From an uncultured Alphaproteobacteria bacterium (GTDB lineage: Bacteria > Pseudomonadota > Alphaproteobacteria > Micavibrionales > UBA1664), in assembly GCA_943789475.1 (NCBI GenBank), contig CALSUG010000006.1, positions 41,834 to 105,833 on the forward strand: a stretch of DNA of 64,000 nt, read 5' to 3'. Made by a program: the position numbers and the translations under genes. Shown piece by piece: positions 1 to 64,000 of this stretch (its first letter is position 1; each line of letters opens with the position of its first letter). Below the pieces are notes generated by a model, which worked only from the letters and a program-made list of their open reading frames with translations, made no database searches and was not told where the DNA came from.

Positions 1-1005
1 TGACGGTACAAAAACAACACCACCGGCATCATCCACGGATGATGCAAGTGCTTCACTCTCACCTGCATCATCAAACATGTTCAAATTATCGCGCAAAAAT
101 TGTACGGCCGCACCCGCGACAAAAATCGATCCCTCCAACGCATACGTTGTTTGTCCATCAATTTTCCAAGCCACCGTCGACAATAGTTTATTTTGCGATT
201 TTACAGGCAGATCCCCCGTATTCATCAGTGCAAAACATCCCGTGCCATAGGTTGATTTCACCATGCCTTTTTCAAGACATGCTTGTCCAAATGTTGCCGA
301 TTGTTGATCCCCTGCCATGGCCAAAATGGGCAAAGGTCTATCAAATAATTTTGTTACACCAAATTGCGCGCAATTTTCCATCACCGTTGGTAAAATTGAT
401 TGCGGAATGCCGATACGGTCACATTGCACATTGTCCCATTGCATATCATGGATATTAAATACCATTGTCCGCGCCGCATTGGATACATCGGTGGCATGAA
501 CATCACCATTCGTTAATTTCCACAAAAGGTAACTGTCAATTGTTCCAAACAATACATCATTTTGATTTACACCAGTGTGATTTAAAATCCATTTTATTTT
601 TGTTGCAGAGAAATAAGGATCGGCGAACAATCCAGTCCGTGCCTGAATATCATTTTCATATTGCTTCAGTATTTCACAAAAATCGGCCGTGCGGCGATCT
701 TGCCACACAATCGCGTTATAGATTGGTTCGCCTGTTTTTTTATCCCAAATAACGGTCGTTTCGCGTTGGTTGGTAATGCCCATACCTACGACATGTGTGA
801 TATCAATTTGCGTCAACACATCCTTACAAACCTCAACAACATCGTTCCATATTTGTGTTGCATCTTGTTCCACCCATCCTGATTGAGGCGTTATCAATGG
901 TAATTCTTTTTGTGCCTTGGCGACTATTTCACCACGCGCATTAAAAATAAGCGCACGTGTGCTGGTCGTGCCTTGATCAAGGGCAAGGACTAATTCACCA
1001 CTCAT
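1..1005 (-). CDS. glpK: glycerol kinase (runs off window edge)
   Basis: Hand translation from the ATG at 1005 (ATGA overlap with the glpD stop) gives MSGELVLALDQGTTSTRA...YALEGSIFVAGAAVQFLRD. It is absent from the ORF track because there is no stop in the window. Confidence 0.95.
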   Translation of the reverse strand, partial: MSGELVLALDQGTTSTRALIFNARGEIVAKAQKELPLITPQSGWVEQDATQIWNDVVEVCKDVLTQIDITHVVGMGITNQRETTVIWDKKTGEPIYNAIVWQDRRTADFCEILKQYENDIQARTGLFADPYFSATKIKWILNHTGVNQNDVLFGTIDSYLLWKLTNGDVHATDVSNAARTMVFNIHDMQWDNVQCDRIGIPQSILPTVMENCAQFGVTKLFDRPLPILAMAGDQQSATFGQACLEKGMVKSTYGTGCFALMNTGDLPVKSQNKLLSTVAWKIDGQTTYALEGSIFVAGAAVQFLRDNLNMFDDAGESEALASSVDDAGGVVFVPS

Positions 1006-2501
1006 TTCGCATGATCTTTCATATATTTATGAACGGCCTTTTGTGATGCCTTATCCAAATGCAAATACAACTTTGTTCGACGGTACAAAACATCATCACC
1101 TGTTTTTGCAAATTCATAAGCTATCAAATAGTCCAATTCGCGCCCATATACACCACCACCAACATCCATTCCCATATCATCAAGTGATTGTGCACGATTA
1201 AGGATAATATCCATACATGCCCCATATGTTCGCGCGTAACGGCTAATTAATTCCTTAGATAAAAATGGATATTCAATTGTTTTTTCACGGATAAAACGTT
1301 TCAGATCATCTTCTTCTATATCACCACCCGGGAGTTTCTCACCTGCCGTCCAATGATGAGGTTCTTTATGAAATTGACGATCAATTTTATCAACGACCTC
1401 TTGTGCCAACACACGGTATGTCGTTAACTTGCCACCAAGGACCGACAAAAATGGCAATCCATCGACATGTTGTAAATTCAAATCATAATCACGCGTTGCA
1501 TATGCCGCCTCGCCCTCATCATCATCCGCCAATGGACGCACACCGGCATAAGACGCAATAACATCTATACCCCGTATTTTCTTTTTAAAATATTTTTGAA
1601 TAACGTTTTTTAGATATCCAATTTCACTATCGCTAATTTCAATTTTTTGGTCAGGATCATCACCCAAATCAACGTCCGTTGTCCCAATTAATGTATAATC
1701 CCCCTCATATGGAATGGTAAATACAATGCGGCCATCTTCGTTTTGAAGAATGTAACATTCATCACTTTTATAAAGTTTGGGAACAATGATGTGTGATCCT
1801 TTTACAAGGCGGAGCGATTGTGGTTTCACCTCACCTACCATTTTCATCACATTCGATGCCCATGGCCCCGCCGCGTTTACAATCATTTGCGCCGTGTATG
1901 TTTGACCATCATCACATGTGATATCCCATTGATCACTTTCATGATCCAACGACACACATTTTGTATTTGTTTTAACCACCGCACCGCGTGCATTCGCATC
2001 CATGGCATTTAAAACAACCAACCGTGCATCATCTACCCAACAGTCAGAATATGAAATACCTTTTTTAAATTTATTATTTAAAATATGATTATTAACCTCT
2101 GTTTTAAATGATTTTTTTAATTTTGTTTTTCCCGATAAAAAATCATAAATATACAACCCGATACGGATCATCCACATTGGCCTTTGATGTGGCTCATGCG
2201 GTAAAATAAATTGTAATGGCCAAACAATATGTGGCGCCATCCCCATCAAAACATCACGTTCGCGCAACGCCTTTTTCACCAATCCAAATTCAAAATTTTC
2301 AAGATAACGCAAGCCACCATGGATTAATTTTGTGCTCGCGCTTGATGTCGCCGATGCGAAATCACCCTGTTCAATCAACAACACCTTATATCCACGACCA
2401 ACGGCATCACGCGCAATACCACACCCGTTAATTCCACCACCAATAATACAAATATCAAATACGCCCTTATCCATATTTACATTAGGCGCTGATTTCACCA
2501 T
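1002..2501 (-). CDS. glpD: FAD-dependent glycerol-3-phosphate dehydrogenase
   Basis: GGGINGCGIARDA, STKLIHGGLRYLE and GGKLTTYR motifs; adjacent to glpK. Confidence 0.95.
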   Translation of the reverse strand: MVKSAPNVNMDKGVFDICIIGGGINGCGIARDAVGRGYKVLLIEQGDFASATSSASTKLIHGGLRYLENFEFGLVKKALRERDVLMGMAPHIVWPLQFILPHEPHQRPMWMIRIGLYIYDFLSGKTKLKKSFKTEVNNHILNNKFKKGISYSDCWVDDARLVVLNAMDANARGAVVKTNTKCVSLDHESDQWDITCDDGQTYTAQMIVNAAGPWASNVMKMVGEVKPQSLRLVKGSHIIVPKLYKSDECYILQNEDGRIVFTIPYEGDYTLIGTTDVDLGDDPDQKIEISDSEIGYLKNVIQKYFKKKIRGIDVIASYAGVRPLADDDEGEAAYATRDYDLNLQHVDGLPFLSVLGGKLTTYRVLAQEVVDKIDRQFHKEPHHWTAGEKLPGGDIEEDDLKRFIREKTIEYPFLSKELISRYARTYGACMDIILNRAQSLDDMGMDVGGGVYGRELDYLIAYEFAKTGDDVLYRRTKLYLHLDKASQKAVHKYMKDHAK

Positions 2502-2530
2502 AATTTCAAGTCAAAGAGATGATTATTCAC

Positions 2531-3878
2531 ATGACGCGGTTTCTCGCGCTGTTTTTTATATTTGGTTTTTCGACGGATGTTTTTGCAAATGATAGCAAAG
2601 ATAAGAGCCTTTATGACCATTTTAAAGGCCTCATCCTCGACACCCCACCACCACGACCAACACTGTCCAAAAAATATCCAACAGACAACAATATTGATGC
2701 CATTATCAAACACACACGCGTCAATCATATGAAGGTGGATGATAGTGTCGCAACCGCATGCATCACATCATCACCACATCATAACTATTCCATCATGGAA
2801 AATATTGGTCAATCCGCACGCGTCATAGCAAACAACCTGAATAAAGATATAAAATCATTTACATTCCAACCACGTTTTGGCGGCCTAAAAGGCCCAAAAA
2901 TTACAATCATGCGTAAAGATTTAGAACACGCACTCATACACAAACAAGGATCCGCACAAGAAATATTTCACAACACACATATCACCACAAAATCACAAAT
3001 CAATTGCAACACAGGCATCACCTATAACAACCATTACATCATCCACAACCATGTTGATACATATGAAAGTGACGTCACTCCCCTCATTCGTTCATCATTA
3101 AAATGGCGAAACGAATTAAACCTTGGGCAATATTTGATGGGCACGATGAGCACACGATATGCGCTTGGCGATAATTTAGACAAAGACAGAAACCTCAATA
3201 TTCTTGATCGCCCTGATCCAATCCGCCAAGATGTCATTGCATTCCAATATCAAAATGTAAATCTTGAGCGCCTAATGTTAAGCGGTTTGGCAACACCGCG
3301 TGACAATTTGTATATAGCTGGACATATAGGGTATTTAGAAGAAATGTTCGCAGGCGCAGGTGCCGAAATCCTCTATCGTCCATTCGATGAACAATTCGCC
3401 ATTGGGGCAGAGGCATGGAACACAATCAAACGTGCACCATATAATGGCTCAATATGGGCAACGGATAATCATAACAGACAACAAAGTTATCTCCTCAATG
3501 CATGGTATGACTTATCCGAAACACCATTATCCTTTGGTACATCCGTAGGGCGATTTTTAGATGGCGATATAGGGATAGAACTCAAAAGCAGATGGACACC
3601 AAAACCGGGGTGGAGGGTCGAGGGTGTCACCACATTCACAAACGAAAACGACACAACATTGGGAAATGATAAAAACGAATGTGTTTACAGGATTGCGCGC
3701 AACCATACCATTAGGGCAATTTAAATTATTACCCGACCAAAGTCGAACAGAATTAAACATCACGCCATTCGCTCGTGACAAAGGCCAACGCATCGACAAT
3801 CCATACCCATTATATGATTACACAGACCCGTGGAGCACGAGAAACATCAACCGTTATTGGAATAAGATTACGAATTAA
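2531..3878 (+). CDS. YjbH-domain exported/outer-membrane protein (frameshift near C-terminus)
   Basis: Signal peptide; GYLEEMFAGAGAEILYRP and GRFLDGD motifs. An extra A in the run at 3671-3675 moves the last ~65 aa into the 3624..3878 frame. Confidence 0.65.
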
Positions 3879-4422
3879 AGGCGCAATATTGTCATTTGCC
3901 CCTGTTTAGCCATTTTATAAAAATTTAACATCATTATAGCCTTTGGTGGTAATACAGCACCAGCAATAACACGCGCAGGAAAATCCCCTAAACGTCGAAC
4001 CGTGCGTTCAGAAAATGCATGCGATTCTGAATGTCCGTTATCATACCAATCTTTCAAGATATCAAATGGCGCACGTATTTCTTGCACCTGTTCATCATCA
4101 GGGTATTTTTTTCAGCGCTTCATCAAAGGCCCATTCAACCGCTTTTTAAGCTTTCCGAAAATGTCTTCTTTTTATGCACATCATTTTGAACATCCTCCTC
4201 AGTTATTTTTTCAAAAAATGTGCAATGTAATTGATCGAACAATTCAAGAGTCCCCTCTCCATACATATCAGGTTGCACAATTTCATTACACAAACGCCCC
4301 AATTTACCTACAAGCATATTAAAATCGTCCGTTGCCTGGCGGGCACTTATATCCTTAAAATTAGAAGAAAATTTAAGATCATAATTTATTGCAACATTTG
4401 CAAAAAACAAAACGAGCGACAT
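3875..4422 (-). pseudogene. hypothetical protein split into fragments
   Basis: ORFs 4135..4422 and 3875..4087 join if one base is removed from each of the runs at 4143-4147 and 4106-4112; start uncertain. Confidence 0.4.
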
Positions 4423-4479
4423 TAGATAATTTAAACATCCCTTATCAATATTGCAAAAATATGAAAATACAATTATTTT

Positions 4480-4920
4480 TTAATTTTTCAGACGATTTGA
4501 ACCCAATAAACCTATTTCTGCAGGGCTAAAATTTTCTATTTCATCTGTTGGACCACAACCACTCACGAAATATATACTATTTGTCCCCCCTCTTCCAAAG
4601 ACTATATAATTTTTACCCGCGTAAATTCCCACGGCATGGTAATAATTTTGTGAAATGATAACATCATCACCAACCTCAACATTATCCCCCTTCCACAATT
4701 TTAAAACCACCATAGGTTCAGAAATATTTTCTTCTTCTTTCTTTCTTGGAACATCTTGGTATACATTAGGATTTTCTGACAATCTTCCTTCGAAAATAAT
4801 ATCGCTATTCTCAATAATCTCACTATCCACTCTTTGTTTAATACACTGCCCTGCATATGCTACGTTTATGATTGACACTCCAAATAGAGTTATTAAAGTC
4901 ATTAAAAAATATCGCATCAT
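4480..4920 (-). CDS. secreted protein, TIMP/NTR-like pattern
   Basis: Signal peptide, then Cys near the mature N-terminus, SDIIFEGR, VLKLWKG, GKNYIVFG and CGPT. Confidence 0.5.
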   Translation of the reverse strand: MMRYFLMTLITLFGVSIINVAYAGQCIKQRVDSEIIENSDIIFEGRLSENPNVYQDVPRKKEEENISEPMVVLKLWKGDNVEVGDDVIISQNYYHAVGIYAGKNYIVFGRGGTNSIYFVSGCGPTDEIENFSPAEIGLLGSNRLKN

Positions 4921-4958
4921 TATCTCCCTCTTGTTTTCATCCCTATTCAGTAAAGCAT

Positions 4959-6998
4959 TTACAACCCCAACTGCATAGCCTCGAGCTTTTTAATTTGATC
5001 ACGTATTTGCGCCGCGGTTTCAAATTCTAGATCGCTGGCAGCGTCCTGCATATCCTTCGTCAAACGCTTTATCGTTTTTGCGATATCTTCGGGTTTGATG
5101 GTTTCCGCATCTTTACCCTTTATCTTAATTTTCACATCGGTTAGGACATCGCCCTTACCCATGATGTCGGCAATTGCCTTTTTCACCGTTTGCGGTGTAA
5201 TGCCATGCTCGGCATTATGGGTCTGTTGTTTTTCACGACGGCGGGCGGTTTCATCCATCGCATCTTTCATTGATCCCGTTATTTTATCCGCATATAAAAT
5301 CACACGTCCATCGGCATTCCGCGCGGCGCGTCCAATGGTTTGGATGAGTGACCTGCGCGAGCGCAAGAACCCCTCTTTATCCGCATCCAAAATTGCAACA
5401 AGACCACATTCAGGAATGTCTAACCCTTCACGTAACAAGTTAATTCCAATCAACACATCATATTCACCAAGGCGTAAATCGCGGATAATTTCGATCCGTT
5501 CCAACGTATCAATATCGGAATGGAGGTATCGCACTTTAAACCCTGCCTCAACCATATACTCGGTCAAACTTTCCGACATTTTTTTTGTCAGTGTGGTAAT
5601 CAGAACACGGTATCCACCATCAATCACCTTGCGGCACTCATCCATTACATCATCAACCTGATGCGTTGTTGGTCGCACCTCAACTGGTGGATCAATCAAT
5701 CCTGTTGGCCGCACGATTTGTTCAATAAATGCACCACCCGTTTGTTCCAATTCCCAATCCCCCGGCGTGGCGGATACATAGACCGTTTGCGGACGCAACG
5801 CGTTCCATTCATCAAATTTTAATGGGCGGTTATCTTTTGCCGCGGGCAATCTAAACCCATAATCAACTAGATTTGTTTTACGCGCACGGTCACCATTATA
5901 CATTCCACCAATTTGCGATACCATCACATGGCTCTCGTCCAAAAACATCAATGCGTTATCGGGTAAATATTCAATCAATGTCGGGGGCGCTTCACCTTCC
6001 GCCCTACCCGTCAGGTATCTTGAATAATTCTCAATTCCTTGACACACACCGGTGGCACCCAACATTTCCAGATCGAATTTAGTCCGTTGGTTAAGGCGTT
6101 GCGATTCCAGCAACTGTCCCTCATTATCAAACCAGGCCAAGCGATCTTTCAAATCAATCTTAATCTGTTCCATCGCCTGTGCAATCGTGGGGCCAGGTGT
6201 AATATAATGCGAATTCGCATACACGCGCACGCCATCCATTTTATGGAATTTTTCACCCGTGAGCGGATCAAATTCTGTCACCGTCTCCATCTCATCACCA
6301 AACAAACTAAATCGCCATGCGCGGTCTTCCATATGGGATGGGAACAACTCGACCGTGTCCCCTCGTACACGAAAGCTTCCGCGTTCAAATGCCAAATCAT
6401 TGCGTTTATATTGCAAGGCCACCAATTTAGCCAACAAATCTTGGCGATCAATTTGCATGCCCTTATAAACGTCAAAGGTCATGGCCGCGTAATCTTCTTT
6501 CGATCCGATACCATATATACATGATACAGACGCCACGATGATAACGTCTTTGCGTTCAAATAATGAACGCGTGGCCGCGTGACGCATACGATCGATTTCT
6601 TCGTTAATATCGGATTCTTTTTCAATGAACGTGTCTGTTCGCGCGACATAAGCCTCAGGTTGATAATAATCATAATAAGACACGAAATATTCGACAGCAT
6701 TATCGGGAAAGAACGCCTTAAATTCTTGATAAAGTTGCGCCGCTAACGTCTTATTTGGTGCCATGATAAGCGCGGGACGTTGTGTTTCCTCAATCACATG
6801 CGCCATGGTAAAGGTCTTACCCGATCCTGTTACCCCCAGCAAAACTTGATCGGTTTCACCATTGCCTAATCCTTCAACCAATTGACGAATTGCCTCGGGC
6901 TGATCCCCCGCGGGTTTAAATTCAGATGCAATACGAAACGGTGGGGATTCTTCCATCGGTTCGCTTGCTGCTTGATTGAGTTCAACTGCCATAACCAT
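4959..6998 (-). CDS. uvrB: excinuclease ABC subunit B
   Basis: [22 protein letters not shown] motifs and C-terminal UVR coiled coil. Confidence 0.98.
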
Positions 6999-7010
6999 GC
7001 GTCAAAACAT

Positions 7011-7025
7011 AAACAAAACAGGAAC
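7011..7025 (-). promoter_or_regulatory. putative alphaproteobacterial LexA (SOS) box
   Basis: AAAC-N7-GAAC, one mismatch from GAAC-N7-GAAC, 12 bp upstream of uvrB. Confidence 0.45.
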
Positions 7026-7091
7026 ATTTGAAAAGAAGAAATTCTCACTCCAATATTGATAACACTCATTTAATCATGTAACTCATTACCC

Positions 7092-7742
7092 ATGAAAGAA
7101 TTTTTACAAACACGCAGATCAACCAAAGTGAAAATGATGAGCGAACCTGGCCCATCACAAGATGAACTGAACGAGATTTTAAAAATCGCTGCACGTGTTC
7201 CTGATCATGGAAAATTATCCCCCTTTTATTTTATTGTTTTTCAAGGTGATGTTCGCAAATAATTTAGTCAACATTTACGCAATGTATGGGCGGATGAGCA
7301 TCCTGATGCCACCGAAGATTTCTTAAAAAATGAAGAAAATAGATTTATGCAGGCACCATTGGTTGTCGCAGTCATATCACGTATTCGCGATGCAAAAATT
7401 CCTGCATGGGAACAAATATTAACCGCTGGCGTATGTTGCCACAATTTATGCCTCGCGGCCAATGCACATGGGTATGGCACGAATTGGTTAACACAGTGGT
7501 ATTACAACCATCCTGAGGTTCGCAAAATTCTTAATCTTGAAAATGGACGCGACAACGTCGCGGGCTTTATCTATATCGGCACAGAAACCGAAAAACAAGA
7601 TGATCGCAATAGACCAGATATTTCCTTCATCACAAATCATTGGACTTCCCATAACTCAAGTGATAAAAAAGGTGATTGCTATAATAAAGATGGATTAGGG
7701 AGTCCGCACCATGGGTTTACAATTACACAATTCTCGACCTAA
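7092..7742 (+). pseudogene. YdjA-like nitroreductase with in-frame TAA
   Basis: MKEFLQTRRS...AARVPDHGKL is in frame with ORF 7347..7742 but interrupted by TAA at 7260-7262. Confidence 0.75.
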
Positions 7743-7824
7743 ATCAGATACATTAACTTATTTAACTTTGTCTCCATTGGCGGAGATTAAAACATGCATC
7801 GCCTCAATCGGAAGTGGCAGTATA

Positions 7825-8007
7825 ATGGCCGATGTTGCAGTAACCGCATTTAAATTTGTTGCCATGCCTGCCCTTTTAACCGTAGGAATTGCTAGCATTG
7901 CATTTTTAGCCACTGTCGATTACGTCAGTGATAAAATGACAGAACGTGCACTCGATAAAGGTGATGTAAAAATTAAAACAGTCAAACGCCCACAGATTGA
8001 TATTTAA
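7825..8007 (+). CDS. small hypothetical membrane protein
   Basis: One hydrophobic segment within ORF 7711..8007; start uncertain. Confidence 0.35.
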   Translation: MADVAVTAFKFVAMPALLTVGIASIAFLATVDYVSDKMTERALDKGDVKIKTVKRPQIDI

Positions 8008-8639
8008 AGCACCTTATCCTTAAATCCGCAAAGGTCAGAAATGATACAGTTTCCGCAATCTGGTTTACGTGCCTTGCACATATAACGCCCATGAAGAATA
8101 AGCCAGTGATGCGCGTAATATAAAAAACTCCTTTGGAATTTTTTTCTCTAACTTATGCTCAACTTCATCAGGGGTCTTCCCCTTGGCCATGCCTGTCCGA
8201 TTCCCCACACGGAACAGATGTGTATCAACGGCAATTGTTGGATAACCAAACGCAACATTCAAAACAACATTCGCGGTTTTACGCCCTACCCCTGGCAAAG
8301 CCATTAATTCTTCGCGTGTTTGAGGAACGTTCGACCCGTGATTATCAATCAATAACTTTGAAAGCTTAAACACATTGGCGGCCTTAGCCTTATAAAGCCC
8401 TATCGTTTTAATATACTCACGAATGACATCTTCGCCCAATTCAACCATTTTTTCTGGTGTATCCGCGATCGGAAATAAATGCTGGGTCGCCTTATTCACA
8501 CCAATATCCGTGGCCTGTGCCGACAACACAACCGCCACTAACAATGTAAAAATCATTCGTGTATTCAAGGTCGCTTTTCGGTTGGGGATTATCCGCACGA
8601 AGGCGTGTAAACAATTCAGTTATTTTTTTCTTTATTCAT
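8004..8639 (-). CDS. nth: endonuclease III (three frameshifts in this assembly)
   Basis: LSAQATD, LPGVGRKTANV and VDTH motifs. Removing one base at each of 8623-8629, 8548-8552 and 8122-8127 restores MNKEKITELF... and the 4Fe-4S motif CKARKPDCGNCIISDLC. Confidence 0.92.
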
Positions 8640-8668
8640 GATGGCCATTTCATATTATAGACATTAAT

Positions 8669-8693
8669 AGCACTCATATACCATACGAGTGCT
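8669..8693 (-). terminator. hairpin between the secreted gene and nth
   Basis: AGCACTCGTAT-GGT-ATATGAGTGCT stem on the minus strand (one G-U pair); weak U tract. Confidence 0.3.
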
Positions 8694-8710
8694 CATCATA
8701 ATATGAGAAG

Positions 8711-9094
8711 TTACGGCTTTACCTGTGGCTGATTTTTGAGTGTATCAGACGCAACAATATAAACATTTTCACCATCTGTAAAAAAATTATCCGTTTCAAC
8801 ACCTTTTAATGCAGGAACCGTAGTGTCATTTTCATAGGCGCCCCATGCTTGCATGATTTTAATTTTTTCACCCATTGATGCTTGTGTTAATTCACATGTG
8901 TCCTCGATTAAATTATCATCCGCAACCTTGTATACCGTCACCTGAACACCGTAATGAGAAAAATGCGTATAACCACTTTCTAATAAATTAGAAAGTGACG
9001 CATCCCCGCAACCCAAATCACTTGCCAACACAGAACTAGATAACGATAGAGCGCAAAATACACCCACAACAGCAGTCTCAAAATATTTTTTCAT
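8711..9094 (-). CDS. secreted hypothetical protein
   Basis: MKKYF... signal peptide; two Cys in the mature region. Confidence 0.6.
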   Translation of the reverse strand: MKKYFETAVVGVFCALSLSSSVLASDLGCGDASLSNLLESGYTHFSHYGVQVTVYKVADDNLIEDTCELTQASMGEKIKIMQAWGAYENDTTVPALKGVETDNFFTDGENVYIVASDTLKNQPQVKP

Positions 9095-9238
9095 GAGATT
9101 ACTATATAATAAAAAGAGCAATTCTATGTAAAATTATTTTAGTATAATCATGCGTCCGTAATCATCATAGGCCTATTAACATCTTAATGCTAATCTTACT
9201 CGTTGTTTGTAATCAAACTTAGCAAAGGGAATAACATT

Positions 9239-9550
9239 ATGACAGGCAAAACATCAAGGTTTTTACTTACAACATTTACACTTGGTGTATTAGTTATTGC
9301 ACCCGCAATGACTACACATGCCGAAAATGCATATGATTGCGATGCACACGCGGCACATATTGACCATGAAATTGGTGTAGAAAAAGCACTAGATGCTTAC
9401 CATGTCCTTCACGGTGATAAAACCGATGTTCATCATATTATTGATGAACTAAAAAAAACTCATGCAGATGTCGAACATGAGTTGGAAGAGTACGTGGCAA
9501 AAGGGTGTTCTAATGAAGAATTAATCGCCCACGCAAATGACGCGTATTAG
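9239..9550 (+). CDS. small secreted His-rich protein
   Basis: AAGGGA RBS, signal peptide, 10 His and 2 Cys in a ~75 aa mature region. Confidence 0.65.
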   Translation: MTGKTSRFLLTTFTLGVLVIAPAMTTHAENAYDCDAHAAHIDHEIGVEKALDAYHVLHGDKTDVHHIIDELKKTHADVEHELEEYVAKGCSNEELIAHANDAY

Positions 9551-9578
9551 TTATTAATATAATCAACACTAATTATCT

Positions 9579-9611
9579 CCCCATAGCGAAAAAAATCACT
9601 ATGGGGTTTTT
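9579..9611. terminator. intrinsic terminator between convergent genes
   Basis: CCCCATAGCGA...TCACTATGGGG stem followed by TTTTT. Confidence 0.75.
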
Positions 9612-9613
9612 CT

Positions 9614-11599
9614 TTATTTATAAAGGGAAAATTTACCAGTGATATCTTTTAAATCACTCGTTTTTCCAAATAGTGCCAAAGCAATATAATTCAAATCATC
9701 TGTTTGTTTTTCAGATGTTGCTTTTAATTGTTCTTCTGAACCGCCAATAGTCATCGTGTCCGTGAAATCAACAAATGATATGCCTGCTTGTTTTGCCTTT
9801 TCACGTGCCGTCAAAATTTGATTTGAATTTTTAGCCTTCACCGCAATAACAGGATAGTGCGAAATTGATGAATGAACTTCACCAGATCCATCCTTGTAAT
9901 CAATAAAACAGAAATCTTCACCTTGCGCTTCTTTTCCGACGAGTCCAGCCATTGAATGTCCTAATGCATTCATAACACGACCAATGCTTTCTTCTTTACC
10001 ATTCACAACAACGATAAAGCGATATTCATTTTCATCCTTATTTTTATGTGGCTGATCTGCATCCACATTCACTTCTTGTGAAACCACCTTCGGCGCAGGA
10101 TTTGTTTTTAACGGTTTTAACGTTGGGAAACAAATAACATCACGGATATTTGTTGAATCGGTCAATAACATCGTCAAACGATCAATCCCAATTCCGTACC
10201 CACCATTTGGCGGAAGGCCAACTTTCAACGCAGTCACGTAATCGTCATCAACCATTTGCGCCTCTTCATCCCCCGCATCACGCGCAGCGGCTTGCAGATC
10301 AAATGAAGCCTGTTGAATGTCTGGATCATTTTGTTCCGTAAAGGCATTGGCAATTTCCCAACCGTTACAGAACGATTCAAAACGTTCAGTTAAACGCGTA
10401 TCTTCTTTATCCAATTTCGCCAATGGTGAAATATCGTATGGTAGGTGCGTGATATGTGTTGGTTGAATCAATGTATGTTCAACATGCTCATCAAACATTT
10501 CGGCCACGATTTCACCCCACTTCATCGTGTCGGTGACTTCACATCCTTTTTCTAATGCTTTCGCACGTAAAGCGTCCGCATCAAAATCAAGAGGATTAAT
10601 ACCAGTGCGTTTTTCAATTGATCCGCACATTGTTTCACGTGGCCATGGCCCTGCAAAATCAAGTTCATGTTCACCATAAGTTGTCACCGTCGCACCATCA
10701 TTAAGATGTTTCACAAGATCAGATAATAGCGTTTCAACAAATTCCATCACATGGGTGTAATCCCACCACAACACATTCCCTTCCATCATTGTGAATTCAG
10801 GATTATGTTTTGGTGACACACCTTCGTTGCGGAAATAACGACCAATTTCATAAACATGTTCGGTCATTCCACCAACCAACAAACGTTTGAGGTACAACTC
10901 CGCCGCAACTTTCAAATAAAATTCACTATCTAGTGCATTATGTTGCGTAATAAATGGTTTTGCCGATGCACCACCCATGATTGGTTGAAGGATTGGGTTT
11001 TCAACCTCAACCGCGCCAAGTTTACGCATATATTCACGCAAAAATGCGGTAATTTCAGAACGTTTTAACAATGTCTTTGCACTGTCATCATTCATGATCA
11101 AATCAAGATAACGTTGACGATAACGCGTTTCGATGTCTGTCAAACCATGGTGTTTTTCTGGCAATGGTTCAAGAGATTTTGTAACTAATTCAACTTCGCT
11201 TGCACGCACGGATAATTCACCACGTGGTGTACGGCGCATTGTTCCTTTTGCCCCAACAATATCACCAAGATCAAGATATTGAAGGTTCGCCAGTTGATCT
11301 TCGTTCATTGTTTGTTTGTGACAAAAAACCTGAATACGTCCGGATGTATCCTTCACATCCAAAAACATTCCATTGTTACGCATCGCCATCACGCGGCCGG
11401 CAATTGCAACTTCATCTGTTGTTTCTTCACCATCGGGAAGGTCGGCATATTTCGCTTGCAAAGCCCCAGCATCATGCGTTTTGGGATAATTATACGCATA
11501 TGGATTTTTACCCGCGGCCTTGTATGCATCGCGTTTTGCGCGGCGCGCTTCGCGTGGGTCGGTTAATCCTTCTGTCTTTACTTGTGCGTCTGCCATCAT
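9614..11599 (-). CDS. lysS: class II lysine--tRNA ligase with C-terminal DUF2000-like extension
   Basis: RYRQRYLDLI, YFRNEG, HNPEFTMME, GIGIDRL and FPTLKP motifs, followed by a ~165 aa extension. Confidence 0.95.
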   Translation of the reverse strand: MMADAQVKTEGLTDPREARRAKRDAYKAAGKNPYAYNYPKTHDAGALQAKYADLPDGEETTDEVAIAGRVMAMRNNGMFLDVKDTSGRIQVFCHKQTMNEDQLANLQYLDLGDIVGAKGTMRRTPRGELSVRASEVELVTKSLEPLPEKHHGLTDIETRYRQRYLDLIMNDDSAKTLLKRSEITAFLREYMRKLGAVEVENPILQPIMGGASAKPFITQHNALDSEFYLKVAAELYLKRLLVGGMTEHVYEIGRYFRNEGVSPKHNPEFTMMEGNVLWWDYTHVMEFVETLLSDLVKHLNDGATVTTYGEHELDFAGPWPRETMCGSIEKRTGINPLDFDADALRAKALEKGCEVTDTMKWGEIVAEMFDEHVEHTLIQPTHITHLPYDISPLAKLDKEDTRLTERFESFCNGWEIANAFTEQNDPDIQQASFDLQAAARDAGDEEAQMVDDDYVTALKVGLPPNGGYGIGIDRLTMLLTDSTNIRDVICFPTLKPLKTNPAPKVVSQEVNVDADQPHKNKDENEYRFIVVVNGKEESIGRVMNALGHSMAGLVGKEAQGEDFCFIDYKDGSGEVHSSISHYPVIAVKAKNSNQILTAREKAKQAGISFVDFTDTMTIGGSEEQLKATSEKQTDDLNYIALALFGKTSDLKDITGKFSLYK

Positions 11600-11670
11600 A
11601 TCCTCTTACTTAAATTCTTTACGAGAGTAAGAGTTATAACAGTTTAGCGCGACATTTCAATCAAGAACTA

Positions 11671-12207
11671 TTAAGATCTATAAGGATTTTCCCATGAAGG
11701 GAGAGGACGACGCGCAACACTGGACGGTGTATTAACCCCTTGCGCATCCAGAACATCACGCAAACATTGGTCATTCCATGTTGCCTGATCCACCTGCTCA
11801 AATTGTGCATTGATGCCATCATTCATTGATAGTGCGCGAAATTCGATATATTCAGGTTGCGATTGATCACCGTTAAAATAAACATCCAAGGCGCAACTTT
11901 CACCATGGTAGTGCCATGCCGACACGGCCAACTCTTCACGTTTTAAAGATGGTGTACGAAGAAGGATTTCAATATCCCTCCTATCCATTAATGACAATGA
12001 TTGTGGTGCGCGAACGGCTTGTTTCACCAACGTCACGCGTTTCATATTATCGGCCAATGACAAATCACCATCGGCATAAACCGCCAATGACAATATCAAT
12101 TGGAAAAACGATAACCCACCCGCAATAATACATGCAAAGATAAGATTAAAAAAAGATGCAGGCATAACCTGCATTTTATTGAGTGTATTATTTAACATGA
12201 AGAACAA
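11671..12207 (-). CDS. conserved hypothetical membrane-anchored protein
   Basis: N-terminal TM; LKREE..AWHYHGESCALDVYF pattern; start uncertain. Confidence 0.55.
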   Translation of the reverse strand: MFFMLNNTLNKMQVMPASFFNLIFACIIAGGLSFFQLILSLAVYADGDLSLADNMKRVTLVKQAVRAPQSLSLMDRRDIEILLRTPSLKREELAVSAWHYHGESCALDVYFNGDQSQPEYIEFRALSMNDGINAQFEQVDQATWNDQCLRDVLDAQGVNTPSSVARRPLPSWENPYRS

Positions 12208-12819
12208 TTAAGCAGCGTTAGCTTTCTTATCCGTTTTCTTTGACGCGGCCTTCAATTTTGAAAAATCCGTCGCTGTTTCTGTTTTTGCGCTCGCTGATGC
12301 GAATGAAGAAATTTTACCTTCGATATTAGCACCTGCCTCAACTGTTAATTCACGGTAAGTAATTGTACCAATCACTGTTCCTGTTGCCTCAACTGTTACA
12401 CGACCATCAACCGTTAGATCACCTTCAAAACGACCAGCGATAACTGCTTCTTCAATATCAACAGAACCATAAAAAATACCTGTTTCGGCAATATCCAACA
12501 ATTTTGCACCATTTAACGTTGCCTCAACCGTACCTTCAACCAACAATTGATCACAATTTTCAATTTCACCTGACATTGTAATGCCTTGACCAATTGTTAA
12601 TTTACGGCCATCACTTTCCGTGCGTGTTTGTGCTGTACCATATGTCTGTCCACCCATCATTGCAGGGCGACCGAAAGGTGCATTTTGTTGTGCTTCTTGT
12701 GATTGGTTATCAGACATTGTATTTTCTTCCTTATTATCTGTCGTATCTTGATTATCGTTTTCCGATTGCAATGCATCCTTGGCGGGCGCAGATGCAGGAA
12801 TATTCTGTTTATGAAACAT
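12208..12819 (-). CDS. bactofilin (polymer-forming cytoskeletal protein)
   Basis: IGQGITMSGEI...VEGTVE...GRFEGDL...GTITYRELTVEAGANIEG beta-helix with disordered tails. Confidence 0.88.
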   Translation of the reverse strand: MFHKQNIPASAPAKDALQSENDNQDTTDNKEENTMSDNQSQEAQQNAPFGRPAMMGGQTYGTAQTRTESDGRKLTIGQGITMSGEIENCDQLLVEGTVEATLNGAKLLDIAETGIFYGSVDIEEAVIAGRFEGDLTVDGRVTVEATGTVIGTITYRELTVEAGANIEGKISSFASASAKTETATDFSKLKAASKKTDKKANAA

Positions 12820-12974
12820 ATTTATTCACCTTCGTTTTACTTTTCAGTTTTCAAATTGATGCAGATTATTAAAAATCTCATCCGAAAAACACACATTGTT
12901 TTTTCGTTACTTAAGGCGCACACTAACACGATAAAAAATTAAATTGCAAGGTTTTTAAATAAGGTTTTCCACCT

Positions 12975-13958
12975 ATGTCATTGAGAATTATTCAAATAAC
13001 ACTTCCCGCCGAACGTAAAAAAACCATGATACAAATCGCGGAAACACACAAAGCATTGGATGTATGGTGGGAACCAAAAAATGAAGATGGCATTCGCACA
13101 ATATCTATTTTAGTCGACAATCATAATCAGCAAAAAATATTAGATAGTATCCAAACTCATATGGGAGAAAGCATGGATTGGCGGGCGGTCCTGCTCCCCG
13201 TTGAAGCAAGCTTGCCAAAACAAGAAAACAATAGAAAACCCCACAAATTTAAATGGCGTAAATCTCTTACCCGTGAAGAACTGTATCAAGAAGTAGCCAA
13301 TGGTGCTGAGGGAGATTTACTTTTTTATCTTATGGTTTTTCTTTCAACTATCGTCGCAGCCATCGGTCTTATTCAAGATAACGTTGCGATCGTTATCGCA
13401 GCCATGGTGATTGCACCACTTTTGGGCCCCAATCTCGCCCTATCTTTTGCAACAGCACTCGGTGACAAACCCCTCATATTAAAATCCCTTTTAACATGCA
13501 CCGGTGGTTTAATCGCCGCAATCATTCCATGTATTATCTTAGGACACTTTCTACCAGTAGACTTAGGAAGCGAAGAATTATTCGCGCGCACAAATATTAA
13601 TTACGCCGCAATTATCCTTGCGCTCGCTTCTGGTGCCGCGGCTGTATTATCACTGACTACTGGTGTGTCATCCGCATTAGTTGGCGTTATGGTATCGGTT
13701 GCACTCCTCCCTCCCGCGGCAGCATTTGGTATTTATATTGGTTTAAATCAATATAATTTAGCCATGGATAGCGGATTTCTCCTTCTTACAAATCTTTCTA
13801 GTATTGGGGTATCCGCCCAAGTTGTATTGGCCTTCATGGGGATTCGTCCACGAACATTTTTGGAAAAAAGATCCGCCAATCAATCTAGCCTTGTCCAAAT
13901 TGGAATTTGCACAATTTTATTGGCAATAATTTCTATCGTTATTACCTACAAAAATTAA
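12975..13958 (+). CDS. TIGR00341/DUF389 membrane protein
   Basis: VIAAMVIAPLLGP, ALASGAA and GVMVSVALLPP motifs. Confidence 0.88.
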   Translation: MSLRIIQITLPAERKKTMIQIAETHKALDVWWEPKNEDGIRTISILVDNHNQQKILDSIQTHMGESMDWRAVLLPVEASLPKQENNRKPHKFKWRKSLTREELYQEVANGAEGDLLFYLMVFLSTIVAAIGLIQDNVAIVIAAMVIAPLLGPNLALSFATALGDKPLILKSLLTCTGGLIAAIIPCIILGHFLPVDLGSEELFARTNINYAAIILALASGAAAVLSLTTGVSSALVGVMVSVALLPPAAAFGIYIGLNQYNLAMDSGFLLLTNLSSIGVSAQVVLAFMGIRPRTFLEKRSANQSSLVQIGICTILLAIISIVITYKN

Positions 13959-13961
13959 AAG

Positions 13962-14012
13962 GTACAAATTTTGTCCTAATGGGTTGCAATTGATTTTTTG
14001 TTTGTTTAAAAT
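13962..14012 (+). promoter_or_regulatory. palindromic site plus sigma70-like promoter
   Basis: GTACA-AATTT-TGTCC at 13962-13976, then TTGCAA-N17-TAAAAT at 13984-14012. Confidence 0.5.
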
Positions 14013-14022
14013 CAAACGCAAG

Positions 14023-14373
14023 ATGCTAGCAACTTTAGAAAAAACAGATAATGCCACAATTGTTACATCAACTGATGATATAACAGTAAGTCAAGGCGCG
14101 TTTGAATTGGAAATTCCAACATCTATTCAATCATCACTGGATGAAATTTTAAATTATTATAAATGCTCCTGTATGAAACCTGTGATAAAAACGCAAGGAT
14201 CGCCATTGGATGTCACAACAGCATTGGTGCGTGAAGTTAAACAAAGCCTTCCAAATAATTTGCAAACTGATGCTAAAACTTTACTCGACTTTATGATTAA
14301 AGAGATTGTGACTTATTGCCGTGAAACATCCGCAAGCTCTCTCTCTCTCAATTTTTCGTTTGAAAAGATGTAA
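14023..14373 (+). CDS. hypothetical protein, possibly the N-terminal part of the next ORF
   Basis: ATG at 14023 follows the promoter; one extra A near 14363-14366 would join it to 14379..16031. Confidence 0.5.
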   Translation: MLATLEKTDNATIVTSTDDITVSQGAFELEIPTSIQSSLDEILNYYKCSCMKPVIKTQGSPLDVTTALVREVKQSLPNNLQTDAKTLLDFMIKEIVTYCRETSASSLSLNFSFEKM

Positions 14374-14378
14374 CAATA

Positions 14379-16031
14379 ATGGGATGTCCTGCTCTAAAAA
14401 CACCTGATCAACTTGATGTGCGTCTTATGTCTGCAAATACCAATGGTGCACCTGGCGAAATTGCAAAGCAATTGGCCGAAATGTACGGTTTTCAAAAACA
14501 ACGTCACAACACCATGGACGGATCTAGCCCTTCTAATTTTGACCACCGCACAATCACAGCATTAGCACAAACACCGCACATTGCCCTATCCGTTGTTCCG
14601 TCACAAAATAATGACATGCGTGATACGGACCTCACCATAGAGCAAATAAATCTACAACTCGATCTTATTGAAAAAGCGGGTAGTGATCTTGATATTCATC
14701 ACGAAAAAATTAATGAAAAAGTTCACGCAATAAAAACACAACCAAAAGCTTCTCTATTTAAACAAGCTATAAATGCCATGGTTGCACAGGTTGCAAACAT
14801 TAATAAACCCGCACAAGCCACACCACAAACAGCAGCGCCCGTTGAAGCAAAAGTAGCAACACCCGCACAAGCCACACCACAAACAGCAGCGCCCGTTGAA
14901 GCAAAAGTAGCAACACCCGCACAAGCCACACCACAAACTGCAGCGCCCGTTGAAGCAAAAGTAACAACACCCGCACAAGCCACACCACAAACAGCAGCGC
15001 CCGTTGAAGCAAAAGTAGCAACACCCGCACAAGCCGCACCACAGCCAGCGGCTCCTGTACAAACGGCACCAACGCAACCTGCACCTGTGGCACCAACACC
15101 ACAACCAACGGCTCCTGTACAAACGGCACCAACGCAACCTGCACCTGTGGCACCAACACCACAACCAACGGCTCCTGTACAAACGGCACCAACGCAACCT
15201 GCACCTGTGGCACCAACACCACAACCAACGGCGCCTGTACAAACGGCACCAACGCAACCTGCACCTGTGGCGCCAACACCACAACCAACGGCTCCTGTAC
15301 AAACGGCACCAACGCAACCTGCACCTGTGGCGCCAACACCACAACCAACGGCTCCTGTACAAACGGCACCAACGCAACCTGCACCTGTGGCACCAACACC
15401 ACAACCAACGGCGCCTGTACAAACGGCACCAACGCAACCTGCACCTGTGGCACCAACACCACAACCAACGGCTCCTGTACAAACGGCACCAACGCAACCT
15501 GCACCTGTGGCACCAACACCACAACCAACGGCTCCTGTACAAACGGCACCAACGCAACCTGCACCTGTGGCACCAACACCACAACCAACGGCTCCTGTAC
15601 AAACGGCACCAACGCAACCTGCACCTGTGGCACCAACACCACAACCAACGGCTCCTGTACAAACGGCACCAACGCAACCTGCACCTGTGGCACCAACACC
15701 ACAACCAACGGCTCCTGTACAAACGGCACCAACGCAACCTGCACCTGTGGCGCCAACACCACAGCCAGTAGCGCCAGTGTATGCAGAACCAACAAAAACC
15801 GTTAGTTATGCATTACCGACGACAGAGACACCCACATTTGCTCAAAAATTGGATGCAGGCCCCCAATTAAATGATTTCATGCCCAAAGGCAGTGCTTGCG
15901 GAAGTTGTGGAGGTGGTAATTGTGGCGCCTGTGGCGTTAGCTTTAACGCAGCAACCGCTGCAGAAACAAATACTGCTGCAGCCCTTTCCTCATCATATCA
16001 AGGAAACAAACCCAAAGCGCTAAAATTATAA
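14379..16031 (+). CDS. Pro/Thr/Ala/Gln repeat protein with C-terminal CxxC-GGN-CxxC motif
   Basis: Open frame through the tandem repeats; contains CGSCGGGNCGACG near the C-terminus. Confidence 0.7.
   Translation: MGCPALKTPDQLDVRLMSANTNGAPGEIAKQLAEMYGFQKQRHNTMDGSSPSNFDHRTITALAQTPHIALSVVPSQNNDMRDTDLTIEQINLQLDLIEKAGSDLDIHHEKINEKVHAIKTQPKASLFKQAINAMVAQVANINKPAQATPQTAAPVEAKVATPAQATPQTAAPVEAKVATPAQATPQTAAPVEAKVTTPAQATPQTAAPVEAKVATPAQAAPQPAAPVQTAPTQPAPVAPTPQPTAPVQTAPTQPAPVAPTPQPTAPVQTAPTQPAPVAPTPQPTAPVQTAPTQPAPVAPTPQPTAPVQTAPTQPAPVAPTPQPTAPVQTAPTQPAPVAPTPQPTAPVQTAPTQPAPVAPTPQPTAPVQTAPTQPAPVAPTPQPTAPVQTAPTQPAPVAPTPQPTAPVQTAPTQPAPVAPTPQPTAPVQTAPTQPAPVAPTPQPTAPVQTAPTQPAPVAPTPQPVAPVYAEPTKTVSYALPTTETPTFAQKLDAGPQLNDFMPKGSACGSCGGGNCGACGVSFNAATAAETNTAAALSSSYQGNKPKALKL
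14808..15050 (+). repeat. 54-bp tandem repeat, 4 copies plus a partial (PAQATPQTAAPVEAKVAT)
   Basis: Units start at 14808, 14862, 14916, 14970 and 15024. Confidence 0.92.
15051..15770 (+). repeat. 60-bp tandem repeat, 12 copies (APVQTAPTQPAPVAPTPQPT)
   Basis: Near-identical contiguous units differing mainly at synonymous positions; no spacers. Confidence 0.95.
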
Positions 16032-16037
16032 GTAAAA

Positions 16038-16733
16038 CTAACCTAGTTGAGACTTAATAAAGAACCCTTGTTTTGCGTCAATTGGATTCATAAGAACATT
16101 TTCCAGTGCCATAATCGTTTCATTTTCATTAAATGGAGGAAGTTGTTGTAGATTGTTCAACTCGTGAGCAACGTGATCTCGTAACGATCTTAACGTCGCA
16201 ACACTCGACAATTGGCAATCGGCACATGAACCAAACAAAATCATATGAACCTCTAACGTTTTTCCATTCGGAACAACATCCGTCACAATAATATCACCAC
16301 CATCATTTTGTAGCTTTTCACGAACACCTTTTTGATCAATCGTGTTATTTACAAGCTGAATGAACACGCGTTCATTATCAGGAAGAACCAAGCTATTAAA
16401 ATCTTGTTGAACAGCTGCGCCATCGACAAGATGTTCTAATTTCTCTAACGATTTTCTACCAATCTCTCTATCACCGTCGGACCATCGCCCCGTTCCCCTC
16501 ACGAAAGATAACCTTGTTTTTCCGTTTGGTGTTTGAATAGCATCCATACGCGTAATTCCAGAAACAGTAGAAAAAACGGATTTTAGCGCATCACTTGCAC
16601 CTATTCCCTGTTCATTTGCAGGAATCGATAATCTTAAAAAATCCATTTTCCGGGAAATATCAACCGTCAAAGTATTCAAACTTGGATTATCTTCAACAAC
16701 TTCAACTTTATTCTTTTTACTAAACCAGCCCAT
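16038..16733 (-). CDS. divergent Nfu/NifU-type Fe-S carrier-like protein
   Basis: LQNDGGDI...LFGSCADCQLSSVATL matches the NifU C-terminal CxxC motif; the N-terminal half resembles Nfu_N. Confidence 0.6.
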   Translation of the reverse strand: MGWFSKKNKVEVVEDNPSLNTLTVDISRKMDFLRLSIPANEQGIGASDALKSVFSTVSGITRMDAIQTPNGKTRLSFVRGTGRWSDGDREIGRKSLEKLEHLVDGAAVQQDFNSLVLPDNERVFIQLVNNTIDQKGVREKLQNDGGDIIVTDVVPNGKTLEVHMILFGSCADCQLSSVATLRSLRDHVAHELNNLQQLPPFNENETIMALENVLMNPIDAKQGFFIKSQLG

Positions 16734-16765
16734 GACACACACCCTTCTTTAAATTAATAGGAATA

Positions 16766-16817
16766 TATATAAATAAATGACATAACAATGTCCAGGTAAA
16801 AAGGACAAATTTTGTTC
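16766..16817 (-). promoter_or_regulatory. palindromic site plus sigma70-like promoter
   Basis: GGACA-AATTT-TGTTC at 16803-16817; TGGACA-N17-TATATA on the minus strand at 16794-16766. Confidence 0.5.
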
Positions 16818-16824
16818 TAATTGT

Positions 16825-18144
16825 TTACTTTTGGATCAAAACACGATGCGGGAATGGAATTTCTATACCGTGCTCTTTAAATGCATCCCAAAGGGCCAAC
16901 ATGATATCACCCTTTGTATTCGTGACGCCGTTTTCCGCATCTTCTATCCAATAACGCAGGACAAAATTAAGGGAACTATCTCCAAATTCAACTAAATGGC
17001 AGACAGGTTTCGGATCTGGGCAAACGCGATTGACCTTACTTGCCACCTCTATCCCCAATCGTTTTACCAAATGTGGATCACTCTCATAACTCACCCCAAA
17101 TTGCGTTTCGACACGAATTTTACGATCACTGTACGACCAGTTAATTACAGGTTGCGTTACAAAATCTTCGTTCGGGATAAGGTATTCTTTATTGTCCCGC
17201 GTAATCAATGACACGTAACGTGCACCTAATTGTGACACCCACCCAAACATGCCTGAACCGTCGGTAAGTTCAATCACATCGCCAGGTTTTATTGATTTAT
17301 CAACCAGCAATAACATTCCTGAGAACAGGTTTGAAATCACCTTTTGCAAACCAAAACCAATACCAAGGCCAAGCGCACCACCAAATATTGCCAAAGCGGA
17401 CAAATCAATACCCGCGGTGGTTACACCGATCAATATTGCCAGTGATATCAGCGTTATTTTTATAATTTTAATTAACAAAACACGCGCCGATGGTGTTAAG
17501 TCAGTTGCACGTTGCAATGACCTTTCTGCAGTATTGGTCAACAATCTTGTCACGGTCAATAAAATAAAAATCGCGATAACAAATTTAGTAATCGTCAATA
17601 GAGACAAACGCCAATCACCAAAATCCATACCTATGGCATCAAGAGCGGATTTCGTTTGTTCCATCACGCCCATAATGGACAATGCCGCAATGATCCAACC
17701 GCTCATCGCGACAATTTGGCGAACAAAATTATTCTCTATCACCTGTGCAAAAACACGAATAAGTATCCATGCGATTAGTAATTTAGCAACAGCGCTTAAC
17801 AATGAACGATCAATATCGGGAAACCCTGCCATTAAAATAATTTGCGCCGAACCAATAAACATCAAGGCACCTAATTGCAATGTTAATTTTGTTAGGTTTT
17901 TTAAAATACGATTAACACGATATGAAACATTCAACCGGTCAATAGCATTAACCAATCGCGCTCGTGTCATTCCACGAAAAAACCATCCTGAGAAATAAGA
18001 TGCAATTAAAAGTAAAATCACAATCCAATGATTTTGATTCCACAAATATTCCGTTGCCATAGCATAAAAATCAACAACCGCCTCATTCGTTTTTTGAATT
18101 GTTATTTCGGGTATTTCCACATTGATTTCTGGTGTATTGCTCAT
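16825..18144 (-). CDS. MscS-family mechanosensitive channel
   Basis: GALGLGIGFGLQ, IKPGDVIE, IPNE and FGDSSLNF motifs. Confidence 0.92.
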   Translation of the reverse strand: MSNTPEINVEIPEITIQKTNEAVVDFYAMATEYLWNQNHWIVILLLIASYFSGWFFRGMTRARLVNAIDRLNVSYRVNRILKNLTKLTLQLGALMFIGSAQIILMAGFPDIDRSLLSAVAKLLIAWILIRVFAQVIENNFVRQIVAMSGWIIAALSIMGVMEQTKSALDAIGMDFGDWRLSLLTITKFVIAIFILLTVTRLLTNTAERSLQRATDLTPSARVLLIKIIKITLISLAILIGVTTAGIDLSALAIFGGALGLGIGFGLQKVISNLFSGMLLLVDKSIKPGDVIELTDGSGMFGWVSQLGARYVSLITRDNKEYLIPNEDFVTQPVINWSYSDRKIRVETQFGVSYESDPHLVKRLGIEVASKVNRVCPDPKPVCHLVEFGDSSLNFVLRYWIEDAENGVTNTKGDIMLALWDAFKEHGIEIPFPHRVLIQK

Positions 18145-18194
18145 ATTTCAATTATGATCCTGATCATTAATTAATCAAGTCAAAGGATGTTTTT

Positions 18195-18650
18195 ATGAGA
18201 TACTTACACACAATGGTTCGGGTTCGCGACATTGATGAATCACTTGATTTTTGGTGCAATAAGATGGGGTTAGTTGAAACACATCGCAAAGAAAATGAAT
18301 CTGGCCGTTTTACACTTGTTTTCCTTGCTGCGCCCAATGATCTTGAAAATGCTAAATCAAACCAAGCACCACTACTGGAACTCACTTACAACTGGCCAAC
18401 AGAAGGTATGGACGATGAAATATACACCAATGGTCGCAATTTTGGTCATTTAGCGTATCAAGTTGATAATATCTATGACACATGCCAGCGATTAATAGAT
18501 GCTGATGTTACTATCAATCGACCACCACGTGATGGATGGATGGCCTTTATAAAATCACCCGACGGTATATCCATTGAATTATTACAAAAGGGTGAAAAAC
18601 TTTCACCTCAAGAGCCTTGGGCATCTATGCCCAATACAGGAGAATGGTAG
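18195..18650 (+). CDS. gloA: lactoylglutathione lyase (glyoxalase I)
   Basis: LHTMVRV, LELTYNW, FGHLAY and PDGISIEL motifs. Confidence 0.9.
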   Translation: MRYLHTMVRVRDIDESLDFWCNKMGLVETHRKENESGRFTLVFLAAPNDLENAKSNQAPLLELTYNWPTEGMDDEIYTNGRNFGHLAYQVDNIYDTCQRLIDADVTINRPPRDGWMAFIKSPDGISIELLQKGEKLSPQEPWASMPNTGEW

Positions 18651-18722
18651 AATATTTGACACAAATCATGTTCGGGCGTATTGTGCCGATCAAATAACAA
18701 ATAAAGATAAAAAAGCGACAAC

Positions 18723-19662
18723 ATGGAAGTTTGGATTTTATACGGGGATGACATTGATTCAACGGCTGACTTAGCCTTTGAAATGCGACGTTTTCTGGCT
18801 GAAGGCGAAAAAATGGGAATTGAAGTTAAAGCCTTCAAACCCAATCAATTTGATCTACTTGTTACCGAAGAAAATCGCGATCAAATCATTATTGACGGCA
18901 AATGGACAAATTTACCTGATTTCATTTTCCCTTACTTTAACCACAGCGACCACAGCTATTTCTCACTTGCGATTGTTCGTCAATTTGAGCGTATGGGCGT
19001 CCCCGTATTTAATAATGCAGATACACTTGAGCGCGTGCGTGACAAACTACATGCGCACCAAATTCTGGCAGAAAAGCGGCATACCAACGCCAGACACAAT
19101 GTTAGCAAAGTTCCCTATCAATATTGAATTGGTCGAAGAAACACTGGGCTTCCCTTTAATTGTTAAAACACTTCATGGCGCATTGGGATCAGGCGTATTC
19201 TTAATTGAAAATGAGAGATCATTTGATGATCTGATGACTTTGGTTCACGAAACACAACCAAACATGCTGATGATTTTTCAAAAATTTGTAGCCCATTCAA
19301 AAGGTCGAGATCTGCGCATTCTTGTTGTTGATGGCAAAGTCGTTGCAGGTATGCAGCGCACGGCCAAACCAGGAGACTTTAAAGCTAATTATTCTCAAGG
19401 CGCAAAAGTCGATGAATTTATCGTTGATAAAAAGGCCGCAGACATCGCAATCAAAACAGCCAAAGCATTAGGTATTCAGGTCGCTGGGGTAGACCTCCTT
19501 TTCACCGAAACAGGATACACAATTTGCGAGGCAAACACATTTCCTGGATTTAAAGGATTGGAACAAGCCACAGGCGAAAACATTCCAAAAGCCATTTTTG
19601 AATCAATGCAAAAACATTTGAAGGCGAAAAAACCTAAGTTGGTGAAGAAATTACTGGGATAA
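18723..19662 (+). CDS. RimK-family ATP-grasp ligase (one frameshift)
   Basis: RDKLHAHQILA then GIPTPDT, GRDLRILVV, FKANYSQG and ICEANTFPGF; extra A at 19072-19075. Confidence 0.85.
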
Positions 19663-20239
19663 TTGATCTCGATTCGAGATTGTTCATTAATCTTTTTGGG
19701 TGATTGAACATTTGGCGTGGCATTTTAATGCCTGCCTCCCTTAAAATATCCTTGGTAAAACCAACACAGTTACTAATACCCAAAGTGTAAACGCCACCTT
19801 TTTTATCAATAGCTTGCTCTACCCTATTATAATCCTCTTCACTGATTGGAATCTTATAGGAAATGTCACCACCATTTTTCAACTCATCATTTTTACACTT
19901 CGCAATAACACCCTTTGATGTGCTATTCATCGCAGCATATGCCATTCCGACTATTCCACCAGCAAATGCAATCTTCGCATCAAAACCACTTGCCATAGCC
20001 CCAGTATAAAATCCCATTGCCGCATATCCAACAATACATCCCATTGTTGAAACACCTTGTGCAACTCGCCTGAATGCTGAGGAACATTCTGAATATTTAC
20101 CACCGGCATTAATACTGCCAAAATCATAGTGAGAATGATCATTTTTGGACAAATCAGACAAAGTAACACCCGCATGCCCGATATAAGCATTCTCAGCCGA
20201 TGGCTCGGTTACTCTGACTGTTAGTTCATACATGTCCAT
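19634..20239 (-). CDS. hypothetical protein, permuted NlpC/P60 (papain-like) pattern
   Basis: N-terminal GHAGV, YDFG and C-terminal YTLGISNCVGF with a central hydrophobic Gly-rich insert. Confidence 0.5.
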   Translation of the reverse strand: MDMYELTVRVTEPSAENAYIGHAGVTLSDLSKNDHSHYDFGSINAGGKYSECSSAFRRVAQGVSTMGCIVGYAAMGFYTGAMASGFDAKIAFAGGIVGMAYAAMNSTSKGVIAKCKNDELKNGGDISYKIPISEEDYNRVEQAIDKKGGVYTLGISNCVGFTKDILREAGIKMPRQMFNHPKRLMNNLESRSIIPVISSPT

Positions 20240-20269
20240 ATTATGACACAGAATATATTAAAAAAGCCT

Positions 20270-21295
20270 TTATAGTCCAGTTTTGCGTGGGTCAAACGCA
20301 TCACGCACGGCCTCACCAATAAAAGTTAATAACGTCAACATCACCGCCAGTGAAAAAAACGCCGTTAAACCCAACCAAGGTGCATGAATATTATTTTTCC
20401 CTTGGGCCAACAATTCACCCAAAGACGGCGACCCGGGCGGCAACCCAAACCCTAAAAAATCCAATGATGTCAGTATGGTAATCGAACCCGTTAGGATAAA
20501 AGGCATCAATGTTAATGTCGCAACCATCGCATTAGGCAACACATGACGACGCATAATAGTGACATTCGACACACCCAACGCCTTTGCCGCGCGCACATAG
20601 TCTAAATTTCGCGCACGGAAAAATTCAGCACGCACAACATCAATCAAATTTGTCCATGAAAATAACAACATCATCCCCAACAATACCCAAAATGTAGGTG
20701 TAATAATCGAGGCCATAATAATAATGATAAACAAGACAGGCAAACCTGACCAAATCTCAATAAAGCGTTGAAAAATCAAATCAACCCAACCGCCATAATA
20801 TCCCTGCACACCACCAGCAATAATTCCGACAATTGAACTAAATATAGTCAGGACAAGACCAAACAAAATAGAAATTCGAAACCCATATATAAGGCGGGCC
20901 AAGACATCGCGCCCCTGATCGTCCGTCCCCAATAAATTGTCACCCGTTGGCGCACTGGGTGCGGGAACATTCAAATCATAATTAATGGTGTCATAGGAAT
21001 ATCGAATGGTCGGCCAAACCATCCATCCCTTTTCATTGATTAAATCCATCACGAATTCATCACGGTAATCGGCCTCAGTTTCAAAATCTCCACCAAAAAC
21101 CGTTTCGGCATATTCATTTGCCAATGGCCAATAATGACCCTCGTCATAATTGATATAGAGAGGTTTGTCGTTCGCAATAAAATCAGCCGACAATGTCAAA
21201 ATAAACAGAATAGAAAAAATCCATAGAGACCAATAACCACGTTTATTCGCCTTAAATTGTTCAATACGTTTTTGTGTAATGGGTGAAAATGCCAT
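20270..21295 (-). CDS. yejE: peptide (microcin C-type) ABC transporter permease
   Basis: GTDDQGRDVLARLIYGFRIS and GEAVRDAFDPRK motifs. Confidence 0.9.
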   Translation of the reverse strand: MAFSPITQKRIEQFKANKRGYWSLWIFSILFILTLSADFIANDKPLYINYDEGHYWPLANEYAETVFGGDFETEADYRDEFVMDLINEKGWMVWPTIRYSYDTINYDLNVPAPSAPTGDNLLGTDDQGRDVLARLIYGFRISILFGLVLTIFSSIVGIIAGGVQGYYGGWVDLIFQRFIEIWSGLPVLFIIIIMASIITPTFWVLLGMMLLFSWTNLIDVVRAEFFRARNLDYVRAAKALGVSNVTIMRRHVLPNAMVATLTLMPFILTGSITILTSLDFLGFGLPPGSPSLGELLAQGKNNIHAPWLGLTAFFSLAVMLTLLTFIGEAVRDAFDPRKTGL

Positions 21296-21296
21296 G

Positions 21297-22418
21297 TTAC
21301 GACTTCCCCTCAAAACTAATCCGCGGGTCAACCAACACATATGTGATGTCGGACACCAATTTCAAAATCAATCCCATCAATGTAAAGATAAATAACGTTC
21401 CAAACATGACTGGATAATCACGATTAATCGTACTTTCAAAACCGAGCAAACCAAGACCGTCTAGAGAGAATATAACCTCGATCAACAATGCGCCTGTAAA
21501 AAATATACTCATAAACGCGCTTGGAAAACCTACAATCACAATCAACATTGCATTACGAAATACATGCTTATACAAAACAGCTTTTTCACCCAAACCTTTT
21601 GCCCGTGCCGTTAAAACATATTGTTTATTAATCTCGTCCAAAAATGAATTTTTGGTCAGCATCGTCAAACCTGCAAAACCACTCACCACCATCGCCGCCA
21701 CCGGCAAAACCATATGCCATGCATAATCCAATATTTGCTGAATCACATTCATGTCTTCAAATCCGTCTGATGTCAGTCCACGCAATGGAAACCAATCAAG
21801 ATACCGCCCACCGGCAAACACAATGATCAACAAAATCGCAAATAAGAATGATGGAATGGCGTACCCGACAAAAATAATACCGCTGCTCCACACGTCAAAT
21901 TTTTCACCATCCTTCACGGCCTTTTTAATCCCCAATGGAATAGAAATTAAATAAATAATGAGTGTCGACCACAACCCCAATGAAATGGACACAGGCATTT
22001 TTTCAAAGATCAAATCGATGACACCAACATCACGATAATAGCTATCCCCAAAATCAAATTGTAAATAATTCCAAACCATTAAAAAGAAACGCTCATGTGC
22101 TGGTTTATCGAAACCAAACTGCTTTTCCATCTCTTCAATAAATTCTGGTGGCAAACCTTGTGCTCCACGATATTTAGAATTCAATGATGATGAAACAGAT
22201 TTCCCCTCAGTCATAGAGCTGTTTAAATCTGCACCAACTTCTGCGCCAGTTGATCCACTAATACGTGCCGTAGCATCACTACCCAACCCCTGCATTTTGG
22301 CAATCATTTGTTCGACAGGACCACCAGGCGCGGCCTGCACAATCATGAAATTAATCAAAATAATCCCAAACAATGTTGGAATCATCAAAAGCAATCGTCG
22401 TAAAATGTAATTAAACAT
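21297..22418 (-). CDS. yejB: peptide ABC transporter permease
   Basis: [15 protein letters not shown] and TKNSFLDEI motifs. Confidence 0.92.
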
Positions 22419-22453
22419 GGTCGCAGTATAAATGCGTTATACAAAAAAGAAAA

Positions 22454-23071
22454 CTATTCAGGGCGTTTATTCCAAAACACATATCGCCATGCATTACCAT
22501 CATGCTCGAATAGCCCCATGGACGCTGTTTTCACCTTTGGGGCAACATCATCAGGCAAACCGTTTTCAAGGATAATCGGTGCAAAGCGGATGACACCACC
22601 ACTACTCACCACACAAGTCAACTTACCCTCACGTTTTTCACGTGTTTCATTGGCAAAATCAATCCATGATTGCTGAAGCGCGCGTGGATCAACAATCCAC
22701 CCATCGGGAACAACGCCAAATTCATTCCAATCTTCCATTGTTTTTTTACCCAACCGTTCCAATATTTCAGGTTCGGTTTTATTCTCATCGGGGCCATGGT
22801 CAATCTCATTAAAGGTTTTATCCGTTTGAATATCGATATCAACATTCGCATTACGCACCATTATCTGCGCCGTCTCCTGTGCGCGTTGCAATTCGGACGC
22901 ATAAATATAATCAGGAATAAGGTTTTCGCGATCTATATATGACCCCAACGCACATGCCTGATCTATCCCCGATTGTACCAGTGGAATATCGGTTCGACAC
23001 CCCACACGTCGTGGTTCATCATCAGGTCCAAATGTATTACCGTGGCGAATGATTAATAATCTTGTTGTCAT
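22454..23071 (-). CDS. histidine phosphatase family protein
   Basis: RHG motif and SELQRAQETA; ATGA overlap with the kdsB stop. Confidence 0.85.
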   Translation of the reverse strand: MTTRLLIIRHGNTFGPDDEPRRVGCRTDIPLVQSGIDQACALGSYIDRENLIPDYIYASELQRAQETAQIMVRNANVDIDIQTDKTFNEIDHGPDENKTEPEILERLGKKTMEDWNEFGVVPDGWIVDPRALQQSWIDFANETREKREGKLTCVVSSGGVIRFAPIILENGLPDDVAPKVKTASMGLFEHDGNAWRYVFWNKRPE

Positions 23072-23874
23072 GCAACCCGCGCCTTTGCACGCATAATTGT
23101 TTCGGCGCGATCTATGTCCTCTGGTGAATCAACACCACTATGCACAATGTCATCATGTGGAATTTCAACACATTGAATATCAATATCATTTTCAAGAAAG
23201 CGAAGCTGTTCTAACCCTTCTATTTCCTCATACTTCCCCTCTGGCAAATTAACGAATTTTTTCAACACATCAAATCGATATCCGTATAATCCCAAATGTT
23301 GGTAAACAGGCGATAACTCCCCACCATGACGATAGCTGTCTTCTTTACGCATCGCAGGCATAATATTTTTTGAAAACCACATCGCACGATTACGCTTATT
23401 TATCACGGCCGTGGTACCGCTAAATGGTGTTGTTTCTTTATTACGGCGAAGTTTATCCAGATCGTTCCACGCCAATTGCTGTACGGGCGTCACCACCCGC
23501 GCCTCAGGGTTAGCGCTAAATTCACGGATAACTTTTTCTAAAGCACTGAGCGGAGTTAATGGCGCGTCGCCTTGTAAATTAATCACAATATCAGGTTGGT
23601 CCGATAATTTTACCGCGGCTTCTAACACTCGATCAGACCCCGTCTTACACGTGTCCGATGTCATCAATACATCATGCCCCTGTGATTTTGCATGCGCCTC
23701 AATTCGTTCATCATCGGTCGCTATAATAACCTGCACATCTTTGTAACCTTTAGATGCCTTAACCGCTAAATCATATACATGATCAATCATGGCCTTACCA
23801 TTAATGGGTACCAACGGTTTACCAGGAAAGCGCGTTGACCCATATCGCGCAGGTATAATAATTGCAATTTTCAT
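23068..23874 (-). CDS. kdsB: 3-deoxy-manno-octulosonate cytidylyltransferase
   Basis: IPARYGSTRFPGKPL, NLQGDAP, HLGLYGY and LEQLRFLE motifs. Confidence 0.92.
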   Translation of the reverse strand: MKIAIIIPARYGSTRFPGKPLVPINGKAMIDHVYDLAVKASKGYKDVQVIIATDDERIEAHAKSQGHDVLMTSDTCKTGSDRVLEAAVKLSDQPDIVINLQGDAPLTPLSALEKVIREFSANPEARVVTPVQQLAWNDLDKLRRNKETTPFSGTTAVINKRNRAMWFSKNIMPAMRKEDSYRHGGELSPVYQHLGLYGYRFDVLKKFVNLPEGKYEEIEGLEQLRFLENDIDIQCVEIPHDDIVHSGVDSPEDIDRAETIMRAKARVA

Positions 23875-23919
23875 GAATCAAATCATAAAGCACAGGCGCG
23901 ATCAGGTCACGGATAGATT

Positions 23920-24840
23920 TTAAACAGAATACACAGGGTGATTATCTGGCAATGAATGCATAAACTCTTTTTGTATTCTATCCCGTACCCACATAATTAA
24001 TGCCCCTGGTCGCTTCCCTTCAACAGGAACTAGTCCTCCTTGATCATTTCGATCAAAAGTCATTTGTAAAATTTTTGAGGTTGCCGCCGAAAAAGGACAC
24101 TTATTATACTCCCCTTCTCTACTAACACTTTCGAACGCCCCTTTTGCAAAACATTGATGCACACCGCGATGCAATGATTTTTCATCACACGTTTCCATTA
24201 CGCTCGCCATAATTGTCGTCATATCCTGAATAAATGAAGCCCCCTTCGCATTCAATAAAGCACGCCTAAAACCTTTTCGAAAATACCTTAACGATACAGT
24301 ATCAAATGGCCCATAAGAATCATCAGCAACGTCAACAGCATATTCGACAGAGATTTCTTTTCTCAATGCTTCAAAATAATCAACCACACACATTTTAATA
24401 GCAACCATGGATAATAAAAACTCAGAGTTTCTATCGATAAATTCTAATCCTTTTTTAATTTCACCAATATTCAATGGGAACTCTTCCTGCGGACGAACTT
24501 TCATTTTTGAGGTAGATCGAACACCAAATGTAGAATACGTATAACCTAAGCTAATCCTATTAACTTCATCACCCTCTCCTGCAAAAAAACTATATAGACT
24601 CATATCATTCGCATCTGTTGATGCTAGGTTATTATATTTATCTACACGCAAAGCCTCTTCAGCTTTACTGAAAAAATCTTCTTGAGAAAAATACCACGCA
24701 GCAAATTCAGGAAACTGTGGCATCGCTAATAACGGCATTGCAGCATATGCATTATAAGCATCATAATCTTCACGACTAGGATCAACATAAGGCGCACACA
24801 TTGATGCCGCTTCTTCTAATTTTATGGTCTTTATCTTCAT
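23920..24840 (-). CDS. hypothetical protein (orphan)
   Basis: ~306 aa ORF filling the yejA-kdsB gap; TTGACA on the minus strand at 24870-24875. Confidence 0.65.
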   Translation of the reverse strand: MKIKTIKLEEAASMCAPYVDPSREDYDAYNAYAAMPLLAMPQFPEFAAWYFSQEDFFSKAEEALRVDKYNNLASTDANDMSLYSFFAGEGDEVNRISLGYTYSTFGVRSTSKMKVRPQEEFPLNIGEIKKGLEFIDRNSEFLLSMVAIKMCVVDYFEALRKEISVEYAVDVADDSYGPFDTVSLRYFRKGFRRALLNAKGASFIQDMTTIMASVMETCDEKSLHRGVHQCFAKGAFESVSREGEYNKCPFSAATSKILQMTFDRNDQGGLVPVEGKRPGALIMWVRDRIQKEFMHSLPDNHPVYSV

Positions 24841-24911
24841 AAAAACCATAAAACACTCATTTTAAACTATGTCAATATTTTATATGTAATTTAAATAAAA
24901 AATTACCCACT

Positions 24912-26720
24912 TTATTTATTCCACCATGTATCCATTGCACCCAACGCATACTGTGCCTGAACACTTGGCTTACCAAACTTATCCCAATGCGCAATACGCC
25001 ATGTATTGATATGCCATTGTGGTATTGCGTGATACCCCCACAACAACACACGATCCAACGCACGTGTACGATGCACTAATTCAGCGCGATCCGGTGCGTT
25101 TATTACCATCTCAACTAATGTATCTACAACTGGATTTTTAATCCCCATATGATTACGCGATCCTGGCGTATCCACCTTTGTCGAATGCCAATATTCCAAT
25201 TGTTCATTCCCAGGTGATAATGACTGTCCTGCCCCCCCAATGGTCATGTCATAATCAAAATTTGTCATGCGTTCAACAAACTGAGGCGTATCAACAACAC
25301 GGAAATTCGCCTCAACACCAATGCGTTTTAAATTTTTAATAAACGGCAATACCCAACGTTCAAACTCGGCTTGACGATGCATGACTTCGAATGACAGACG
25401 CTGTCCTGTTCTTTTATGAACACGGATCTTATCCGCACCTAATTTATACCCTGCATCATCCAATGCCTTCATCGCCATACGAAGCTGTTCACGATTTTTA
25501 CCACTGCCATCTGTTTTAGGATTTGTAAACGGCACATTGAATAATTCTGCAGGGAGCTGATCTTTAAATTCACTCAATATTTCCAACTCACGCCCTTGCG
25601 GAACCCCCGATGAGGCCAATTCTGAATTCTCAAAATAACTGTCAGTACGTTTATAGGCACCAAATGCAAATTGTTTATTTGACCATTCAAAATCAAATGC
25701 CAATTGTATTGCACGACGAACGTTTTTATCTTGGAACACAGGATGGCGATTATTCATGATAAAGGCCTGCATACCTGCTGGTTTTTGGTTAGCAATTTGC
25801 TTCTTAATAATTTGTCCAGATTTAACAAGATCATTGTCGTATCCTGTCGCCCATGTCTTGGCAATATATTCTTCACGAATATCATATTCACCGCCAAACA
25901 ACGCTTCCAAGGCAACGGTTGCATCACGGTAATACTGCACCGTAATTTCATCAAAATTATAACGTCCTTTGTTCACAGGCAAATCGGTTGCCCACCAATC
26001 ATTCACGCGTTCATATGTAATAGAGCGCCCAGCATCAATAGATTTGATTTTATACGGACCAGATCCTAACGGAAATTCAAACGTTGTTTTGTCAAATTCT
26101 CGTCCCTCAGCTGTCCAATAATGGCTTGGCAACACAGTTAAGCCAGCCACAATCAGGGGCAATTCTTTGTTTTCATTAGTCTTGAAATAAAAAGTAACAA
26201 CACCACCTTGGGTTCTTTCACCATTACCATGCTGGAGAGCTTCTGTCCCCTCTACCCGTTCAACATCGGCATAATACGCTTTATAAAACGGCGCGCCCTT
26301 CTCTCGCAATGTATTGAAAGTCCAAACGACATCATTCGCCGTTATTAAACGCCCATCATGCCACTTGGCTTTTGGATTTAATTGAAATGTTACTGACTTC
26401 CCGTCTGGTGCTACCATAATGCTTTGTGCAATTTCTGCATATTTTGAAAATGCTTCATCTGCACTCGCACTCATTAATGGTTGATATAATAATCCAAGGT
26501 TCGCCGCGGCAACCCCCTTGGTAATAAAACCATTCAAACTGTCATATGTTCCAATGGTCGCCTCAGTAAAACTACCGCCCTTTGGCGCATTCGCATTCAC
26601 GTAATCAAAATTGGGAAACCCTTGTACGTATTTCGCGTCACCGTGCATTGCTATCGACGCAGATTGTGCATAAACATTAAGTGGGAAAAGAACAAAAATA
26701 AGTGCGTATATATATTTCAT
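24912..26720 (-). CDS. yejA: peptide ABC transporter substrate-binding protein
   Basis: Signal peptide; FDYVNANAPKGG, PLGSGPY and FDFEWSN motifs. Confidence 0.92.
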   Translation of the reverse strand: MKYIYALIFVLFPLNVYAQSASIAMHGDAKYVQGFPNFDYVNANAPKGGSFTEATIGTYDSLNGFITKGVAAANLGLLYQPLMSASADEAFSKYAEIAQSIMVAPDGKSVTFQLNPKAKWHDGRLITANDVVWTFNTLREKGAPFYKAYYADVERVEGTEALQHGNGERTQGGVVTFYFKTNENKELPLIVAGLTVLPSHYWTAEGREFDKTTFEFPLGSGPYKIKSIDAGRSITYERVNDWWATDLPVNKGRYNFDEITVQYYRDATVALEALFGGEYDIREEYIAKTWATGYDNDLVKSGQIIKKQIANQKPAGMQAFIMNNRHPVFQDKNVRRAIQLAFDFEWSNKQFAFGAYKRTDSYFENSELASSGVPQGRELEILSEFKDQLPAELFNVPFTNPKTDGSGKNREQLRMAMKALDDAGYKLGADKIRVHKRTGQRLSFEVMHRQAEFERWVLPFIKNLKRIGVEANFRVVDTPQFVERMTNFDYDMTIGGAGQSLSPGNEQLEYWHSTKVDTPGSRNHMGIKNPVVDTLVEMVINAPDRAELVHRTRALDRVLLWGYHAIPQWHINTWRIAHWDKFGKPSVQAQYALGAMDTWWNK

Positions 26721-26761
26721 GTCATAATTTTTACCACGAAGATAAACAGACATAAAAGTTT

Positions 26762-27295
26762 TTATTTTGGTTTATACGCGCCGAGATAAACACCATGTTC
26801 ACCCATATGCCCCAGTTCCAATTTCCATCCAGCTGATTTTCCAGTTAGAGCGATAGGCAATTCAACGGGTTCTGCCAATCTATTAAGATTCTTGGAAAAT
26901 GTTAAATGTGGCCAATAATCATCACCTTTAGGGTTCTCAACATCTAAATCAAGATCATCATAAATTGTCACAACACTGTCATGTATAGAGCGTAATTCAG
27001 AAGACATCGACACATCAACACCATTATATGGCCTATCAACGCTGTGGTAGTAATCTCCTAACATCAGATTACTTCCCTCAGACCAATTCAATTTTGAAAT
27101 TTCATTATACAATTTTGATATATCAAAATCATTCGGCGCTTTTAACTGTGCTATCGTGACATGCGGCAGGTGCCCATCTATACCAAGACAATACCCCTCA
27201 TGCCCCTCACTAAAATTTTTACGTGCGAAATCTATTGCTGCTTTACCAACAAATTCATGGGGAATTAATACAGTGTTAAATAATTGCATATACAT
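26762..27295 (-). CDS. 2H phosphoesterase (2'-5' RNA ligase superfamily)
   Basis: Two HxT motifs, PHVTI and PHLTF. Confidence 0.7.
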   Translation of the reverse strand: MYMQLFNTVLIPHEFVGKAAIDFARKNFSEGHEGYCLGIDGHLPHVTIAQLKAPNDFDISKLYNEISKLNWSEGSNLMLGDYYHSVDRPYNGVDVSMSSELRSIHDSVVTIYDDLDLDVENPKGDDYWPHLTFSKNLNRLAEPVELPIALTGKSAGWKLELGHMGEHGVYLGAYKPK

Positions 27296-27409
27296 TGTTA
27301 CCATATATAAAAACAAAATCACAAGAGATGTGTTTAAAACACTTGCATTTACGCCAAAACTATGTGATTTTGCGACCTATAGAAACTCTAGAGAATTGAA
27401 GAAGGGAGT

Positions 27410-27625
27410 GTGAGACCAATAGTACAGGTAAATGTCCGTGACAATAATGTCGAACAAGCGTTACGCGTTTTAAAGAAAAAAATGCAACGTGAAGGCCTAT
27501 TCCGTGAAATGAAGGAACGTCGCCATTTTGAAAAAAATTGTGAAAAGAAAAAACGTACTCAGGCTGAGGCTGTTCGTCGTGCGCGTAAAGACGAACGCAA
27601 ACGTCGCGAAAAGCAAGGTTTCTAA
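27410..27625 (+). CDS. rpsU: 30S ribosomal protein S21
   Basis: [25 protein letters not shown]; GGGAG RBS. Confidence 0.95.
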
Positions 27626-27665
27626 ATTATTAGAAAACTTAAACTCACACTTAAATTTATATTTT

Positions 27666-27697
27666 AAAACCGCTTTCATTATTTAGGCGGTTTTTTT
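27666..27697. terminator. intrinsic terminator after rpsU
   Basis: AAAACCGC...GCGGTTTTTTT. Confidence 0.75.
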
Positions 27698-27702
27698 ATT
27701 AA

Positions 27703-28257
27703 TTAAAATCCACTATTCGGATCGGATAAATATACCAACTCTTCTGATGTGCTTTCGCGTCCTAGCAAGACATTACGGTGGGGGAAACGTCCATATTCCT
27801 TGATCACGTCATAATGTGCCTGAGCATATGAATGAAAGGATTTTCCATTCTCACCTAAAGCACCAAACAACATTAGTGACTTTTCTTGGTCTTTTAAATT
27901 TTCACTATGTTCAAAAGGTAAATAGGCAAATACTTTTTCATGAAGGTTGAATAAATCATCATACCCTTCATTTATTAGATGTTTTGCCATCTCTAAAGCC
28001 TTCTTATCACTTGCAAACATATTACATGTGCCACGGAATATATTGCGAGAAAATTGATCCAACAGAACAACAAGAGATAAACATCCCTTTGCATCATCCA
28101 TCCAATGATCATAATCACCCTGCATCGCTTTTTCATGATGTTGTAAAAAACGATCACGCAACATCACGTCAAACTCATCATTTTTTTGGAACCATTGTTT
28201 GGAATCAATATCCTGAAACCATAGTTTCCAAATATCAATTTGAATATTTTCCATCAC
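27703..28257 (-). CDS. DUF924 family protein
   Basis: LLDQFSRNIFR, YLPFEHSE and GRFPHRN motifs. Confidence 0.9.
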   Translation of the reverse strand: MMENIQIDIWKLWFQDIDSKQWFQKNDEFDVMLRDRFLQHHEKAMQGDYDHWMDDAKGCLSLVVLLDQFSRNIFRGTCNMFASDKKALEMAKHLINEGYDDLFNLHEKVFAYLPFEHSENLKDQEKSLMLFGALGENGKSFHSYAQAHYDVIKEYGRFPHRNVLLGRESTSEELVYLSDPNSGF

Positions 28258-29085
28258 CTAAACAGATGTTGCATCATAAGGCACATAAAGACCACGTTCA
28301 CCTGGGAGAGGTTTAAACTTGTCTGTTATCCCAACAACTGTTTCTGCACCACCAAGGAACAATGAGCCATGCTTTGCAATATGGCCATGCATCTCCGCCA
28401 ACACTTTACCCTTTGTTTCTGCATCAAAATAAATCAAAACATTACGACAGAAAATAATATCAAATGTTCCCATTGTTGCCATTGAATCAAGGAGGTTAAA
28501 TTTACTAAAGTTCACCATCGATTTAATTTCATCGTTGATAAGCCAGTTTGCACCATCTTGCGTAAAATATTTAACAAGCAATGTAATTGGCATTCCACGC
28601 TGTACTTCAAATTGAGAATATCTACCCGTGCGAGCTGTATCCAAGATATCATCGGACAAATCCGTCGCTTTAATTTCAAAATTATAACCTGCAAATTTTG
28701 CCGCGTTTTCTTTTAAAATAATGGATAGAGAGTAGGGTTCCTGACCACTTGAACATGCCGCACACCAAATACGAATGGTTGAACCCGCTGGCTTACTTTC
28801 TAACACCTTGGGCAATACAACCTTTTCAAAACGTTCAAAAGGATGAGTATCACGAAAGAAGAAAGTTTCATTCGTCGTCATAGCCTCAATCACTTCATTT
28901 TTTGCCGCAGCATCATTCATTTTGATCTTTGACGTTAATGCATCCAAATCATTAAGGCCCAGCTTTTTTATAACTGGACTTAAACGTGATTCAAGAAGAT
29001 ACGCCTTTTCAAAAGTAATCGATAATCCAGAATCTTTATATAAAAAGGTACGGTATACTTCGAAATCTTGTTCATTAATTTTCAT
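28258..29085 (-). CDS. cheR: chemotaxis methyltransferase
   Basis: TTNETFFFRD, WCAACSSGQEPYS and IFCRNVLIYF motifs. Confidence 0.95.
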   Translation of the reverse strand: MKINEQDFEVYRTFLYKDSGLSITFEKAYLLESRLSPVIKKLGLNDLDALTSKIKMNDAAAKNEVIEAMTTNETFFFRDTHPFERFEKVVLPKVLESKPAGSTIRIWCAACSSGQEPYSLSIILKENAAKFAGYNFEIKATDLSDDILDTARTGRYSQFEVQRGMPITLLVKYFTQDGANWLINDEIKSMVNFSKFNLLDSMATMGTFDIIFCRNVLIYFDAETKGKVLAEMHGHIAKHGSLFLGGAETVVGITDKFKPLPGERGLYVPYDATSV

Positions 29086-29096
29086 TTTTTATCATC

Positions 29097-30149
29097 CTAA
29101 ATCTGCTCTTTTACCCACTTTGCGATATCTTTTAATGGCAAGACAGCACTACATAATCCTTGTGTTGCAACAGCTCCTGGCATTCCCCATACGACACTTG
29201 TTTCCTGATCTTGTGCGACACAATACCCACCTGATTCAACAACCTTTTTTACACCGCCTGCCCCATCACTTCCCATTCCTGTCAAGATTACCGACAAGAC
29301 CTGTCCTTCATATAACTCATTCAATGATTCAAGCATAGGATCTACAGCGGGTTTACAAAAATTAATAGCTGGACCATCCGTTAGCTCTACCATGACATTA
29401 CCAGATGTATCTTGTACAAATTCCATATGGCGACCGCCTTGGGCAATAATAGCCTTTCCTTTTTCAACCTTCATTCCCTGCAATGCTTCGACACAATTAA
29501 ATCCTGCATTATCGGCAATGTGCTTTGCCAGCAAATTAGTGAATGTCGGTGGCATATGTTGTGTAATAACGACAGGCAAATCTACATCTTTTAATTCACC
29601 CATAAATTCAAATAAAGCCTGAGGCCCTCCCGTTGAACTCCCCACTGCTATAACTTTTGGTTTCCAATGTAATGGAGGCCTAGGCTTTAATGAAAGCGGG
29701 CCAGAAACTTCCATTCCACCAACAATTCCTGTTTTCCTTCCATTCGGTTTCTTAAATTGCTTTACCAATTCAACAAGGCGTATTTTAAATTCTTCCGAGC
29801 CACTGACTTCACCAGTACTTGTTGGTTTTGCAATATAATCTATTGCACCAATACGCATGGCACGCATCGTGATTTCCGCATTATCAACCGTTAGTGTTGA
29901 ACACATAATAACTTTTGCATTTTTATCGTGCTTTATTATGTGTTCTAACGCCGTGATGCCATCCATAACTGGCATTTCAATATCCATGACAACCACATCA
30001 GGTTTTTCTGCCTTGTATTTTTCAACAGCATCAACACCGTCACGGGCAGGCTCTAAAAGTTCAATATCGTCGTCACGGCGCAGAATACTTTTTATTATTC
30101 TTCGTATAACAGCAGAGTCATCAACATGTAAAACACGAATTTTATTCAT
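29097..30149 (-). CDS. cheB: chemotaxis methylesterase
   Basis: Receiver domain plus GSSTGGP, QHMP and LTGMGSDG motifs. Confidence 0.95.
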   Translation of the reverse strand: MNKIRVLHVDDSAVIRRIIKSILRRDDDIELLEPARDGVDAVEKYKAEKPDVVVMDIEMPVMDGITALEHIIKHDKNAKVIMCSTLTVDNAEITMRAMRIGAIDYIAKPTSTGEVSGSEEFKIRLVELVKQFKKPNGRKTGIVGGMEVSGPLSLKPRPPLHWKPKVIAVGSSTGGPQALFEFMGELKDVDLPVVITQHMPPTFTNLLAKHIADNAGFNCVEALQGMKVEKGKAIIAQGGRHMEFVQDTSGNVMVELTDGPAINFCKPAVDPMLESLNELYEGQVLSVILTGMGSDGAGGVKKVVESGGYCVAQDQETSVVWGMPGAVATQGLCSAVLPLKDIAKWVKEQI

Positions 30150-30168
30150 TCACAATCAACCGACCCTT

Positions 30169-30534
30169 CTACAAAAGGCCAGTTTGTTCAAATTTTGTTT
30201 GCACAATGTCACTATCAAACGGTTTCATAATATATTCATTAGCACCTTCTTGAAGTGCTTCCTGGATAAAACTCATCTCATTTTCCGTTGTGCAGAAAAT
30301 AACAATCGGTGTACCGCCGTTACTTTCGGAACGTAGTGCACGTAAAAATTCAATACCTGTCATATTCGGCATATTCCAATCTAATAAAATAGCATCTGGC
30401 ATACTCTCTTTGCATTTTTCAATTGCCACTACACCGTCCTCAGCTTCCTCAGCTTTAAATCCCAAATCTTCCACGATGCGGCGCGCAACTTTTCTTACAA
30501 CACGACTATCATCAACAACCAAACATGTTTTCAT
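30169..30534 (-). CDS. cheY: chemotaxis response regulator
   Basis: Single receiver domain (LVVDDS, DWNMP, KPF) inside the che operon. Confidence 0.9.
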   Translation of the reverse strand: MKTCLVVDDSRVVRKVARRIVEDLGFKAEEAEDGVVAIEKCKESMPDAILLDWNMPNMTGIEFLRALRSESNGGTPIVIFCTTENEMSFIQEALQEGANEYIMKPFDSDIVQTKFEQTGLL

Positions 30535-30585
30535 TTTTTTTCCTTTACGTCAGTTTTTCTTATGTTATCTCTTAGGCATTAACAC

Positions 30586-31095
30586 TTAATGAATAGCCGT
30601 TAATAATTTGGGAACATCCAAAATAATCATCAATTTTCCATCCATACGATAGATTCCCATTGCAATATCACGCCACAAACTATCCAATGTCGGTGGGGCT
30701 GGCTCTATATCCTTATCATCAATAGAAAAAACATCATTCACTGTGTCGATGGTCAAACTATATAGCTCTCCCTTATGCTCAACAACGACACTTAATGGTG
30801 CTTTTTCACCTTTATATTCAGGTAGCCCCAAACTTTTTCGAACATTAATCGCCGTCACAATACGTCCACGAAGATTCAATGCTCCTGAAACTTCTGGTGG
30901 TGCCAAAGGTACTTTTGTCACCTGAATACCACCTAGAACATCTTGAATTTGTAAAACAGGTATTCCAAATGTTTGGTCCGCCAAATTAATTGTTAAATAA
31001 TCGGCGCTCGGTTCAATATCGTCTTGCAACCCCAAACGTTTACGTTTGAAATTTGTAACTTCACCACCTAATGTTGCGCTTTCACTAATACTCAT
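30586..31095 (-). CDS. cheW: chemotaxis coupling protein
   Basis: GALNLRGRIVTAI; own ATG with a GGAG RBS. The apparent fusion to cheA comes from an extra base at 31108-31111. Confidence 0.88.
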   Translation of the reverse strand: MSISESATLGGEVTNFKRKRLGLQDDIEPSADYLTINLADQTFGIPVLQIQDVLGGIQVTKVPLAPPEVSGALNLRGRIVTAINVRKSLGLPEYKGEKAPLSVVVEHKGELYSLTIDTVNDVFSIDDKDIEPAPPTLDSLWRDIAMGIYRMDGKLMIILDVPKLLTAIH

Positions 31096-31097
31096 GA

Positions 31098-33905
31098 TTA
31101 TGCCACTCCCCGCTTTATCTTCTATCGCCTTAGCATGACGCAAAGCATCTGACAGAGCGCTTAACAATGTTTCCCGATCAAATTTTGCAACATACTCATC
31201 AAAACCAACCAACTTTCCACGCTCGACATCTTTATCCGTTGCATGAGATGTAAGTGCAATCAATGGCACCTCTTTCCAACGACCTGATTGAACTTTTTCT
31301 GCAAAATCAAAACCATTCATTTCCGGCATTTCAATATCCGAAATAATAGCGTCAAATTTTTCACCATCTTCCATCATCGACAATGCCTGCAATGGATGCT
31401 CTACCGTTTCAACAGAATATCCCGCAACACCCAAAATTGGCGCCAACATATTGCGGAAAAACGGACTATCATCGACAATTAAAACTCGTTTCTGTGTATC
31501 CATTAAATTCGATTTTTCAGAAAAATCTTCTTCACCATGATCTGCAAACCACTCAGGATATGCCGTTTGTAAATAGTGTCCTACATTAATTACATCCGTG
31601 GCTTTACCATTAATAATCGCGCTCCCTAGGCATGTTTCATCATTTGAGTTCAATTGAACATTAATATAATCTTCTAAAATATCAACAATACTAGACACCA
31701 TTAATCCCATTGTACGACGTCCATCATCGAACACTAACGTTGGCTGAGGAGTTCCTTCATTCAATTCCATCGCAGGATCAAATTTAACTAATGGCATCAA
31801 TGAACCGCGATATTGAACCATCATTTGATCGCCTGAATATTCAATTTTTGCAACATCGACATCTTCTAAACGAGACACTAATTGTAATGGAACTGCTTTT
31901 GGTGTTTCATCATGTGCCTTGAATAACAGCAAGCTTGTTTTTTGCAATCCTTTATGACGTTGAGCTTCTTCTTTCTTCTCAACCGTATCAGACATTGTAA
32001 TATCACCTGTCGCGCGCGCTATTCCACCTGGATCAAGAATCATAATAACCGTTCCATCTCCAAGAATTGTATTACCAGAAAACAATTCAATGTGACGCAA
32101 GACACCTGCAACTGGCTTCACCACAATTTCTTCTGTGTCATACACTTTATCAACAACGATACCGAAAGAATATGCCCCAACCCTTTGTCACGATAATATA
32201 ACTATTATCATTTACTGGCGCCAATTCCTTAGAATCTGACTTCTCAGATTTAACATCCGAACTTTCTTCAATTTTTTGGATTACAGCATCTTCATTTATC
32301 GATTTATTTTCACTTTTCAATTCCAACAAATCATCCAAATGAATAAGCGGTAATAAATGATCGCGCAAGCGGTAAACTGGCGCCCCTTTAATCATTTCTA
32401 TCTTATTAACACCACCAACAGATCCCATAACTAATTCTTGAACCGCTAATTGTGGAATAGCAAATCGTTCCCCCGCAGATTCAATAATTAATGCGGACAC
32501 AATCGCCAATGTCAGTGGAATTTTAATACTAACCGTTGTTCCTTCACCTTCAACAGAATCCAAATCAATTGTTCCACCAATTTTTTCAATATTAGTTCGC
32601 ACAACATCCATACCAACCCCACGGCCAGATACGGCTGTCACTTCAGCAGCGGTTGAAAAACCAGCAGCGAAAATAAATTGGTTAATTTGTTTGGACGTCA
32701 TAGCATCCAATTCAGATGCAGTGGCGACGCCATTTTCAATGGCTTTTTCACGAATACGTGCGGTATTCAACCCCTTACCATCATCCTTAATTTCCATGAT
32801 AATATGACCACCCTCATGAAACGCATTCAAAACAATCGTTGCCCTTTTCAGGTTTTCCAACGGCAAGACGTTCTGCAGGTGTTTCAATTCCGTGATCTGC
32901 AGAATTTCGCACCATATGGGTAAGTGGATCCTTGATTAAATCCAAAACTTGACGATCAAGTTCTGTTTCTTGACCTTCCATATTAAGGTCAATTTTCTTA
33001 TCTAACTCGACTGAAATATCACGAATAATACGTGGTAATTTCGCCCAGGCATTTCCAACAGGTTGCATACGCGTCTTCATGACACCTTCTTGCAAATCCG
33101 ACACAACATGATTCAAACGCTGTAATGACCCATTAAAATTTGTATCCTTAGTATGACGCATAATTTGCATCAACTGATTTCGTGTCAAAACCAATTCCGA
33201 TACCATTGTCATCAGGTTTTCAAGAACATCAACATTAACCCGCAATGATTGAACGGCGGCAGGTGCAGCCGCCTTCACTGGTTTTTCTTCAACTTGACTG
33301 GATGTGCTTTCCGTCACTGCAGGAACAGTTACATCAACATCTTCTTCTACAGAAACCTCTTCTGTTTTCTTTTCAATTGCGTCACCCTCTGGAGCGGGCG
33401 CGTCATTAAATGCCGCTTGCAATATTGCGATGTCATAATCACTCAATCCACCTTCATTTGCAGGATTTGGTTCTTTTGACAATTCACCGTTGGGCACTTC
33501 TTCTCCAGGTGCATCACCACCCTCTTCACGACCCTCATAAACAATATCTAATTTTTCAATAAGATCCGCATCACCACCCTCAGGCTCGGATCCTGTTGTT
33601 TCTATCACTTCGACAATCAATTTAATTTGATCAACAGATTCGAGGATAAGCGTTACGTATTCTTCCTTAACTTCCAAATCACCATCACGAAAACGTCCCA
33701 TAACATTTTCCGCATGATGAGCTAACTTTTCAAGACGACCAAGCCCCAAAAATCCACACGTTCCTTTGATCGTATGCATCAATCGAAATATATTACCAAT
33801 AATTTCAGAATTATTAGGGTCCTGCTCCAGTGTGATTAAATCATTATCAATCAGACCTAGGCTTTCATTCGTTTCAGCAATAAATTCAGATATTAAATCG
33901 TCCAT
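31098..33905 (-). CDS. cheA: hybrid chemotaxis kinase CheA-CheY (frameshifted in this assembly)
   Basis: Hpt (FRLMHTIKG), HATPase (RNSADHG, GRGVGMDVV), two CheW domains and a receiver. Extra bases at 32842-32848, 32181-32183 and 31108-31111. Confidence 0.92.
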
Positions 33906-34049
33906 ATGATACTTCCTTTGCAACTTCCCTTTTACAAATCAATACGTTGTACAAGTGTACCGATTTTTCTTAGATGTGACCATGCCCCAATTATTATTTT
34001 AGGGAATAATACCAGAATACAGGCGAAATCTTACAAAACAGTAAGGATA

Positions 34050-34685
34050 TTATGGAATTTTGATTGCTATTTTAATCGCTTGATCATCACATGAATGTGA
34101 CAATGACAGCCCAAACAAGTTCACATACGCCCGCGTAATATATCCATGAATTGATTTAGGAGACAGGTCTTCCGTTGACATACCATCACCAAGCGCGTCA
34201 ATTGCACCATCCTTTGGCTTTATCAAGTCACCATTTCCACTTACAATCATTTCACCATCAACAATAGAAACAGACACAACACCACCTTTTGGCATTGCCT
34301 CCCCCACAAATACCATTGCATTCAATAATGTCTTCATAAATCCAGCTGGCAAATCACAATCCGGCATATCATTCATCAAATCCCATTCCATAGACAACTT
34401 TGTCCCCGCAACGAAATTTTGAAATGTTTCATAAACCATTTTACCTGTGGTTTTTGAATCACTTCCCCCTGCACCATAACACATACGGAATAACTGAAGT
34501 CGAACAGACGCCTGCTTGGCCGAATGCTCGATCAAGCCCAGGCCATCCTCAAGACCATCCGCACCCATATCATTCAAAAATTCAATACCATTATTCACCG
34601 CACCAACAGGTGAAACCAAATCATGACAAATTTTTGAAATCAAAACTTCACTCGCGCGTGTTGGGATAGAATGATCAATATTCAT
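34050..34685 (-). CDS. chpT: histidine phosphotransferase
   Basis: SKICHDLVSPVGAVNNGIE and RLQLFRMCYG motifs; upstream of cheAY. Confidence 0.9.
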   Translation of the reverse strand: MNIDHSIPTRASEVLISKICHDLVSPVGAVNNGIEFLNDMGADGLEDGLGLIEHSAKQASVRLQLFRMCYGAGGSDSKTTGKMVYETFQNFVAGTKLSMEWDLMNDMPDCDLPAGFMKTLLNAMVFVGEAMPKGGVVSVSIVDGEMIVSGNGDLIKPKDGAIDALGDGMSTEDLSPKSIHGYITRAYVNLFGLSLSHSCDDQAIKIAIKIP

Positions 34686-34708
34686 TTATTTAAACCTTTT
34701 TATTTTTA

Positions 34709-35692
34709 TTATTTTGAAAATAAATGCGCAACCGCATCGCGCTCCTCACGCAATTCTGTTTCCGTTGCTCTCATACGCTCTGATGAAAATTCATCCACCG
34801 ATAACCCTTGAACGATTTCATATTTTCCATCCTTACATACACATGGGTAACCGAAAATAATACCTTCCTTCACTCCGTATGATCCATCGCTTGGAATCGC
34901 CATCGACACCCAGTCACCCTCATTTGTACCCAATGCCCAATTGCGCATATGATCAATTGCCGCCGACGCCGCCGACGCCGCAGATGACGCGCCACGCGCC
35001 TTAATAATCGCTGCACCACGTTGCTGAACTGTCGGAATAAAATCATCCTTGTACCACGCCATATCGATCAAATCGATTGCCGCCGATTTATTAACAACCG
35101 CGTTTGAAATATCAGGATATTGCGTTGAGGAATGATTACCCCAAATTGTCATTTTAGTCACATCCGATGAATGAACATTCACTTTATCCGCCAATTGAGA
35201 CAACGCACGATTATGATCCAAACGCATCATTGCCGTGAAACATTTTGGGTCAAGGTCAGGCGCATTTTGTTGTGCAATTAATGCATTTGTATTCGCCGGA
35301 TTCCCAACAACCAAAACCTTAACATCACGGGATGCATGGTCATTCAACGCTTTCCCTTGTGGGCCAAAGATCGCACCATTGGCCTCTAACAAATCTTTAC
35401 GTTCCATTCCTGGGCCACGCGGACGCGCACCAACCAACAATGCAAAATCAACATCTTTGAACGCTACATTTGGATCATCCGATGTCACCACACCCGCCAA
35501 TGTTGGGAACGCACAATCATTCAATTCCATCACCACACCTTCCAACGCAGGCAGTGCAGGTGTAATCTCCAATAAATGTAAAATCACCGGCTGATCCGCA
35601 CCCAACATCGCTCCCGATGCAATGCGGAATAATAACGCGTATCCAATTTGTCCTGCCGCGCCTGTAACGGCTACTCTTACTGGTGATTTCAT
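34709..35692 (-). CDS. mdh: malate dehydrogenase (dimeric, cytosolic-like clade)
   Basis: [27 protein letters not shown] and WGNHS motifs. Confidence 0.95.
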
Positions 35693-35771
35693 GATGTGTG
35701 ATCCTTTCCCGATTTATCAACAGGTAAAGATTATTCAATCCGCCCCATCATGTAAAGAGATAGAGAAAAAA

Positions 35772-35800
35772 CTTGATTTTTAATTGTCATATCTCTACAT
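35772..35800 (+). promoter_or_regulatory. sigma70-like promoter
   Basis: CTTGAT-N17-CTACAT resembles the alphaproteobacterial CTTGAC-N17-CTATAT consensus; followed by an AGGAG RBS. Confidence 0.55.
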
Positions 35801-35826
35801 TAAAGGAGATTTTTAGGAGAAAATAA

Positions 35827-36522
35827 ATGACAGACCAAAAACCACCATTCTATGGTGATCCAAATATGCTTATGCCCCTTAAGGAATCTGCAGTTTTATC
35901 AATCCGCACAAGAAACGCTCTCATATCAGACAAAAAGATATATATTGCAGACATATTGCAATATCCCCAAAAATGGCTTTTGCGAACTCCCAATTTTGGA
36001 CCTAAAGGCTTAAACGAAGTCCTTATGATGCTGCAAGACATATCCGATGAGACAGCGACCTATGAATTACCTAAAGCGATTGATTTCAACATACTTTTTG
36101 ATGGCAACAAAGATAAAATCGAACAACATTACGGTTTAGGCAACTATCAACCAAAACCCATGCATGGTTTTACCGCAAGCGATTTTAAGGTTGCGAGCTT
36201 TGAAGGCGATGTAAGTGAGGAATCACTGGCTGTCACCTTTGATCTCCCCCCTATGCTTGGCCAAGCTATTAAAGATGATGATATGCCATTTGCATCGCCA
36301 AAAATTGATATCACAATAAACGCCAATCCCGATGATATAACAGTGCAAGCAACAAAAAATACCGAAGCATTTCTAGAAGATCTTTCCGCAAGCTATGCAG
36401 AAACAAACGATGACGCCACACAACTCACAATCTATTTTGAAATGGCACATAATGGAACAAAAATAGATGCAAAAGCTCTTACCGAAAAAATGGCAGCATC
36501 ATTTAAAAAATTAGCACCATAA
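35827..36522 (+). CDS. protein with N-terminal RNA polymerase alpha-CTD-like domain
   Basis: LSIRTRNAL...YIADILQ...LLRTPNFGPKGLNEV followed by an unrelated acidic region. Confidence 0.7.
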   Translation: MTDQKPPFYGDPNMLMPLKESAVLSIRTRNALISDKKIYIADILQYPQKWLLRTPNFGPKGLNEVLMMLQDISDETATYELPKAIDFNILFDGNKDKIEQHYGLGNYQPKPMHGFTASDFKVASFEGDVSEESLAVTFDLPPMLGQAIKDDDMPFASPKIDITINANPDDITVQATKNTEAFLEDLSASYAETNDDATQLTIYFEMAHNGTKIDAKALTEKMAASFKKLAP

Positions 36523-36615
36523 TAAACAACACATAATTCGACAATTTTGCGTTATAATAATGTCATTGATGGCGCATGCACACCATCACAATAAAAATAA
36601 AAAAACCTAAGTCGG

Positions 36616-36676
36616 TTAAGTCGTTTCCTTTAAAATCAATATATTACACATACCAATTTAAACTTAAACGACTTAA
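36616..36676. repeat. 11-bp perfect inverted repeat with 39-bp spacer
   Basis: TTAAGTCGTTT at 36616-36626 and AAACGACTTAA at 36666-36676. Confidence 0.6.
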
Positions 36677-36684
36677 ATACTCAT

Positions 36685-38118
36685 TTAATGGATAGGATTT
36701 GTAAGATCCAAACCTTCCGTACGTAGAATTTCTTGAATACCGTCATATATTTTCGTTAGGTTGGCCTCGTTATCGGCTTCCATACGAATGGTTAGCGCAT
36801 TTTGTGTGTTCGATGCACGGATCAACCACCACCCATAATCATACTCAACACGCACACCATCAATATCAATCACCTTTGCCCCTGACGCATTTTCACGCGC
36901 AAGATTGGCAAGTTTATCAACCGTTTCGAATTTAGTTTCTTCATCCACTTCCAAACGAACCTCTGGTGTTGAACATAATGTTGGCAGATCAGCCGTAAGT
37001 GATGACATTGTACCTTCCGCCGCATTGAATACATTCAACATACGCACCGCACAATATAATCCATCATCAAATCCATACCATGAATCAGAAAAGAAGATAT
37101 GGCCACTCAATTCACCAGAAAGCGGGGATTTTTCTTCAGCCATTTTGGTTTTAATCAGGCTATGGCCCGTCTTCCACATGATTGGGTTACCACCCATTTT
37201 TTCAATGGCTTGATACATTAATGGTGAACATTTCACATCACCAACAATTGTCGCACCCGGATGACGTTTCAAAACATCTTGCGCATATAAAATCAACATT
37301 GTGTCACAACGAATGACCTCACCCTTTTCATTCACAATACCAATACGATCACCATCACCATCAAAAGCTATCCCGATATCACAGTTCTTTTCCGCGACCA
37401 ATTTTTGAAGATCAACGAGGTTTTTATCAACCGTTGGATCGGGGTGATGATTTGGAAAATCACCGTCGACCTCATCATAAATAACAAAATGTTCCCCTGG
37501 TAACTTGGCAACAAGATCCTTTAGTACAGCACCTGCCGCACCATTACCAGCATCCCATGCAACACGTAATTCTTTAAAAGAACTTCCTACGAAATCTTTG
37601 TGCAAACGATTCACGTACTCTTCACGAATATCCAATGAATCTTCGGCACCATAATCACCTGTCGACCAATCCGCCTCACGTGCAATACGGCCAATTTCTT
37701 GAATCATTCCGCCATAAACAGATTTGTTCTGAAGAACCATTTTAAAGCCATTATATTCCGCAGGGTTATGTGACCCTGTAATCATAATCGCCCCATCAAA
37801 TTGACGATCCTTTGCCGCAAAATATGTCATTGGCGTTGGACCAAGTGGAAGACGTGTTACATCAATACCAACGGTACGTAACCCCTGCACAACCGCAGCG
37901 GATAATGCAGGTGAGCTGTGCCGTCCATCAAAACCAACAACAACTGTTTTACCACCTGCACGACGTACCAATGTTCCAAATGATGCACCAATTGCCCATG
38001 CGTCAGCATCCGTTACATTATCACCAACGATTCCACGAATATCATATTCACGCAAAATCAGTGGATCAAAATTATGTGGTTTGCGTGTTGTTTCTTGTTC
38101 AGTTTCAAGCGGCTGCAT
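36685..38118 (-). CDS. phosphomannomutase/phosphoglucomutase
   Basis: REYDIRG, ITGSHNP, DGDGDR and GELSGH motifs. Confidence 0.93.
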   Translation of the reverse strand: MQPLETEQETTRKPHNFDPLILREYDIRGIVGDNVTDADAWAIGASFGTLVRRAGGKTVVVGFDGRHSSPALSAAVVQGLRTVGIDVTRLPLGPTPMTYFAAKDRQFDGAIMITGSHNPAEYNGFKMVLQNKSVYGGMIQEIGRIAREADWSTGDYGAEDSLDIREEYVNRLHKDFVGSSFKELRVAWDAGNGAAGAVLKDLVAKLPGEHFVIYDEVDGDFPNHHPDPTVDKNLVDLQKLVAEKNCDIGIAFDGDGDRIGIVNEKGEVIRCDTMLILYAQDVLKRHPGATIVGDVKCSPLMYQAIEKMGGNPIMWKTGHSLIKTKMAEEKSPLSGELSGHIFFSDSWYGFDDGLYCAVRMLNVFNAAEGTMSSLTADLPTLCSTPEVRLEVDEETKFETVDKLANLARENASGAKVIDIDGVRVEYDYGWWLIRASNTQNALTIRMEADNEANLTKIYDGIQEILRTEGLDLTNPIH

Positions 38119-39013
38119 TTTTACGATCCTTGTTTATATATTTTTTTAATATTTCATGTGTTGCATCACCAAATTCTGGGTCAGCGAGTGCAAAGGCGAT
38201 ATTCGCCTCAATAAATCCAAGGTGATGACCACAGTCATATGTTTCACCCTTTAACTTTACTGATGAAAACGATTGCGTTTCCATTAATTTTTCCATGGCG
38301 TCAGTCAATTGAATTTCACCACCAGCACCAATTTTACGTTCATCCAAAATATCAAATATTTCAGGTTGCAAGATATAACGTCCAAGAATGTGCAGGTTTG
38401 ATGGTGCATCTTCTGGTTTCGGCTTTTCAACCATCGCATTAATCGGCGACACGTCGACACCCTCATTTTCAACATCCAAGATTCCGTATTTGTATGTCAG
38501 GTCACGTGGCACAGGTGAACTTGCAATCACATTTCCACCATGTTGATTATACGCATCAACCATTTGTGCCATGCATCCTTTTTCGCCCAATGTCATCACG
38601 TCGACCAAAAACACAGCAAACGGTTCATCACCAACAAGATTTTTTGCACACCACACAGCATGACCAAGGCCAAGCGCACGTTGCTGCATCGTAATTTGAA
38701 CTTTTCCAGATGGAATATCACTGTGTGATAACTTTTCTAACAACGCTAATTTATCACGGCGCTCCAACTCTTCACGCAATTCTGGTTGAATTTCAAAATG
38801 CTGTGTAATTAATGATTTTCCACGCCCAGAGACAAAAATAAACTCTTCAATTCCTGCTTCCTGCGCTTCCTCTACCGCGCGTTGTATCAACGGTCGATCA
38901 ACAAGGGGGAGCATTTCCTTTGGCATCACCTTTGTCGCTGGCAAAAAACGCGTTCCCAACCCCGCAACGGGAAATACAGCTTTGCGCACTGGCCTTTTCA
39001 TATCTTTATTCAT
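38105..39013 (-). CDS. galU: UTP--glucose-1-phosphate uridylyltransferase
   Basis: FPVAGLGTRFLPATK, VEKP and GEIQLTD motifs. Confidence 0.94.
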   Translation of the reverse strand: MNKDMKRPVRKAVFPVAGLGTRFLPATKVMPKEMLPLVDRPLIQRAVEEAQEAGIEEFIFVSGRGKSLITQHFEIQPELREELERRDKLALLEKLSHSDIPSGKVQITMQQRALGLGHAVWCAKNLVGDEPFAVFLVDVMTLGEKGCMAQMVDAYNQHGGNVIASSPVPRDLTYKYGILDVENEGVDVSPINAMVEKPKPEDAPSNLHILGRYILQPEIFDILDERKIGAGGEIQLTDAMEKLMETQSFSSVKLKGETYDCGHHLGFIEANIAFALADPEFGDATHEILKKYINKDRKNAAA

Positions 39014-39052
39014 GGGGCAAAGAATGCCTCCACAAGGGCAGAAATGCAAGTG

Positions 39053-39541
39053 TTATTTCAATTCTGGGTAAGCCGTTAAAATATAAAAACCCGTTGCATA
39101 GTCATTATCACGAATAAGGACAACACGCGCCTGATTACCTGATCGTGGCGCGCCCCATCCACGTTTTAGGACACGTCCAACATGCGCATCCATTCGATTA
39201 TAAAATGCCTTTTTATGTGATCGTTCAGTATTCAACCATGCTTGTACTAAATCACCACGTTTAATCAAAACAGATCGAACTGCACTTTCCGCCTCAGCCA
39301 TATTATTAAATGTTGATGCCGTTGATACATCCTCACGCTTCAAACGTTGGCGCAGATATTGATCAGATTTTCCAACATGCTTTTCAATGGCATGTCCCTC
39401 GACATCCAATCGTTCAAGAAAACCAACACCATACAATGATGATGGCACCTGTACACGGTAATCCTGCAGCACAAAAACAATGACGACACAAAAAACGAGC
39501 CATAACAGCCCGTTTTTAGATTTTAATAACTTATGTTTCAT
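39053..39541 (-). CDS. membrane-anchored protein with CdiA-CT RNase A-like domain
   Basis: N-terminal TM; GHAIEKHVGKS..YLRQRL, ASTF and ILTAYP motifs. Confidence 0.7.
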   Translation of the reverse strand: MKHKLLKSKNGLLWLVFCVVIVFVLQDYRVQVPSSLYGVGFLERLDVEGHAIEKHVGKSDQYLRQRLKREDVSTASTFNNMAEAESAVRSVLIKRGDLVQAWLNTERSHKKAFYNRMDAHVGRVLKRGWGAPRSGNQARVVLIRDNDYATGFYILTAYPELK

Positions 39542-39547
39542 AGAAGG

Positions 39548-40042
39548 TTACATAGCAATAAATTGAGGTCTTGTAATCAATTTTTGTTTTTTATGCCCAA
39601 TACGGCGAGGTATAAAAATAACCTCCTCTATCCCCTCTTGTAAAAGTAAGGATGACTCATTAGCAAGTTTTTTATGGTTTGCAGCCCAACGATCGACCTT
39701 TTGTGCCCCTTCAAAAGAGACACAGGCCTGATAAGACGCGTCATCAGAAAACATAAAACCCTCATTTTCAGGTCGCCCTTCCATACGTAAGCCACTCACT
39801 TTTAAATCCGCAAAAGGCGCACACGCCAATCTAAATGCATCTACAGCAGAGAGCAACGCATCAAAATCACGGCCAACCTGATCATTACACACAATCTCAA
39901 ACCATTTAGGATCAAGTGGATCCTTCGATATATCTCTGGTAAAAACATCCATTTCTGGCAATTCAAATTGCGCTAAGAATTCCTGCGCCGCGTTCTCATA
40001 TTCTTTTTTCCAAACCATCGGTCCGCCATCATTTGGTGCCAT
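39548..40042 (-). CDS. hypothetical protein
   Basis: 164 aa ORF with AAGGGTG RBS and upstream promoter. Confidence 0.6.
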   Translation of the reverse strand: MAPNDGGPMVWKKEYENAAQEFLAQFELPEMDVFTRDISKDPLDPKWFEIVCNDQVGRDFDALLSAVDAFRLACAPFADLKVSGLRMEGRPENEGFMFSDDASYQACVSFEGAQKVDRWAANHKKLANESSLLLQEGIEEVIFIPRRIGHKKQKLITRPQFIAM

Positions 40043-40074
40043 AATTCACCCCTTCATTTTAAAAATTATGTATT

Positions 40075-40104
40075 TTGATAGCACACAAAACAAAACTATG
40101 TCAA
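40075..40104 (-). promoter_or_regulatory. sigma70-like promoter
   Basis: TTGACA followed at normal spacing by GCTATCAA on the minus strand. Confidence 0.5.
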
Positions 40105-40133
40105 AAATAAAAATCCCCGCATGAAAGCGGGGA
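40103..40133 (-). terminator. intrinsic terminator after sucD
   Basis: TCCCCGC-N6-GCGGGGA stem with a T tract on the minus strand. Confidence 0.8.
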
Positions 40134-40162
40134 CATTTAAACTCACTAATTACTAATACAGG

Positions 40163-41038
40163 TTAAGCCGCAATTGCTTCTTTCACCGCTTCACCAAGAC
40201 CTGCTGGTGATTCTGTGACAACAAATCCAGCTGAACGCATTGCATCCATTTTCGCTGGCGCAGTATCATCACCACCAGAAATAATCGCACCCGCATGGCC
40301 CATACGTTTACCCGGAGGCGCCGTAACACCCGCGATAAAGCCCGCAATTGGTTTTGGATTTTTCAATGATTTATAATATTCCGCAGCTTCGATCTCGGCC
40401 GCACCACCAATTTCACCAATCATAATGATTGATTCCGTTTCATCATCCGCCATGAACATATCGATACAATCGATAAAGTTTGTCCCGTTTACAGGGTCAC
40501 CACCGATACCGATACATGTTGATTGACCAAGACCAGCCGCCGTTGTTTGTGCAACCGCCTCATAAGTCAAAGTACCAGAACGCGATACGATACCAACGGA
40601 TCCACGTTTGTGAATGTGACCAGGCATAATACCGATTTTACATTCGTCTGGCGTAATAACACCTGGGCAATTTGGCCCGATAAGGCGTGAATTTGAACCA
40701 GTCAACGCGCGTTTCACACGAACCATATCCATTACAGGAATACCCTCGGTAATACATACGATCAATTCTAATTCTGCATCGATTGCTTCCAAAATTGCAT
40801 CCGCCGCAAACGGTGGTGGTACGTAAATCACAGATGCGTTTGCATCCGTTGCTTCGCGCGCATCATAAACCGTGTCATACACTGGCAAGTTAAGGTGTTT
40901 TGAACCACCCTTACCCGGTGTAACACCGCCAACCATGTTTGTCCCATATGCAATGGCTTGCTCACTATGGAACGTACCTTGTGCGCCTGTAAAACCTTGG
41001 CAAATTAATTTTGTATCTTTATTTACGAGTACTGACAT
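40163..41038 (-). CDS. sucD: succinyl-CoA synthetase alpha subunit
   Basis: [15 protein letters not shown] and MGHAGA motifs. Confidence 0.97.
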
Positions 41039-41062
41039 TTTTTATTCCTCTCTCGTTTCCTA

Positions 41063-42265
41063 TTAAGCCGCCATGGCTTGTTTTGTTGCATCAACGATTT
41101 TTTGTGCGGCATCGCCCAAATTATCGGCCGCGATGATCGGAAGGCCAGAGTTATTCAAAAGATCTTTCCCCTTCTCAACATTTGTTCCTTCCAAACGCAC
41201 AACCAATGGCACATTCAATGAAATTTCCTTTGCTGCGGCAATAACACCCTCGGCAATAACGTCACATTTCATGATACCGCCAAAGATATTTACAAGCACA
41301 CCCTGAACCTGTGGGTCAGATAAAATAATTTTGAATGCCGCGGTCACGCGCTCTGTCGTTGCTCCACCACCAACATCAAGGAAGTTCGCAGGCTCACCAC
41401 CATACAATTTAATGATATCCATTGTCGACATCGCCAAACCAGCGCCATTAACCATACAGCCGATATTTCCATCAAGGCGGACATAGTTCAATTCCCAATC
41501 TAACGCTTCTTTTTCTTGCGCGTCCTCTTCGGTTTCATCACGCATCGCAAAAATTTCTTTTTGACGGTATAGCGCGTTCGGGTCGAAATTCATTTTTGCA
41601 TCCAATGCCATAACTTCGTTATTATCCGTCACGATCAATGGGTTAATTTCAACGATAGATGCATCCAGTTCAACAGAACATTTATATAATGCCATGAAAA
41701 ATTTAACCGCTGATTTCATTGTGTCGCCAGTCAGACCCAGCGCAAATGCCAAACGACGTGCGTGAAAACCGCTCATGCCGCTTGCAGGATCAATTGAAAC
41801 ATGTGTAATTTTTTCTGGTGTTTCTTCCGCGACTTCTTCGATATCCATTCCACCTTCGGTTGATACCATGAATGTCACGCGTGATGATGCACGATCCAAA
41901 ACAACAGAACAGTAATATTCTTTTGCAATATCAACACCGTCCGTTACATACAAACGTTGGACTTCTTTACCTTCTTCGCCAGTTTGTTTTGTCACCAAAA
42001 CTTCACCCATCATTGCCGTTGCCGCATCGCGCACATCGTCAACCGTTTTACAAAGGCGAACACCGCCTTTGCCTTCTGGATTATTTTTAAAGTGACCTGC
42101 GCCACGCCCACCGGCGTGAATTTGTGCCTTAACAACAAACAAATCGCTGTCCATTGATTCGGCCGCTTTTACCGCTTCATCAACACTCATCGCAGGGATA
42201 CCCTTTGGTACTGCAACGCCATATTTCTCTAATAAACCTTTGGCTTGATATTCATGGATATTCAT
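41063..42265 (-). CDS. sucC: succinyl-CoA synthetase beta subunit
   Basis: [19 protein letters not shown] and NGAGLAM motifs. Confidence 0.97.
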
Positions 42266-42414
42266 TATTTTCGAATCCTTCACATTAATTTTCGACAGAA
42301 ACAGCATAACATGACCGTGACCACGTGCAAGGCCACCCCATCATGCATACATATTTATTTCGAATTTTATACATTAGTAATAGTTTAAAAAGGTTTAATG
42401 CATACAATCAGGAC

Positions 42415-43740
42415 ATGAGACAAGAAAATCCAGATATGAACCGCATAGAATACGCAAATGAGAATTTTGAAGCGATTGCAAAACGTTATGCTTTTATAAA
42501 CGGAGATAAAAGATTAGAAAGCGACCTTACACTTCTGTCGGACGGCACGAATGAATGCAAAAAAGAATCCGTTAGAAAGCGTTTGGATAAAGCCTTTAAG
42601 AAAATAGAACGAGTCCAAAAAACAAAAAAAGAAACAAAAAAGAGAAGAAAACGCCCTGTAAGATCTACAAAAAAGCTTTTACAAGATGGGATGAAAGCAA
42701 CAGTAGTAAATTTATCATTATTCACCGCTGCAGCCTATGGAGCCTATGAGGCTCTTGTCACAGATGATGGTTTTCTTCGAAATGGCTTAACACATCAATT
42801 CCAAATGGCACATGATGGCGTTAACGCCAATCACAACATTCATTATCAAAGCGCCATGCAAGGTATTGAAATAGGTGTTACACCTGTGGCCCTTATGATG
42901 TTACAAGCCATGGAAACAGTTTTTTTTGATGTCGATAGTGGTGGAGACGCACAGGGATTATATCAAAATCAAGTTTTAAATCTTATCGAACGAACACAGC
43001 GATATGCAGCTAGCATACCTGTCTATCAAGAGTTATCGGACATCCAACGTGATGCCATTGATAATATTTTAAATGATTCAAGAATGTCATCTCCCGCAGG
43101 CCGTAGAGAAATGGCTCAAGATCTAAAAGATGGACGTGTCTCAGCATTAGAACAAACTTTTTTAAATTTACGCAATGATCCCATTTTTATGGGGCAACTT
43201 ATGGGAGCACACTTACATGAACACCATCCAAGAATTCGATTAGGTAATCTCCCGCTATTTAACACAGACGAAGCCATAGAAATTGTTATGGATGAAGTCA
43301 CACAAATATACGGAAATCATTTTATGGGGAATATGGGGCATTTATATATGCAAGAATTGTCCGTTCAGGCAGCCAGTTTAAGCATAGCGGATACTCAAGA
43401 AGCTCAAGCCATAGCAGACCAAGTTCAAGCAAGCAATGGATGGGGATATCAATTCTATGCCCAATCATGGATTCGAAAAGCAGAAGCTAACCCTGGAATT
43501 TTTACTGATGGCGTGAATACATTATATGGCGATGTCTTAACCAATTTAAGAGACTATATAGAACTCAAAACCGCTGATGTACTATCTCCTATGGGAATAG
43601 TTTTTGAAACTCCAGAAGAAAATTCTTCACCACAAAGAGAGAGTATTGCAGAAAACAATGGACCAAACCTAGCACCAGAAACAAGTCCAAGGCCAAGATC
43701 CAATCCACGTCGTGCAGTTACAACACTCGCCCAAAATTAA
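42415..43740 (+). CDS. membrane-anchored protein, divergent lytic transglycosylase-like
   Basis: Basic N-terminal region, TM, then AMET..., AQGLYQ, LRNDP, IYGNHFMG and EANPGIF; start uncertain. Confidence 0.5.
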   Translation: MRQENPDMNRIEYANENFEAIAKRYAFINGDKRLESDLTLLSDGTNECKKESVRKRLDKAFKKIERVQKTKKETKKRRKRPVRSTKKLLQDGMKATVVNLSLFTAAAYGAYEALVTDDGFLRNGLTHQFQMAHDGVNANHNIHYQSAMQGIEIGVTPVALMMLQAMETVFFDVDSGGDAQGLYQNQVLNLIERTQRYAASIPVYQELSDIQRDAIDNILNDSRMSSPAGRREMAQDLKDGRVSALEQTFLNLRNDPIFMGQLMGAHLHEHHPRIRLGNLPLFNTDEAIEIVMDEVTQIYGNHFMGNMGHLYMQELSVQAASLSIADTQEAQAIADQVQASNGWGYQFYAQSWIRKAEANPGIFTDGVNTLYGDVLTNLRDYIELKTADVLSPMGIVFETPEENSSPQRESIAENNGPNLAPETSPRPRSNPRRAVTTLAQN

Positions 43741-44072
43741 ACACTAAATGATACACCGCATCCACATGATGATGATGCATTAGGATTGATAACCTTTAAT
43801 ATTGATCCACCAAGGGACGTTTCATATTTCAATGTAGAATTATTTAAAAATGGTACAGATACAGCATCAATGACCGTGCGGACACCATTTTTTTCAATGA
43901 TGATATCGTCATCGGCAATCACGTTATCCATATCCATACGGTATTGAAATCCTGAACATCCACCACCATCGACAGCAAGGCGAAAGAAATATGTTTCATC
44001 CAACTTTTGTTTCTCGATTATTTCAGCGATACGCCCCGCGGCAGCATCAGTGACTGTAAAATTCAATTCCAT
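43737..44072 (-). CDS. HesB/IscA/ErpA Fe-S carrier
   Basis: GGGCSGFQY and CGCGVSF motifs. Confidence 0.92.
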   Translation of the reverse strand: MELNFTVTDAAAGRIAEIIEKQKLDETYFFRLAVDGGGCSGFQYRMDMDNVIADDDIIIEKNGVRTVIDAVSVPFLNNSTLKYETSLGGSILKVINPNASSSCGCGVSFSV

Positions 44073-44078
44073 GACGAA

Positions 44079-44366
44079 TTAATCTTTCACCCGTTTAACA
44101 GATACAAATTCGTAATCACGATCGATTAAGTTTTTTTCAATCACTTCATCCGATAAATTATCGACACTATCAACATCAATAGTTACTAACTGTTTCTCCA
44201 AATCAATTTGAATGTCATTCACGCCTGCTTGCCCCTCAAACCCTTGAGTGATTGTCGCAGCACAGCTTTCGCACATCATACCTGCTGTTTTCACAACGAT
44301 TGTATCAGCCATAACCGGCGTGAACACAAGGAACAAGGCCGCTGTTAATAATGTAACTATCTTCAT
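44079..44366 (-). CDS. periplasmic heavy-metal-associated (HMA) domain protein
   Basis: Signal peptide and GMMCESC motif. Confidence 0.85.
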   Translation of the reverse strand: MKIVTLLTAALFLVFTPVMADTIVVKTAGMMCESCAATITQGFEGQAGVNDIQIDLEKQLVTIDVDSVDNLSDEVIEKNLIDRDYEFVSVKRVKD

Positions 44367-44378
44367 AATTCTAATTTC

Positions 44379-44978
44379 CTATTTATCTGCAGGGTGCCAT
44401 CCCCAAAACCATGTATCCATTTCAACGATTTCTGGTTTCTCACCATTATCATGGAACCAACTGTCGACAGCATACTTAATGCCTGTTTCTTTTTCAATGA
44501 TCACCGCCGTACGATGTGGCCCCAAACGACCCGACAAAATTGGTGGGCGCGAGGATAACGCATTCACTTCATGGAATTTTAATAGCGTCATCTGGTCAAG
44601 CAACATCAAATACGTCGTCGTGTTCGTGCTCTCATCTATACAGTCTTGTTGATAATTACCCAAACGGACATACGTTCCCGCGACATCTTCGCCTGTACCC
44701 GTTTTTGTACCAATCGTTTTTTCAAAATATGCAATCGCCTTTTGAATATTTTGACGTTCCGTTTTTGCATCATCATTCGATGTAAAAAATGATTGTATTT
44801 TTTTATGGTCCAGATCATTTAACCCAACCATGTCAATATTTTTGCATCCATATGATCTACAATGGGGAAATTGTTCCATCGACGGCGCATCAATGTTCAA
44901 CCGTGAATACACAATCGATGGATCGCTCACGCCACTCGCGCACCCTGATAATAAAATAAGGGCAAAAATTAATCTCAT
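44379..44978 (-). CDS. conserved lipoprotein
   Basis: Lipobox LSGC; DCIDESTNTT, H-T and VDSWF motifs. Confidence 0.7.
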   Translation of the reverse strand: MRLIFALILLSGCASGVSDPSIVYSRLNIDAPSMEQFPHCRSYGCKNIDMVGLNDLDHKKIQSFFTSNDDAKTERQNIQKAIAYFEKTIGTKTGTGEDVAGTYVRLGNYQQDCIDESTNTTTYLMLLDQMTLLKFHEVNALSSRPPILSGRLGPHRTAVIIEKETGIKYAVDSWFHDNGEKPEIVEMDTWFWGWHPADK

Positions 44979-45742
44979 AATTCAATAATAATTGGGGTAT
45001 GGTCTGATGCTTTTTCCCATCCACGTGGTTCGCGATCAACCTGCACATCCATCAATTGATCCGCAATTTCCGGAGTTAGCAAGAAATGATCAATACGAAT
45101 CCCTTTATTTTGTGGCCATGCCCCGGCCTGATAGTCCCAAAATGTATAACAATTATCTTCGTTTGGATGCATCATGCGATAGGCATCATATAATCCCATA
45201 TTTGTTAATTCACGCCACAAATCCCAACTTTCCTGACGGAATAATGCATCCCCCTCCCACACCTTTGGATCATGACAATCAACATCACGCGGAATAATAT
45301 TAAAATCACCACCAATCAAAAATGGAATTTCTTGTACTTTCAATTCTCGCAAATGATCCACCAATTCACGCATCCAGCGCAATTTATATGGATATTTTTC
45401 ACTATCAACCTGTACGGGGTTACCATTGGGACAATACACATTAATCATCCGTATCCCATCAATTTCAACCTCCAGATAACGCGCCTGTTCATCACCCTCC
45501 AATATCTCGTCCGAGATTAAGGTGATTGGTGTTTTCGATGCAATGGCCACACCGTTATATGTTTTTTGTCCTTTTATCTGAACGCTATAACCACGTTCCT
45601 CAAATTCAGATACAGGAAAGTTCTCGGCAATGCCTTTTAATTCCTGCATAAACAAAATGTCAGGTTGGGCGCCATCGATCCATTTTAAAACATTAGGTAA
45701 TCTGGCCTTGATTGAATTGATATTCCACGATGCGATTTTCAT
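44975..45742 (-). CDS. xth: exodeoxyribonuclease III
   Basis: MKIASWNINS, QELK, GDFN, RIDH and SDHTP motifs. Confidence 0.94.
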   Translation of the reverse strand: MKIASWNINSIKARLPNVLKWIDGAQPDILFMQELKGIAENFPVSEFEERGYSVQIKGQKTYNGVAIASKTPITLISDEILEGDEQARYLEVEIDGIRMINVYCPNGNPVQVDSEKYPYKLRWMRELVDHLRELKVQEIPFLIGGDFNIIPRDVDCHDPKVWEGDALFRQESWDLWRELTNMGLYDAYRMMHPNEDNCYTFWDYQAGAWPQNKGIRIDHFLLTPEIADQLMDVQVDREPRGWEKASDHTPIIIEL

Positions 45743-45815
45743 GTGTTTTTTGTAACATGAAACGATATATAAAAAAACACTGTGTGTTCGCCCACGCATC
45801 GTTTAAAATTTTATC

Positions 45816-46895
45816 ATGCTGTCATTCAACGACATTTTTAAAGATTACGCCCTGCAAAATGATTTGCACCCTGACCCTGTTCAGGATAATGCCGTTAATC
45901 ATTTATCAGACCTCAATGACAAACTGAACACTCCACAAAAAAAATCGTGGTTTTCACGTATCACCCCCATAAAAGGTATTTATATGTGGGGTGGTGTTGG
46001 TCGTGGTAAGACAATGATGATGGATTTATTTTTTGATCATATTCCCATTGATGCAAAGAAGCGTGTTCATTTTAACGTCTTTATGTTGGATGTGCATAAT
46101 AGCATCACTATCCTTCGCAAGGATGGAAAAGGGCAAGATCCATTACAAACCATTGCAAAGGATATTGCAAATACGATACGGGTTTTATGCTTTGATGAAT
46201 TTCAGGTCTATGACATTGCCGATGCCATGGTGTTATCCGAATTATTTACACACCTGTTCGATCATGGAGTAACCGTTATTGCCACCAGTAATGTTGCACC
46301 TGACAACTTGTACAAAGACGGGTTACAACGCGCACGATTTTTACCATTCATTCCGCTTATAAAAAAACATATGAATGTTATCCATATAGATAGCGACACC
46401 GACTATCGCCAACAAGCGCTACGCGATGATGGTGTTTACTTTGTTCAACATGAGGCAAAAATGAATGATTTGTTTCAGAAATTGACATCACACGGCACGG
46501 TTCGTCCAAATCATATTGACGTTAAAGGTCGCACTCTCCCTATTGAAAAAGCAACGATCGATACCGCATGGATATCATTTAGTGAGTTGTGTGAAAAACC
46601 ACGTGCCGCGATGGATTATCAAGCCTTGGCAAAAAATTATAAAACGATCTTCATCAATGATGTCCCCCGCATGGGATATGATCGTCGAAACGAGGCAAAA
46701 CGTTTTATACTGTTGATCGACACATTATATGATGAGCAAATACGCGTTATAATTAATGCGCAAACCTCCCCAATTGAAATTTACAATGGTGGAGATCATG
46801 CATTCGAATTTGAACGCACGGTTTCACGCCTCCTCGAAATGCAAGGACCAGAATATCAAGACAGAATTAGTACGGCACAGGATATTGACGATTAA
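45816..46895 (+). CDS. zapE: AFG1-family ATPase
   Basis: GGVGRGKT, CFDEFQV and TSN..P..LYKDGLQR motifs. Confidence 0.92.
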   Translation: MLSFNDIFKDYALQNDLHPDPVQDNAVNHLSDLNDKLNTPQKKSWFSRITPIKGIYMWGGVGRGKTMMMDLFFDHIPIDAKKRVHFNVFMLDVHNSITILRKDGKGQDPLQTIAKDIANTIRVLCFDEFQVYDIADAMVLSELFTHLFDHGVTVIATSNVAPDNLYKDGLQRARFLPFIPLIKKHMNVIHIDSDTDYRQQALRDDGVYFVQHEAKMNDLFQKLTSHGTVRPNHIDVKGRTLPIEKATIDTAWISFSELCEKPRAAMDYQALAKNYKTIFINDVPRMGYDRRNEAKRFILLIDTLYDEQIRVIINAQTSPIEIYNGGDHAFEFERTVSRLLEMQGPEYQDRISTAQDIDD

Positions 46896-47922
46896 CCGCG
46901 TCTATATCATTCAAAATTTCATCTGATAATACGATATCCTTTGCATCAATATCCGCCTTTAATTGATCCATTTTTGTCGCACCAATAATGACCGATGTAA
47001 CAAATGATCGTTGGTAACAGAATGCCAATGCCATCTGACACACATCTAACCCATGTTTGTCTGCCACGGCCATATAGGCACGAATGGCATCTTGTGAATG
47101 ATTAACATCACGTTGATTATTACGCCCCATATCCTTTTCAATTTGCCACCTTGTTCCTTGCGGTCTTGCACCATCAAGATATTTTCCGCTAATTGCACCA
47201 CAAACAAGTGGTGAATATGTCAGGTACGAAACATTTTCATGTGTGCATGTTTCCGCCATATATGGTTCATCCCCACGATACATAACCGAATACTCGTTTT
47301 GAACAGATGTAACCTGTGGCAAATCATGTTTTCGTGCTAATTCCAAATATTTCATCACGCCCCACGGAGTGTCATTTGATAATCCAAACGCACGAATTTT
47401 TCCATCTTTCACTGCTTTATCAAGTGCCTGAAGTATTTTGAACATACCTTCCACTTCTTGCTCTGTATCCATTTGAGTGTGATCAATATCTCCTGCATGA
47501 TGATTACCAAAATGTGGAAATTTATAATTTGGCCAGTGCAACTGGTAAAGATCAAGATAATCTGTTTGTAATCTTTTTAGACTGCGCTCTATCGCCATCT
47601 CAATACGATTTGGAGAAATAGGATCGCCATTATCAATCCATGGTAGGCCAACGCCTGCAACTTTTGTTGCCAAAACGATATCCTTACGCTTTCCAGTTTT
47701 TGTAAACCAGTTTCCAATATATGTTTCTGTTAATCCTTGCGTTTCCGGTTGTGGAGGAACAGCATACAGTTCGGCCGTATCAAAAAAATTAACGCCATTT
47801 TCAACGGCGTAATCCATTTGTTCGTGACCTTCGGCCTCGGTATTTTGACATCCCCATGTCATTGTTCCTAGACACACTTCCGAAACCGACATATCGGTTT
47901 TTCCTAATTTTTTATACTTCAT
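46867..47922 (-). CDS. aldo/keto reductase (Tas-like)
   Basis: LGTMTWG, DTAELY and DLYQLHWP motifs. Confidence 0.9.
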   Translation of the reverse strand: MKYKKLGKTDMSVSEVCLGTMTWGCQNTEAEGHEQMDYAVENGVNFFDTAELYAVPPQPETQGLTETYIGNWFTKTGKRKDIVLATKVAGVGLPWIDNGDPISPNRIEMAIERSLKRLQTDYLDLYQLHWPNYKFPHFGNHHAGDIDHTQMDTEQEVEGMFKILQALDKAVKDGKIRAFGLSNDTPWGVMKYLELARKHDLPQVTSVQNEYSVMYRGDEPYMAETCTHENVSYLTYSPLVCGAISGKYLDGARPQGTRWQIEKDMGRNNQRDVNHSQDAIRAYMAVADKHGLDVCQMALAFCYQRSFVTSVIIGATKMDQLKADIDAKDIVLSDEILNDIDAVNRQYPVPY

Positions 47923-47931
47923 GATTTTTCC

Positions 47932-48429
47932 TTACTCGAACTTTAAATCTTCAATAGCATTTGACAAACGCGGCGGTAATTCCAAGTTTAAATCTTCACG
48001 TGCCATAATAATTGGAATTGTTTTATTAAATTCTTTGATAAAATTTTCTTGTAATGGTTTTCGATCAAGCGTTATTTTATTAATCACAACACGTCCTCCC
48101 CCCGTATTAAAGAAACATTCCATCAATTGAGATTCTCGAGAACCATAGGAATTGGTTGTTAAATAACCAATTTGCGCTGAATTTTGTTTTTCACCTGTCG
48201 TTAATATTTTTAAATTTGTCGGATATTGAACATAACGTTCTAAAAAAGTTTTACACAAACCATATCGCCATGTGCCTGTTCGTTGCGATGTCGACGCGGT
48301 TGAAATAATAATAACAACAATAATGACCGCAAAAACACCACCAATAAGAACAAAGTCCTGATATTTTTTTAATACTGCTGTAAACTGGGTATCTTTATCA
48401 TTCGGCTCACCAAAAATTTTAGGTAACAT
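47932..48429 (-). CDS. single-pass membrane hypothetical protein downstream of icmB
   Basis: One TM followed by a domain with two Cys; 11 bp after the icmB stop. Confidence 0.65.
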   Translation of the reverse strand: MLPKIFGEPNDKDTQFTAVLKKYQDFVLIGGVFAVIIVVIIISTASTSQRTGTWRYGLCKTFLERYVQYPTNLKILTTGEKQNSAQIGYLTTNSYGSRESQLMECFFNTGGGRVVINKITLDRKPLQENFIKEFNKTIPIIMAREDLNLELPPRLSNAIEDLKFE

Positions 48430-48440
48430 AAAATAATTTC

Positions 48441-51400
48441 CTACTCTATTTCTTCACCCATTAATTGACGTTGGCGTTCCGCCTCATAGCGTTCTTCACT
48501 CGCTCTTACCAATTCATTTACAATTTCCTCAATAATTGCCGATGTTGCCGCGCTTGCTGTTTCGCCTTCTTCTGACATCGCAAAAACACGACGCTTAATT
48601 TCTGATCTTGCACTTCCCCCTGGAAAAGCTGCTGACAACATTTGACGCGCACGTGATGCTCCTAACTTTTCATACAAACGGTTGCGAATAGCAACATCTT
48701 CCGCTGAAGTAGATAATGCCCACAATTCAATTGGACCAAGCGTATTGATCAAATGTTGTTCGTATCGACCATCACTTGTTCCCAAGACTAACAATGCTGG
48801 CGCCCCCGATGAACGAGGCCCCGTCAAACGATATCGAATAACATTACGTGCCGTGTTCGACAAACCAAAACGTTCTTGTGTATTATCAACAACACGATCC
48901 GAAATCGCCGTACCAAGCACCCAAACTCCCGTAGCAAGGTCAATCATATCATCACTAAAATCTTCCAATAACTGTGATGTTAAAACAATTTGGACTCCAC
49001 GCTTACGCCCCTCACGCACATCACGAATCAATTGTCCACGGACAGAATATGATTTACTTGTTCTATGAAATTCATCGTAACAAAGACGTTTAGGTGTTTC
49101 AGCAATATCCTGCAGTCGACGCTCGTGATACGGTTTATATTTATCTGGCATTTGATCAACGGCCTCTTTGGACATCCACCAACTACGCACCAGAGCGTGA
49201 CGTGCCAACATGTACATGATAGATGTTTGGCGATCTGCCGTCTCATCCCCTTGAGGACACACATCCATTAAGTCCAGAGAGCAAATTCGTGCATCCGTAA
49301 TCTCAAATTTTGTTACTGATGACAAGATAGGAAATTCACGAATTGCCGATGTAATCATTCGCTCAAATGCACTAATCACACTTTCTGCACTTCCACCAAT
49401 TTGCGCCTCATCCAACAAGGCACGAATTTGAGGACGACGTGCCGCCGTAATAGCATCACCAAGAACCGGAACAGCATAACGTTGCGCCAAGTTTGCATAA
49501 TGATATTGTTCAATATCATAAAATTTATCTACAACATCCCACCAATATGGATCTTCGGGCAAATGAATATTATGCGCCTTTAAGGCATCATCAATTTCAA
49601 CGTCTAAACGTGGAAGATATGGGCGCGCCTCTGCATTCGCCTCGACATCATTTCGCCATCTAAACATTTCATCAATAACCAAACCTGATAATTGTTGTAT
49701 CCCATCATAAGGACGGTCTGCACCAGGAGGAGTACATAACAACGTCAACAACTCAACAAGGTAAGACCGTTCATCAATTAATGGTTCGCGCATACCAAGT
49801 TGTGTATCAAATGGATTAATCGCATATTCCGGTGTCATTTGCAGGCGGTAATAAGCCGCTTCATGTTGTCGCTCCTGTGGCAAAGATTCCTTAATTAAGG
49901 AAATCAATCCAGACGATGAAGGACCAATATCAATAACAGCAACATATGGCAGCTTACTGTTACCTGGCGCCAAAATTGTCGCAAGATTAAGCGTGTTTAA
50001 CAAAACAGATTTACCAGCCCCTGGTTGTGCAAAAATAAGGTCAAACCATGTTGTTGTTAAATTGGTTCCTGTTTGATATGGCCACACCTTACCATCAGGT
50101 GTTCGCAACAATAACGCCCCTTTATCAAATGGTGATGATGGCCTTTGCCACGGTAATAGCTTCATAACTTCGTGCATTGGAGCTACCGCTGTAGGAGCCG
50201 TTGAAGCGCATGCTATTCCCATGGCTGACGACATAACACAATCAAGAGGATCACCAACAACATTAGAAACCTGACAATATCCCCAGCTCTCTGCAGCCTG
50301 CATTAAAATCGAAATACGATCTTCTAACAAACCACGTTTTCCCTCTGGCGCCCATGTAGCCAATGATATACGTAACTTTACGACAGGCTCACTCCTTGAT
50401 AACGCTTTCAAAGATTCCAATGATTTTTTAATCGTTTTGTTTACAGGATTTGTGATAGCCAAAAATGTTGCAATAGATGACTTAGCTGTTGTTGCTTCTA
50501 CTCCACCAGATTCAATTAAAAAGGAAATACGATACGGAATATTGGCCTCGAATAACCTATTCAACAACATTGGAAATGGTGACGGATCACTCGGCGCCAA
50601 TGTCATGTCAATACCTCCCCACAAAAGGCTTCCAATTTGAACCATGCGGTTATTCAAAATTTTACCATGAGCCGTGGTTAATTGTTGTCGAAGTGGTGGC
50701 CATAAAATATCTGAATAATCTATTTTTGATTCAGGCACACGTACTGGAATATTATCACCTGGCAATACAGGACGCCATTGATCATTAGCCATGTCCGGAA
50801 ACAAATTGTTACGTACAGCAGCCATTGCACTGTGTCCCGTCATCGTATCTGCACGAATACCCAACTCGTTCAATGCAGATTCAATTCCCATCACATATGA
50901 TTTATGTCGAGCTCTCAATGGATCTAGTGCGGCTAGCGGATCTTGCGCACTAGATGCAGGAATTCGCTCTTGTTTTTGACGTTCTTCTGCTGCACGTTTT
51001 AACTCCGTTTCATTGAGAATACTAGGACGTGTCCATAAAACATAATAGCATTCTTCATGGATCATATAATGCGACAAGTGACGTGCACGTTCATCCAACA
51101 CGTCTTCAATTTCAAGACCAATATTACGGGCAGCAACCTTTGACGGATAGATTTCTTTTTCTGTTGTCGCACGAGATTTAGATGGATTGCGTGTAAAAAA
51201 CACTTGGAGCGCATGACCTGGACGATCAAATCGAGATCCTAGCTTTACCGTCGCTGCCTCAAGAATATGATTATATTCTTCTTGACCAATAATTTGACGA
51301 GAACCATCAACTTTCATATAGCTAATTAACGATCCATCTTCGGCTACCATTGTGAATTCATCATCTGCCGTTTCCAGGCGAATAAAAGATTCAATGGGCT

Positions 51401-51449
51401 GTTTTGCCAAAGTTACAAAAGGTGCAAAAAATTTACCGAGTCCGCTCAT
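48441..51449 (-). CDS. icmB: type IVB secretion ATPase IcmB/DotO (VirB4/TraU-like)
   Basis: 1002 aa; Walker A AQPGAGKS, IDIGPSS, INPFDTQLG, Walker B YDEFHRT, REGRK and ELWALSTSAED. Confidence 0.88.
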   Translation of the reverse strand: MSGLGKFFAPFVTLAKQPIESFIRLETADDEFTMVAEDGSLISYMKVDGSRQIIGQEEYNHILEAATVKLGSRFDRPGHALQVFFTRNPSKSRATTEKEIYPSKVAARNIGLEIEDVLDERARHLSHYMIHEECYYVLWTRPSILNETELKRAAEERQKQERIPASSAQDPLAALDPLRARHKSYVMGIESALNELGIRADTMTGHSAMAAVRNNLFPDMANDQWRPVLPGDNIPVRVPESKIDYSDILWPPLRQQLTTAHGKILNNRMVQIGSLLWGGIDMTLAPSDPSPFPMLLNRLFEANIPYRISFLIESGGVEATTAKSSIATFLAITNPVNKTIKKSLESLKALSRSEPVVKLRISLATWAPEGKRGLLEDRISILMQAAESWGYCQVSNVVGDPLDCVMSSAMGIACASTAPTAVAPMHEVMKLLPWQRPSSPFDKGALLLRTPDGKVWPYQTGTNLTTTWFDLIFAQPGAGKSVLLNTLNLATILAPGNSKLPYVAVIDIGPSSSGLISLIKESLPQERQHEAAYYRLQMTPEYAINPFDTQLGMREPLIDERSYLVELLTLLCTPPGADRPYDGIQQLSGLVIDEMFRWRNDVEANAEARPYLPRLDVEIDDALKAHNIHLPEDPYWWDVVDKFYDIEQYHYANLAQRYAVPVLGDAITAARRPQIRALLDEAQIGGSAESVISAFERMITSAIREFPILSSVTKFEITDARICSLDLMDVCPQGDETADRQTSIMYMLARHALVRSWWMSKEAVDQMPDKYKPYHERRLQDIAETPKRLCYDEFHRTSKSYSVRGQLIRDVREGRKRGVQIVLTSQLLEDFSDDMIDLATGVWVLGTAISDRVVDNTQERFGLSNTARNVIRYRLTGPRSSGAPALLVLGTSDGRYEQHLINTLGPIELWALSTSAEDVAIRNRLYEKLGASRARQMLSAAFPGGSARSEIKRRVFAMSEEGETASAATSAIIEEIVNELVRASEERYEAERQRQLMGEEIE

Positions 51450-51497
51450 TGTTAACAGTGTAAAGGCGTTCCATCGCGAAGTGAAGCGCTGTTTTAA

Positions 51498-51857
51498 CTA
51501 TTTTACAATCATCGATGGACATTTTTCACCACCAAGAATATGCATATGCATATGAGGCACCTCTTGCCCTCCATGATCATCCGTATTAAAAATTGCGCGA
51601 TAACCACTCCCCGACATTTTTTTTATTTCAACGATCTTTTCTACAGCACGATAAAAACCAACGATCTCTTCATCGCTAGCATTCCTTGAAAAATCGTTCA
51701 AATTAACATATGCGCCCTTAGGGATAATCAAGCAATGAATCGGCATTTGCGGATTAACATCATCAAAACACAAAACATATTCATCTTCATAAACTGTATT
51801 ATTAGGAATTTCACCACGCAAAATTTTTGCAAATATATTCTTAGAATTATAAATCAT
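51498..51857 (-). CDS. HIT family nucleotide-binding protein
   Basis: IFAKILRGEIP and GQEVPHMHMHILGG motifs. Confidence 0.92.
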   Translation of the reverse strand: MIYNSKNIFAKILRGEIPNNTVYEDEYVLCFDDVNPQMPIHCLIIPKGAYVNLNDFSRNASDEEIVGFYRAVEKIVEIKKMSGSGYRAIFNTDDHGGQEVPHMHMHILGGEKCPSMIVK

Positions 51858-51859
51858 TC

Positions 51860-53269
51860 CTAAGCATCTCCATTCAAAAATAACAATTCAGGGGCTGTCC
51901 ATTTACCATCATCCATAATGATTTGGCCATCAGCATAAATTCTCCCTTCTTTACCCCACAACATGGTTGTAATATCCCAATGCAATCGTGAACGGTTACC
52001 ATTATCCACATTCACGGGCGCCCCCATATAGTCAGTCATTGTATAAGCATCCCCTAAAGCGATATGAAATGATCCTCCAATTTTTTCTGCCAATACAATA
52101 GACGCAACATGCGTTTTCCAAAACGGATTAGTTCCTATACCAATTTCACCGACATAACGTGCACCATCATCTGTTGCCACCGTTTGTTCAAAAATGTCCT
52201 GCCCTTTAACGGCAGAGAACTCTTTCAAATACCCATCAACAAATTCCATAGTAATATCTTCAATAACTTCCGATTGAAAACCTTTTACCGCAAACTTTCC
52301 TTTAGCAACAACTTTACCATTCACACTATCTTTACGAGGAGCCGAAAACACCTCTGACCCCGGTATATTGCGCGCCGTTGTTGAATTGCAAAAAGTAAAT
52401 CCATCAATATCCATTGATAAATCCGTTCCATCATTATTCGTAAACCTCAGCGTCTTTACAGAGTTTAACTTATCAATCAAAATTCCTTGAACAGATCCAA
52501 TCTTATCCCAATCTTGATTACACATTGTAAAATAATCTCGTAAATATTGATCATAATCCAACCCGTCAATTTCTGCATCCATACGTGTTGGCACAACAGT
52601 TAGCGTCGAATGTATCTTACCTGACAACACCCACTCACGCAAAACATAAGCAGCCTTTTCGTAAGCCTTTTTTTGCATATCTTCCGTTTTTATAACTGTA
52701 TGTTCTGGCAAATTATAAAGTGCCAAAATTCGATGTGTAATATGCGAACGTGTTAAGGCATATGTCTCACCAAAACTTGCTGCTTGTTCTTTTGTACAGT
52801 TATTCAAAAGAAGTGCTTTAAAATTTTCATCAAAAATAGACACATCGAATTTCACACCATCTTCAATACAACGATCGAACAAAAAACAACCAACCGCGCG
52901 AGCATGATCACCAATCTCCAACATAGGTACGTGCTTTTCTGTATCACTCACGTTATATAGCTGATCCGCCAACCCTTTTTGCAAGCTCTTTTCAACTGGG
53001 GGTGATACAAAGTCATGCCACGTCGGAAATGTTCCCCTATAAAATTGATCCCGGAATAATTTATGATTTTCCATTCGCGCAGAGAATATATATTCCAAAC
53101 GCTGAATACGATGCAACAAATCCAAAACGTCATCAGCATGCGCCATATCTTCTTCAGCTGCATCCAACAACTTATCAGCATGGTCACGCCATAAGGATGG
53201 CACAGATGCCCATCGTGCAAGGCGCTCTAATCTTGAATTAAAGTAAGGAGATATGTTTTCTAATTTCAT
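51860..53269 (-). CDS. M29-family aminopeptidase
   Basis: NIPGSEVF, GEIGIG, EKIGGSFHIALG and HWD motifs. Confidence 0.85.
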   Translation of the reverse strand: MKLENISPYFNSRLERLARWASVPSLWRDHADKLLDAAEEDMAHADDVLDLLHRIQRLEYIFSARMENHKLFRDQFYRGTFPTWHDFVSPPVEKSLQKGLADQLYNVSDTEKHVPMLEIGDHARAVGCFLFDRCIEDGVKFDVSIFDENFKALLLNNCTKEQAASFGETYALTRSHITHRILALYNLPEHTVIKTEDMQKKAYEKAAYVLREWVLSGKIHSTLTVVPTRMDAEIDGLDYDQYLRDYFTMCNQDWDKIGSVQGILIDKLNSVKTLRFTNNDGTDLSMDIDGFTFCNSTTARNIPGSEVFSAPRKDSVNGKVVAKGKFAVKGFQSEVIEDITMEFVDGYLKEFSAVKGQDIFEQTVATDDGARYVGEIGIGTNPFWKTHVASIVLAEKIGGSFHIALGDAYTMTDYMGAPVNVDNGNRSRLHWDITTMLWGKEGRIYADGQIIMDDGKWTAPELLFLNGDA

Positions 53270-53290
53270 ACCCCAAGTATGGCGCACTCA

Positions 53291-53845
53291 TTAAACAGCG
53301 TCTAGTATCTTCATGAAATAATGTCCTGCAACATAGTGATCATCAACATATGCATATGCAGGATGCGTCGCATAGTTTTCATACCCTTGGGATTCATATA
53401 ATTTAATCGCAACAACCTGTGTGTCTCGCACATCTAAATTAACGACTGTATACTGTCTGGATTTCGCTTGCTTTTCCGCACGTTGCAATAACATTTTAGC
53501 CAACCCCGCTTCTCTCGACCATGGCGCAACAAAATGAGATGTCAACTGTACTGCGTGGGACTGCGCCTCATTATTTTGTGGAGGATGAACCAGCACGCAC
53601 GCCCCACAAATAGAACCATCCATACGTGAAAAAAACACATCACGCTGCGGCATAACGATAGCGCCATTCCAAAAACGCTCCAACGTCTCACGTGCCGGTA
53701 AATTAACCCAACCAAAACCACCACCGTCTTGAATAGCCGCATCCGTGGCATCACATAAATCATTCAAATCAGATAAAGACAACTCCACTTGAGCATGCTC
53801 TATCGTTAATTCTGGTTTGTTTTTTTGGATCGCATTTTGGGTCAT
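53291..53845 (-). CDS. GNAT acetyltransferase
   Basis: FVAPWSREAGLA and AIKLYESQGY motifs. Confidence 0.85.
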   Translation of the reverse strand: MTQNAIQKNKPELTIEHAQVELSLSDLNDLCDATDAAIQDGGGFGWVNLPARETLERFWNGAIVMPQRDVFFSRMDGSICGACVLVHPPQNNEAQSHAVQLTSHFVAPWSREAGLAKMLLQRAEKQAKSRQYTVVNLDVRDTQVVAIKLYESQGYENYATHPAYAYVDDHYVAGHYFMKILDAV

Positions 53846-53896
53846 AGTTACCCCTTTTCAACATGTAATATACATCACAAAATAGAATATTATAAA

Positions 53897-53925
53897 AAAG
53901 TGAATATTTGTATAATATTCACTTT
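53897..53925. promoter_or_regulatory. 12-bp perfect inverted repeat (operator or weak terminator)
   Basis: AAAGTGAATATT-TGTAT-AATATTCACTTT. Confidence 0.45.
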
Positions 53926-53969
53926 AAAATAGCTTAACAACGAATTGTGGCAATACCATGTTACTTTTT

Positions 53970-55202
53970 TCAAACACCCAGAGCTTTCAGCATTTTTTTC
54001 ATATGAATTGAAATCAAATTATTTTGCAATAAATATTGATATCCATTTTCCCCGTATTTTGCACGCTGTTTTACTGTCATTTTATAAAATTTTTCTATAC
54101 CAGACACAATATCAGAAACGTTTTCAGCCTCGCAAGACACGCCACATCCACTTAACTCAACCGTATTATTAGGATCACCAATAGCGTACAAAACAGGCCT
54201 TTTAGCAAACATATAATCATTCATTTTTGTAACGCTTGCACCATAATCATACAGTTTCTTTTTACGAGTTCCCACATAGGCCAGGTGAATATTTTTTAAA
54301 AAATAATGCATTTGATCAGATTCAATCGAATCAAAAATATGAACACGGTGATTAATTTTTAAATCATACGCTTGAGCCTTAAGCTCTTCTTTTTTAGCAC
54401 CTTTTCCGACGATAACGCAGTGCACCTCATCATTGACTTGAACCATGGCTTCTAAAAATTTATCCATGGCGTTTGCCTCCCCCAAAGAGCCTGTATACCC
54501 AACAAAAAATACTCCCTTTTTTTGCAACGTATCAATATGATCAATATAATCTTGTGGCGGCTTTTTATGGTTTTTAAGATTCAAATTTGATTCAACAAAA
54601 CCATTTGGAACATGCAAAAATTTGTTATCTGCCAAACCATGCTCCTTCAAATAAGATTCACAATTTTGAGGTACCGCTGTAATAAGATCAGCACGTGAAC
54701 ATGCATAATTTTCAGCGCGTTGCATCAACCATATCAATGGATTATACGATCCAGATTTTGACAATTCCATCAAACTTAGTGGCCACAAATCACGAATATC
54801 AAAAACTAATTTCGCTTTATTTTTTTTTGCTAAAAATCGCGCCGCAAAAATTACAAATGGTTGCGGAGACGATGCAATAACAATATCATATTTACGTTTA
54901 TGCCTACGCGCAATAACATATGATTTCAACGTAAACCAAAACATTGAAGACAATCGCCCCATTACACTCGCTGGATTATAACTTCTTGTTCCCTTAACCC
55001 AAAGATAACGAATATCATCAATATGTTCTGTAGATACATTCCCATCGACAACAGGTTGTTTGTATCGGGCATGAGCATAAGATGACGCCATGATTGTTAC
55101 ATCATGGCCCATTTCAGTTAGCGTCTTTGCCCACTGATAATTTCTAAAAACCATCCCATGTTTTCGAGAACCTGCAAATTGTGAAAGTATAAGAATTTTC
55201 AT
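53970..55202 (-). CDS. glycosyltransferase family 4
   Basis: GHDVTI, FDIRDLWP, YTGSLG and KMNDYM motifs. Confidence 0.88.
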   Translation of the reverse strand: MKILILSQFAGSRKHGMVFRNYQWAKTLTEMGHDVTIMASSYAHARYKQPVVDGNVSTEHIDDIRYLWVKGTRSYNPASVMGRLSSMFWFTLKSYVIARRHKRKYDIVIASSPQPFVIFAARFLAKKNKAKLVFDIRDLWPLSLMELSKSGSYNPLIWLMQRAENYACSRADLITAVPQNCESYLKEHGLADNKFLHVPNGFVESNLNLKNHKKPPQDYIDHIDTLQKKGVFFVGYTGSLGEANAMDKFLEAMVQVNDEVHCVIVGKGAKKEELKAQAYDLKINHRVHIFDSIESDQMHYFLKNIHLAYVGTRKKKLYDYGASVTKMNDYMFAKRPVLYAIGDPNNTVELSGCGVSCEAENVSDIVSGIEKFYKMTVKQRAKYGENGYQYLLQNNLISIHMKKMLKALGV

Positions 55203-55308
55203 GTAATTAATTATTAATAAAAGATCTCTGAATTCAATTTATAGTCAATACACTCTACCATAGAGGTTAAAGTAGATTATGCTCTTTTTTGCAACATTAG
55301 CAAGAATA

Positions 55309-56601
55309 TTACGACAAACCACAATCCTTTAGTAAAGCTTCTTTCAATTTAGGTTTGTTTTCCAAACAAAGGGATTTTTCACCAAACTTTCGCACCAATT
55401 CACTAACCATGTTTTGACGATCATTCACCGATACGCCACACCCATGAAAATCAAAATCATCATAAGGATTTCTAAACAATGCATCAGGTATTTTTCCACT
55501 CACTAAATCCAAATATTTTTGAGCAACCATTTTAGACGACCAATTATGTTTCACAAACAATTGAGCCTCCAATCCTATTTTTTTACATTCATCTGGATTG
55601 GATAACAGATAAATCACTGCTTTTTTCAACTCATCTTTTGATGGTTTTATTCGATAAGTAGGAGGCACATCAGCACCACTCACACTATTTTTAATCATTG
55701 GCAAATTATACCCACCAATAATAGAGGGCTTTTCAAACCAAGCAGCCTCTGCATCTAAACCCGACATAAGCGTATCTGAATAAAGTTCATTAATAACAAA
55801 GTTACATTTACTCAACTGATTTAAAACTTCAGCATGAGGCATCCCAAGCAACTCTTTATATTCAAATCCAAAGACACCTTCTTTTTGTATTTCCTGAACA
55901 ACGTCTCGAATAATATCACTACCTTTTATTTTAGGATTTGAGGGTGCATGTAAAATTAACGACTTTTCATTACTCTCCGCCCCCTCGTTTGAATAGGTAC
56001 AGTAAAAGGGTAACCCCATATATAGTAAAGGAATGTACGAACGAGTACTAAATTGTGACGTTGTCGGCGTATCAACTAGATACGTCGTATATTTTACCTT
56101 TTTATCTATCTTCTTTTTCTTGATATAAGTATCAAATCTAATTCTTCTCGCGCTTTTACCTACCCAACCACCATTCAAATATGGAGGCCGCGCTTCCGAT
56201 CCCAGCGCGATATCAACCGTAGTTTTTCCCAATAAATTTAATATACATCTATCAACATATCCGCCCAAATAACTATAATTTGCAGAAAATATAAAAACAT
56301 CATAACGACATAAAAACCATGGAAATAACAAAACCTTAAAAACAAAAACAATTGGGTACAACACAATAAAAAGAGACAATTTTTGCCAAAATTTGTGCGT
56401 TGAATTAACAATGATATCATTCAAGAATGTAATCCACTTTTCGATCAACATCCTTGATTTTTCATGCTTGTAAAACGGATGCGTTCGCTCATAAAAAAAG
56501 TAATTATCCACCCCCAACGCGTCAAATCCACGTTGTAAATTCGAATGATACCCTGCGATTTCACGACCAACCAATGATATAATACGTTTATTACTTTTCA
56601 T
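55309..56601 (-). CDS. putative glycosyltransferase (GT-B)
   Basis: HAPSNPKIKGSD and EAAWFEKP motifs; polysaccharide locus context. Confidence 0.65.
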   Translation of the reverse strand: MKSNKRIISLVGREIAGYHSNLQRGFDALGVDNYFFYERTHPFYKHEKSRMLIEKWITFLNDIIVNSTHKFWQKLSLFIVLYPIVFVFKVLLFPWFLCRYDVFIFSANYSYLGGYVDRCILNLLGKTTVDIALGSEARPPYLNGGWVGKSARRIRFDTYIKKKKIDKKVKYTTYLVDTPTTSQFSTRSYIPLLYMGLPFYCTYSNEGAESNEKSLILHAPSNPKIKGSDIIRDVVQEIQKEGVFGFEYKELLGMPHAEVLNQLSKCNFVINELYSDTLMSGLDAEAAWFEKPSIIGGYNLPMIKNSVSGADVPPTYRIKPSKDELKKAVIYLLSNPDECKKIGLEAQLFVKHNWSSKMVAQKYLDLVSGKIPDALFRNPYDDFDFHGCGVSVNDRQNMVSELVRKFGEKSLCLENKPKLKEALLKDCGLS

Positions 56602-56670
56602 GTTTTCCTTGAACCCCAAAATCTATTAGAGTGTTAATGCAAGATATAAAAGAAACAACAATATGTGTCC

Positions 56671-58107
56671 ATGATAAAAGATTTCCTCAAACATTCCGCC
56701 ATTTATGGTATCGGAAAATTTATTACCATGGTCATTGGGTTTGTGACCCTACCTATAATAACGACATCACTGTCACCTGCAGAATATGGAACTTTTGACC
56801 TTTTAAGTCTCTGCCTTATCCTGTTAAATTTATCAATTGCCATGGAAGTTTCACAAGCCGTTGCCCGTTTTATCAACGAGCAAACAGACAAAAAAGATAA
56901 ACAATCCTATGTTTCCACGGCGTATTTCTTTTCTTTTGTCATGTATTGTATTGCTGGCTTAATCATCTATTCCATGCAATCCCATATATCACAATGGATA
57001 TTGAACGATGTTACACAGTCACACTTAGTCCTATATCTTATTCCCTGGCTATTCCTACACGGTAGCTTTACTTTTATCACCAATCAGTTTAGGTGGGAAA
57101 ACAAACCACGAGAACAAACATTTCTTATCGCACTCAATGGCGTTTTAACATTGGGTTTTATGTCCTATTTTTTAATGATTATATCACCATCAATTGAAAT
57201 CTTGATCGTTTCCTACCTTCTTGCCCTATCTATCTCCACCGCTATTGGCTTTATCCTTGTTAAGCAACACACAATTATGGCATTCACGTTTTCACCTCAA
57301 AAACTAAAAGTAATGCTCTTATTTTCACTACCGCTTGTACCGTCTAGTCTTGCTGTATTTGGACAAAGCTATACCGATCGCCTCATGATCGCGCAAATAA
57401 TTGATCTTGAAAACGTTGGAATTTATGGCATTGCATTTAAAATTGCCAGCCTACTAAGCGTGATTACAGGCATATTACAACTATCGGCCGTTCCATTGAT
57501 TTACAAACATCACAAAGAAGCCGACGCACAACGTAATTTTGGAAAGGCGACTAACCTCTATATATTTATTATACTATCCACAATATTAGGTATCAGCCTT
57601 TTTACCCCTGAATTATTTCATTTTTTCATCGGAAAATCATTTGAAGGAGCCATCATTTTTGTTCCCTTACTATTAACAGCCATCGCGTTTCAGAGCCTAT
57701 CTGTGTTCACACCGGGATTATCTATTGTCAAAAAAACGCATTACATCGCCGCTATTAACATTGTTGGTTTGGGTATCAATATAATTTTGAATTATATAAT
57801 GATCGATCATTATGGATTAATGGGGGCCGCCCTTGCCACAACCATAACATCCGCATTAATATGCGTTGCCAACACTATCGTTAGCCAACGCCATTACACA
57901 ATCAATTATGATTATTTAAAAATCTTATTTGCAATGATTGTGACTGGCCTTGTCATTTCGATCACTTACCTCACCTCACCGACATCAATCAATATCAACT
58001 TCTTCATTACAAAGGTATTAATAACAATAACCATCATAGGTGTGATTGGTTACCCTCTTATTTATCGTGACATTTCTGTATTAATCAAAGATCATCACAG
58101 AAAATAA
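56671..58107 (+). CDS. wzx: Wzx-type polysaccharide flippase
   Basis: Multi-TM; LSPAEYG, DRLMI, GIYGIA and YGLMGAALAT motifs. Confidence 0.85.
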   Translation: MIKDFLKHSAIYGIGKFITMVIGFVTLPIITTSLSPAEYGTFDLLSLCLILLNLSIAMEVSQAVARFINEQTDKKDKQSYVSTAYFFSFVMYCIAGLIIYSMQSHISQWILNDVTQSHLVLYLIPWLFLHGSFTFITNQFRWENKPREQTFLIALNGVLTLGFMSYFLMIISPSIEILIVSYLLALSISTAIGFILVKQHTIMAFTFSPQKLKVMLLFSLPLVPSSLAVFGQSYTDRLMIAQIIDLENVGIYGIAFKIASLLSVITGILQLSAVPLIYKHHKEADAQRNFGKATNLYIFIILSTILGISLFTPELFHFFIGKSFEGAIIFVPLLLTAIAFQSLSVFTPGLSIVKKTHYIAAINIVGLGINIILNYIMIDHYGLMGAALATTITSALICVANTIVSQRHYTINYDYLKILFAMIVTGLVISITYLTSPTSININFFITKVLITITIIGVIGYPLIYRDISVLIKDHHRK

Positions 58108-58176
58108 ACGACCTTGTTGCCCTATCATCACTATGCTAATAATTGATCAAAATTAGATAGTAAAAAGGGTAATGTC

Positions 58177-59055
58177 ATGAAGGGTATTTTATTAGCGGGA
58201 GGATCAGGATCCAGACTTTACCCCCTTACAACTATTACTTCGAAACAGCTTTTACCCGTCTATGATAAACCCCTAATCTGTTATCCTCTGTCCACTCTTA
58301 TGATGCTAGGAATAACAGATATTTTAATAATCAGCACCCCTAAAGATACGCCAGTTATTGAAGACTATTTAGGCGATGGAGCCGATTTGGGTATTACCCT
58401 GTCCTATACTGTACAAGATGAACCAAAAGGTATTGCGGAGGCATTTGTTATTGGCGATGAATTTATTGGCGATGATCCTGTAACTTTGATCCTTGGCGAC
58501 AATATATTTAATTTTGGCCCACAAATTCAATCCATTGCAAATACATTGCAGTCTGATTTTGATGGTGCCTTGATTTTTGGGTATTATGTGACAGATCCGC
58601 AACGTTTTGGTGTCATAGAATATGATGAAAGTTACGATGTATTATCACTAGAGGAAAAACCAAAACAGCCAAAATCAAATTATGCCGCTGTTGGGCTTTA
58701 CGCTTATGACAACACGGTTGTTGAATATGCCAAAAATTTAAAACCATCCGCTCGTGGTGAGTTAGAAATAACGGATCTTAATTTAAAATATTTAGAGAAA
58801 ACTGCATTAAAGGCCCTTCCCTTTAAACGTGGTATTGCGTGGTTAGATGCAGGAACGCCTCACTCATTATTGGCTGCTGCAAATTACGTTGAAATGATAG
58901 AGCGTATGCAGGGATTAAAGTTATGCTGTCCAGAAGAGGTAGCTTATCGCATGGGATATATCTCCGTGAATGATCTAAAACAAAAAATCAAAAATATTAA
59001 AGATTGTGATTACACAGAATATCTCGAAAATCACGTCATTCATCAAAAGGGTTAA
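58177..59055 (+). CDS. rmlA: glucose-1-phosphate thymidylyltransferase
   Basis: MKGILLAGGSGSRLYP, SKQLLPVYDKP and RGELEITD motifs. Confidence 0.96.
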   Translation: MKGILLAGGSGSRLYPLTTITSKQLLPVYDKPLICYPLSTLMMLGITDILIISTPKDTPVIEDYLGDGADLGITLSYTVQDEPKGIAEAFVIGDEFIGDDPVTLILGDNIFNFGPQIQSIANTLQSDFDGALIFGYYVTDPQRFGVIEYDESYDVLSLEEKPKQPKSNYAAVGLYAYDNTVVEYAKNLKPSARGELEITDLNLKYLEKTALKALPFKRGIAWLDAGTPHSLLAAANYVEMIERMQGLKLCCPEEVAYRMGYISVNDLKQKIKNIKDCDYTEYLENHVIHQKG

Positions 59056-59058
59056 ATT

Positions 59059-59613
59059 GTGCCATTTATACAAACAGATATTCCTGATGTCATTATTTTT
59101 GAACCACGCATTTTTGAAGATGATCGCGGTTATTTTTTCGAAAGCTATAACCAAAAATTATTTTCTAACGCAGGAATCAACACACATTTCGTACAAGATA
59201 ACCAGTCAAAATCTGAATATGGAACAATACGTGGATTACATTTTCAATCTGGTGCTTTTGCACAAGCTAAATTGGTTAGGGCCATAGAAGGAAGAGTTTT
59301 AGATGTTGCCGTTGATTTGCGCCATCAATCGTCAACCTATGGACAACATGTTTGTGTTGAATTAAATGCAAAAAACAAACAACAACTATTCATTCCTCGA
59401 GGATTCGCGCATGGTTTTTCCGTCTTAAGCGACACTGCCATTTTCACCTATAAATGTGATAATTTTTATTCCCCGCATCACGAGGGCGGAATTATATATA
59501 ACGATATTGAATTGAACATTGATTGGAAAATCGACGATGGTAATGCATTACTGTCCCTTAAAGATCAAAAACTCAAAACGTGGAATGAATACAAGGATAA
59601 ACCGTGCTTTTAG
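59059..59613 (+). CDS. rmlC: dTDP-4-dehydrorhamnose 3,5-epimerase
   Basis: DDRGYFFE, RGLHFQ and GFAHGF motifs. Confidence 0.96.
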   Translation: MPFIQTDIPDVIIFEPRIFEDDRGYFFESYNQKLFSNAGINTHFVQDNQSKSEYGTIRGLHFQSGAFAQAKLVRAIEGRVLDVAVDLRHQSSTYGQHVCVELNAKNKQQLFIPRGFAHGFSVLSDTAIFTYKCDNFYSPHHEGGIIYNDIELNIDWKIDDGNALLSLKDQKLKTWNEYKDKPCF

Positions 59614-60458
59614 TATTAGGAGCAAACGGACAATTAGGGCAGGGCTTTAAAAACGCATGGCCTAACGATCGTATTATCTATGTTGATCGTACAGAATGCG
59701 ACATTACAAAGCAGGATCATGTTGCCGCCACATTGGATAGATGCAAACCAACCATTGTTATTAATTGCGCAGCTTATACAGATGTAAATAAAGCCGAGAC
59801 TGATGAAGGTCATGTCGCTTGCACATTAATCAACACAACCGCCGTTGAAATTTTAGCTACAGAAACAGCAAAACGGAACATACCACTTATCCATATTTCA
59901 ACCGATTATGTGTTCGATGGACAAAAAAACACCCCTTACACAACCACGGACACCCCCTCGCCCATTAACTACTACGGGCAATCAAAATTAGATGGTGAAA
60001 ACGCATTTTTAAAATACGCTAGATACGGTGCAATTATTCGTATATCACACCTATCGTCTGAATTTGGAAAAAATATTGTAAAAACATTTCATTCACTATT
60101 AAAAGCACTTCCCGAAATGAAAGTTGTCAGCGATCAAAAAATTTGCCTTACAACAACCGCAGATATCGTTAATTTTGTCTACAAACTTTCCAACCTAAAT
60201 CCTCTAAAAAACAGTAAAAATATTTATCACTTAGGATCAAAAGATGCTTGCACCTTCTTTGACCTAGCTACCGAAATAAAAAATACTATCCAATCTAAGA
60301 CAGCCTTAACCCCTATCTCATTAGAATCATTTTCTGGTCCTGTAAAACGTCCGCTTTATTCTGTTTTAGATACCCAATCAGCTCAAGAAATTATAGATTG
60401 CCCCTCATGGAAAAAAAGCGTTCATAACATCATTCAAACATTGGAGGAAGAACAATGA
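59604..60458 (+). CDS. rmlD: dTDP-4-dehydrorhamnose reductase
   Basis: GANGQLG, STDYVFDG and YGQSK motifs. Confidence 0.93.
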   Translation: MLLVLGANGQLGQGFKNAWPNDRIIYVDRTECDITKQDHVAATLDRCKPTIVINCAAYTDVNKAETDEGHVACTLINTTAVEILATETAKRNIPLIHISTDYVFDGQKNTPYTTTDTPSPINYYGQSKLDGENAFLKYARYGAIIRISHLSSEFGKNIVKTFHSLLKALPEMKVVSDQKICLTTTADIVNFVYKLSNLNPLKNSKNIYHLGSKDACTFFDLATEIKNTIQSKTALTPISLESFSGPVKRPLYSVLDTQSAQEIIDCPSWKKSVHNIIQTLEEEQ

Positions 60459-61438
60459 ACGTCATCAGAAAAATATTTGGGTTAAAGCCAAAATATAAAT
60501 TAAAAACAAAATCTTACAAAATCTTTCAAAAAACATTAATTACAATTAACACAGATGAAAAATCACATAATGAAATCGTTATCTTAACAAAACCTCATAC
60601 AAGTTATTTCGCAAATTTACTCGGTTTTCATTTTGCACAACATGGAATAAATAGCATAATAACCCCCTATGATATTCCAACAAAAACAATCAGTCACAAA
60701 ATTGTTTTTTGCCCTCAAACATACGATAATTTACCTAATGGGTATATTGGATATCAAACGGAACAAACAACAAACGATCGTTTTTTTCAACCCGCACACC
60801 TAGATATTCTAAAAAAATCATCAATCATGATTGATTACGCCCTGGGTAACATTAATTTTCTAAAACCACAAATGCCCAACACTCAATTTTATCATTTACC
60901 TGTGGCATATTGTCCTAATTACACCTCATTTTTAATTAAGCATGATCTCATATCAAACAATGACATTTATCCAGATGATGATAGACCATACGATGTTGTT
61001 TTTTATGGTGACCCTCGCAATGAAAGACGCCAAGCCTATCTAAGTGAACTTCAAAAACATTTTAAAATAAAAATTATTTGCGGCGTCTTTGGTATGGACG
61101 TTGTCAAAGAACTTCTAAAGGCAAAAATCATCGTCAATATTCATTATTTCGATCAAGCTATATTAGAGATTGGCCGCATCTATGAATCCATGTCTTTAGG
61201 GTGTCACGTCATTTCTGAAAAGGCAATTGATCAAGAAGCACATGCTGGGTTAGAAGAATTTGTTGATTTCACAGAAATTGATGATATTCAGGGCATGGTA
61301 ACAGCGGTTGAGCACGCCCTCAACAATCAAAAACATCGAACTGACACTAAAAACAAAGCCCTAAAAAGCAACCTTGATACGACATTAATCAAAAATTTTG
61401 ATACATTCATCACGGATATATACAAAAAAGGATCATAA
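60455..61438 (+). CDS. glycosyltransferase-like protein within the rml operon
   Basis: DVVFYG...RR, AKIIVNIHY and RIYESMSLGCHVISE (GT-B C-terminal pattern). Confidence 0.55.
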   Translation: MNVIRKIFGLKPKYKLKTKSYKIFQKTLITINTDEKSHNEIVILTKPHTSYFANLLGFHFAQHGINSIITPYDIPTKTISHKIVFCPQTYDNLPNGYIGYQTEQTTNDRFFQPAHLDILKKSSIMIDYALGNINFLKPQMPNTQFYHLPVAYCPNYTSFLIKHDLISNNDIYPDDDRPYDVVFYGDPRNERRQAYLSELQKHFKIKIICGVFGMDVVKELLKAKIIVNIHYFDQAILEIGRIYESMSLGCHVISEKAIDQEAHAGLEEFVDFTEIDDIQGMVTAVEHALNNQKHRTDTKNKALKSNLDTTLIKNFDTFITDIYKKGS

Positions 61439-61442
61439 CCTT

Positions 61443-62474
61443 ATGAACAAACATGAAAAATCAATTCTAGTTACAGGTGGATGCGGATTTATTGGTGCTA
61501 ATTTTGTACCCTACATGCTTGAAAAATACCCTAATTACAAGATCATCAACCTTGATCTTTTAACCTACGCTGGTGATCTAAAAAATTTAAAAGAAATTGA
61601 AGAACATTCAAATTATTGTTTTGAACAGGGCGATATTTGCGACCGAACAAAAATTGAAAATATCTTTAGAACCCATGACATACGTGGTGTCATACATTTC
61701 GCAGCAGAATCCCACGTCGATAACTCGATCAAAGGGCCCGAACTTTTCTTACAAACAAATATAATGGGTACGTTTACATTATTGGATATCGCGCGGCACC
61801 ATTGGATGAATGCCCCATCACAATATAAAACCGAATACGAAGGATGCCGCTTCCACCACATATCAACTGATGAGGTTTATGGAACATTAGGCGAAACAGG
61901 GCTATTCAAAGAAACGACTGCCTATGCCCCTAATTCCCCCTACTCTGCATCAAAAGCATCCAGTGATTTTATTGCTCGTTCATATCATCATACCTATGGC
62001 ATGAACATCACAATCAGTAATTGTTCCAATAATTATGGCCCAAAACAACATGCAGAAAAACTAATTCCAACTGTTTTACGCAACGCCTTATCTGAAACCC
62101 CTATCCCCATTTATGGCGATGGAAAAAATATTCGCGATTGGCTGTATGTTATCGATCATTGCACAGGAATTGATCATATTTATCACAACGGACAAAGCGG
62201 AGAGACATATAATATTGGTGGTAAAAATGAATTAACCAATTTGGAATTAACGCATCATATCTGCAATTCTCTCGACACATTACGCCCACGCAAAAACGGA
62301 CAATCTTATAAGGAACTGATTGTCTTTGTTACAGATCGCGCAGGCCATGATCAACGTTATGCCATTGATGCATCCAAAATTGAAAATGATTTGGGATGGT
62401 GCGCCGATGAAATTTTTGAAACGGGAATTGCAAAAACTATTGAATGGTATCTAACCACGGGTACATCTTTATAA
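61443..62474 (+). CDS. rmlB: dTDP-glucose 4,6-dehydratase
   Basis: GGCGFIG, AAESHVD, STDEVYG and YSASK motifs. Confidence 0.96.
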   Translation: MNKHEKSILVTGGCGFIGANFVPYMLEKYPNYKIINLDLLTYAGDLKNLKEIEEHSNYCFEQGDICDRTKIENIFRTHDIRGVIHFAAESHVDNSIKGPELFLQTNIMGTFTLLDIARHHWMNAPSQYKTEYEGCRFHHISTDEVYGTLGETGLFKETTAYAPNSPYSASKASSDFIARSYHHTYGMNITISNCSNNYGPKQHAEKLIPTVLRNALSETPIPIYGDGKNIRDWLYVIDHCTGIDHIYHNGQSGETYNIGGKNELTNLELTHHICNSLDTLRPRKNGQSYKELIVFVTDRAGHDQRYAIDASKIENDLGWCADEIFETGIAKTIEWYLTTGTSL

Positions 62475-63674
62475 ATTATCCTTCGATGTGTACTTAATAT
62501 AAAAACTCCATGGAATAAGATTCATTTTTGCCATGAGATAATAAAATGGACGTAAGCGTTCGAACAATTTTTTATATGTTTTATAATCTCTATACGTTTT
62601 CTTTGGCGTTTGCATAATTTTTTCAAATTCGCTCTCTGAAAATCCTAATCGCTTTAAAACAACATCATAAATTTCATAGTCAATATTTGGTTCTGTTTCT
62701 AAAAGCTGCACACCTTCCTCGCGATCCATTTGACCACTACGGATCAATCCACCATATCCTAGCGCGCGCATATCAATATCAAATTTACGTGGCAAATAAT
62801 ATGTATGGTAAAATGCCGTCATTCTATTTTCTAAATGATGCCCACCATACCACTGCCAATCATATTCTTTTGTAATTAACGCCTTGGCTTCATCTTTATT
62901 ATAGTCCAAATACCAGAGGGGTCTTACCTTCTTTATTCGATTGAAAAGCATCCATTTCAATTGACGCATAAATCGAAAGTTCGGAAATGTCTTCATTGGC
63001 TTCTCACCAAACTGATCGTGAACACTATCGATATATTTTGCATCCATGTAGATCCATCCAACAGGGGCAATCCCCTCCGTTTTAAATGAGTGCCCTTCAA
63101 AGATATATTGAATGCCAAACTTTTCAGCGGCCATCCCCAGCACAGCAGCTAATGCAATATCGGTAGGAACTTCTAAATCTGGCGTTCCTGACTTTAAAAA
63201 GGCACGATAAATGTCATCATATTCTTGTGCATTAACAACATACGTCCATAAATCAACGTCTAATTTTTCCAACGCATTTTTTATGTTTTGCTGTGCAATC
63301 GTTGTATTCCATGTGTTATCAAAATGGACGGCCAACATACGTAATCCGTACTTCTTACCAAGATGAAGCATATATGTTGAATCCGCACCACCACTAACCC
63401 CAACAATCACATCGTATTTTTTCCCTTTACCCGCGATTTTAATTTCATCAACAATTTTCACAAATTCTTCTTCGCCCTTTTTTCCTCCTGGAAATTGAGC
63501 ACGCATTTCGTCATCTTTTTCACAGTAGTTACACAATCCCTCATCATTAAATGAGATATGTGGAGTGTCCACATCATACAAGCACCTTGAGCAAGATTGA
63601 ATGTTACGTTTTTTCTCTGTGCGCGCTTTCCAGCTTTGCGCCCATAATTTTTTGTCTGTGTACAACGTTCTCAT
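62469..63674 (-). CDS. N-acetyl sugar amidotransferase (WbuX/WbpG-like)
   Basis: Two CxxC pairs and the PP-loop SGGADS; adjacent to a HisF-like gene. Confidence 0.85.
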   Translation of the reverse strand: MRTLYTDKKLWAQSWKARTEKKRNIQSCSRCLYDVDTPHISFNDEGLCNYCEKDDEMRAQFPGGKKGEEEFVKIVDEIKIAGKGKKYDVIVGVSGGADSTYMLHLGKKYGLRMLAVHFDNTWNTTIAQQNIKNALEKLDVDLWTYVVNAQEYDDIYRAFLKSGTPDLEVPTDIALAAVLGMAAEKFGIQYIFEGHSFKTEGIAPVGWIYMDAKYIDSVHDQFGEKPMKTFPNFRFMRQLKWMLFNRIKKVRPLWYLDYNKDEAKALITKEYDWQWYGGHHLENRMTAFYHTYYLPRKFDIDMRALGYGGLIRSGQMDREEGVQLLETEPNIDYEIYDVVLKRLGFSESEFEKIMQTPKKTYRDYKTYKKLFERLRPFYYLMAKMNLIPWSFYIKYTSKDNL

Positions 63675-63675
63675 T

Positions 63676-64000
63676 TTATTTTTCGTCCAATATTGTTCTT
63701 AATGTTTCATAGTCTGGGAAGTTAATGAGTATACCTCTATTTTTATTTTGATAGACCGCCATACTTCCTAACGCTATTGCATTTGCTCCCGCTTTTTTGG
63801 CGCGTCCAATATCAGCTATCTCACCCGCGCCACCTGCAGCAATAACGGGAATATCAATACAATTAGAAACACTTGAGATCAGATCTAAATCAAATCCATC
63901 CATTTTTCCATCACAATCTATCGAATTAATTAATATCTCACCTGCCCCTGCATTTTCAACAAATTTAGCCCATTCATGAGGCACCCATTTTGTTTTCTTT
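63676..64000 (-). CDS. HisF-like cyclase subunit (HisF2/WbuZ), 5' end outside window
   Basis: GAGEILINSIDCDG and PVIAAGGAG motifs. Confidence 0.85.
   Translation of the reverse strand, partial: KKTKWVPHEWAKFVENAGAGEILINSIDCDGKMDGFDLDLISSVSNCIDIPVIAAGGAGEIADIGRAKKAGANAIALGSMAVYQNKNRGILINFPDYETLRTILDEK

Follow-up and report, generated by a model that had tools for sequence, protein, structure and literature searches.

The window, by which we mean the whole 64,000-nucleotide stretch of DNA analyzed, was confirmed to contain a gene whose product is a complete class II lysyl-tRNA synthetase (LysRS) followed by a disordered linker of about 30 amino acids and a DUF2000 domain. Judging from sequence and structural models, this domain on balance probably hydrolyzes, or at least binds, the acyl ester at the tRNA 3' end, and would act as an aminoacyl-tRNA quality-control module tethered to LysRS. 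This reading is suggested by the fold of the domain, its recurrent fusion to a tRNA enzyme, the gene context of its free-standing relatives, selection on its sequence, and a conserved constellation of polar residues.

The lysS-DUF2000 gene and its reading frame

The gene occupies positions 9614..11599 of the minus strand, as placed by the ORF list and by Pfam and NCBIfam matches, and forms a single open reading frame of 661 codons with an ATG start and a TAA stop at 9614-9616. Its product begins with the LysRS OB-fold anticodon-binding domain (residues 64-139; 11183..11410, minus strand; PF01336, tRNA_anti-codon, 55.6 bits), followed by the class II catalytic core (residues 156-494; 10118..11134, minus strand; PF00152, tRNA-synt_2, 262 bits). 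In addition to these two domains, which together are those of a class II LysRS, the window protein scored above the curated cut-off of TIGR00499 (lysS_bact) in the NCBIfam search (559.2 bits versus 427.6, residues 13-497) and above that of NF001756 (608 bits versus 468). LysRS core residues were invariant in 47 fused homologs.

Beyond the core lies a linker that is variable and disordered by pLDDT, identity, and length spread (residues 499-525; 10025..10105, minus strand), and then the DUF2000 domain, delimited by PF09391 and an AF2 model and showing a Pth2-like fold (residues 527-661; 9617..10021, minus strand). PF09391 matched over nearly its whole length (profile positions 2-133 of 133) with 95.8 bits against a cut-off of 25 and an E-value of 2.6e-27. 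The preliminary description had recognized DUF2000 by eye in the C-terminal extension, and the Pfam match agrees with that call; the sequence that it quoted after FPTLKP is an exact match to the ORF translation, and its interval of 9614-10130 comprises the linker, the DUF2000 domain, and the stop codon.

We found that the window gene was the only class II LysRS match above cut-off in a six-frame search of the 1.97-Mb, 97%-complete genome. Two further LysRS-profile matches (71.8 and 33.5 bits) fall within one 618-aa frame that is another class II synthetase, and, with class II enzymes searched, the window lysS is the cell's single housekeeping LysRS. DUF2000 also matched once in the genome, in the fused gene. 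The neighbors of lysS-DUF2000 are uvrB, a broken nitroreductase gene, a broken nth, and a bactofilin gene.

Runs of AAAAA occur in the linker at 10105-10109 and 10041-10045, and the preliminary description had cautioned that losing one A would separate the protein into two coupled genes. In silico, removal of one A at 10105-10109 indeed ends lysS at a TGA stop at codon 510, beside a GTG/ATG. An assembly artifact, in which a one-base error in the A run joined two genes, lysS and a DUF2000 gene downstream of it, would also be in keeping with two nearby genes that are broken in the same assembly (an in-frame TAA in one, a frameshift in the other), and with short database proteins of DUF2000 that start within the linker (e.g., P0203). 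However, PF00152 and PF09391 occurred in one protein in all 43 homologs compared (43/43; 615-677 aa), joined by unrelated linker sequences, and a search with a seven-sequence alignment found an uninterrupted fused frame at 13 of 15 related genome loci. The remaining two loci end at a contig edge, yet their LysRS sequence runs into DUF2000. Positions 9918-10298, which include the linker, are matched without differences or gaps by an RNA-library contig (X3, record 3) of a different sample. Rather than a linker stop together with no conserved linkage in relatives, which the preliminary description had named as grounds for abandoning its proposal, we found the fusion in all homologs compared and as a whole frame at 13 of the 15 loci. 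As far as sequence data allow, the artifact is refuted; assembly errors or decay do occur near lysS-DUF2000, but not in lysS-DUF2000 itself.

The linker also has the properties of a tether. Its length ranged from 21 to 39 aa among 47 sequences, and its sequence differed between homologs. In the full-length model, the pLDDT of residues 493-514 fell below 50 while the domains on either side were confident, a pattern that a true tether should give. With a pTM of 0.68, this model does not predict a fixed docking of the domain onto the core.

Fold, conservation, and distribution of the domain

The AF2 model of the isolated domain was of high confidence (pLDDT 95.8, pTM 0.89) and superposed on the solved DUF2000 member Atu0240 (2GAX) over 134 of 135 residues, with a Z-score of 17.6 and an rmsd of 2.1 Å. 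Foldseek matched the same pair with an E-value of 3.6e-10 (TM 0.80/0.83), and a profile of 70 family members recovered 2GAX with an E-value of 1.5e-14. The window domain thus belongs to DUF2000 by its whole-profile PF09391 match and its 2GAX fold, and resembles Atu0240 in HMM match, superposition, and the family's conserved residues, although Atu0240 has F where the family has H548 (profile alignment).

The domain shares its fold with Pth2 (PTRH2/Bit1, PF01981; 1Q7S, 1XTY, 2ZV3, 1RLK, 3ERJ, and 1WN2), as the preliminary description had claimed for DUF2000. Six Pth2 structures matched the domain model with Z-scores of 13.9-15.1 over 105-112 residues, compared with 4.5 for the next, unrelated structure, and Foldseek E-values against Pth2 structures ranged from 9e-6 to 2e-4. 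In sequence, however, the window domain fell below the PF01981 cut-off (14.1 bits versus 23, E 0.06 in the genome search; no hit at E ≤ 0.01 in the protein scan). Several free-standing DUF2000 proteins scored closer to or above this cut-off (L079, 25.4 bits; L074, 23.6; L076, 23.4; L075, 22.4), which we interpret as a sequence bridge between the two families.

Lys and Asp residues in the GK..AAQ..H and DAGxT motifs have been reported as catalytic in Pth2 of S. solfataricus. Both motifs can be seen in alignments of the Pth2 PDB sequences. The accessible portions of PMC4929431 and PMC11202043 do not give the Pth2 catalytic residues. PF01981 occurred in two of 301 Pseudomonadota genomes, and a Pth2-like alignment of four sequences was used for hhalign, which returned a non-significant probability of 1.6%. 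The register of that alignment places G540-R/K541 on the Pth2 G-K and H548 on the His of GK..AAQ..H, so that the beta1-loop-helix1 region would carry G-(R/K) and His as in Pth2. By eye, the C-terminal ITGKFSLY of the window resembles the ITGxLKL of Pth2. DAGxT had no clear counterpart, and its Asp could align with either D611 (93%) or D614 (49%). The window domain differs further from Pth2 in being about 25 residues longer, with an additional helix and a beta-hairpin insertion (domain residues 46-61), and in being acidic. On the models, DUF2000 appears to be a distinct family within the Pth2-like fold.

Sequence conservation extended across the domain but not the linker. Mean pairwise identity among 41 Micavibrio-type proteins was 65.6% in the core, 59.4% in the domain, and 19.5% in the linker, and between the window protein and six distant fused proteins the domain was more similar (48.4%) than the LysRS core (40.6%). 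As gauged by such identities, the DUF2000 domain is shown to be under purifying selection. Residues conserved in both fused and free forms were N533, N544, A545, H548, G552, Y568, S580, P583, F612, M616, Q624, F644, G645, T654, S658, and L659, and the polar constellation common to the two forms consisted of N533, N544, H548, Y568, S580, Q624, T654, and S658. At an overall identity of about 35%, N544, H548, S580, Q624, T654, and S658 were 85%–100% conserved across free and fused proteins, with H548 reaching 98% in fused forms. Compared with the rest of the family, the LysRS-attached subfamily fixes additional charged residues: K535, R/K541, D570, H576, H581, K588, and K656 (98% each), as well as K590 (92%) and D611 (93%). 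The domain had a pI of 5.4 in the window and a median of 5.8 in 61 fused domains, 2% of which were above 7.5; such mildly acidic domains appear unlike a self-sufficient tRNA binder.

DUF2000 mostly occurs as a free protein of about 140 aa (134 of 208 profile matches), in contrast to the window domain, which forms the C-terminal part of LysRS. The preliminary description had proposed a survey of synthetase-DUF2000 architectures, and among the proteins scanned from the best 150 representatives LysRS fusions did recur, LysRS being the only recurring fusion partner. Other fusion partners of DUF2000 each occurred in a single representative: FA_desaturase, a PF10014 2OG-Fe oxygenase, a Cys/Met PLP enzyme, and a fragment of an aldehyde dehydrogenase. 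Within the Alphaproteobacteria sample, this genome and three from a second family (f109) had fused frames, and NCBI labels one fused protein as lysine--tRNA ligase from a Candidatus Dojkabacteria bacterium (CPR lineage). PADLOC and PHROGs gave no matches for five DUF2000 proteins, and a protein atlas search returned DUF2000 clusters alone.

The fusion has a history of loss. The plain 502-aa LysRS of two genomes (G008 and G012) nests among fused LysRS in the core tree; close relatives have lost the domain, and it is dispensable. The free DUF2000 tree requires two changes of the fused label, but an AU test does not reject the grouping of all 14 fused rows into one clade (p 0.754), and the tree constrained to that clade even had a higher likelihood than the unconstrained tree. 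We therefore do not claim repeated independent fusion. DUF2000 was absent from all 26 genomes of other families of the order, and a link to a predator or episymbiont lifestyle was dropped as unsupported. A complementary phyletic pattern was also considered. This genome encodes canonical Pth1, as do 14 of 15 genomes in its family, with fused or plain LysRS, and DTD (PF02580) gave no match in G000 and none in 41 genomes from the order (0/41); neither pattern explains the presence of the domain.

Gene context of free-standing DUF2000

Free DUF2000 genes were associated with known editing factors in their genome context. Among 14 free-standing loci, taken from lower-scoring class-sample matches and mostly from small alphaproteobacterial genomes, three loci from three GTDB families had a YbaK-family gene (PF04073, 85-90 bits) directly upstream on the same strand. 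The two genes share an ATGA overlap in L077, DUF2000 begins 1 nt after the YbaK-family stop in L073, and 24 nt separate them in L068. At one further locus (L075), an AlaX-like editing gene lies directly upstream on the same strand, and at another (L079), ileS lies 206 bp upstream, also on the same strand. Other flanking genes varied across the set: DUF2000 stands directly in front of def in L066, another free DUF2000 gene lies near tig, and a desaturase/GntB-like gene is directly upstream in L078.

Through its YbaK-family, AlaX-like, and ileS neighbors, DUF2000 has a tie to tRNA quality control that does not rest on the fusion. In a second set of 30 free-standing class-sample loci, mostly from larger genomes, an editing-family neighbor was found at none (0/30), while an AraC-family regulator adjoined DUF2000 in eight and a MarR regulator in two, and a GlnRS/GluRS-type gene lay about 900 bp upstream in two loci of one genus. 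The functional link between DUF2000 and tRNA quality control that the preliminary description drew from the fusion gains independent support from YbaK-family or AlaX-like genes upstream at four of 14 loci and ileS at one.

YbaK/ProXp/INS (PF04073) and AlaX/tRNA_SAD (PF07973) have the role proposed here for DUF2000, acting in trans or on a synthetase, but are unrelated to it in fold and sequence. The window protein itself had no PF04073, PF07973, or PF02580 match in the Pfam scan, and one PF04073 gene is encoded elsewhere in this genome.

Proposed function and competing explanations

In the proposed mechanism, LysRS would grip tRNA-Lys by its anticodon and acceptor stem while the tethered DUF2000 domain reaches the 3' end and takes off an aberrant acyl group, leaving the freed tRNA-Lys in place for recharging. 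The likeliest target would be a non-cognate or non-protein amino acid mistakenly transferred by LysRS, and an N-blocked or peptidyl-lysyl group may be a less likely one. That the domain binds tRNA, that it is a hydrolase, what it acts on, and that it works in cis are all inferred.

LysRS is among the synthetases with no known hydrolytic editing domain, and, to our knowledge, an editing domain has yet to be described for this enzyme. According to the abstract of PMC5370406, class II LysRS has no separate editing domain yet edits homocysteine, homoserine, and ornithine, which would leave room for a post-transfer module. The accessible text of AARS Online (PMC11580382) makes no mention of such a LysRS domain, and a literature search found no paper on DUF2000, PF09391, Atu0240, or IPR018988. 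The present case is the LysRS-DUF2000 of an uncultured, marine, Micavibrio-like alphaproteobacterium, and the gene-context evidence from small alphaproteobacterial genomes is new.

A bolder proposal, which we put forward tentatively and regard as possible rather than probable, is that the DUF2000 family, so far unrecognized as such, consists of aminoacyl-tRNA deacylases that arose from the Pth2 fold, and that on LysRS it is the first dedicated post-transfer editing domain of a synthetase whose proofreading is regarded as solely pre-transfer, guarding tRNA-Lys from basic or non-protein analogs. If this is true, DUF2000 would join YbaK/INS, AlaX/ThrRS-N2, DTD, and CP1 as a proofreading family, its rare fusions with PLP enzymes and amino-acid hydroxylases would mark analog producers shielding their own translation, and lysine-codon fidelity in small-genome bacteria, here a Micavibrio-like group, would be seen differently. 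The editing-module reading is weakened by the missed PF01981 match, the acidic domains, the AraC contexts, the metabolic fusions, the loss in relatives, and the retention of Pth1. The fusion, the apparent operon pairing of free DUF2000 genes with YbaK-family and AlaX-like genes, and the fold point to the acyl end of tRNA, and DUF2000 gains a hypothesis that is testable by deacylation assay.

The preliminary description had named a recycle-and-recharge role beside an editing one; in the former, the domain would hydrolyze peptidyl-tRNA or N-blocked aminoacyl-tRNA like a true Pth2 and free drop-off tRNA-Lys on the enzyme that recharges it. The Pth2 fold is consistent with such a role, as is the demand on tRNA-Lys, since one tRNA-Lys(UUU) gene serves Lys codons that make up 5.9% of the total, three quarters of them AAA. 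The free DUF2000 genes before def and near tig also fit, and the growth defect of E. coli pth(ts) is reportedly due to starvation for Lys-tRNA-Lys (Heurgue-Hamard et al. 1996). However, the wide retention of canonical Pth1, whether LysRS is fused or plain, suggests that the domain is no Pth1 replacement and that general peptidyl-tRNA recycling is already covered. Rather than peptidyl-tRNA, the YbaK-family and AlaX partners take mischarged aminoacyl-tRNA whose amino group is free, and the domain misses PF01981 and has no recognizable DAGxT. We consider this role unlikely.

The ligand or substrate of DUF2000 could instead be a small molecule (an amino acid, amino-acid ester, or adenylate analog, for example), with the domain serving on LysRS as a sensor, regulator, or metabolite-clearing domain, although we think this improbable to a similar degree. 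AraC or MarR adjacency is the usual setting of inducible small-molecule functions, and this could account for the AraC regulators at eight and the MarR regulators at two of the 30 loci. The metabolic fusions, the desaturase/GntB-like neighbor in L078, the acidic surface charge, and the solved member Atu0240, which has no assigned function, are also compatible with it. Yet the metabolic fusions were found once each among the best 150 representatives (50% identity), against several LysRS fusions, and the metabolic partners could equally mark analog producers that need tRNA proofreading. The operon pairing with YbaK-family and AlaX-like genes and ileS, and the Pth2-superfamily fold, also argue against it. 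If the editing reading fails, the metabolic fusions and AraC contexts would point to such a small-molecule role, which would also be new.

Two further explanations were considered. That the domain is a non-catalytic appendage, a degenerate Pth2 fold serving as a handle for the tRNA 3' end or for a protein, for instance in Lys-tRNA hand-over or docking, seems to us quite improbable. The missed Pth2 model and the dispensability of the domain in close relatives could be explained in this way, but the six polar residues retained at 85%–100% resemble an active site or ligand pocket rather than a generic surface, and the acidity of the domain also speaks against this explanation. Still less probable is a channeling transferase that, as in LysX, moves the lysyl group from new Lys-tRNA-Lys to an acceptor other than water. 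This would fit a fold that grips the aminoacyl-CCA end, but the only class II LysRS of the genome must mainly feed translation, none of the neighboring genes is acceptor-related, and free DUF2000 genes pair with deacylases, not transferases.

LysX does offer a precedent for a LysRS fused to an enzyme that uses Lys-tRNA, and it resembles the window protein in being a class II LysRS joined to a domain that handles Lys-tRNA-Lys. In LysX, the added part is an MprF membrane domain at the N-terminus, and the enzyme supplements a housekeeping LysS, whereas the window protein has a soluble Pth2-like domain at its C-terminus and is the only class II LysRS of its genome. The LysX model NF002821 matched the LysRS half of the window protein only, over profile positions 613-1100 and with 450 bits against a cut-off of 742.

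Structure and surroundings of the fused lysS gene

The lysyl-tRNA synthetase (LysRS) gene lysS occupies 9614–11599 on the minus strand as a single open frame of 661 codons. It encodes a complete bacterial class II LysRS at residues 13–497 (TIGR00499, 559 bits vs a cut-off of 427.6), with family matches for the OB anticodon-binding domain (residues 64–139) and the catalytic core (residues 156–494). The stretch after FPTLKP has no family match, and residues 527–661 match the whole DUF2000 profile (PF09391, 95.8 bits vs a cut-off of 25), as the preliminary description had recognized from sequence. That description also cautioned about a run of A in the linker, and loss of one A from AAAAA at 10105–10109 would indeed split the gene.

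The fused frame is upheld by homologues, genome loci, an RNA-library contig and a model of the linker. Database matches to the C-terminal 182 residues carried synthetase and DUF2000 in one chain in 43 out of 43 proteins (615–677 aa, 43%–92% identity). Across species-representative genomes, the fused frame was unbroken in 13 out of 15 loci; in the remaining two, a contig end truncates the locus, but LysRS sequence still runs into DUF2000. An RNA-library contig that comes from another sample spans 9918–10298 with zero differences and zero gaps, which shows the sequence and is not proof of transcription. In 47 aligned fused proteins, the linker measures 21–39 residues (median 32), and identity is 19.5% in the linker, 65.6% in the LysRS core and 59.4% in the DUF2000 domain. 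In the full-length AlphaFold model (pLDDT 84.5, pTM 0.68), two confident domains flank residues 493–514, where pLDDT is below 50. DUF2000 is therefore tethered to LysRS, with no fixed docking predicted. Two database proteins differ from this layout: P0203 (154 aa) starts within the linker, and P0205 (227 aa, from a contig of 65 kb) lacks all of LysRS but its final portion, which leads into the linker and DUF2000. They may be genuine split or truncated forms, or else products of gene-calling errors or frameshifts.

NCBI and JGI label the fused proteins plainly as lysine--tRNA ligase, and the architecture is visible in domain databases. Full-text literature searches found no paper for "DUF2000", only unrelated papers for PF09391, Atu0240, 2GAX and IPR018988, and nothing for LysRS in combination with PTH2 and fusion. 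A further search, for the domain architectures of synthetases, returned nothing on LysRS-DUF2000, and the accessible part of the AARS Online database paper mentions no such LysRS domain. LysRS-DUF2000 is thus an undescribed synthetase form with an appended quality-control-like domain, of which the window holds a member in a new lineage.

The window's genome (1.97 Mb, 9 contigs, 39.9% G+C and 97% completeness) contains no second LysRS-level match and no second DUF2000. One of its 33 tRNA genes is tRNA-Lys(UUU), and it has a canonical peptidyl-tRNA hydrolase (Pth1) gene and one gene of the YbaK editing family. The D-aminoacyl-tRNA deacylase family DTD (PF02580) was without a match in all 41 genomes searched in the order (this genome and 40 relatives; 31 of the 41 are at least 90% complete). 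The search was positive in 8 of the 14 genomes used as controls, though Caulobacter gave no match.

Within the window, lysS is surrounded by uvrB, a broken nitroreductase gene, nth (frameshifted), a gene for a bactofilin and two small ORFs that match no family; none of them offers a clue to what the extra domain does. The nitroreductase-family gene (7092–7742, plus strand) has an in-frame TAA at 7260–7262, and because its reading frame resumes on both sides, we consider it a pseudogene or an assembly error. The endonuclease III gene nth (8065–8598, minus strand) is frameshifted near 8130–8150, with the HhH-GPD part in one frame and the C-terminal Fe-S cluster motif (CX6CX2CX5C) in another. Between the convergent genes at 9203–9550 (plus strand) and lysS lies an inverted repeat (9579–9611; CCCCATAG / CTATGGGG, with arms of 8 bp and a loop of 12 nt), with TTTTT behind it. 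This terminator-like element was read directly from the sequence, since the terminator scan lists only loops of up to 8 nt.

Distribution and history of the domain

DUF2000 is a small family: a library of 1.84 billion representatives yields 358 clusters at E ≤ 1e-3, and most clusters are free proteins of about 140 aa. It occurs in 55 of 401 genomes sampled across Alphaproteobacteria, and LysRS-sized DUF2000 frames in this sample are confined to the window's genome and three genomes of a second family, f109, whose LysRS core is only 43%–44% identical to the window's. The window is assigned to family f1 of an alphaproteobacterial order; DUF2000 is present in 5 of 14 other f1 genomes and in 0 of 26 genomes from the order's other families. 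Related loci are titled at NCBI as Micavibrio, Alphaproteobacteria or Pseudobdellovibrionaceae MAGs.

In quick IQ-TREE analyses of LysRS cores (29, then 32 rows), f1 enzymes formed one clade, whether fused or plain (SH-aLRT 97–99). The plain 502-aa enzymes of two f1 relatives, G008 and G012, fall beside the fused enzyme of a third, G010 (support 93), and inside a clade of fused proteins (support 99). This nesting means that at least one loss of the domain took place inside a genus, and that the domain is not essential.

For the DUF2000 tree, 208 profile-matching proteins gave 189 domains covering at least 115 profile positions, which were thinned at 72% identity to 152 rows. Micavibrio-type domains formed one clade (support 99) with other fused domains as sister (support 92); a fused protein near this sister group is named lysine--tRNA ligase of a Candidatus Dojkabacteria bacterium. 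The f109-type domain stood apart on a long branch. We make no claim about how often the fusion arose, because an AU test did not reject placing all fused domains in a single clade (p 0.754), a constraint under which the tree even scored better. This test used 68 rows (12 of 27 fused rows, two f109 rows and every second free row, chosen after seven long-branch or fragment rows were taken out). Among the nearest free relatives of the fused domain, P0049, P0050, P0064 and P0084 (217–245 aa) end in a tail of 70–100 residues that is acidic, resembles a coiled coil and has no Pfam match.

Fold and conserved residues

The Pth2-like fold expected from the preliminary description was recovered. A domain model built with 70 family members (pLDDT 95.8, pTM 0.89) matched Atu0240 (2GAX) in Foldseek at E 3.6e-10, followed by enzymes of the peptidyl-tRNA hydrolase 2 (Pth2) family (Bit1/PTRH2 1Q7S, 1XTY, 2ZV3, 1RLK, 3ERJ and 1WN2) at E 9e-6 to 2e-4. 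A second structure aligner gave Z 17.6 for 2GAX and 13.9–15.1 for six crystal Pth2 entries, with the first unrelated chain only at 4.5.

By sequence, the window's domain does not classify as a Pth2. It scored 14.1 bits with PF01981 (cut-off 23), a PDB search with the DUF2000 family profile matched 2GAX alone and no Pth2 entry, and a comparison of profiles against a small alignment of bacterial Pth2 sequences was not significant (probability 1.6%). Even so, signs of kinship are present. That same non-significant comparison sets G540-R541 on G-K and H548 on the His of GK..AAQ..H, a Pth2 motif visible in PDB alignments, and the C-terminal ITGKFSLY resembles ITGxLKL of Pth2; we found no clear counterpart of the Pth2 motif DAGxT in the domain. 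Free DUF2000 proteins of three loci from small alphaproteobacterial genomes, L079, L074 and L076, pass the PF01981 cut-off (25.4, 23.6 and 23.4 bits), so the two Pfam families overlap in sequence space. Free and fused forms have in common the conserved residues N533, N544, A545, H548, G552, Y568, S580, P583, F612, M616, Q624, F644, G645, T654, S658 and L659. Additionally fixed in LysRS-attached forms (92%–98%) are K535, R/K541, D570, H576, H581, K588, K590, D611 and K656.

Neighbours of free DUF2000 genes and predicted role

The editing-gene neighbourhoods of free DUF2000 genes are new from this analysis. In a second set of 14 loci (3.5-kb flanks; lower-scoring class matches, mostly 1–2 Mb genomes), three loci from three GTDB families (L068, L073 and L077) have a YbaK-family gene (PF04073, 85–90 bits) followed by a same-strand DUF2000 gene, separated by 24 nt in L068 and by 1 nt in L073 and overlapping as ATGA in L077, with a Shine-Dalgarno-like GGAG upstream of DUF2000. 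L075 has an AlaX-like editing gene (NF040865, E 1.8e-42) followed by DUF2000 within about 25 nt, and L079 has ileS upstream with DUF2000 206 bp behind. Elsewhere, def lies 9 nt downstream of DUF2000 (L066), a GNAT gene and then tig and clpP follow it (L072), or a desaturase/GntB-like gene precedes it (L078); the other 6 loci showed nothing related within these flanks. The remaining flanking genes vary from locus to locus. The DUF2000 proteins in question group together in one clade (support 98), next to another (support 97) in which the LysRS-attached forms lie, so these loci are kin and not fully independent samples. A first set of 30 loci (1.5-kb flanks; best-scoring class matches, mostly large genomes) had no editing gene near DUF2000, an adjoining AraC-family regulator in 8, a MarR regulator in 2, and a GlnRS/GluRS-type gene about 900 bp away in 2 of one genus, counts that are lower bounds because ORF picking was crude in G+C-rich loci.

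The fold, the recurrent attachment to LysRS, and the operon pairing of free DUF2000 with two unrelated aminoacyl-tRNA deacylase families and ileS agree on the acyl end of tRNA, and we favour proofreading of wrongly acylated tRNA-Lys as the predicted role. The domain is mildly acidic, which fits a module leaning on the synthetase or a partner; LysRS, or that partner, would hold the tRNA for the tethered domain.

A small-molecule role is kept alive by the AraC regulators, by a score below the cut-off with the Pth2 sequence model and by the loss of the domain from close relatives. One-off fusions of DUF2000 to a PF10014 oxygenase, a Cys/Met PLP enzyme, an aldehyde dehydrogenase fragment and a desaturase-type enzyme point the same way, although these metabolic partners could instead make amino-acid analogues that require proofreading. 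The proposal of a peptidyl- or mis-acylated tRNA-Lys deacylase gains support in its quality-control part, with general peptidyl-tRNA recycling the less favoured form, since YbaK and AlaX clear mischarged tRNAs whose amino group is free, and 14 of 15 f1 genomes retain Pth1.

At L078 (3501–5240, genome G234), DUF2000 lies directly behind an FA_desaturase-type gene, and in P0073 the two are fused. The desaturase-type partner shows a weak likeness to GntB, the guanitoxin L-arginine gamma-hydroxylase (E 7.7e-12, a score well short of the family cut-off), and at L075 a GntC/VioD-like PLP enzyme lies 2.5 kb from DUF2000. DUF2000 may be linked to pathways of non-protein basic amino acids.
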